A DNA stretch of 20,000 nt, taken from the IMG/VR virus record IMGVR_UViG_3300037067_004188, one strand, 5' to 3'. Origin of the DNA: an uncultured virus (IMG/VR IMGVR_UViG_3300037067_004188) (Duplodnaviria; Heunggongvirae; Uroviricota; Caudoviricetes). The position numbers and the translations under genes were made by a program. The notes under the pieces were generated by a model that was given only the letters and a program-made list of their open reading frames with translations, was not told where the DNA came from and did not search any database. How positions within the stretch are numbered: the stretch's first letter is position 1; each line of letters starts with the position of its first letter. This document shows positions 1 through 20,000 of this stretch, in pieces.

Positions 1-279
1 TTTAAGATACCAATTATCGTTGTCGTTCAAATTAATAGGGGTCCAGAAGGGAGAGCAGATAAACGACCCATGTTATCAGATTTAAGGGAGTCGGGAAGTA
101 TAGAGCAGGACGCAGACACCGTATGCCTTATCTATCGAGATTCCTATTACAACAAGGATAATCCTGATAATACCACCGAGATAATATTGGCAAAACAGCG
201 AAACGGACCCACAGGAACAATCAAATTATATTTTGACGAGAAATGCACGAAGTTCAGCAATTTGGAGAAACAAAGATGA
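1..279 (+). CDS. dnaB: Replicative DnaB-like helicase, C-terminal fragment (gene starts before the window)
   Basis: Frame open from base 1: FKIPIIVVVQINRGPEGRADKRPMLSDLRESGSIEQDAD...IILAKQRNGPTG, matching the DnaB C-terminal motifs. Confidence 0.95.
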   Translation, partial: FKIPIIVVVQINRGPEGRADKRPMLSDLRESGSIEQDADTVCLIYRDSYYNKDNPDNTTEIILAKQRNGPTGTIKLYFDEKCTKFSNLEKQR

Positions 280-383
280 CAAAAACCTATCGGACATTGC
301 GATTTATAGTCTGTAAATCTGGGTTATTCAAATCTATAACCCAGGCAATGATTCTAACGTGGCTACGGAAGCATAATATTTGA
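276..383 (+). CDS. Small hypothetical protein (35 aa)
   Basis: ATGA overlap with the dnaB stop; MTKTYRTLRFIVCKSGLFKSITQAMILTWLRKHNI; fills the gap before the HNH gene. Confidence 0.4.
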   Translation: MTKTYRTLRFIVCKSGLFKSITQAMILTWLRKHNI

Positions 384-396
384 TCTGAAAGGCAAT

Positions 397-909
397 ATGG
401 AAATCCTATGTGTTGATGGCATTAAAAGAGACTTTGATGAAACCAGAAATATCGGGTTCTACTGCGTAAACTGTAAAAAATATCACATCTATAAGCCACA
501 GGAGCATACTTGCGAATTGACCTATAAGACTCTTGCTACTGGAGGCAAAGATCGCTATGGGCATTATTTCAACTTTACCGGGCATGAGGGTCATGGGTGC
601 TTTTGGTGTGGCAAGAAGCTGAATAAGGCTAATAAACGGTATTGCAATCAGGAATGCTCCCATGAATATTTAAGGCATTTCTACTGGAGTGCGGCACGTT
701 ATTGGTGTTTGGAGCGTTATGGTAATAAATGTCAGGGATGCGGTTCTAAGGATGATCTTGAAGTTCACCATATTGACCCCGTGGGTAAGGATGGCTATGG
801 ATGGCATACCAAGAACCGTCCAGAGAATCTTATACCGTTATGTGTAAAGTGTCATGGTGAGACCAGAAGGAAAGTAGAATATAAGCCAGAACAATTGGCT
901 TTATTCTAA
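397..909 (+). CDS. HNH endonuclease with N-terminal Zn-binding motifs
   Basis: CQGCG...LEVHHIDP...NRPENLIPLCVKCH is an HNH signature; extra CxxC and YCxxxC motifs upstream; ends in QLALF. Confidence 0.9.
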   Translation: MEILCVDGIKRDFDETRNIGFYCVNCKKYHIYKPQEHTCELTYKTLATGGKDRYGHYFNFTGHEGHGCFWCGKKLNKANKRYCNQECSHEYLRHFYWSAARYWCLERYGNKCQGCGSKDDLEVHHIDPVGKDGYGWHTKNRPENLIPLCVKCHGETRRKVEYKPEQLALF

Positions 910-921
910 AAGGAGATTGAA

Positions 922-1353
922 ATGTCACTAGAAAAGATTTGCGTTAGTTTAGAGATGGCGGAAAGGTTGCATGAAGCGGGAATCATGATTGAATCGGTAT
1001 TTAGTTGGGTAAAAATATCATGGGATACTGGTTGTATGGAAAACTTTGAATTAATGTCGTGTAATGATCTTATTCCATACCAACTAGAAGAAGGATATAA
1101 AATAGAATCTTATCCAGCACCGGCTGCTGAGGAGATTGAATTGCCATCCCATATAACTACCTATCAATGCGGTTGTGAGGATTGTAAGGGGCAATATCAA
1201 TGCTTTAATATCATTATACGGCATACTACGACAAATCCAAAGATGTCTGAGGCTAGAGCAGAAATGTTGCTCTGGCTAACAGAGAACGGATATTTGAAAG
1301 GAGATAGGAATGAACCAAAATCACATACCAAAGAAAGCGAAAAAAGAATATAA
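922..1353 (+). CDS. Hypothetical phage protein
   Basis: AAGGAG RBS; 143-aa ORF in operon context. Confidence 0.75.
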   Translation: MSLEKICVSLEMAERLHEAGIMIESVFSWVKISWDTGCMENFELMSCNDLIPYQLEEGYKIESYPAPAAEEIELPSHITTYQCGCEDCKGQYQCFNIIIRHTTTNPKMSEARAEMLLWLTENGYLKGDRNEPKSHTKESEKRI

Positions 1354-1459
1354 ATGCGAAACATGCGGTAAAATAATAAAAAAGGGCGATTATTATTATT
1401 TTCTTAGATATTATTTTTATAATCATCGTATATGTAAAACTTGCGCTGAAGGGAGATAG
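1310..1459 (+). CDS. Small zinc-finger protein (49 aa)
   Basis: AAGGAG RBS; MNQNHIPKKAKKEYKCETCGKIIKKGDYYY...HRICKTCAEGR with two CxxC pairs; below the ORF-track size cutoff. Confidence 0.65.
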   Translation: MNQNHIPKKAKKEYKCETCGKIIKKGDYYYFLRYYFYNHRICKTCAEGR

Positions 1460-1461
1460 AA

Positions 1462-1578
1462 ATGTCACTAGAAATGATATGCGTTAGTTTGGAGACTGCT
1501 GAGAATCTGGTTTCTGAGATATTTTGGCAATGGATAGACGAAAAGGGCTTGTTTAGATTAATGGAGGTTACACAATGA
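1462..1578 (+). CDS. Short paralogue or remnant of the 922..1353 gene (38 aa)
   Basis: MSLEMICVSLETAENL versus MSLEKICVSLEMAERL; GGAG RBS; ATGA overlap with the next gene. Confidence 0.55.
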   Translation: MSLEMICVSLETAENLVSEIFWQWIDEKGLFRLMEVTQ

Positions 1579-2180
1579 GAGAAGTTAAAGAAAGCGATAA
1601 GCTAGCAGAAACTTTGGTAGTAAGAGATACTTTTGAAATCTCAGCTAAGTCAATTCAAGAGTTCGATGCTCTGATGATTGAGATTCAGAAGAAGCAAGAA
1701 CAGTTCCCACAGTTCAGCATGGATATTACTTGCGAATGGGAAACGATGGACACCGGGCTGGTGGTTGATGGTACGGACAAGCGTACCATAAAGGCTAAAA
1801 AATTGCAACCAGATAAATGGGCGCCCTTCATGAATCGTATCAGGAAGGCAGAGGAAGAAATCTTGACATATCTCAATGCAGGCAAAGAAGAAGATCAGGA
1901 AAAAACGATTCCTGTCTTTTCCTGCAATGTCAAACTTCGTATTGAGAAAAAGGACAAAGAGGCACAGAAGGCACTTGAGGACGCAGACCAGCTTTATCTT
2001 TTCACGCCTTATAAGGCAGTAAGGGATATGGATGACAAAGAGCGGAAGGAATTCATTGAGCAGAATAATGGTCTTTTCCAGAGACTTATGCCTGATGGTG
2101 AAAATATCAGCAAGGTGACATTTACACACATCAAAGAGGATGGGTCAAAAGGTAATGAGGTTGTGTTAAACGCAAAATGA
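1575..2180 (+). CDS. Hypothetical protein
   Basis: GGAGG RBS; 201-aa ORF. Confidence 0.8.
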   Translation: MREVKESDKLAETLVVRDTFEISAKSIQEFDALMIEIQKKQEQFPQFSMDITCEWETMDTGLVVDGTDKRTIKAKKLQPDKWAPFMNRIRKAEEEILTYLNAGKEEDQEKTIPVFSCNVKLRIEKKDKEAQKALEDADQLYLFTPYKAVRDMDDKERKEFIEQNNGLFQRLMPDGENISKVTFTHIKEDGSKGNEVVLNAK

Positions 2181-2254
2181 AATTATATTTCGAGAGGGGA
2201 TGATGCCATGAGATAATCTAAGTGCAGGTTTAAGATTTATCGAGAATACTCTTC

Positions 2255-2293
2255 GGCGACCATTGCAAACAACAATACTCAGCAATGGTCGCC
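2255..2293. terminator. Perfect 12-bp inverted repeat between convergent operons, probable terminator or RNA hairpin
   Basis: ggcgaccattgc-N15-gcaatggtcgcc; no strong U-tract on either side. Confidence 0.5.
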
Positions 2294-2297
2294 TATC

Positions 2298-2591
2298 CTA
2301 CTCCTTTCTGGTAATCACCACGCTGGTTATTTGTCCATAGCTAATTATATTAATATTACCATTACTGTTATAACATGATATTAACCACTTGGTTAGCCTT
2401 GCTACCCTCATGCCATTGACCAGTACCTTATTGCCATTCTCTAGTTCCTTCTGGATCAAATCCCTAACCTTTTCTTGATTGATCGTCAGAGAATTCCTTA
2501 ACCTCTTCATCTCTCCAAGTATACTCACAAACCTATTGTTGATATGCTCATAACTGTCCTCTGGTAACTTCTCATTTTCAATGTAAGTCAT
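2298..2591 (-). CDS. Hypothetical protein
   Basis: AAGGAG RBS directly after the methyltransferase stop. Confidence 0.7.
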   Translation of the reverse strand: MTYIENEKLPEDSYEHINNRFVSILGEMKRLRNSLTINQEKVRDLIQKELENGNKVLVNGMRVARLTKWLISCYNSNGNINIISYGQITSVVITRKE

Positions 2592-2601
2592 AATACTCCT
2601 T

Positions 2602-4071
2602 TCACCATAACTCAGGCTGATACACCGTTGACGCTATACGTCTCTCTGCCATCTTCACGTAGTCGGCATTGCTGTCTATCAGAACGTAATGCCTGCCCAT
2701 TGCCTTTGCCTGAACTGCCGTACTTCCCGATCCCCCGAATGGATCCAATATTACTCCTACATGATAAGTCGGATTTTCACAATCACAAGTCGTCAATCCA
2801 TTATTAACGTATTCGTAAGAATCAATATAGGGTGTGCTATTTTGTCCTATTGATGATTTCTTTGAACCACCGCCAGCACAAACTTTATCCCCACACCCAT
2901 AAATTTTCTCTCTTGGTAAACCACAGGTATCGCATATCTGAAAGGGAACACTGGTATCAATTACCCTTTCGGCTAAATCAGTACAGAATACTGCGAAGTG
3001 ACTATCATGTAATCCCCTGGTGGAAATAGACCACACTGCTCTGCAATTTCGCATAGGATTATTAGTATTTCTGACTTTCTCTGCATACCTTCGTTGTTTC
3101 TCTATGGAATATCCAGCGTGTATGCTAGTTGCCTTTTCGGAATTAAATTCATTATTTGCTCTGATAATACTGGAATCCTGTTGTGGCTCGAATTGCTGAT
3201 TGAAGTAATAATCTCTGCCTTGCCAATTAGACTTCTTCTTCTTACCTGTATTGCCACAAACTCTACATCCCGCTCCTTGACACTGACGACAATCATCCCA
3301 ATCCCAATCTATACCCTCTATGCCCTTTATACCCAATGGCTTTTTGGAAACCATCCGCTTCGTCTTGGTATTCTTCCACCAAAGAGTCTTACTATTTTTA
3401 CAGACAAAAAAGATAGGCTCATAATCTATGGTAAAACGGTCAGTAGCACTCTCAGGGCAGGCGTTAGGCTTCTGCCACACAATTTTATTGCGAACTATCC
3501 AGCCAGCGTCTATCATGGCTAATTCTAACCTTGCAGGTATGCCTATCAACGATTTGGCATTGACACCCATGACGTTCCTTGCCCTGCCACACTGTATGCC
3601 ATTCTTGCCATTATACTTGTTCTTATCAAATGTTTGGTTGCCCTTCGAGGCATGTGAGTCATCTATATTTATCCATAAACTGCCCGATGGCTTTAATACC
3701 CGCATACATTCTGTGAATACTTGCATGAGATGCGCTATATACAAATCTGGATGAGATTCTTGACCCAAGTTTCCTTTCCATGCCCCACATTTAGAACAAC
3801 TTTCTTGATTTTGACGGGATATGGAAAATATGTCTTTATTTCGATTATTTCCAGTATTAGCACCAAGACCACGATAACGAAGATTGTCTATATCAGCAAC
3901 TATGTTTTGCCATTCATGGCAGCAGGAATTATCCCCATCCCATACAATCGGCTCAATGCCATAGTCCCTTGCGAAGTAATATGGGGGCGAGGTGAATACG
4001 CTGTCAAAATAACCATCTGGAAAGCCACCTAAAATGTCCAATGCGTGTCCTTGATACACACTGTCTACCAT
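2602..4071 (-). CDS. Orphan beta-class amino-DNA methyltransferase (N4-mC/N6-mA family) with Cys-rich insertions
   Basis: N-terminal catalytic motif IV FTSPPYY, RVLKPSGSLWINI, HFAVF, and C-terminal SAM-binding motif ILDPFGGSGST. Confidence 0.93.
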   Translation of the reverse strand: MVDSVYQGHALDILGGFPDGYFDSVFTSPPYYFARDYGIEPIVWDGDNSCCHEWQNIVADIDNLRYRGLGANTGNNRNKDIFSISRQNQESCSKCGAWKGNLGQESHPDLYIAHLMQVFTECMRVLKPSGSLWINIDDSHASKGNQTFDKNKYNGKNGIQCGRARNVMGVNAKSLIGIPARLELAMIDAGWIVRNKIVWQKPNACPESATDRFTIDYEPIFFVCKNSKTLWWKNTKTKRMVSKKPLGIKGIEGIDWDWDDCRQCQGAGCRVCGNTGKKKKSNWQGRDYYFNQQFEPQQDSSIIRANNEFNSEKATSIHAGYSIEKQRRYAEKVRNTNNPMRNCRAVWSISTRGLHDSHFAVFCTDLAERVIDTSVPFQICDTCGLPREKIYGCGDKVCAGGGSKKSSIGQNSTPYIDSYEYVNNGLTTCDCENPTYHVGVILDPFGGSGSTAVQAKAMGRHYVLIDSNADYVKMAERRIASTVYQPELW

Positions 4072-4080
4072 GTTATCTCC

Positions 4081-4323
4081 TTAACGTCCTGTTATTAACT
4101 GCTTCTCACAAGCACCCAACGCTTCTCTGTTGGATTTTAACCATTTTAGATTCTGACGGTTGACCTCCTTGTGGGTCAAGTCAGAACTTACGTCAATAGT
4201 TCTTTCTACTAACTCGATATATTTGGCAATACCACCCTCTTTTCGTATTTCATGCAGAAAATTGATAAAACGAATAACCTCACAATAATTCTTCAAAACT
4301 TTTTCAATATCAAATTTTTCCAT
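4081..4323 (-). CDS. Hypothetical protein
   Basis: AGGAGG RBS; operon context. Confidence 0.7.
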   Translation of the reverse strand: MEKFDIEKVLKNYCEVIRFINFLHEIRKEGGIAKYIELVERTIDVSSDLTHKEVNRQNLKWLKSNREALGACEKQLITGR

Positions 4324-4341
4324 GATAACCTCCTGTTGACT

Positions 4342-5025
4342 TTATTGTTCATCTGGAATCAATAATTTGTCTATTCTATCACGATCTTGCTTGAAAATCA
4401 CTTCATAATCCTTTGACCAAGTCCCATCCTGTTTGGATATAAACGTACCATTCTTCCAACGTGATTCTAAATCTGCCCAATTTACACCTTTCTGATGTAA
4501 CATCTCGTGTATATCAGGAGTCTGCTTATTCTTCATCTGTTTCGCAGAATAATAAACTCTTGCTAACATTTGTAAAGAATTTCGTATCCAATCCGTCTGC
4601 CTCCAGATAAAATAATTGCATACCTCCTCCCTGGGTATATTAAATACCCTAGAATCAAAATATGCACGCTTGCCAAATTTCTCGGTAAATGACACTGAAC
4701 ATACTGAACTGGAAATGGACACCATCTTCTGAATATTATAATCAAACCATGCGTCAGTATTGAACTTCTCATAATCAATTATCAAAATACTGATCTCATC
4801 CGATTGAATATAGGCACATTTAGACCCCTGGACTTCTTTCATTACCTCCAAAGAGGCAAAGTGCATACAATCATTCAGGTTTTTATCAAATGGCTTTTCA
4901 CAGCCCCTAGTCAATGTATGAAACGCCTTGCCATCCAATCGTAGTATAACTGGCGTTCTTCGCATTAAGGACGACTGCGACCTGATCTCATAATTATCCT
5001 TCATCCTGTCCGATAATGATACCAT
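4342..5025 (-). CDS. tRNA(His) guanylyltransferase Thg1-like protein (3'-5' nucleotidyltransferase)
   Basis: Motifs RLDGKAFH, YIQSDEIS, FDSR, YFIWRQxDxxRNS. AAGGAGG RBS at ~5037-5043 puts the start at ATG 5025 (or GTG 5031), not 5103. Confidence 0.93.
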   Translation of the reverse strand: MVSLSDRMKDNYEIRSQSSLMRRTPVILRLDGKAFHTLTRGCEKPFDKNLNDCMHFASLEVMKEVQGSKCAYIQSDEISILIIDYEKFNTDAWFDYNIQKMVSISSSVCSVSFTEKFGKRAYFDSRVFNIPREEVCNYFIWRQTDWIRNSLQMLARVYYSAKQMKNKQTPDIHEMLHQKGVNWADLESRWKNGTFISKQDGTWSKDYEVIFKQDRDRIDKLLIPDEQ

Positions 5026-5045
5026 TTTCACTCTAACCTCCTTTA

Positions 5046-5258
5046 TTAACAAATAACACTGCCATTCTTTTTTATGATCTCTAAGTCCTTTGGCGGTATC
5101 CAATCATACCGACCATCATCGGTCTTGATAATATACCACCCCACAGGCGCATTTAAGGTGCATAATATCAGATTATCGGAAGGTTTTACCTCCCAAAACT
5201 TCTTAATATCACTCCAATTATTACCAGTATAAAGTAAATAGTCTACCATTTTTGCCAT
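5046..5258 (-). CDS. Hypothetical phage protein
   Basis: AAGGA RBS; YTGNN...VGWYIIKTDDG; operon context. Confidence 0.7.
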   Translation of the reverse strand: MAKMVDYLLYTGNNWSDIKKFWEVKPSDNLILCTLNAPVGWYIIKTDDGRYDWIPPKDLEIIKKNGSVIC

Positions 5259-5270
5259 GATATTCCTTTG

Positions 5271-5298
5271 TTGACTTTATCAACAACTGTGGTATAAT
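5271..5298 (+). promoter_or_regulatory. Sigma70-type promoter of wHTH cassette A
   Basis: TTGACT-N16-TATAAT with TGTG extended -10; the inverted repeat ttgttga/tcaacaa (5268-5286) overlaps the -35. Confidence 0.75.
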
Positions 5299-5304
5299 AT
5301 ATCC

Positions 5305-5414
5305 GAGACATAAAGCTAATGTCTCACCTCAACTAATTGTATGGTGACTGGGTAGGGATAACCTCCGATACGAGAATCCAGTTGCCATACTTCCTTATCT
5401 CGTAAAGGAGACCT
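5305..5414 (+). ncRNA. Structured 5' leader A (candidate cis-regulatory RNA)
   Basis: Hairpin gagacat/atgtctc with loop aaagcta; long stem 5339-5351/5378-5390; loop ctcc-ga-tacgaga complementary to tctcgta-aa-ggag (SD). Same layout recurs at 10663-10809. Confidence 0.6.
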
Positions 5415-5723
5415 ATGAAACAGATATACTATAAAACCCCTTCACACCTCATTCATACCGAAGAATATCAAAAATTATCTATACCATCTAAACTACTACT
5501 AAACCACAGCCTGCAATTCTATTATAAAAGCACATTTACATATCCATACTCTACCATTATGAAAGAAACTGGATTCTGCAAATCTGTAACCAAAGACTCA
5601 ATTACTGAACTACTCAAAGAAAAATATTGGTTTCTCGTCTCGGCGGGATCCAGAGGAATCTCTGCTGTATATCGCCATAACCGAGCACTTTTAGAACCTA
5701 ATTATGACCAAATACCGTTCTAA
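5415..5723 (+). CDS. Small winged helix-turn-helix DNA-binding protein (paralogue A)
   Basis: YQKLSIPSKLLL...PYSTIMKETGFCKSVTKDSITELLKEKYW...GSRGISAVYRHN; clearly aligns with 10810..11151. Confidence 0.8.
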   Translation: MKQIYYKTPSHLIHTEEYQKLSIPSKLLLNHSLQFYYKSTFTYPYSTIMKETGFCKSVTKDSITELLKEKYWFLVSAGSRGISAVYRHNRALLEPNYDQIPF

Positions 5724-5744
5724 TTTTAGAAAAATACTATGCCC

Positions 5745-5903
5745 AAAATAACCCTATATGTAGGGTAATCTAATATAATGATATGCATAATGCCAAAAAA
5801 TAACCCTGTATGTAGGGTTATGATACTTTTTGACCCTTTTTCTATATCACGTAAAACCTTGAAAACAAACACTCTATAACCCCATAACCCTATATGTAGG
5901 GTA
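5745..5903. repeat. Three iteron/operator-like palindromes, ACCCT-N6-AGGGT
   Basis: aaaataaccctatatgtagggtaa (5745), aaaataaccctgtatgtagggtta (5797), ataaccctatatgtagggta (5884). Confidence 0.85.
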
Positions 5904-5978
5904 TACTATATACCCCACAACGCCTTGCGATACTTATTGTCCCATCCTTTCTCCATCTTTAACCTCCTTAAAATAAAC

Positions 5979-6149
5979 CTATTGAGGAAAATCTTTACTT
6001 TTTTCCCTTGTCCAACCCTTGTCCACCTTCTCAAGATACTCGTCTATAAGCCTACGAACCAACTCGCCTATACTCTTACCCGTTTCCTTGCTTATCTCAC
6101 GCAACCTCTTTATATCACGCTCTGGTATGTATACCTGCGTCCTGTGCAT
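5979..6149 (-). CDS. Ribbon-helix-helix (CopG/Arc-like) DNA-binding protein
   Basis: MHRTQVYIPERDIKRLREISKETGKSIGELVRRLIDEYL has the RHH strand-helix-G-S-helix pattern. Confidence 0.85.
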   Translation of the reverse strand: MHRTQVYIPERDIKRLREISKETGKSIGELVRRLIDEYLEKVDKGWTREKSKDFPQ

Positions 6150-6161
6150 CAAATTTATCAC

Positions 6162-6587
6162 CTACTTATTATTAACTAAATCTTCCGAAATGCCTAACGA
6201 CTCATTAAAAATATCAAGATTACCCAAATACTTCTCATATTCCCTCTGCGTCTCCTCTATAAGATGTCGGGTTATCTCATGAGCCTCTACAATACGAGAC
6301 TTATCAAGAAATATGTCCAATAAATCAGAATGAAAATCAATACTTTTTTCTATCCATGTGTATTGTCGAAGATACAACCTGAGCAGTTCAGCCCTTTTCC
6401 ACCCATGAACTAATCTAATACATAAGGTATCACAGGTAAAGTATAAAACTATATCCGAATACTTAGTTATACCATAACCAAATCCAGCATTAGTATTCCT
6501 GATTAGCTGATTACCCAACTTGACCAGATCACACCCAAAACTACTCGATAGGAATATGCGCTTTTCATCATCTGTTAGCTGTTCCAT
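6162..6587 (-). CDS. Hypothetical protein
   Basis: GGAGGTG RBS and a promoter immediately upstream. Confidence 0.75.
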   Translation of the reverse strand: MEQLTDDEKRIFLSSSFGCDLVKLGNQLIRNTNAGFGYGITKYSDIVLYFTCDTLCIRLVHGWKRAELLRLYLRQYTWIEKSIDFHSDLLDIFLDKSRIVEAHEITRHLIEETQREYEKYLGNLDIFNESLGISEDLVNNK

Positions 6588-6605
6588 AATATCACCTCCA
6601 TAATA

Positions 6606-6635
6606 ATTATACCACTATCCAATGTATATTGTCAA
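6606..6635 (-). promoter_or_regulatory. Leftward sigma70-type promoter
   Basis: Minus strand TTGACA-N18-TATAAT with TG extension, followed by the GGAGGTG RBS of the 6587 gene. Confidence 0.75.
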
Positions 6636-6813
6636 GCGACTTCTTTGTTGCCAACCTGTAATATGATAGCCTAATTTCTCATTTTTTATGCGGAGGTGTT
6701 CATTAATTACAATCACAACAAGGCGGTGGCATGGGGGTCTGCCCCTCCCGTGTGGAATGTGTGTATGCATAGTCGTGTGCATGTGCGAATCCTTATATGT
6801 AAGGTAGGAATTC

Positions 6814-6893
6814 AGGCATAGGCAAGGCAAGTCTGGTCATATTTCTATCTATGGGCAGGCATAAGTCAACATATTTAAGGCACAAAACAGGCA
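6814..6893. repeat. Cluster of short AGGCA direct repeats in the non-coding divergent region
   Basis: AGGCA at 6814, 6820, 6825, 6857, 6878 and 6889. Confidence 0.55.
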
Positions 6894-6998
6894 TAAACAC
6901 TAATATCCATGCTTATTTGCTCTGCTCTGCATAACTATCATTATGTGGCATTGCGTTATCCTGTCCGCTTCTGGCTCTCTCAGGCTGAAAATAAATAC

Positions 6999-7027
6999 TT
7001 GACAAAAACTTAATATGGGTTTATACT
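6999..7027 (+). promoter_or_regulatory. Strong rightward (early-type) promoter
   Basis: TTGACA-N17-TATACT preceded by an A/T-rich UP-like tract. Confidence 0.85.
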
Positions 7028-7104
7028 GGTTAATAGTGCAAGGGAGCAGACACGGACAAGCTGGATCAGTAGACACACTCACTCACACAGAAGGAGATAA
7101 GGGA

Positions 7105-7287
7105 ATGAATAGCATGTATGATTATCAAGGTTATGAGGCTTTATTAGTGTGGTTAATGAGTATAGGGATAAATGACTGGTTAGAAATAGTATCTCTCATA
7201 GGAGGAGAGGTAGAAGTAGCGGAGTCATGTTTCAGATTGAAAATAAGCGGGTGCAATTCCCGCTCTCACAACAGGTATACTTGCTAA
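7105..7287 (+). CDS. Small hypothetical protein
   Basis: AAGGAG RBS at ~7091 supports ATG 7105 rather than 7015, which lies inside the promoter. Confidence 0.55.
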   Translation: MNSMYDYQGYEALLVWLMSIGINDWLEIVSLIGGEVEVAESCFRLKISGCNSRSHNRYTC

Positions 7288-7302
7288 TAAGGAGATTTAA
7301 TC

Positions 7303-7485
7303 ATGATATTAATAATGGTTCTATTAGTGATAGTTCCGGTGTTTTTAAATGCTTTTGGTAATAGACGACATGATAGGCTTATAAGAGTCTTGCGTCATGA
7401 GTGTATCGAGTCATGGCGTACCTCTCACAAGTTTGGTTACAAGATTTATGAGAGTTATAACTTGTCAGTAATCTATACCAGATAA
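7303..7485 (+). CDS. Small membrane-anchored protein
   Basis: AAGGAG RBS; hydrophobic N-terminus MILIMVLLVIVPVFL. Confidence 0.65.
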   Translation: MILIMVLLVIVPVFLNAFGNRRHDRLIRVLRHECIESWRTSHKFGYKIYESYNLSVIYTR

Positions 7486-7497
7486 GGAGTTTACGAC

Positions 7498-7668
7498 ATG
7501 GAATTAAAAACAAAATGGGTTTGTCCGGGTTGTAAGAAAAGGAATGTTTTAATCTCGTCTCTTGATAAGTTGGGAATCCCAACGGTCAAGAGCGGGTCAA
7601 AGTGTATTTGTGGAGTGGATCGTTATTCAGACAGATATTATCAGCTTAAATTAAAGTCAGCGAAGTAG
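7498..7668 (+). CDS. Small Zn-ribbon-like protein (56 aa)
   Basis: AAGGAG RBS; MELKTKWVCPGCKKRN...KCICG; absent from the ORF track. Confidence 0.7.
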   Translation: MELKTKWVCPGCKKRNVLISSLDKLGIPTVKSGSKCICGVDRYSDRYYQLKLKSAK

Positions 7669-7731
7669 TAATTAGGGTTGAATCTCTACCATGTCTATCA
7701 AAATAGTAGAGATTGATTAAGGGGGTTTATC

Positions 7732-7968
7732 ATGTATATATCGAAGTCACTTAGGGACGCATTTAGCGAAAAGATAGATGCTATTAATGAATTGATGAGT
7801 CATACAGTAATGAAAATAGTAATGAAGATAGAAAATAATCCAGAAAACAGCGATCAGTTTCGTATTGCTCTAGCTGGTGGTGTGTCTGAATGGATCAGTA
7901 GATCAGAGTTAGAGGACAGGACAGACAATATTTTGTTAGCATTGAGAAATGGGACAATCGAGTTATAA
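7732..7968 (+). CDS. Hypothetical protein
   Basis: GGGGG RBS; operon context. Confidence 0.7.
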   Translation: MYISKSLRDAFSEKIDAINELMSHTVMKIVMKIENNPENSDQFRIALAGGVSEWISRSELEDRTDNILLALRNGTIEL

Positions 7969-8012
7969 CAATCATAGTGCTGGCTATCACGTTAAACTGG
8001 CTGGAGGTAATC

Positions 8013-8207
8013 ATGGCAAAAGTAAAGTATTTATCAGTCAAACATCCAGAGGCAATAAAGTTGCACGATTGCCCATCATTTAGTGCGACAGGAAGCATTA
8101 AGGGCATGAAAGATAAGTTTTATGGTAGAGATGCCCTTCTGGTAAGGTCAGGGAGTTACATTTATAATGTCAGTGGTTGTCCTGAGTTATACGAATTAGC
8201 ACATTAG
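8013..8207 (+). CDS. Small hypothetical phage protein
   Basis: GGAGGT RBS supports ATG 8013; contains TGSIKGMK..FYG..ALLVRSGSYIYNV. Confidence 0.75.
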   Translation: MAKVKYLSVKHPEAIKLHDCPSFSATGSIKGMKDKFYGRDALLVRSGSYIYNVSGCPELYELAH

Positions 8208-8250
8208 TTCTAATATCCTGAGCAAGATGTAAAAAGGCTTAGGGGATAAA

Positions 8251-8487
8251 ATGATCAAAGCATCTGAACTTAGAAAAAACATTGATTTCAAAGTGTTGGC
8301 AAGAAAAGACGGTCAGTTACTTATGGATAACTATAAAGATGAAGAAGCGCAGTTATGGCAGATCAACAGGAAAAGATCGACTGGTGTTCTTGAATATGGG
8401 AATACATCTTATGAGTTTATCAGACATGCCCTAAAAGAAGATTTTGAGTTTTTTGGCGTTCTTGATATGAGACCTTTAAGGGCATAG
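8251..8487 (+). CDS. Hypothetical protein
   Basis: AGGGGA RBS; operon context. Confidence 0.7.
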   Translation: MIKASELRKNIDFKVLARKDGQLLMDNYKDEEAQLWQINRKRSTGVLEYGNTSYEFIRHALKEDFEFFGVLDMRPLRA

Positions 8488-8569
8488 TGTGACGGCGCAG
8501 TAATGCGCCTGTGCGGTATAGGCAATAACGCCCTAGTCCGACTGTAAACACAAACAAGGAGTTAAGACA

Positions 8570-8863
8570 ATGGGAAACACAAAGCTAAATCAAGTTAGTA
8601 TTGGGAATTATGGCAATTACTCAAGTGACAATTACGGTTCAAGTCGTTACGTCACAATCGGCAGTCTAACGTTATATTTTTCATATAAGACGGTGATTGC
8701 ATTTGAGAATATAAGCGGTTTAACTATATGCCAAAATGACTGGGGAACTACGACAGGCAAGCACTTAAACTCAATAAGTACAGACAAATCAAAGCGTATT
8801 CCCTATGCACAGTTTAAGGAATTGCTAGACAAGGTGTTAGAGATTCACGGCTTAGCCATATAA
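8570..8863 (+). CDS. Hypothetical phage protein (YFSYxTxIA...WxxTTGKHLN type)
   Basis: AAGGAG RBS; the motif resembles small uncharacterised phage early-region proteins as recalled, not searched. Confidence 0.75.
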   Translation: MGNTKLNQVSIGNYGNYSSDNYGSSRYVTIGSLTLYFSYKTVIAFENISGLTICQNDWGTTTGKHLNSISTDKSKRIPYAQFKELLDKVLEIHGLAI

Positions 8864-8915
8864 GACGAAACCCGCTCCGGCGGGTCGGCTGTTAATTGAC
8901 AGTCTTGATAAGTCT
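8863..8915 (+). ncRNA. Type II hammerhead ribozyme, U3-A8 core variant; predicted cleavage after GUC at C8886
   Basis: agac-GAAA-cccgc(uccg)gcggg-UC-ggcuguu(aauu)gacaguc-UUGAUAA-gucu: stems I, II and III all form, and the core matches apart from the compensatory C3U/G8A change. Confidence 0.88.
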
Positions 8916-8934
8916 GAATCAACGGAGGTGTAAC

Positions 8935-9165
8935 ATGATAGTTAAAGATTTGCAGAATTTACTTGAAAACAAGCCTGATGATATGGTTATCAAATTACTT
9001 TCATGGACTAACGATCATGATCCAGAATATAAATTTATTGATCCTGACATTTCAACACAGCTTGTATCTTTAGACATGGACACTGTAACGTCAGATAAAG
9101 ACCACGCTGATCCAGAATTTGACGATTTGTATTCAGATGAGCAAGAAGTTTTATTAATAGCATAA
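8935..9165 (+). CDS. Small acidic hypothetical protein
   Basis: GGAGGTG RBS supports ATG 8935; MIVKDLQNLLENKPDDM start and a D/E-rich C-terminus. Confidence 0.75.
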   Translation: MIVKDLQNLLENKPDDMVIKLLSWTNDHDPEYKFIDPDISTQLVSLDMDTVTSDKDHADPEFDDLYSDEQEVLLIA

Positions 9166-9177
9166 CGGAGGTGTGCA

Positions 9178-9477
9178 ATGTTTGTTTTATGGCTAAATGC
9201 AAGCGGGCATAAGGCAAAGGATATACCAGAGCTACGGCAGACCTTATTAAGTCTGAGCAGTCAGATATTTGAGAAGTGCGTAAAATCCTACATAACCGTT
9301 GAGCAGTCTGATGGTTACGTTGGTGAGCATATCTTTGACACTAAAGCTGTTCGGAACATGGTGCATACTATTTCAAAGATAGATTCAGACATGGCGACTA
9401 TTGCGGAATGTGCTGAGTTATGCAATCAGTTTGCGATACTGAGAGCAAACAATAAGGAGGAATCCAGGCAATGTTAG
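9178..9477 (+). CDS. Hypothetical protein
   Basis: GGAGGTG RBS. Confidence 0.7.
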   Translation: MFVLWLNASGHKAKDIPELRQTLLSLSSQIFEKCVKSYITVEQSDGYVGEHIFDTKAVRNMVHTISKIDSDMATIAECAELCNQFAILRANNKEESRQC

Positions 9478-9818
9478 ACAAAAAAAATTTCATTAAAAAG
9501 GTAAATGATTTGGGTTCCCTTATAGGTTTTTCGGTTGAGGACACATCAATAGAAAACTACATAAATTCTGCTATTCTAAGAAATAAAGGTACAAGACAGG
9601 AGATTCACGTTTTTAACGGTCATTATGGCAAGGAAAACAAAATCTCTATACAGGGTGAATTATCAGGAATAAAGATAAATGAGTTACTACCGTGTATCCA
9701 CATAGCCGAAACAAAAACAGCAGAGCAGATCAAGAAAGACATTGATCGTCATTTAATGCCAAGCTACATGCTTATATTAAAGAAGGCTTTAGCGGATCAG
9801 CGAAAGGTTAGCGAATGA
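9471..9818 (+). CDS. Hypothetical protein
   Basis: AAGGAGG RBS; coupled to the upstream gene. Confidence 0.7.
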   Translation: MLDKKNFIKKVNDLGSLIGFSVEDTSIENYINSAILRNKGTRQEIHVFNGHYGKENKISIQGELSGIKINELLPCIHIAETKTAEQIKKDIDRHLMPSYMLILKKALADQRKVSE

Positions 9819-10096
9819 ACGGACTAAATGAATCACTAAGAGCATGTCAAACTAATCCTTCTGAATCTAACCTTGACGTTCTTGATGGGTTATTAAAGTC
9901 AGGGCATGGGTTACGGATAACGTATAAACCAGAGCAAATGAAATATCTGGACAAGCGAAACAGTGATCGCAATTCGATTCGTAATTATTCAGGGATTAGC
10001 AAGACAAAGAGCGTCTTTTGGCTGTGTTATTGTACAGGAATGTTTTTAGAATATCGGATGATGGTTGATATTCAAGCGATAAAGGATATAAAATAA
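9815..10096 (+). CDS. Hypothetical protein
   Basis: ATGA overlap with the upstream stop. Confidence 0.65.
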   Translation: MNGLNESLRACQTNPSESNLDVLDGLLKSGHGLRITYKPEQMKYLDKRNSDRNSIRNYSGISKTKSVFWLCYCTGMFLEYRMMVDIQAIKDIK

Positions 10097-10106
10097 CAGA
10101 GGTGCA

Positions 10107-10334
10107 ATGATGACCGAAGAGACGAAACGTTTAATCAAAGAGAATGTTGAGGTATTCAAGCTAGAGGAGTTTATAAGTGTGTGCGCGTGGTGTGGCAAAT
10201 GGCGTTCAGGTGATAATTGGTTCAATGCGCCTATTCCAAAAGGTAAGAGATCGCATGGGATATGTCCAGATTGTTATAAGAAATTCAATGCTGGCGTTCC
10301 TTATGATGAGGTGACAAAAACATGGCTAAAGTAA
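10107..10334 (+). CDS. Small Zn-binding protein
   Basis: GAGGTG RBS; VCAWCGK...SHGICPDC motif. Confidence 0.75.
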   Translation: MMTEETKRLIKENVEVFKLEEFISVCAWCGKWRSGDNWFNAPIPKGKRSHGICPDCYKKFNAGVPYDEVTKTWLK

Positions 10335-10525
10335 TTTTCAATGTTGGAGATCAAGTTTATGTTGTTTCTATTGGTATGACGGCGATCGTACTGTCAAGGG
10401 CAGGCGATCAATACAGGATTAAGCGTGCAGATGGTAAGTTTGACTATGTGATGTCTAACGGTCTGGTGAGGTGTAAAAATGAATCACAGACACAGAAAAT
10501 CAACGAGGAGGCAGCGCAGGCGTAA
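10322..10525 (+). CDS. Small SH3/KOW-like beta-barrel protein
   Basis: GAGGTG RBS; FNVGDQVYV...AIVL...YRIKRADG pattern. Confidence 0.6.
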   Translation: MAKVIFNVGDQVYVVSIGMTAIVLSRAGDQYRIKRADGKFDYVMSNGLVRCKNESQTQKINEEAAQA

Positions 10526-10625
10526 GGTCAGGCGTTCCCTTCCCCTTATGCTTGCATGGGTAACAATCTTTATAGAGTGCTGGAAGCGTAATAACAGGCA
10601 GAGATGCCGAAAGGTCAGAAAATAG
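10479..10625 (+). CDS. Arginine-rich small peptide (48 aa)
   Basis: GAGGTG RBS just upstream; MNHRHRKSTRRQRRRKVRRSLPLMLAWVTIFIECWKRNNRQRCRKVRK; ends just before the cassette B promoter. Confidence 0.5.
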   Translation: MNHRHRKSTRRQRRRKVRRSLPLMLAWVTIFIECWKRNNRQRCRKVRK

Positions 10626-10628
10626 CCC

Positions 10629-10658
10629 TTGACGTGGGCGTTCTCTTTGTGGTAATAT
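10629..10658 (+). promoter_or_regulatory. Sigma70-type promoter of wHTH cassette B
   Basis: TTGACG-N18-TAATAT with the same TGTGG extended -10 as cassette A. Confidence 0.6.
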
Positions 10659-10662
10659 GGAT

Positions 10663-10809
10663 GTGTCAGCGGTTGAGCATTTAGCTAGTGCTGAACCATC
10701 AAGCTGGCACAACCATTTGTGTGATGTTATGTGGGATAATCTCCCCCAGAGATAACTCCGATTGGTAGACATAGCATCACACATCCTTACTACCAAAGAG
10801 GAGAACGCC
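10663..10809 (+). ncRNA. Structured 5' leader B (candidate cis-regulatory RNA)
   Basis: Hairpin with loop ttagcta; 15-bp stem 10718-10732/10769-10783; loop ctcc-ga-ttggtag complementary to ctaccaa-aga-ggag (SD). Confidence 0.6.
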
Positions 10810-11151
10810 ATGAGACCACCAAAAAAGCACGTCAAGCAATTTCTAAGACTTTCACACGAATTAGTCAAATCAGAACGTTACAACAATTTATCACATCCAG
10901 CTATAATCATTCTAAATTATAGTATGATTTTCTATTACGACAATGATCCTTTTCATCCTTTTAGCTTGCCATATTCAGAAATAAAAAGCGTTTTGCATAT
11001 CGGCAAGACAACAATAGCGAAAGCAATCAAACAATTAATAGATGGCAAATACTGGATTTTAATTAATAAAGGTGGGCGAAATAGGTCAGCTATTTATCGC
11101 CATAACCATTCATTATTGAGCGTTTATGAAGAATCCACAAGTCCTGTTTAG
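10810..11151 (+). CDS. Small winged helix-turn-helix DNA-binding protein (paralogue B)
   Basis: GAGGAG RBS supports ATG 10810; YNNLSHPAIIILNYS..FYY...PYSEIKSVLHIGKTTIAKAIKQLIDGKYW...GGRNRSAIYRHN. Confidence 0.8.
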   Translation: MRPPKKHVKQFLRLSHELVKSERYNNLSHPAIIILNYSMIFYYDNDPFHPFSLPYSEIKSVLHIGKTTIAKAIKQLIDGKYWILINKGGRNRSAIYRHNHSLLSVYEESTSPV

Positions 11152-11229
11152 GACTAATCAGAGACGTAATAAGTCCTGTTCTGGACTAAAGAATGACTGT
11201 TTTTGGGGTCATTAGTCCTGTTCTGGACT
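11140..11229. repeat. Three iteron/operator-like palindromes, AGTCC-N6-GGACT
   Basis: agtcctgtttaggact (11140), agtcctgttctggact (11172 and 11214). Confidence 0.85.
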
Positions 11230-11435
11230 GTTCCTATGTACTAGACTATTTCCTATACTTTAAGGTATGTTTGATTAACTATAATTCTTTTGTAAAGCCA
11301 CAAAAGAATCAAAAAGGCTGTCTTCTCTACGTCTAAAGCCAAGCAGGATAGCTTATAGCGGGGGCAATATCTATCAATTAGGTGAGCCTGTGGCTATTTG
11401 ACCTCTTTAGACTGCGAGAATGAGTTAAAGAGCAA

Positions 11436-11468
11436 AATCCCTGATTTGAATATGTAGGTCAGGGATTA
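11436..11468. terminator. Hairpin in the convergent intergenic region, possible terminator
   Basis: aatccctga...tcagggatt inverted repeat flanked by A/T tracts, downstream of the minus-strand HTH gene. Confidence 0.45.
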
Positions 11469-11527
11469 ATTTTGCCCATTTTTGCCACCTGTGCGCCTCT
11501 CACAGCTTACGCCAGCCATAATACCTA

Positions 11528-12199
11528 TCAGAACGCACCCTCTGCCTTCAAAGAGTCCCACACAGCCATTATCTCATCTTGGAAGCGTTCCCTATTATAT
11601 CCCACAGAGCCAAATTTGATAACTACCTGTTTCATTATGGCATCAGGCGAGTTTCCCAATTCCAGATTGACGTTGAGATTCTTATTGATATTTTCAACCG
11701 TGCTTCTTTGCTGATATTGGTTTATTATTTCAAGTAGCTTGATAAGTGGTTGATAAGAAGTTTCGCCATGCTTCCAGAGTCCTGCGATAATGTCAGGATA
11801 GGCATTTTCGATCACTACTTTGGTACATGCGATTAATGAGTCCGTGCAAGTAGGATTTTTCTTAAAATTTGCTACTGCGTCTCTTTGTACTCCCGCCCTT
11901 TTAGCTATCTCGGTATCGGTAGTTCTTTTAAAAATATTGCGGTCAACATTGAATTTCATAATCTCAAGATGGGCTAGGAGTATTTTTCTCTGTACTGCGG
12001 TCAATCCAGCCGTCACTTGTAGTTCTCTAATATCATTCTGGATTCTCTTTGCAATTATGTCTTTTGGTATTTGTTTCTTGGCAAAAGGTTTTAGATTGGA
12101 TTGCTCAGGAATAAATTGAGATTGGTACTCAACTGCACTCATAGTTTTATCAATAATAGTGTTAGTTGGGTATTCGTCATTTACGTCATTTTTGGTCAT
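11528..12199 (-). CDS. HTH protein, phBC6A51-like; probable terminase small subunit
   Basis: LTAVQRKILLAHLE...TTDTEIAKRAGVQRDAVANFKKNP HTH followed by helices and a NINKNLNVN strand. AGGAGG RBS and promoter position support ATG 12199. Confidence 0.55.
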   Translation of the reverse strand: MTKNDVNDEYPTNTIIDKTMSAVEYQSQFIPEQSNLKPFAKKQIPKDIIAKRIQNDIRELQVTAGLTAVQRKILLAHLEIMKFNVDRNIFKRTTDTEIAKRAGVQRDAVANFKKNPTCTDSLIACTKVVIENAYPDIIAGLWKHGETSYQPLIKLLEIINQYQQRSTVENINKNLNVNLELGNSPDAIMKQVVIKFGSVGYNRERFQDEIMAVWDSLKAEGAF

Positions 12200-12218
12200 A
12201 TATAATCCTCCTACAACG

Positions 12219-12247
12219 ATTATAAGAAAGAATCTGAAAAAAGTCAA
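12219..12247 (-). promoter_or_regulatory. Leftward promoter for the TerS-like gene
   Basis: Minus strand TTGACT-N17-TATAAT. Confidence 0.8.
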
Positions 12248-12256
12248 ATAATTTCC

Positions 12257-12285
12257 TTGACATTGCCTAAAATATAGTTTATAAT
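12257..12285 (+). promoter_or_regulatory. Rightward consensus promoter, back-to-back with the leftward one
   Basis: Perfect TTGACA-N17-TATAAT. Confidence 0.9.
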
Positions 12286-12323
12286 CATTAATAAATGACT
12301 ATTAAGTTTGAAAGATAGAGGAG

Positions 12324-12638
12324 GTGACGCTTTTGAAGGCAAACGAAATAAAGGATTTGAAGCCCCTGAGTTCCAAAGACGTAATGAGAATCTATAAGAT
12401 TTCTTACGTGTCTCTCTGGAAGTGGGTTAAATCTGGGTGTCCACGACACGAACTGCATAAAGGCAGACGAATTTTGTGGATATATTACCAGAAAGAGATT
12501 AATGAGTGGCTGGAGAAGGACAAGTCTAGGTATCGTCAGGCTGTTGCGGAGGCAGGCATAGAAGCAGGCAAGCGTAATCGGCGTAGGCGTGATAAGTATT
12601 TTATCAATTATCCAGACCCGCCAGAAGAAGAAAAGTAG
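12324..12638 (+). CDS. Excisionase/MerR-like HTH DNA-binding protein
   Basis: LSSKDVMRIYKISYVSLWKWVKSGCP...YYQKEINEWL. Confidence 0.75.
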   Translation: MTLLKANEIKDLKPLSSKDVMRIYKISYVSLWKWVKSGCPRHELHKGRRILWIYYQKEINEWLEKDKSRYRQAVAEAGIEAGKRNRRRRDKYFINYPDPPEEEK

Positions 12639-12644
12639 GATATA

Positions 12645-12842
12645 ATGAAAATAGACTGGGATCCAGAATCAAAAAGAATGATAGCTAATATGTCCAAAGA
12701 GGAAGCGTGGGCATTATCAGAGCAACTATCCAAGATTGACATAATGAATAAGAAAGGGCATAGTTGGATAGCAAAAAGATACTTGCGTTCTTTTGGTGCT
12801 ATGATAAGGAAAGTAGACAAGCAATTAAAAAAGGCGATATAA
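12645..12842 (+). CDS. Hypothetical protein
   Basis: Operon context. Confidence 0.65.
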   Translation: MKIDWDPESKRMIANMSKEEAWALSEQLSKIDIMNKKGHSWIAKRYLRSFGAMIRKVDKQLKKAI

Positions 12843-12860
12843 TCGCCAATGAGGTGTTAT

Positions 12861-13052
12861 ATGGAAAAAATAATTGAAGTTTTAGAATTGATGTATGAGC
12901 AAGTTAGGAAATATTCTGGTGAAATATGTGGCGATATTGGTGACGAAAATAGTGTTGAAACTTGTGATAATGAAGATCGTTGTCCGTTATTCCAATATTG
13001 CCAAAATGATTTAAGAATAAAGAAATTACTTCGTGAATTAAAAGAGGCATAA
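12861..13052 (+). CDS. Small Cys-containing hypothetical protein
   Basis: GAGGTG RBS supports ATG 12861 (MEKIIEVLE...). Confidence 0.65.
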   Translation: MEKIIEVLELMYEQVRKYSGEICGDIGDENSVETCDNEDRCPLFQYCQNDLRIKKLLRELKEA

Positions 13053-13213
13053 GCCCCAAGCGTCCAGCCACGAGTGTGGTGAGCGAATCAGTCTGTATGC
13101 TAATGGATGTTGACGCAGGCATGGTAGAGGAGATAATGTACTAGGTTATATTCAATTCAGTATGTGGCGGGGTGCTATGTCGGTAGTAATCCCGCCTTAT
13201 CTGGAGGTCAAAT

Positions 13214-13471
13214 ATGGCAAATGAAGCAAGATTCTTGAGCATGGACAAATCAGACCTAGAGGGAATGGCAAGCGAACTTGGGCATGTCTTTGATATGCTA
13301 GGTCACATATTAAAAAGAGATGATCGGATTCTTCCAAGCACAAAGGTAACTCTTGAAAAAGAACGATATGTATTAGCTACCTATCTTATTCCGATTTGTT
13401 GCGTCTGTGCAGGATCACCAGCAAGATACGTTAATGACGCTTGGTATTGTGAAAAGTGCATGAATGAATAA
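13214..13471 (+). CDS. Hypothetical protein with C-terminal Zn finger
   Basis: GGAGGT RBS; CCVCAG...WYCEKC. Confidence 0.7.
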   Translation: MANEARFLSMDKSDLEGMASELGHVFDMLGHILKRDDRILPSTKVTLEKERYVLATYLIPICCVCAGSPARYVNDAWYCEKCMNE

Positions 13472-13709
13472 AAAATCTAAAAAATCAAAAAAATTAAACA
13501 AGTTACAAAACACCCATACGCCAATTTCCACTTTACAGGCGAATTTTGAAGTGGATTTACGTGTAGCGACATTTATGGATAGGCTTGAATCGCTTGATTG
13601 TGGGGTTGGGGATTGGGGTGATTGTGAAAGCGTCTCAGATTTTCAGGCTGGGTTTTCTTGTGCAAAGTCAAAAATCCTTGAATTGCTAAAAAAGAAAGGG
13701 GGAATATAA
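13464..13709 (+). CDS. Hypothetical protein
   Basis: Coupled ORF in the operon. Confidence 0.6.
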   Translation: MNKKSKKSKKLNKLQNTHTPISTLQANFEVDLRVATFMDRLESLDCGVGDWGDCESVSDFQAGFSCAKSKILELLKKKGGI

Positions 13710-13710
13710 T

Positions 13711-13971
13711 ATGCCAGTTCACATTTTAAGTGAGGATTATACGGAACGCTGTGTCTCGGCGGCTAACCTTTACGTTGAAAGTTACAACAAGAATATGAAA
13801 AACGAGATATTACAAGGTATATGCTTGCCACTGGATAAGGCGTTCAAACAGGATAGGTTCAAGTCTATGACAGGTCAGGAATGGGTTGATGAATATGATG
13901 GTATGATACGTTGGGATCAGATCAACATGATCGCCAAAAGGATAGAGGAAATAGGTGTCATTCATGAGTGA
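13711..13971 (+). CDS. Hypothetical protein
   Basis: GGGGG RBS; coupled ORF. Confidence 0.7.
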   Translation: MPVHILSEDYTERCVSAANLYVESYNKNMKNEILQGICLPLDKAFKQDRFKSMTGQEWVDEYDGMIRWDQINMIAKRIEEIGVIHE

Positions 13972-14755
13972 ATATCACGGCATGGCTGAAAACGTGCTAA
14001 CCGTTAGCAAGATCAATACCTATCTGTCTTGTAGTGCGCAATTTTGGTTTCAATATATCGAGAAGGTTAAGGCTTATAGCAGGTCTAGTCTGCTTATAGG
14101 TAGCGCCTTCCATAGTGCAGAGGCTACCAATGACGCACAGAAGATTGAATCTGACGAGGATATGCCTGTGGATGCTGTTTGTGACGTATTTAACGATCAG
14201 TTTAACGAGGGCGCTCATGAGACGCTCTTTATGCAGGATGAGGATAAGGGCAAACTGAAAGATGATGGCTATGGGCTTATCAACGTCTATAACAAGATCG
14301 TGACGCCTGACATACATCCAGTGGCAGTTGAGACTAGGTTCGAGTTAAAGCTATCCAATACGGATATGGTCTTTGCTGGGAAGATGGACGTTATCACGAA
14401 GGATAACAAAATCATAGAGCGTAAGACAAAGAGAGAAAAACCTTCAAGTGTTGAGAATCAACATAAGTTACAGTTGACCGCCTATAACGCTGGCTATCAG
14501 GTAACGCACAAAGAGAAGCCGAAGGAATCACGTTTGGACTACTGCGTCATGACAAAAACTCCACAATGCCTGTCTTACGTGGTGGACGTTACTGATAGCG
14601 ACACCAAGTATCTCGTCAGCATGATTAATCTGGTCAAGGAATCGTTGGATAAGGGGGTTTTTATTCCCAATCGTAATTCAATGATGTGTTCTCGTAGATA
14701 TTGTATGTATTCAGATTTATGCGAAACCAAATTCGGTGGCGCAGTAAAGGAGTGA
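13964..14755 (+). CDS. PD-(D/E)XK exonuclease, RecB/Cas4-like, with a probable Fe-S cluster
   Basis: SKINTYLSC, GSAFH, VETRF...GKMDVITKDNKIIERKT, QLTAY and C-terminal CSRRYCMYSDLC. Confidence 0.9.
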   Translation: MSEYHGMAENVLTVSKINTYLSCSAQFWFQYIEKVKAYSRSSLLIGSAFHSAEATNDAQKIESDEDMPVDAVCDVFNDQFNEGAHETLFMQDEDKGKLKDDGYGLINVYNKIVTPDIHPVAVETRFELKLSNTDMVFAGKMDVITKDNKIIERKTKREKPSSVENQHKLQLTAYNAGYQVTHKEKPKESRLDYCVMTKTPQCLSYVVDVTDSDTKYLVSMINLVKESLDKGVFIPNRNSMMCSRRYCMYSDLCETKFGGAVKE

Positions 14756-14758
14756 GTT

Positions 14759-14932
14759 ATGGATAAAAGTCTTTATGATCTATTTAAAGACAGCGAGTTT
14801 GGCAAAGAGGATGCAGGTCGGGCAGACGAGATATACGCCGAGTGGGGTGGTCGGTTGCCAACAATCGTAGCGGAACATCTCGAAGAAAGAGAGCGTATGA
14901 CACGGTTCTTAAAATGCACGAAGGGGGATTAA
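14759..14932 (+). CDS. Small hypothetical protein (57 aa)
   Basis: AAGGAG RBS; MDKSLYDLFKDSEFG...; fills the operon gap exactly. Confidence 0.7.
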   Translation: MDKSLYDLFKDSEFGKEDAGRADEIYAEWGGRLPTIVAEHLEERERMTRFLKCTKGD

Positions 14933-14933
14933 T

Positions 14934-15152
14934 TTGGAACAATGTCAGGTTTGCAAACGCAACTTTCCAGATCATTTGATACAGCCACTTATTACAAACA
15001 AAGACCCGATAGAAAAAATCTGTCCTTTATGCGCACTTAAAGAAGTAAATAAGAGGCATGGATTACCTAAAAACACGCCATTTCATGGGGATATGGCACA
15101 ATCGTTATGGCAAGAGGCTAAAGATTACTTGGAGGAAACCAATGGAAAATGA
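14934..15152 (+). CDS. Small Zn-finger protein
   Basis: CQVC...CPLC; GGGGG RBS with TTG start. Confidence 0.75.
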   Translation: MEQCQVCKRNFPDHLIQPLITNKDPIEKICPLCALKEVNKRHGLPKNTPFHGDMAQSLWQEAKDYLEETNGK

Positions 15153-15372
15153 AATTCCGAGAGACAAACCTAATGAGCCAGAATGGTGGTGGTTTGAAAA
15201 CATAAGGAAAAAACTTACAATATGTCATATTCAAAAAACCCAACAGGCTGGCTATGAGGGAATTCTTCTTATCCGACCATTTGATTTGAGGGTAAGGTTG
15301 ACCTTCGCCGAGTTTACGGAAAAATACGGAATCGGTACGTGGACAAAAGCAATATTGCCAAAAAGAAGATAG
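15142..15372 (+). CDS. Hypothetical protein
   Basis: GGAGG RBS supports ATG 15142 (MENEIPRDKPNEPEWWWF). Confidence 0.7.
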   Translation: MENEIPRDKPNEPEWWWFENIRKKLTICHIQKTQQAGYEGILLIRPFDLRVRLTFAEFTEKYGIGTWTKAILPKRR

Positions 15373-15384
15373 AGGAGACTAAAA

Positions 15385-16227
15385 TTGGAAAAAGAAAAGA
15401 TTGAGATCGAGGGAATCGTACTTGAGAAAAAGGCAGAGGAAGAATCAGAGACTAATCTATGGGATATAGTAGACATAGAACTCAGCCGAGAAATTGAGAA
15501 AAAAATGCAAGGGGTCTATGAGGAGGAATTTGTCTACAATATACCTTATTATACTGGCAAAGATAAAGGGGGACAAATTGATTGGGGAATCCTTTGCGAT
15601 AAGATTAACTGCAAATATCGTAGAGACAAGACGCCACATACTCACGTTCTTGGTATCAATGTCAATGGTGCGGATCAGCTTATGCGGACATATAAGCATT
15701 TCAATCTGGAATCCGAGAAGCCTGAAATCATGGAGATTGAGAATAAAAAGTATTGGATGATCAAGATGACCGTTACCAATATAAAGGACAAGATAACGAA
15801 GCCTCTCTGGGTCGTTCAGGCTGTAATGATGTCAGATAAGACAGGGAAATACACCTTTAACGAGAACGCACTTGCTATCGCACAGTCAAAGGGCTTTAGA
15901 AACCTGATATTATCTGTCGTGCCTAGTAACGCAAAGGTGCAATGGATAAAGGAGTATTCTGAAGGGAAGGCGTATACCAAGCCAGAGGAATTATCAAGCA
16001 TTGCCGAAACCACAGAGACAACCGAACCAGAAACAGAGGGAGCGTCAAAGGTAAACAAATTGCTAGAGGACATGGCGCTGATGACTACCGTAGAGGAATT
16101 GTCTAATTTCTGGAACGCCAATGCAGAATGGTATAAGTCGCTTAATGGCGATGACAAGATACTCTATTCTGGTGCTTATAAGAAGTTCATGGACAAGTTG
16201 AGAGTGCCGAAGGATTCCCTATTGTGA
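15385..16227 (+). CDS. Putative single-strand annealing/recombination protein
   Basis: FVYNIPY...GINVNGA...AIAQSKGFRNLILSVVP core, acidic linker, small helical C-terminal domain; near the exonuclease. The function is inferred. Confidence 0.5.
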   Translation: MEKEKIEIEGIVLEKKAEEESETNLWDIVDIELSREIEKKMQGVYEEEFVYNIPYYTGKDKGGQIDWGILCDKINCKYRRDKTPHTHVLGINVNGADQLMRTYKHFNLESEKPEIMEIENKKYWMIKMTVTNIKDKITKPLWVVQAVMMSDKTGKYTFNENALAIAQSKGFRNLILSVVPSNAKVQWIKEYSEGKAYTKPEELSSIAETTETTEPETEGASKVNKLLEDMALMTTVEELSNFWNANAEWYKSLNGDDKILYSGAYKKFMDKLRVPKDSLL

Positions 16228-16235
16228 GGTGCGTT

Positions 16236-16349
16236 ATGAGACCTGTGTTTCTGGACAATAACCGTAATGACGTAATAGCCTTTATTCTCGGAATGATCGC
16301 ATGTGTTATAATTTGCATTGCTGGATGGCTGATAAAGCGAGGAGGTTAA
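16236..16349 (+). CDS. Single-TM small protein (37 aa)
   Basis: GAGGTG RBS; VIAFILGMIACVIICIAGWLI followed by KR. Confidence 0.6.
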   Translation: MRPVFLDNNRNDVIAFILGMIACVIICIAGWLIKRGG

Positions 16350-16350
16350 A

Positions 16351-17049
16351 ATGAAATATACTTTCAAGGTCAAGGACTACGAGGAAATAGACTTAGCAAG
16401 GATTTCAAGAGAGAATCCAGAGTCAGATGTTCTAATTGTAAATTACAAGACTATTTCTAATAATAATTTTGACGCAAAACTGTTGCTGAGTAAGAAGTTT
16501 CTGTCTAATTTCCATTTCCCGGAAGAAACTATTTCCCAAAAGATATGCAATGAACCATTAAGTTTTAGTTGGGGCGCTCCACTTTGCGATATTCATAATT
16601 TCAAGGCAATCCGATCAGTTGATATTCCAGAGATAATCAAAGAGATTCGGTTAGCGAAGAACCATCTCAAGGAAAAACAAAAGAAATATACAATCACGGT
16701 CAGCGAACTGAACCTTGACAAGCCCAAGCCGTCAAGTAAAAACCATCCTGATGTAAAGGACTGGCGTATTTACCAAAGAATACTGCGCGACTTAGATATG
16801 TTCAAATTCACTGACGAGAAGCCTACGTCAAATAACGAATCGGCTGAAAAAGTACCAACTAATGAGAAGGATACAAGTTTTTTGATACATCATGAGCCAA
16901 ATTCCGATCATTATAAGGAGCGATGGCAAAATTTCAATGTTTCTTATAATAACCTAACTCTACAAATTTCCTATGAGGATAAAACCAAGTCACCAATAGA
17001 GACCGTTGTAATAAATGGTCAGGTGTATGAAAAAGAAGTGCCTTTTTGA
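16351..17049 (+). CDS. Hypothetical protein ending in an SSB-like EVPF tail
   Basis: GGAGGT RBS; 232 aa. Confidence 0.75.
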   Translation: MKYTFKVKDYEEIDLARISRENPESDVLIVNYKTISNNNFDAKLLLSKKFLSNFHFPEETISQKICNEPLSFSWGAPLCDIHNFKAIRSVDIPEIIKEIRLAKNHLKEKQKKYTITVSELNLDKPKPSSKNHPDVKDWRIYQRILRDLDMFKFTDEKPTSNNESAEKVPTNEKDTSFLIHHEPNSDHYKERWQNFNVSYNNLTLQISYEDKTKSPIETVVINGQVYEKEVPF

Positions 17050-17105
17050 GAAGATATTAAACTTTAATCCCTAGCTGGGTGGGGTGATGTCCAGCGAGGT
17101 TAAAT

Positions 17106-17504
17106 ATGAAAACTATTCGTTTTGATTCGTGTATGGATTGCCCATACCGTAAGAGTGTTTTGAATAAAAAAGGTAAAATTACTGTCCTCTGTGATCGTCT
17201 GTCTACAAATCTAGCCAATATGGATTGGATTCCCCATAGGAGCGATCTTGATGAGTTCGGAATATCAAAATTAAAATTTCCGAGAGATTGCCCGATTAAA
17301 GACGATCCTGTTAAAGAAGAACCAGAGTCATGTCCTCCCGAACCAGACCCGAAAGAATATATCGCTATGTTATACAGACGCTATCGGAAATTAGCCGAAG
17401 AGGGCAAGTTCGATGATGCGCAAAAGCTATTCCAAGAGGCGTCTAAAATTCAATTTGGATTAATGATAGAAAGTATTAAGGAACGCTTAAAGGAAAAGAG
17501 GTGA
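17106..17504 (+). CDS. Hypothetical Cys-containing protein
   Basis: GAGGT RBS; CMDCPY...C...PRDCP. Confidence 0.7.
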   Translation: MKTIRFDSCMDCPYRKSVLNKKGKITVLCDRLSTNLANMDWIPHRSDLDEFGISKLKFPRDCPIKDDPVKEEPESCPPEPDPKEYIAMLYRRYRKLAEEGKFDDAQKLFQEASKIQFGLMIESIKERLKEKR

Positions 17505-17507
17505 AAT

Positions 17508-17789
17508 ATGGGAGAGAGGTTTGAGAATCCGTATATAATTGACTGTGTTTTCAAAAACGTCTTTAACTCTAAATTTCGCACAAAATTCATCATGGCTTCT
17601 GAGATTGCTCTATGCGAGAAAGATTTCTCAAACAAAGGGATATTTGGCGTTATCGTGACCCTAAAGGGACATACGGAGTATTGTACCATTGGTGAGTTTG
17701 ATAATGAAAATGATATGGATAGGTTCTATAACAAGGTCAGGGCAAAGATGGAAGTTCTGACAACACCAATAACGATTTCTTTGAAATGA
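17508..17789 (+). CDS. Hypothetical protein
   Basis: GAGGTG RBS. Confidence 0.7.
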   Translation: MGERFENPYIIDCVFKNVFNSKFRTKFIMASEIALCEKDFSNKGIFGVIVTLKGHTEYCTIGEFDNENDMDRFYNKVRAKMEVLTTPITISLK

Positions 17790-18181
17790 GGTGGAATATG
17801 GATTGTAAAACGGCTATTGAGTCATGTCTTTGTAAGGCGGATTGTTGTGGTTGCTTTCAGATGGATAATGAGCAACTTGCACGGTTCAAGGGTTCGTTCC
17901 AGAAGGATGGACAACATTTTCCTGTAAGTGAGACGGAAACTCTCATTGTCACGGATGATCTTCGCTGTGTATTCCTTGATCGTAGCGATTTCCATTGCGT
18001 GATACATGAGAATCGCCCCAATGTGTGCAGAAAATATGGCATGATTGAAGAACTGCCATGCCCCATTTATGATGTCAACGGGATAAAGAGAAACAGGGCA
18101 GGGCGTAGAGATATAAACAGGAAGATAACCAAGAATCATCAGTCGTTTAGGGGTTGGCTAAAGAAACAAAAGGCTAATTAG
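17786..18181 (+). CDS. YkgJ-family (CxxCxxCC) cysteine cluster protein
   Basis: CLCKADCC...CVFLDRSDFHCVIHENRPNVCRKY. The start may be ATG 17798 after GAGGTG. Confidence 0.85.
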   Translation: MRWNMDCKTAIESCLCKADCCGCFQMDNEQLARFKGSFQKDGQHFPVSETETLIVTDDLRCVFLDRSDFHCVIHENRPNVCRKYGMIEELPCPIYDVNGIKRNRAGRRDINRKITKNHQSFRGWLKKQKAN

Positions 18182-18503
18182 GAAATTTCGCCCAATATCC
18201 AGGCTTATAGCTCTCGAACACTGCTGATTTTGTCGTTGCTAGTGTTGTTGAAATGTTAGCACCTGCATTATCTATCTGATCCCCTGAAAATGGGAATATT
18301 TGAAGTATTTTAGCGCCATCATTTATTACCGTTACTCTTAGCCCAGGTATAGCGTCTGGTAACGTACAAACATCGTTATCGTTGGCGCAGACGCTTATTT
18401 CGTTGATGTCATGTGTGAGAATACATTTGCCTTGTGTCTGCGTAGTGCTTGCCGTGATACCGTTCTCGTGGTGGAATTCTGTCAAATTCAATCGTTTTTT
18501 CAT
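18174..18503 (-). CDS. Probable virion structural/tail-associated beta-domain protein
   Basis: TLPDAIPGLRVTVINDGAKILQIFPFSGDQID...W pattern, typical of phage fibre/decoration domains. Confidence 0.6.
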   Translation of the reverse strand: MKKRLNLTEFHHENGITASTTQTQGKCILTHDINEISVCANDNDVCTLPDAIPGLRVTVINDGAKILQIFPFSGDQIDNAGANISTTLATTKSAVFESYKPGYWAKFPN

Positions 18504-18505
18504 GC

Positions 18506-18994
18506 TTATTCTCCTTCATCATCTGTTGCTGTTGGCATCCCATCAACTTTTGCCTGCTCATCCGCTATAACTTTGTTCTGTGCCGCTATAATCGCTGTCT
18601 TTTGTGCTTGTAGATCAACGATCTTTGCATTTAACTCAGCAAGACTAATCTGTATCTTTGTAACTTCCTTATAAGGTTTAACTAACTTGTAAAAGTAAAT
18701 AGTCTCAATGACTTGACCTTGCTCATTCTTTATGTCTTTCTTAACCACGCCATCAAAACTAATTGAATCCTGTACCATCTGGATAATTAGTGGTGCGCCT
18801 GCCGCCAATGCCAAGTCTGCCTTTGCTTTAGTAATAGTTGCCGCATCCTTCATCGCATTAGATATTGTTGCACTTGACGTTATCTTCGTAAGTAACGCAG
18901 TATCATTTGGCAAGTTGATATTCTTGATAATTGCAAAACTCGAAACTGCAAAAACTAATAGAATTATAAAGCCGACAATAAAAAACTTTTTCAT
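18506..18994 (-). CDS. Hypothetical protein with signal peptide and C-terminal coiled coil
   Basis: MKKFFIVGFIILLVFAVSSFA N-terminus; heptad-like LAELNAKIVDLQAQKTAI. Confidence 0.7.
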   Translation of the reverse strand: MKKFFIVGFIILLVFAVSSFAIIKNINLPNDTALLTKITSSATISNAMKDAATITKAKADLALAAGAPLIIQMVQDSISFDGVVKKDIKNEQGQVIETIYFYKLVKPYKEVTKIQISLAELNAKIVDLQAQKTAIIAAQNKVIADEQAKVDGMPTATDDEGE

Positions 18995-19005
18995 GATCAT
19001 ATCTC

Positions 19006-20000
19006 CTACCTAATCAATAAAGGTTGATTTGACGGAATGACTCCACTACCCTTAGTCGCTGTATTAGCCGCCGCACTATCATCCCTTAACAAAGCCACAT
19101 CATCCACCCATACAATATCCCCATTCGCCACACCACGACAATAGATAACGCCTGCTGTTCCTACTGCCTTGAACGACACTCTAACCCTAGTCCATGTTGT
19201 TGCTGTTGTTGTGCCTATGGTCGCTATCGTGCCTGTTCCAGTGTCCATGTAGATACCCACCGTGTCACCAGCCGTAGCCTTCGCATAACCGACTACGGTA
19301 TAGTATTGACCAGATACCAACGTGATAGACTGTTTCGCACCGACATCAACTGCACCTGCTGTTATCTTCAAGCAGTTCGTTCCTGCATGTGGACTGGTAT
19401 CTGATACAACAGTTGCATTAACTTCTTGTGTCCATGACGCTGGAGGATCAGCACCACCTTCACATGAACCATTCACAACTTTGCTTGCTATAACTTTGAC
19501 GTTATCCCAATATGCCAATTCACCACTTACTGCACTTGGTACTGTCGGGTCTACTGTGGTGTCTGTGTCAGCCGCTTGAAAGCAATGTTCTACCTCTTGA
19601 ACTTCACCTAAATTCCATGCTAGAGCATTACTAAGTGTAAGATTATTCCCTGCCCCACCAACTAATGCCGTCAATGTCGTGCCTGTGCCTTCACAACAAC
19701 TATAAGCCTCTGTGATTGTGCCTGCACTTGCTGATATATCAAATGGGTTATTGTATTGGTAGAGGACTTGAGCGGCTGACCATACTGAACCTATGACTAT
19801 TTTAGCATCACAAATTTGACCATCAAATACACCACTACTTCCTCCTGAATATGCCCCCAATGTGAATATTGCTGTATTGGATAAAGATAAAATAGATGCT
19901 ATTCCAGTACCTATATTGGAATCATTATTTCCATCTACTATAATTTTGCAATTATTATTATTATCTCTATCTATGATAAATGCTATATAATGCCATTTAT
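19006..20000 (-). CDS. Tail fibre/receptor-binding protein, C-terminal part (LamG/concanavalin A domain plus CBM4/9-like domain); starts beyond the window
   Basis: Frame open to the window edge: WHYIAF...VDG...LGA...FDGQI (LamG), then NGSCE...W...HAGTNCLKIT...QSITLVSGQYYTV...WTRV...WVDDV (CBM4/9-like). Confidence 0.8.
   Translation of the reverse strand, partial: KWHYIAFIIDRDNNNNCKIIVDGNNDSNIGTGIASILSLSNTAIFTLGAYSGGSSGVFDGQICDAKIVIGSVWSAAQVLYQYNNPFDISASAGTITEAYSCCEGTGTTLTALVGGAGNNLTLSNALAWNLGEVQEVEHCFQAADTDTTVDPTVPSAVSGELAYWDNVKVIASKVVNGSCEGGADPPASWTQEVNATVVSDTSPHAGTNCLKITAGAVDVGAKQSITLVSGQYYTVVGYAKATAGDTVGIYMDTGTGTIATIGTTTATTWTRVRVSFKAVGTAGVIYCRGVANGDIVWVDDVALLRDDSAAANTATKGSGVIPSNQPLLIR

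What the first reader, a model, noticed from the sequence alone, without database searches (positions are those of the whole stretch)
5271..11229. Twice-repeated cassette: promoter + RBS-sequestering leader RNA + small wHTH gene + three cassette-specific palindromes
Seen: two units (5271-5903 and 10629-11229) share order and architecture but have diverged in sequence. Each has a TGTGG extended -10 promoter, a two-hairpin leader, a paralogous 102 or 113 aa winged-HTH, and then three palindromes with a 6-bp spacer: ACCCT-N6-AGGGT for A and AGTCC-N6-GGACT for B. Cassette A sits antisense within an otherwise minus-strand gene run (6587, 6149, then 5258 onward), as if inserted. Established: iterons after an N-terminal wHTH are typical of lambda O-type initiators, but those have a C-terminal helicase-recruiting domain, which is missing here. 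Inference: self-contained protein plus cognate-site modules with orthogonal specificities. They could be mini origins, genome-end or packaging markers, incompatibility modules, or a small selfish element. I do not recognise this arrangement as a named system.
Basis: partly seen in the sequence, partly recalled or inferred. Interest (0 to 1): 0.85.

Follow-up and report, generated by a model that had tools for sequence, protein, structure and literature searches.

The report
Portable RepA-like protein-plus-binding-site cassettes
An uncultured phage carries two diverged copies of a small portable cassette, in which a tightly translation-controlled DNA-binding protein resembling the front half of a plasmid replication initiator sits next to three sites it probably binds; this looks like the specificity part of a replicon living on its own.

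Summary
Both cassettes have an extended -10 promoter, a structured leader, a paralogous 102 or 113 aa gene (40% identity) and three cassette-specific 16-bp palindromes. The palindromes occur nowhere else in the 20 kb window.

Comparative data add three points:
- The cassette recurs in four distinct cassettes on three distinct metagenome sequences, as a discrete unit of about 620 bp with unrelated flanks. One contig has a tandem second cassette whose gene is truncated. The palindrome half-site differs with the protein type: CCCT, GTCC or GTTC.
- By profile and by predicted fold, the protein is closest to the N-terminal DNA-binding and dimerisation domain of RepA_N plasmid initiators (pSK41 and pTZ2162). 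It has no C-terminal domain, and 27 of its 31 detectable relatives are also at most 150 aa.
- The leader's large hairpin loop pairs with the pre-SD and SD sequence, and this pairing shows compensatory changes. No Rfam family matches.

The layout is colinear with the first two thirds of a RepA_N replicon: regulated leader, N-terminal domain, Rep boxes. My best reading is a free-standing, portable "DNA-binding domain plus iteron" module that builds a replication-related nucleoprotein site. DNA binding and function are both untested. I class it as a new variant of a known kind.

The parts
5271..5298 (+). Cassette A promoter: TTGACT, 16-nt spacer, TATAAT, with TGn extended -10. The -35 lies in a 31-nt repeat shared with 4315-4345, so it probably belongs to the flank.
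   Evidence: family D6. The L003/L004 cassette homology starts only at the extended -10.
5305..5325 (+). Leader hairpin P1 of A: 7-bp stem and loop AAAGCUA. The loop motif WWAGCUA is shared with winB and L002. P1 is absent in L003 and L004.
5339..5390 (+). Leader hairpin P2 of A: a 13-bp stem (5339-5351 with 5378-5390) enclosing a 26-nt loop that holds GGGAUAACCUCC.
   Evidence: 13 pairs, 6 with changes on both sides, 98.1% of cells paired in 4 sequences.
5363..5410 (+). Loop-to-SD helix of A: 5363-5375 (CUCC..UACGAGA) pairs with 5398-5410 (UCUCGUA..GGAG). It covers the SD, 5 nt before the ATG.
   Evidence: 11 pairs, 5 with changes on both sides, 97.7% paired; the best duplex partner of the SD segment is this site.
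5415..5723 (+). Gene A, 102 aa, a stand-alone winged helix like the RepA_N N-terminal domain.
5751..5902 (.). Three A boxes, ACCCT-N6-AGGGT, at 5751-5766, 5803-5818 and 5887-5902 (spacings 52 and 84). A conserved block CTAAAACCTTGAAAA lies between boxes 2 and 3.
10629..10658 (+). Cassette B promoter: TTGACG, 18-nt spacer, TAATAT, with TG.
10664..10809 (+). Leader of B: composite P1 (10664-10709), a 15-bp P2 stem (10718-10783), and a loop-to-SD helix in which 10756-10768 (CUCC..UUGGUAG) pairs with 10790-10803 (CUACCAA...GGAG).
10810..11151 (+). Gene B, 113 aa, paralogue of A. It is predicted to be a winged helix and a homodimer.
11140..11229 (.). Three B boxes, AGTCC-N6-GGACT, at 11140-11155, 11172-11187 and 11214-11229 (spacings 32 and 42).
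11223..11275 (.). AT-rich non-coding block directly after box 3 of B. It is 83-90% identical to L002, more conserved than the coding region (about 70%) or the boxes.

Best explanation
Each cassette is a free-standing specificity module of a RepA_N-type replicon.

1. An extended -10 promoter makes an mRNA with a leader of 110-150 nt.
2. In that leader, the loop of a long hairpin (CUCCGA plus 7-9 variable nt) pairs with the sequence just before the Shine-Dalgarno and with the Shine-Dalgarno itself. Little protein should therefore be made. The pairing is shown by covariation; its effect on translation is inferred.
3. The product is a protein of about 100 aa that corresponds to the N-terminal DNA-binding and dimerisation domain of RepA_N initiators and has no C-terminal effector domain. 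This is shown by profile and fold. The dimer is predicted only.
4. I infer that one dimer sits on each of the three 16-bp semi-palindromic boxes directly 3' of the gene, with two 5-bp half-sites 11 bp apart. In the window's cassettes the boxes are spaced at near-integral helical turns, so three dimers would lie on one DNA face. Together with a conserved AT-rich flank they would form a cis-acting nucleoprotein complex.
5. The two cassettes use different half-sites and should not cross-talk.

My most likely reading of the function is replication-related. The complex would be an origin-like or iteron site that marks DNA for the phage's own replication or recombination machinery, or that controls or excludes replication by iteron binding. 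The missing effector function would be supplied in trans or not needed. The unit is portable between phage genomes.
For: **Protein**
- The family profile's best match among solved structures is the RepA N-terminal domain: 4pta at E 7.6e-5 over profile positions 4-95, then 4pt7, 4pql and 5kbj.
- The AF2 model has pLDDT 86. Its first 7 Foldseek matches are the same RepA entries, TM 0.53-0.57.
- Pfam gives weak hits to RepA_N, HTH_36, Rep3_N, Phage_rep_O and DnaD_N across family members.
- The Atlas nearest clusters carry RepA_N.
- Homodimer prediction: score 0.85, best of 3 controls 0.01. That mark was reached by 20 of 30 proteins solved as pairs of one chain and by 1 of 23 solved as single chains. 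Runs agree in at least 92% of contacts, and the partner's pLDDT is at least 87. RepA N-terminal dimers are solved, so this may reflect likeness to them.

**Sites**
- There are three boxes per cassette, and they are unique in the window.
- Number and order are the same in all 5 complete cassettes. Spacings are 52/84, 50/86, 32/42 and 31/41.
- The half-site changes with the protein clade.
- RepA_N iterons are described as semi-palindromic repeats with inverted sub-repeats (PMC7145576, passages).

**Layout**
- In pSK41 the 120-aa N-terminal domain binds four Rep boxes located just after its coding region. Rep translation is controlled through an RBS-sequestering leader structure (PMC5703833, passages).
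- The RepA_N domain and its origin behave as one swappable unit in PLE satellites and in pPR9 (PMC8263062 and PMC5703833, passages).

**Leader**
- 97.9% of cells paired, 11 of 24 pairs with changes on both sides, 0 of 500 shuffles as high, and at most 2 such pairs in the slid controls.
- the homologous site is the best duplex partner of the SD segment in 6 of 6 leaders.

**Portability**.

**Conserved AT-rich block next to the boxes**.
Against: - No binding, replication or expression data exist; no RNA run was listed.
- The C-terminal domain, thought to recruit the replisome in RepA_N initiators, is absent. No helicase, primase, polymerase or loader was recognised in the 20 kb.
- The cumulative GC-skew minimum lies at the divergent promoters near 6600-6800, not at a cassette. 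Skew follows gene strand here, so this is weak evidence.
- Pfam RepA_N scores are below the curated cut-off (20 bits against 30). Fold TM of about 0.55 is moderate, and many winged-helix regulators also match.
- Only 6 cassettes from 4 distinct sequences could be compared, and only 3 site specificities. The 50/86 spacing in L003/L004 departs from whole turns by about a quarter turn.
- Two orthogonal origins in one phage have no obvious rationale.
- With linkers of 5-7 nt after a 13-16 bp stem, it is not clear that P2 and the loop-SD helix can fully coexist.
Confidence: 0.45

Rival explanations
1. The cassette is a transcriptional insulator or roadblock, or a regulator. The protein binds the three boxes at the 3' end of its own gene. 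There it blocks RNA polymerase coming from the convergent unit, or its own strong read-through. In cassette A this would make expression of the genes downstream in the leftward operon (5258 down to 2298) depend on the level of protein A.
For: - In 3 of 5 contexts the boxes face the 3' end of a convergent gene: window A, window B and L004.
- Cassette A interrupts an operon driven from 6635-6606.
- Box 2 of A, with its A-run and T-run flanks, scores as a bidirectional terminator-like site.
- Many MarR/ArsR-type regulators appear among the fold matches.
Against: - The boxes are not at any promoter. The other boxes lack T-runs, and the B region has 0 terminator-like sites.
- In L002 and L003 the next unit is co-directional.
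- A dedicated protein with a pseudoknot-controlled leader is an expensive substitute for a terminator.
- The closest relatives by sequence and fold are initiator domains, not regulators.
Confidence: 0.2
2. The cassette is an incompatibility or anti-parasite module. It would be a captured RepA_N domain plus iterons from a satellite, plasmid or rival phage. It blocks that element's origin by competitive binding (a dominant-negative N-terminal domain) and by titrating its initiator. Two cassettes would mean two targets.
For: - Phages are known to capture RepA_N domains from satellites as targeting modules (Odn, Gp5, coliphage homologues; PMC8263062 and PMC10448857, passages).
- In RepA_N replicons the iterons lie right after the N-terminal-domain coding region, so one recombination event would capture promoter, leader, N-terminal domain and boxes together (PMC5703833, passages).
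- The cassettes sit at variable positions, and their GC skew is atypical for their strand.
Against: - No full-length relative that could be the target was found in 1.8 billion representatives, nor in plasmid, phage, viral or genome collections.
- The family is a stable stand-alone lineage with its own stop codons.
- Known examples fuse the domain to a nuclease, and none is fused here.
Confidence: 0.17
3. The cassette is a DNA-positioning or packaging marker: a centromere-like site with its binding protein (as sopB-sopC or TubR-tubC), or a terminase recognition site like lambda cosB with its three R sites.
For: - Small winged-helix centromere binders appear low in the fold list: TubR 3m8e at rank 19 and the pNOB8 protein 4rs8 at rank 50.
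- In L003 the cassette lies about 200 bp from the start of a terminase large subunit gene.
Against: - No ParA, ParM, TubZ or adjacent small terminase partner was recognised.
- Two different cassettes per genome and variable positions do not suit a unique packaging site.
- The terminase-small-subunit hit of ORF 11528-12247 is weak (E 0.0019), and that ORF looks more like an HTH repressor.
Confidence: 0.08
4. The genes are decayed fragments of ordinary full-length initiator genes, or the pattern is chance.
For: L003 holds a second cassette whose gene stops after 42 codons.
Against: - The gene length of about 100-113 aa is conserved across 40-70% divergence.
- No C-terminal-domain ORF lies downstream.
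- Compensatory changes maintain the leader.
- The boxes are far above chance.
Confidence: 0.03

Closest known systems
RepA_N theta replicons of Gram-positive plasmids (pSK41, pTZ2162) and the RepA/ori module of Vibrio PLE satellites
   Same: - The N-terminal winged-helix dimer domain is the best sequence-profile and fold match.
- Semi-palindromic repeated boxes lie directly after the N-terminal-domain coding region.
- A regulated leader can hide the RBS.
- The domain and its sites evolve as one swappable unit (PMC5703833, PMC7145576, PMC8263062; passages read).
   Different: - There is no linker or C-terminal domain, and the gene ends before the boxes.
- There are three true 16-bp palindromes rather than four or more direct repeats.
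- SD sequestration is built into the leader by a loop-SD helix, and no antisense RNA has been shown.
- Copies occur several to a phage genome.
- Pfam RepA_N is below its cut-off.
Lambda O / Rep_3 / HTH_36 initiator N-terminal domains
   Same: Winged-helix DNA-binding domains that bind iterons next to or inside their own gene. Some family members give weak Pfam hits.
   Different: The hits are below cut-offs and weaker than those to RepA_N structures. The C-terminal helicase-loader-binding part is absent.
IncI-alpha/IncB repZ/repA leader pseudoknot (recalled; only a search listing was seen)
   Same: A hairpin loop in a rep leader pairs with the sequence next to the rep RBS.
   Different: There the pseudoknot activates translation and is blocked by an antisense RNA. 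Here the helix covers the SD itself and should repress. The sequence and the protein family are unrelated.
Phage Odn-type origin-directed nucleases
   Same: A phage-borne RepA_N-like domain of about 100 aa (PMC8263062 and PMC10448857, passages).
   Different: Odn is fused to a T5orf172 nuclease and its target sites lie in a satellite. Here there is no nuclease fusion and the sites sit beside the gene.

Membership tests
RepA_N replication initiators (PF06970) | N-terminal RepA_N winged-helix domain | tested here: inconclusive
   Pfam gives 20 bits against a cut-off of 30. However, the family profile hits RepA N-terminal-domain structures at E 7.6e-5 over nearly its full length, and these are the top fold matches at TM about 0.55. 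This shows superfamily-level kinship, not curated membership.
RepA_N replication initiators (PF06970) | Linker plus host-specific C-terminal domain, giving a protein of about 300 aa | tested here: not met
   The proteins end at 102 and 113 aa, and no continuing ORF follows. Of 31 relatives, 27 are at most 150 aa. No longer relatives were found (weak evidence by that tool's own statement).
RepA_N replication initiators (PF06970) | Cognate repeated semi-palindromic boxes at or after the N-terminal-domain coding region | tested here: met
   Three boxes start within 0-30 bp of the stop codon in 5 of 5 complete cassettes.
RepA_N replication initiators (PF06970) | Supports replication from its origin | not testable with these tools
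   This needs a replication assay.
pSK41-type antisense-RNA copy control | Counter-transcribed RNA complementary to the leader | tested here: inconclusive
   Only weak minus-strand promoter-like sites were found, and no RNA run was available. The SD-sequestering structure itself is present.
Any Rfam family (leader RNA) | Match to a curated covariance model | tested here: not met
   Nothing credible was found: whole window at E up to 1, and leaders alone at E up to 10.
Lambda O-type initiators (PF04492) | Phage_rep_O N-terminal domain plus C-terminal P-binding domain | tested here: not met
   The window's two proteins give no hit. Relatives give only sub-threshold hits. There is no C-terminal domain.
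Partition centromere-binding proteins (TubR, SopB/ParB) | Adjacent NTPase partner gene | tested here: not met
   No ParA, ParM or TubZ family hit was found among the window ORFs.

The most novel reading that the evidence does not exclude
The cassettes are a previously undescribed class of minimal mobile genetic unit in phages. Each is a free-living replicon specificity module: an initiator DNA-binding domain, its iterons and a new self-repressing leader pseudoknot. The modules multiply and move between genomes, and they give one phage several orthogonal origin-like sites. These sites would be used either as split-initiator origins that borrow a shared phage effector, or as incompatibility weapons against satellites and rival phages.
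Probability: 0.25. Interest if true: 0.8.

Novelty: new variant of a known kind. Interest (0 to 1): 0.66.

Why it matters
If the reading holds, three things follow.

- The DNA-binding domain plus iteron part of a replicon can persist and spread as an independent unit of about 620 bp. So far it is known only as a swappable segment inside RepA_N genes.
- It would give a simple natural system of orthogonal protein/site pairs.
- It would give a new cis-regulatory RNA fold, a loop-to-SD helix with clear covariation.

It would also offer a handle on how RepA_N-type domains act without their C-terminal domain, which is open even for the full-length initiators (PMC7145576 discussion, passage read). 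The family is so far seen only in uncultured phage-like contigs, so its wider importance is unknown.

Tried and rejected
**Searches for further loci**
- A 16-nt leader motif scan of viral contigs gave 20 loci. By their context all were chance matches.
- Protein-guided scans found no relative in:
  - viral contigs;
  - genome contigs;
  - cultured phages;
  - plasmids.
- Two alignments were too diverse for the locus finder.
- No whole genome is held for this window.

**Sequencing runs**
- No RNA holder was listed, so promoter use, transcript ends and antisense RNA could not be examined.
- Laying two DNA runs showed no form lacking a cassette.

**Other tests**
- Terminator reading of the palindromes: only box 2 of A (and box 1 on the minus strand) has a T-run. 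None of the B boxes does, nor do the L002-L004 boxes.
- Flanking direct repeats as insertion scars: nothing consistent across cassettes.
- A two-sequence alignment of the B-type leaders was out of register, so it was not used for pair counts.
- GC skew as an origin marker is uninformative, because skew follows gene strand.
- Cluster look-up gave no informative names.
- Earlier findings of this scan: none for this genome.

Full report
**What is there**

The window looks like part of an uncultured phage. It holds:
- an HNH endonuclease;
- a DNA methylase (2602-4071, minus strand);
- a Thg1-like gene (4342-5103, minus strand);
- an RHH repressor-like gene (5979-6161, minus strand);
- a Cas4/PD-(D/E)XK nuclease (13955-14755);
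- many small ORFs without family.

A related contig carries a terminase large subunit. No whole genome is held.

Cassette A has:
- a promoter at 5271-5298 with TG upstream;
- a leader folding at -36.8 kcal/mol, z -3.9;
- gene 5415-5723, 102 aa;
- three ACCCT-N6-AGGGT palindromes at 5751, 5803 and 5887, the only three matches in 20 kb against 0.35 expected.

Cassette B has:
- a promoter at 10629-10658;
- a leader folding at -52.3 kcal/mol, z -4.3;
- gene 10810-11151, 113 aa;
- three AGTCC-N6-GGACT palindromes at 11140, 11172 and 11214, again the only three matches against 0.32 expected.

The two proteins share 34 of 86 identities, E 2e-21. Cassette A lies antisense inside a leftward operon that starts at a consensus promoter at 6635-6606.

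**The cassette is a conserved, portable unit**

One metagenome scan returned six loci.
- Two of them (L001, L006) are the window's own sequence.
- L004 and L005 are identical where they overlap.

That leaves three independent relatives: L002 (B-type, 71% protein identity) and L003 and L004/5 (A-type). All show the same order: extended -10 promoter, structured leader, gene of about 102-108 aa, then three palindromes.

L003 and L004 are 88% identical only across the cassette (L003 1044-1664, L004 249-868). Their flanks are unrelated. The homology starts at the extended -10, not at a -35.

The RHH gene lies to the right of cassette A in the window but to the left of the cassette in L004/L005, in the same orientation. 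In L005 the stretch downstream of RHH has no cassette. The unit therefore sits at different places on a related backbone.

L003 carries a second cassette in tandem. Its leader is intact, but its gene stops after 42 codons.

The -35 of cassette A lies within a 31-nt repeat that also precedes another small minus-strand gene, at 4315-4345. It probably belongs to the flank and not to the cassette.

On their coding strand the cassettes have neutral to negative GC skew (-0.29 for A, -0.08 for B). Other genes in the window have about +0.2 to +0.3.

**The protein**

Pfam and PHROGs give nothing above threshold. The only hit is RepA_N at 20 bits against a cut-off of 30, for B.

An exhaustive profile search of 1.84 billion representatives found 31 proteins at E up to 0.001, and 7 at E up to 1e-10. 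Of the 31:
- 27 are at most 150 aa;
- three, of 207-258 aa, each match in two stretches;
- one, of 1027 aa, is an SprB-repeat protein and probably spurious.

A search for longer relatives found none, which that tool itself calls weak evidence. Members give scattered sub-threshold hits to HTH_36, Rep3_N, Phage_rep_O, DnaD_N, RepA_N and MarR.

A 21-sequence profile hits RepA N-terminal-domain structures best. The top hit is 4pta at E 7.6e-5, aligning profile positions 4-95 to residues 9-107. It is followed by 4pt7, 4pql and 5kbj. Unrelated Cullin winged helices hit at about 1e-3.

The AlphaFold model (pLDDT 86, pTM 0.75) is a winged helix. Its first seven Foldseek matches are those same RepA entries (TM 0.53-0.57, E 3e-4 to 4e-3). 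MarR/ArsR-type regulators come next, and TubR is lower in the list. The Atlas feature search also points to short RepA_N clusters.

A two-copy prediction scored 0.85, against 0.01 for the best of three controls. That mark was reached by 20 of 30 proteins solved as pairs of one chain and by 1 of 23 solved as single chains. Runs agree in at least 92% of contacts, and the partner's pLDDT is at least 87. The interface uses residues 6-17 and 29-40. RepA N-terminal dimers are solved, so this shows likeness rather than independent proof.

No relative was found in cultured phages, plasmids, IMG/VR contigs or GTDB genomes.

**The boxes**

Each box is a 16-bp near-palindrome whose 5-bp half-sites are centred 11 bp apart. 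That fits a dimeric winged helix contacting successive major grooves; this is inference.

| Cassette | Half-site core | Spacings (bp) |
|---|---|---|
| Window A | CCCT | 52 / 84 |
| L003, L004, L005 | CCCT | 50 / 86 |
| Window B | GTCC | 32 / 42 |
| L002 | GTTC | 31 / 41 |

- B and L002 are 70% identical as proteins and differ by one base in the half-site. The A-type is different altogether.
- The window's spacings are near whole helical turns (4.95, 8.0, 3.05 and 4.0 at 10.5 bp per turn).
- The 50/86 pair is off by about a quarter turn, so phasing is only suggestive.

The boxes are not general terminators. Only box 2 of A (and box 1 on the minus strand) has a T-run.

Other non-coding blocks are conserved besides the boxes:
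- CTAAAACCTTGAAAA between A boxes 2 and 3;
- an AT-rich stretch at 11223-11267 directly after B box 3, which is 83-90% identical to L002. The coding region is about 70% identical.

This suggests a composite cis-acting locus rather than three operators.

**The leader**

Rfam has no match, either for the whole window or for the leaders alone at E up to 10.

All six leaders contain a long hairpin, P2, of 13-16 bp. Its stem sequence differs completely between types, but it stays paired. Its loop holds GGGAUAAYCU(C/Y)C.

In all six leaders, a loop segment CUCC(G/A)A followed by 7-9 variable bases is complementary to the bases just before the SD and to GGAG of the SD. RNAduplex places the best upstream partner of the 24-nt SD segment at this homologous site in 6 of 6 leaders. 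In each leader, few of 300 shuffles of the upstream part pair with the SD segment at least as strongly:

| Leader | Shuffles at least as strong (of 300) |
|---|---|
| winA | 3 |
| L003_1 | 1 |
| L004 | 0 |
| L003_2 | 18 |
| winB | 48 |
| L002 | 0 |

I counted P2 plus this helix on the gap-free alignment of the four A-type leaders:
- 97.9% of 96 cells are paired;
- 11 of 24 pairs have changes on both sides (6 in P2, 5 in the loop-SD helix);
- 0 of 500 shuffles reach any observed measure;
- partners slid by 1-3 columns give at most 2 such pairs and 34-46% pairing.

Four sequences are few and they are related. Even so, the heptamers differ at up to five positions with exact compensation.

The helix is a pseudoknot with respect to P2. 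Its 5' strand abuts the 3' strand of P2 (0-2 nt between them), as in H-type pseudoknots. The linker after P2 is only 5-7 nt for a 13-16 bp stem, however. I cannot say whether both helices form fully at once or whether they alternate.

In L002 the pseudoknot-free minimum-energy fold chooses the loop-SD helix over P2. I infer that translation is held low. What relieves the block is unknown. Candidates are a counter-transcript, kinetics during transcription, the protein itself, or temperature.

A first hairpin with the loop WWAGCUA is shared by winA, winB and L002 but is missing in L003/L004.

**Comparison with known systems**

I read passages of the following papers, not the whole texts.
- In pSK41 the 319-aa Rep has a 120-aa N-terminal RepA_N domain that binds four Rep boxes lying centrally in rep. 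The central part is a dispensable linker encoded by the origin DNA. An antisense RNA induces a stem-loop that hides the RBS. In pPR9 the roughly 500 bp encoding the N-terminal domain plus origin were swapped for a phage-like HTH_36 version (PMC5703833).
- RepA_N iterons are described as semi-palindromic repeats. How RepA_N proteins initiate is stated to be unknown (PMC7145576).
- In PLE satellites the RepA_N domain and the origin covary and swap as a unit, while the C-terminal domain stays constant. Phage ICP1 captured such a domain in its Odn nuclease (PMC8263062). Similar captures are inferred in coliphages (PMC10448857).

The cassette is therefore colinear with the first two thirds of a RepA_N replicon and matches the known swappable unit. 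Here, though, that unit is free-standing: it has its own stop codon and occurs in several diverged copies per phage lineage.

My literature searches listed no description of a stand-alone form with adjacent boxes. That covers only the held library. The IncI-alpha repZ pseudoknot comparison is from recall; one search gave only a listing.

**Verdict**

The anatomy is confirmed and extended.
- Shown: paralogy, unit boundaries, box uniqueness and clade-specific half-sites, kinship to the RepA_N N-terminal domain, absence of a C-terminal domain, and covariation in the leader.
- Inferred: dimer binding to the boxes, low translation, and any role in replication.

I put 0.45 on a replication-related iteron or origin-like module. 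The rivals are:
- roadblock or regulator, 0.20;
- incompatibility or anti-parasite module, 0.17;
- partition or packaging marker, 0.08;
- decay or chance, 0.03.

It fails membership of RepA_N initiators on the C-terminal domain, but it most resembles how their specificity module works.

Noticed in passing
window 4315-4345 and 5250-5280: A 31-nt direct repeat (81% identical) covers the start codon, SD and upstream sequence of two small minus-strand genes (4081-4323 and 5046-5258). It includes the TTGACT that serves as the -35 of cassette A (family D6).
   Followed up: partly
L003 1690-1950, with repeats at 1008 and 1967: A second, tandem cassette has an intact promoter and leader, a weakened SD (GGAAG), and a gene cut by a stop after 42 codons. 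I saw no palindromes after it. A 12-nt direct repeat (TTACCCACTGAT) flanks the cassette pair. Its chance expectation is about 0.1 by my own rough estimate, and no such repeat flanks the other cassettes.
   Followed up: partly
window 10986 (inside gene B): In run X2, one contig follows the window up to 10986 and then continues with different sequence. This may be a strain whose recognition-helix half and boxes are a different allele. Only 30 letters were shown (table 7).
   Followed up: no
window 11528-12285: A 239-aa minus-strand ORF has a weak Xre/HipB-like HTH (E 0.005) and a weak small-terminase PHROG hit (E 0.002). It sits beside back-to-back consensus promoters (12247-12219 on the minus strand, 12257-12285 on the plus strand), followed by an HTH_17/excisionase-like gene at 12324. 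This layout resembles a repressor/early-operon switch. Cassette B converges on it.
   Followed up: partly
window 4342-5103 (minus strand): A phage-borne Thg1-like tRNA-His guanylyltransferase (Pfam E 6e-26, PHROG 4717 E 8e-76) lies next to a 489-aa DNA methylase. Both sit in the variable stretch between RHH and the 97-aa gene, a stretch that L005 fills with an ASCH-domain gene instead.
   Followed up: no
window 906-962 and 1446-1502: A 57-nt direct repeat (84% identical) spans an SD and the first codons. One copy is at the start of ORF 922-1353; the other lies between ORFs, before 1575-2180 (family D1).
   Followed up: no
L002 2263-3024: A T5orf172/MUG113 (GIY-YIG-like) protein is encoded about 1.4 kb downstream of the B-type cassette. 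This is the nuclease domain that Odn-type proteins fuse to RepA_N domains, but it is not fused here.
   Followed up: no
window 5305-5325, 10675-10700; L002 about 360-385: The first leader hairpin has a conserved loop, WWAGCUA, that contains the self-complementary AGCU, on covarying stems. It could allow loop-loop contacts between transcripts. It is absent from the L003/L004 leaders.
   Followed up: no
window 5201-6000 and 10601-11200: The cassette genes have negative or neutral GC skew on their coding strand (-0.29 and -0.08). The other genes in the window have about +0.2 to +0.3 on theirs. This is consistent with a foreign origin for the cassettes.
   Followed up: no

Follow-up and report, generated by a model that had tools for sequence, protein, structure and literature searches.

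In the C4 RNAs of phages P1 and P7 and the CI RNA of phage P4, a sense-encoded regulator lies upstream of its own target, exposes loop bases complementary to the ribosome-binding site (RBS) region of the next gene and is cut out by RNase P as a stable small RNA, and its specificity shifts among relatives through matched changes in regulator and target. In the rep leaders of IncI-alpha, IncB and IncL/M plasmids, a hairpin loop pairs in cis just 5' of the Shine-Dalgarno sequence (SD) of rep; the resulting pseudoknot, which a counter-transcribed Inc RNA blocks, activates translation and requires that a leader peptide be translated. SAM-II and preQ1-II are riboswitches with an SD-sequestering pseudoknot, in which a hairpin loop pairs with an SD-containing 3' tail and unpaired loop nucleotides are conserved. 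Type I toxin mRNAs such as tisB and dinQ are rendered translationally inert as primary transcripts by intramolecular structure; they depend on processing or standby sites, and a separate antitoxin sRNA base-pairs with them. In the rep leader of pSK41-type RepA_N plasmids, according to a review, translation of the initiator is governed by an RBS-sequestering stem-loop that is induced by a counter-transcript of ~83 nt binding ~100 nt upstream, such RNA control not having been seen, according to the same review, in RepA_N plasmids outside staphylococci (PMC5703833).

The window that we analysed, a 20,000-nt stretch of DNA from an uncultured virus of the Caudoviricetes (IMG/VR record IMGVR_UViG_3300037067_004188), carries two winged-helix genes, A and B, each preceded by a leader with a hairpin loop complementary to the RBS region of the gene that follows. 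These leaders resemble C4 and CI in the sense orientation of the presumed regulator ahead of its target, with which it would be co-transcribed from a single promoter, in the exposed complementary loop and in the matched changes among relatives. Unlike C4, they contain one bipartite site (address plus SD) instead of two separate ones, show no similarity to the Rfam C4 model (none at E<=10) and precede a gene for a possibly RepA_N-like winged-helix protein. They share with the IncI-alpha/IncB/IncL/M leaders a loop able to pair in cis just 5' of the SD, but have a colinear anti-SD, and neither a conserved leader ORF nor an antisense promoter was found here. The likeness to SAM-II and preQ1-II lies in the pairing of loop and tail and in the conserved loop nucleotides, whereas the pseudoknot helix is hypervariable in sequence, the gene context is non-metabolic and Rfam gives no match. 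With the pSK41-type leader they have in common a predicted RBS-sequestering structure ahead of a gene that may be of the RepA_N type, but no counter-transcript is evident here and the structures are unrelated. Gene class and fold likewise set them apart from tisB and dinQ.

The initial annotation had proposed the leaders as a candidate new cis-regulatory RNA motif, and that proposal withstood comparison with Rfam, the C4 family included. The 20-kb window gave no match at gathering score; at E<=10 there was none on leader A and, near B, an unrelated ToxI at E 9.1; the leaders of contigs L002-L004 gave no relevant family at E<=5, and none of the Rfam riboswitch covariance models matched the leaders. 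Because nothing in Rfam matched, the leaders are not members of the C4 family, though they may work like one. In the searchable literature, 12-nt motif strings occurred only in unrelated primer-type papers, and no description of such a leader was found. We conclude that the motif has not been described before in the searchable literature; the kind of regulation, RBS masking, is already known. If confirmed, it would be a new compact RNA motif among the few cis-encoded RBS-masking elements, and it would connect putative RepA_N-like origin-binding modules of phages to a form of RNA control not previously described for them.

Leaders A and B and their relatives

Leader A (5305-5414, plus strand) is preceded by a TG-extended promoter at 5271..5298 (TTGACT, 16-nt spacer, TATAAT; 11/12 consensus matches). 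Judged by spacing, transcription would start ~7 nt past the promoter, near 5305, and the leader ends at the ATG at 5415. It opens with a 5'-terminal hairpin, P1 (5305..5325; 7 bp, loop AAAGCUA), followed by a second hairpin, P2 (5339..5390), with a stem of 13 bp (5339-5351/5378-5390) plus closing G-U and U-A pairs. The P2 loop (5352-5377) contains GGGAUAACCUCC and holds the predicted anti-RBS segment (5363..5375), which consists of the anti-SD CUCC (5363-5366), GAU and a 7-nt address, UACGAGA (5369-5375). The tail (5391..5414) is made up of the linker UUCCUUA (5391-5397), the target UCUCGUA (5398-5404) and the SD GGAG (5407-5410) ahead of the start codon. A repeat finder independently returned CTCCGATACGAGA (5363-5375) against TCTCGTAAAGGAG (5398-5410), as well as the P2 stems of A and B.

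Leader B (10663-10809, plus strand), which ends at the start codon ATG at 10810, has a weaker promoter at 10629..10658 (TTGACG, 18-nt spacer, TAATAT, TG-extended; 9/12 matches). Its P1 (10663..10710) is a nested hairpin with an apical UUAGCUA (10681-10687), and its P2 (10718..10783) has a 15-nt stem that is 93% complementary (10718-10732/10769-10783). Within the P2 loop a closed mini-hairpin, GGGAUAAUCUCCC, occupies 10733-10745, and a second GAUAAC block supplies the CUCC of the anti-RBS segment (10756..10768), comprising CUCC (10756-10759), GA and the address UUGGUAG (10762-10768). The tail (10784..10809) carries the linker UCCUUA, the target CUACCAA (10790-10796) and the SD GGAG (10800-10803).

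Most of what had initially been read from these two leaders is borne out. Their P2 stems, described as 13-15 bp of unrelated sequence, are indeed of this kind, and the loop segments said to be complementary to the pre-RBS region are perfect complements of it (5369-75/5398-404 and 10762-68/10790-96), with CUCC facing GGAG. Two further claims hold for A and B but not for the family as a whole. The hairpin with a 7-nt NNAGCUA loop exists in both, although the minimum-free-energy fold closes that of B to a 5-nt loop, but P1 with an AGCUA-containing loop is found in only three of the six leaders described below (A, B and L002) and is absent from L003a, L004 and L003b. Similarly, UCCUUA after the stem is exact in A and B only; the equivalents in relatives are UCUUGU, UCUUUA and CCUUUG, so that the conserved feature is a pyrimidine tract of 7-8 nt, not a fixed word.

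Two side observations concern P1 and the promoter region. The apical P1 loop of B (10681-10687) and that of L002 (~367-375) contain the 6-nt palindrome UAGCUA, reduced to AGCU in A; loop-loop self-pairing of two leaders on this basis is speculative. In B, a 22-nt stretch spanning the -10 box and the transcript start (10645-10666) shows 82% complementarity to the 3' end of P2, linker and target (10779-10800), and L002 has a 15-nt pair that is 80% complementary (307-321 vs 469-483) at a different position relative to the promoter. Such pairing could matter when transcription reads through from genes further upstream, or may be due to chance.

Relatives were sought by protein in metagenome contigs and by RNA-motif seeds in viral contigs. 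The protein search revealed winged-helix homologues on four metagenome contigs besides the window's own, and the same type of leader lies upstream of every homologue on them. Since the leader of L005 is identical to that of L004, this adds four leaders and gives six distinct ones including A and B, which fall into an A-like lineage (A, L003a, L004, L003b) and a B-like lineage (B, L002); the family is thus tiny. Word search found four protein relatives, and there were 31 representatives at E<=1e-3 but just seven at E<=1e-10. No match resulted from megablast of 5000-11300 and tblastn of the gene B product (P0002) against phage records, and protein-seeded scans of viral contigs and genome contigs returned no relatives. 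In viral contigs, the DNA seed TAGGGATAAYCTCCG hit 45 loci, each of which lacked the motif when inspected, and none of the 91 loci hit by GGTAGGGATAAYCTCC (20) and AACTCCGATN{0,1}GGTAGA (71) scored above 16 bits with model R1. A covariance model built from P2 alone of the four A-like leaders, the kind of check that had been called for at the outset, scores leader B at 30.1 bits (E 2e-5) and that of L002 at 14.9 bits; it found no third leader copy within the window.

Contig L003 carries, at 1716-1950 and straight after its first module, a second complete leader (address UGAAGGA) ahead of a winged-helix ORF, a truncated paralogue, that stops after 42 codons. Tandem modules are therefore possible; the second copy may be decayed or mis-assembled. 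In the first leader of this contig, L003a, an out-of-frame AUG-UAA start-stop (1155-1160) lies between the SD and the main AUG.

Shared anatomy, folding and covariation

From 5' to 3', the motif consists of an optional P1, an A/C-rich linker, P2, the pyrimidine linker, the target, the SD and the AUG. P2 has a stem of 13-16 bp and a loop of 22-38 nt. The loop block that the initial annotation had noticed as common to A and B is invariant as GGGATAA.CT.C in 6/6 leaders (GGGAUAA-Y-CUCC in RNA); B-like loops are longer, and the block of L002 is rearranged similarly to that of B. The address, 7-8 nt long and lineage-specific, begins 1-3 nt after CUCC and is followed directly by the 3' strand of P2. 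After the target come 1-3 nt, the SD GGAG (GGAA in L003b), 4-8 nt and the AUG. All six address/target pairs are perfect complements and all are different: UACGAGA/UCUCGUA, UUGGUAG/CUACCAA, UGGUAGA/UCUACCA, UGGAAGA/UCUUCCA, CUGAAGA/UCUUCAG and UGAAGGA/UCCUUCA. The two arms are 21-26 nt apart within each leader, and the helix of 7-8 bp that they would form ends 1-3 nt before the SD in every case.

Both leaders of the window are predicted to fold well beyond expectation, A at -36.8 kcal/mol (z -3.76) and B at -56.2 kcal/mol (z -5.78), with 0/200 dinucleotide shuffles as good in either case. The P2 of A-like leaders prefers the sense strand (A: -22.3 kcal/mol, z -4.07, on the plus strand vs -15.6, z -2.25, on the minus strand; L004: -22.6, z -4.3, vs -9.0, z -0.26), whereas in B-like leaders, with the P2 of B at -26.4 kcal/mol (z -5.08), both strands are about equal. 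The tail contains a weak local hairpin, P3 (-2.4 to -4.6 kcal/mol; -4.6 in leader A), in which the pyrimidine linker is paired with the SD and the target 7-mer lies in a loop of 8-10 nt. In addition, A, B and the A-like leaders allow a mini-hairpin in which GGG or GAG pairs with CUC.

Covariation was counted with a MAFFT alignment of the four A-like leaders (A6). In the address helix, 28/28 cells are paired and 5/7 pairs have changed on both sides; P2 is paired in 98.3% of cells with 6/15 pairs compensatory, and CUCC:GGAG in 15/16 cells with 0/4 pairs changed on both sides; as four related sequences are few, these numbers show consistency and not probability. All five summary measures were matched by 0/500 shuffles, with partner-slid controls 35-46% paired, a statistic that overstates independence because three of the A-like leaders are >80% identical. 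B and L002 form an independent lineage, in which the P2 sequences are wholly different and the address helix is slid by one position. P3 is 88.9% paired and shows no compensatory change. An alternative pairing of GGGAUAA with UUAUCUN, 92.9% paired in the A-like leaders and likewise without compensatory change, was rejected as the main structure, since by eye it is not formable in B, and is kept as a possible alternate state.

The claim that different sequence with preserved pairing indicates selection on structure, originally made from A and B, is thus supported beyond what two copies could tell, by six distinct leaders and by the complete pairing and compensatory changes of the address helix in the four A-like ones. 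That the leaders are real as a conserved RNA structure is something of which we are highly confident.

Proposed RBS masking and competing readings

The following model would account for the arrangement. A sigma-70 promoter, near-consensus in the case of A, would yield a leader RNA of ~100-150 nt, in which P2 would display a large loop with the invariant GGGAUAA-Y-CUCC, the CUCC serving as an anti-Shine-Dalgarno. The address would pair with the target just 5' of the SD and CUCC would pair with GGAG; since the complement of the address adjoins the SD and CUCC is colinear with the address, loop and tail can form a bipartite helix of 12-14 nt, either as a pseudoknot or by a kiss between the P2 loop and the weak, SD-containing P3. 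With the SD thus occluded, translation of the putative RepA_N-like origin-binding protein would be low or gated, and GGGAUAA, which could mask CUCC in the mini-hairpin, might be where a factor binds or a folding switch operates. To judge from the sequences, a conserved anti-SD colinear with a covarying address, opposite target and SD, is best explained by RBS masking. On balance, we lean towards the leaders being cis-acting translation-off structures, whether by pseudoknot or by P2-loop/P3-loop kiss; that the pairing occurs in vivo, represses rather than activates and acts in cis is what we infer from the predicted structures.

The predicted energies bear on this model in both directions. Cognate loop:tail duplexes reach -14.8 to -22.1 kcal/mol (z -2.35 to -4.62), compared with -6.0 to -11.5 when the loops are shuffled, and the central SD bases (G, A) have an unpaired probability <=0.15 in 6/6 leaders in the nested ensemble, that is, already without pseudoknots. 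On the other hand, a nested alternative in which P2 is opened and the anti-RBS helix is forced costs 0 to 7.4 kcal/mol. An H-type pseudoknot would be sterically tight, as a linker of 7-8 nt must span the 13-16 bp of P2. Also against cis masking are the invariant GGGAUAA, which SD masking leaves unexplained, the need of a constitutively masked SD for a release mechanism and the precedent of IncI/IncB plasmids, where pseudoknots just 5' of the rep SD act as activators.

In consensus scans, the leaders of A, L002 and L003 and the sequence directly behind them were free of minus-strand promoters; the single candidate in B lies 100 nt into the gene and is not shared by L002. Across the six leaders, no potential leader-peptide ORF with an SD-like sequence recurs at an equivalent position. 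Together, the lack of a minus-strand leader promoter and of a conserved leader ORF favours an autonomous cis element, and it counts against an activator pseudoknot of the IncI-alpha/IncB kind, in which P3 would mask the SD by default and pairing of the P2 loop would open or remodel the RBS. Such activation would suit a target that directly precedes the SD of a gene resembling replication initiators and a conserved, 88.9% paired P3, but P3 is weak and does not covary, and the conserved CUCC, being colinear with the address, would itself pair with the SD; we consider activation very improbable. A switch gated by a ligand or protein is improbable too, if to a slightly lesser degree. Here GGGAUAA-Y-CUCC would bind a metabolite, the winged-helix protein or the neighbouring ribbon-helix-helix (RHH) protein, and binding would decide between an ON state, in which the mini-hairpin hides CUCC, and an OFF state, in which CUCC is available to the SD. 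The mini-hairpin can form in A, B and the A-like leaders, and invariant loop nucleotides beside covarying helices, with the SD in a predicted pseudoknot, are what SD-sequestering pseudoknot riboswitches display; against this, no riboswitch family matches, a phage replication-type gene is not an obvious riboswitch target and B and L002 have the block in duplicated or rearranged form.

We rank above these two a sense-encoded riboregulator acting in trans in the manner of P1 C4 and P4 CI, although we regard this, too, as unlikely. Once freed, whether through processing or because some transcripts end at the U-rich tract, P1-P2 would accumulate, and its address and CUCC would pair with the RBS in freshly made transcripts of its own module, providing replicon-specific negative feedback or immunity, with the different addresses keeping A and B orthogonal. 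The presumed regulator does precede its target on what would be a single transcript and has a loop complementary to the RBS region, the target 7-mer in the 8-10 nt P3 loop is a typical kissing target, an interaction between molecules removes the steric problem of the short linker and a pyrimidine/U-rich tract follows P2 in 5/6 leaders. Yet neither Rfam C4 nor any other family matches, ARAGORN reports no tRNA-like element, and no canonical terminator follows P2. The two modules of this one genome differ in address, and the loop of A with the tail of B gives just -7.6 kcal/mol, but the loop of B with the tail of A gives -16.0 kcal/mol, and the cross-specificity matrix of loops and tails, in which the automatic rule mis-assigned the loop of L002, reveals no clean orthogonality; the divergence of addresses would, moreover, be equally expected from neutral compensatory drift of a cis helix. 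The corresponding view of P2 as a modular riboregulator, released and trans-acting, with CUCC as a constant anti-SD 'effector' joined to a freely evolvable 7-8 nt 'address', is accordingly doubtful to the same extent. Should the trans reading be true, each module, made up of a rep-like gene and three cognate palindromes, would have copy control or immunity through an RNA of its own, two or more such modules could function orthogonally within one phage, and the leaders would be a sense-encoded functional analogue of P1 C4/P4 CI with no sequence relation to them. The least credible reading, to which we give hardly any weight, operates at the DNA level: address and complement would be half-sites of an inverted-repeat operator that co-vary with the specificity of a dimeric protein. 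The address helix consists of Watson-Crick pairs only and, being devoid of G-U pairs, is by itself indistinguishable from a DNA inverted repeat, and its arms keep a fixed spacing of 21-26 bp. They are, however, colinear with CUCC/GGAG and sit within a hairpin that has invariant G-U pairs and, in A-like leaders, folds on the sense strand only; the purine/pyrimidine asymmetry of the strands fits RNA, and the proteins have their own, different palindromes downstream.

The layout of a fixed anti-SD with a short variable address and a matched target would correspond in nature to the cis-repressed and toehold riboregulators of synthetic design, and the leaders, if confirmed, could supply orthogonal riboregulator parts. 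They would also allow one to test how a single genome accommodates two paralogous replicon-like modules.

The downstream genes and their surroundings

Gene A (5415..5723, plus strand) encodes a 102-aa winged-helix protein, P0001, and gene B (10810..11151, plus strand) a 113-aa winged-helix protein with a possibly RepA_N-like predicted fold, P0002; the two are paralogues (40% identity, E 2e-21). PHROGs has no family for either. P0002 matches Pfam RepA_N at 20 bits, below the gathering cut-off of 30, and across 16 family members the Pfam matches are weak and sub-threshold (HTH_36 in 9/16, RepA_N in 3/16, Rep3_N in 2/16 and Phage_rep_O in 1/16). With an AF2 model (pLDDT 84.6), the top eight Foldseek matches in the PDB are RepA_N N-domains (4pql, 4pt7, 5kbj, 4pta; E 4.7e-4 to 4.2e-3, TM 0.52-0.59), with winged-helix domains of the MarR/ArsR type close behind.

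Each winged-helix gene is associated with three palindromes of 14-16 bp, whose sequence changes with the type of protein. After gene A there are three copies of CCCTRYATRYAGGG (5752-65, 5804-17 and 5888-5901; 3 found vs 0.03 expected), and after gene B three of AGTCCTGTTYWGGACT (11140-55, 11172-87 and 11214-29). L002 has three GTTCTATWYAGAAC palindromes at the corresponding place (~836-925), and an arrangement like that of gene A recurs in L003 (~1470-1630) and L004 (~680-830). Conserved non-coding sequence lies between and after the palindromes, and a conserved AT-rich stretch follows. The CCCTRYATRYAGGG palindromes are putative binding sites of protein A, and the arrays look like iterons, an origin or a centromere-like site; gene and palindromes together would constitute a small replicon-like or origin-binding module.

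The context of these modules is phage-like and includes an HNH endonuclease, a DNA methylase, a Thg1-like enzyme and a Cas4-like nuclease, as well as a terminase-like fragment beside L003. The Thg1-like tRNA-His guanylyltransferase gene lies at 4342-5103 on the minus strand of the window (Pfam E 6e-26; phrog_4717 E 8e-76), yet ARAGORN finds no tRNA gene in the window. A gene of the CopG family of RHH proteins (RHH_1, E 3e-9 and 5e-11) adjoins the A-type module both in the window (5979-6161, minus strand) and in L004 (2-166, minus strand), its orientation to the module being convergent in the former and divergent in the latter. Further downstream, divergent sigma-70 promoters at 6606-6635 (minus strand, 12/12) and 6999-7027 (plus strand, 11/12) flank a gap of ~370 bp, which may be a switch region; the leftward promoter drives the RHH gene together with a 141-aa ORF of no known family.

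Follow-up and report, generated by a model that had tools for sequence, protein, structure and literature searches.

Hammerhead ribozymes of the type II permutation that are associated with phages were described in 2011, together with the natural covariation of core positions 3 and 8 to U3-A8 (PMC3088659). As set out in passages of that paper, type II hammerheads flank prophage genes, often single genes, and core bases C3 and G8 form a pair that covaries to U3-A8 in several natural hammerheads. The same passages list U3-A8 variants as known to be active in vitro, and some natural core variants as slow or inactive. They also describe a pseudoknot between loop I and the 3' tail in the majority of type II hammerheads, which supports fast cleavage and is not obligatory. 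Three type II hammerheads located near phage-like genes cleave both in vivo and in vitro, according to an excerpt of PMC8782182, and about 1,300 U3-A8 motifs are reported among the min-hammerheads of Penelope-like elements in part of PMC4209133. Separate stabilisation of the cut mRNA pieces is the standard, unproven hypothesis for phage hammerheads in the relevant passages of PMC3088659 and PMC6765202, and in the latter the biological role of hammerheads is called unresolved in reviews.

We analysed a 20,000-nucleotide stretch of DNA from an uncultured virus of the class Caudoviricetes, the whole of which is referred to here as the window. An original prediction, made from the letters alone, had placed a type II hammerhead with a U3-A8 core between two of its small genes. 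We consider it roughly 80% probable, judging from the sequence, that positions 8863-8915 (+) encode a self-cleaving type II hammerhead of a compact, short-loop phage subclass, in which U3-A8 replaces C3-G8 and which cuts the transcript of an operon. Its identity as a hammerhead is supported by all defining positions, by syntenic canonical hammerheads and by independent U3-A8 examples.

A complete type II hammerhead motif occupies an intergenic gap

Reading of the sequence, a descriptor search and the predicted fold all delimit the motif at 8863-8915 on the + strand. Every element that had been listed as part of a complete type II topology was found there, base for base, in agreement with the fold. 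Three helices surround the core, with stems I and III capped by loops and stem II open, which is the type II permutation, and they comprise 4 (stem II), 6 (stem III) and 7 (stem I) pairs, all 17 of them intact. The 5' strand of stem II is AGAC (8863-8866, +), in which C8866 is position 11.1, and its 3' strand is GUCU (8912-8915, +), in which G8912 is position 10.1. Both were assigned by sequence, descriptor and fold, and they pair as A8863-U8915, G8864-C8914, A8865-U8913 and C8866-G8912, the last of these being the 11.1-10.1 pair. Core bases G12, A13 and A14 (8867-8869) together with A15.1 form the GAAA at 8867-8870 (+), which aligns to the GAAA of the Rfam model RF02276 and of the covariance model R1 described below. 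Stem III (8870-8885, +; sequence and fold) is a hairpin of 6 bp, made up of A15.1-U16.1 (A8870-U8885) and CCCGC/GCGGG (8871-8875 with 8880-8884), around the loop UCCG (8876-8879). Position 17 is C8886, and the hammerhead alignment predicts cleavage between 8886 and 8887 (+). Stem I (8887-8904, +; sequence, fold and descriptor) is a hairpin of 7 pairs, 8887-8893 with 8898-8904, that has the loop AAUU and includes two G.U pairs (G8888.U8903 and U8893.G8898).

The remainder of the core, U3 U4 G5 A6 U7 A8 A9 (8905-8911, +), reads UUGAUAA and replaces CUGAUGA. All invariant bases are present, namely U8906, G8907, A8908 and A8911 on one side and G8867, A8868 and A8869 on the other, and they fall in the same columns in the RF02276 and R1 alignments. 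The pair A15.1-U16.1 (A8870-U8885), a non-G at position 17 (C8886) and the pair G10.1-C11.1 (G8912-C8866) are likewise in place. Only two departures from the hammerhead consensus are found, C3U and G8A, so the strict C3/G8 of CUGANGA is absent (U8905, A8910) and the 3-8 pair is kept, as U-A with full Watson-Crick capacity. The Watson-Crick 3-8 pair claimed at the outset can be read directly from these two bases, and the pairing of C3 with G8 in the canonical core is given in passages of PMC3088659.

The motif lies on the transcribed strand between the stop codon of one small gene and the ATG of the next, which is the intergenic context of phage hammerheads. The upstream ORF encodes 97 aa (8570-8863, +; from the ORF list, with no Pfam or PHROG family) and ends in TAA at 8861-8863, the final A of which (8863) also begins stem II. 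The downstream ORF encodes 76 aa and begins with ATG at 8935 (8935-9165, +; from the ORF list, with no known family), preceded by a Shine-Dalgarno-like GGAGG at 8924-8928 (+), and the motif thus sits in the gap between stop codon and ribosome-binding site as had been stated. Both genes belong to a run of small ORFs on the + strand, from about 7015 to 11151, in which no Pfam or PHROG assignment above threshold was obtained for any ORF. The accompanying description of the transcript as an "early" mRNA is supported by no result.

Other genes of the window are phage-like and include an HNH endonuclease (397-909, +; phrog_1271, E 1e-15), a DNA methyltransferase of 489 aa (2602-4071, -; phrog_67, E 1e-47), a Thg1-like tRNA-His guanylyltransferase (4342-5103, -; phrog_4717, E 8e-76), an exonuclease and an excisionase-like regulator. 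The methyltransferase and the HNH endonuclease are ordinary phage genes, and no tRNA genes were found in the window. Terminator-like sites were seen at 7245-7265 (-) and 7193-7209 (-), within the + strand ORF 7015-7287 or at its end, and the number of such sites is at or below the shuffle level (mean 2.7). A blastn search of 8400-9400 against GenBank phages returned no match.

Across 8000-9800, the window is matched with 0 differences by contigs from two sequencing runs (X1 and X2), which belong to two studies. This agreement argues against assembly errors at U3 and A8, unless the window itself derives from one of the runs. The runs are a landfill metagenome and a groundwater metagenome, either of which may be its source. 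In contigs of two further runs (X3 and X4) the motif lies outside the coverage, and none of the runs listed was of RNA.

The motif is specific and falls below the curated Rfam threshold

The descriptor consisted of GAAA, a stem III hairpin closed by A-U, a non-G at position 17, a stem I hairpin, NUGANNA and complementarity of the stem II strands, and it accepted C-G or U-A at positions 3-8. Within the window, on both strands, it matched 8863-8915 only, and on 5.8 Mb of first-order Markov sequence, both strands, it gave 0 matches even with loose stem lengths. Across 596 Gb of genomes from bacteria and archaea, a bare core-motif pattern with UUGAUAAG had 33 matches, and three helices were present in 0/33. 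A chance origin of the motif is excluded in practice.

These counts bear on the alternative of a chance resemblance, in which two intergenic hairpins act as an attenuator or terminator, or as a site for a protein or an RNase, and hammerhead-like letters happen to lie beside them. Stem III is indeed a GC-rich hairpin of the terminator kind, the minus strand has a T-rich run after stem III as well as a weak Trp_leader match (15.4 bits, E 0.93), and in IMG/VR the stem III pattern also has many matches outside hammerheads. However, a terminator scan of both strands gave no site at the motif, the coding strand has no U-run after the hairpin, and there is no nearby gene on the minus strand. The absence of descriptor matches in simulated sequence and of helices among the genome matches argues against it in the same way, and the hammerheads found in synteny in two relatives (L158 and L159, below) are inexplicable by chance. 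We regard this explanation as very improbable indeed.

Rfam at gathering thresholds reports no match in the window, which bears out the expectation that consensus searches miss U3-A8 variants. A search restricted to 8800-8990 (191 nt, 4227 families) aligned Hammerhead_II (RF02276) end to end, from model position 1 to 66, at 17.6 bits (E 0.26). The model search that had been suggested as a check therefore delivered the full-length alignment but not the gathering score, which is 37 bits for RF02276. In a scan of the whole window with E up to 5, the motif was absent from the matches, and no other ribozyme was reported either. The Hammerhead_II cut-off is not diagnostic for hammerheads of the short-loop kind, because members with a canonical core also score below 37. 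When RF02276 was run on ten loci with canonical-core short-loop hammerheads (L051, L055, L095, L104, L129, L021, L076, L154, L158 and L159), nine scored 24.2-34.4 bits and L076 gave no match at E<=1, and gathering-level Rfam scans of loci with canonical short-loop hammerheads were empty.

The covariance model R1, which we trained on 23 canonical hammerheads of phages and on no sequence from the window, gives 8863-8927 a score of 48.2 bits (rough E 6e-15), with a runner-up in the window at 9.1 bits. The value for the motif is inflated because the training set was picked via the window's own stem III pattern. Four loci with unrelated stem III sequences (L252, L244, L237 and L154) score 42.5-52.6 bits, the first three alone covering 42.5-50.4 bits. 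With filters off, R1 found no second ribozyme in the window. Among 15 sequences outside the R1 training set, 12 of the 17 pairs change on both sides, and the covariation score is 0.676, compared with 0.137 in shuffles (0/500 reach 0.676) and 0.05-0.10 in slid controls. The share of 98.8% paired positions in these 15 sequences arises partly by construction, because 10 of them had been preselected for intact helices.

Canonical hammerheads accompany some relatives of the upstream gene

Searches with the upstream ORF gave relatives in IMG/VR (19, with 42-55% identity, one of them a 17-residue fragment) and in metagenomes (96, the best 80 of which were used), and relatives of the downstream ORF 8935-9165 were not found in IMG/VR. 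At the 19 IMG/VR relatives no hammerhead was detected by Rfam gathering, by the descriptor or by R1. Over the combined 99 upstream-gene loci (264 kb; the 19 from IMG/VR and the best 80 of 96 from metagenomes), R1 gave four matches at E<=1, in L150, L158, L159 and L154. The first, L150, is identical to the window across 3291 bases. In L158 and L159, whose proteins have 51-52% identity, a canonical CUGAUGA type II hammerhead starts 1-2 nt past the stop of the homologue and is followed on its 3' side by an RBS-like stretch and then an ATG. In L154 (57% identity) a canonical CUGAAGA hammerhead lies 5' of the homologue and begins right after a TAA. Stem III varies from CCCGC/GCGGG in the window to GGGGC/GCCCC in L158 and ACCCC/GGGGU in L154, and the stems differ throughout. 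The other 95 of the 99 loci had no R1 match, so the association between gene and hammerhead is sporadic, as has been described for prophage hammerheads.

Within L158:281-345 and L159:416-485, the upstream gene, the hammerhead (except for an insertion in loop I) and the next 8 nt (AUAAC...) are common to both loci. Downstream of the shared 8 nt, the two continue into unrelated genes. This divergence 8 nt past the hammerhead implies that the ribozyme occupies a mosaic junction, where it remains linked to the upstream gene.

An arrangement of this kind could also be expected if an active hammerhead served some purpose other than splitting a transcript, whether setting the 5' end of the downstream mRNA for translation control, marking the boundary of a recombination module, or releasing a small RNA through paired cleavage with a second ribozyme. 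Such purposes fit the gene, hammerhead and 8 nt shared ahead of unrelated genes in L158 and L159, as well as the position of all U3-A8 and most canonical examples within about 10-30 nt of a start codon that follows a purine-rich, RBS-like stretch, and the reviews covered in part of PMC6765202 leave room for them. On the other hand, a second ribozyme was not found in the window, either by Rfam with E up to 5 or by R1 with filters off, and no result separates the other roles from simple processing. Taken as a replacement for simple processing, they seem to us improbable.

A short-loop subclass of phage hammerheads is common in IMG/VR

The stem III pattern CGAAACCCGC N3-8 GCGGGTC occurs at at least 129 loci in IMG/VR. 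When the descriptor was applied to 229 loci, 60 distinct matches were obtained; among the matches listed, 55 have the canonical CUGANGA core, and the remaining five are L150, the copy of the window, and four with long loops and poor geometry, which are taken as chance. Many of the canonical matches share one architecture, in which stem II has 4 bp, stem III has 6 bp and a tetraloop, and stem I has 6 bp and is closed by U...G, and the stem III sequence of the window recurs in many canonical phage hammerheads. A ribosome-binding site and an ATG stand within about 10-25 nt on the 3' side of the canonical short-loop examples. Because even these canonical-core members score below the Hammerhead_II gathering threshold, routine annotation would miss the subclass. 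An exact 29-mer of the motif had 0 matches in IMG/VR.

Another group of sites that match the stem III pattern resembles type I, with stem I open (L149, L024-L026, L035, L042-L048 and others). The site in L149:301-390 (-) reads CTGATGA-GGCT-TTAAT-AGCC-GAAAC-CCGC-GCAA-GCGG-GTC, is flanked by GAACAA/TTGTTC and has a ribosome-binding site and an ATG directly on its 3' side. Three of the type I-like sites lie on one 7.6-kb contig (L024-L026), and L149, the one site for which the sequence covered reaches the core, has CUGAUGA. This locus was also the sole match in IMG/VR to a pattern that combined U3-A8 with the stem III of the window, and it was rejected as such, because it is a canonical hammerhead of type I, downstream of which TTGAAAA occurs by chance.

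The C3/A8 mismatch was not found with intact helices in the phage census

For a census of U3-A8 cores, a fixed short-loop pattern was scanned over IMG/VR. All three helices were present in 6 of the 26 matches, which correspond to 3 distinct sequences (L237=L246=L247, L244=L254 and L252), all with UUGAUAA. Each of L237, L244 and L252 occupies a gap just upstream of an ATG, with a purine-rich, RBS-like stretch before the ATG. They share the whole architecture of the window motif along with its heptamer, but their stems are unrelated to it in sequence and they are therefore independent members and not copies. Natural U3-A8 variants, the existence of which had been asserted and is described in passages of PMC3088659, are represented among the IMG/VR matches to the short-loop pattern by these three sequences.

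The corresponding pattern with a U3.G8 wobble had all helices in 9 of 28 matches, or 7 distinct sequences. These (L256, L257/L269, L260, L262/L280, L267, L270 and L281) have a UUGA(U/C)GA core and perfect helices, and by the same pattern U3.G8 type II hammerheads are at least as frequent as U3-A8. With a C3/A8 mismatch, intact helices were found in 0 of 8 matches in IMG/VR, the nearest of which, L285, also has a broken stem III. The occurrence of U-A and U.G with intact helices, and of none with C/A, is the pattern expected under selection on the 3-8 pair. It suggests that the pair may have changed along a route from C-G through U.G to U-A.

Folding is consistent with a hammerhead and gives no signal of a loop I-tail pseudoknot

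The minimum free energy fold of 8855-8925 (71 nt) is exactly the hammerhead three-way junction, at -22 kcal/mol and z -2.3. In a context of 201 nt, stems I and III are kept and the 4-bp stem II is lost to other pairings in both the minimum free energy and the centroid folds. This displacement is a caveat for the thermodynamic prediction and is not unusual for hammerheads, in which stem II often has just two pairs according to passages of PMC3088659. The best run of complementarity between loop I and the 3' tail is 4 pairs, UUGA 8896-8899 with UCAA 8920-8923, and it is equalled by 48% of shuffled tails. Among 33 short-loop hammerheads, no pseudoknot signal above shuffles was found (mean best run 3.36 vs 3.32 in shuffles), so the subclass would have either another tertiary contact or none.

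On these grounds a decayed or very slow hammerhead deserves consideration, one that retains the fold of a canonical ancestor and, with its U3-A8 pair and no contact between loop I and tail, cleaves too slowly to matter, its hairpins serving as a passive exonuclease barrier or as a spacer between genes. It agrees with the missing pseudoknot signal in the window motif, with a stem II of just 4 bp that is not kept in the 201-nt fold, with an Rfam score 7-17 bits under those of canonical relatives, and with the slow or inactive natural core variants reported in PMC3088659. Decay, however, would not be expected to leave just two core changes that exactly preserve the pair, and all 17 of 17 helix pairs intact. 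The canonical members of the subclass have no more pseudoknot signal than the window motif does. Three unrelated phage UUGAUAA hammerheads with perfect helices, set beside the 0 of 8 for C3/A8, argue further against it, because the recurrence of this heptamer and the absence of C3/A8 with intact helices point to selection on the 3-8 pair and not to decay. We consider this explanation unlikely, though less so than the two set out above.

Proposed processing of the operon transcript

If the motif is a self-cleaving hammerhead, as we prefer, it would be transcribed within the rightward run of small genes and should fold as soon as synthesis reaches base 8915, with the backbone then broken after C8886, on the 5' side of G8887. 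Upstream of the cut, the RNA would carry a 2',3'-cyclic phosphate and terminate in the GC-rich hairpin of stem III. The piece on the downstream side would open with the stem I hairpin, its 5'-OH end lying 37 nt ahead of the GGAGG that precedes the next gene. The two mRNA pieces that result would be stable, or be translated, independently of each other. That the polycistronic mRNA is divided into pieces with separate stability, as the original prediction had it, is plausible and is the standard hypothesis for phage hammerheads.

The observations can be drawn together in one broader reading, which we offer tentatively and consider possible at best. It would recognise a phage type II subclass that lacks the pseudoknot, has 4 bp in stem II and 6 bp, closed by U...G, in stem I, and is systematically missed by curated thresholds; its 3-8 pair would be C-G, U.G or U-A and never a mismatch. 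The identity of the pair might tune the speed of cleavage and so set how much mRNA of the flanking genes stays joined relative to what is separated, and the ribozyme, as the edge of a recombination module, might move together with the upstream gene.

In the present case, a reading of the sequence without tools recovered a real hammerhead motif that the Rfam cut-off misses. Phage genomes are probably richer in hammerheads than annotated, because the Hammerhead_II gathering score was reached by none of the short-loop examples scanned, whether their core was canonical or variant. The census adds natural evidence of selection on the 3-8 pair, in that U-A and U.G occur with intact helices and C/A without. 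The known chemistry of hammerheads is unchanged by the window motif.

Comparison with described hammerheads

The min-hammerheads of Penelope-like elements, as described in part of PMC4209133, have the same compensatory core pair as the window motif, but they are eukaryotic and are minimal forms of type I. The type II hammerheads of RF02276 (Perreault et al. 2011, PMC3088659) have the same permutation, with stems I and III capped and stem II open, and they share with the window U4, G5, A6 and A9, G12, A13 and A14, A15.1-U16.1, C17 and G10.1-C11.1. In the passages of PMC3088659 that describe their setting they lie, as does the window motif, on the coding strand in short gaps between phage genes. 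The window motif differs from them in having U3-A8 for C3-G8, in its score of 17.6 bits against the gathering value of 37, and in having no detectable pseudoknot between loop I and the tail.

Compared with the canonical short-loop phage hammerheads, the window motif has the core UUGAUAA instead of CUGA(U/C/A)GA, a loop I that is one base longer, and a G instead of the usual A as the base after stem II. Members such as L051, L055, L129 and L154 have the 4-bp stem II and the 6-bp, tetraloop-capped stem III of the window motif, and in L129 stem III and its loop are identical to those of the window, CCCGC-UCCG-GCGGG.
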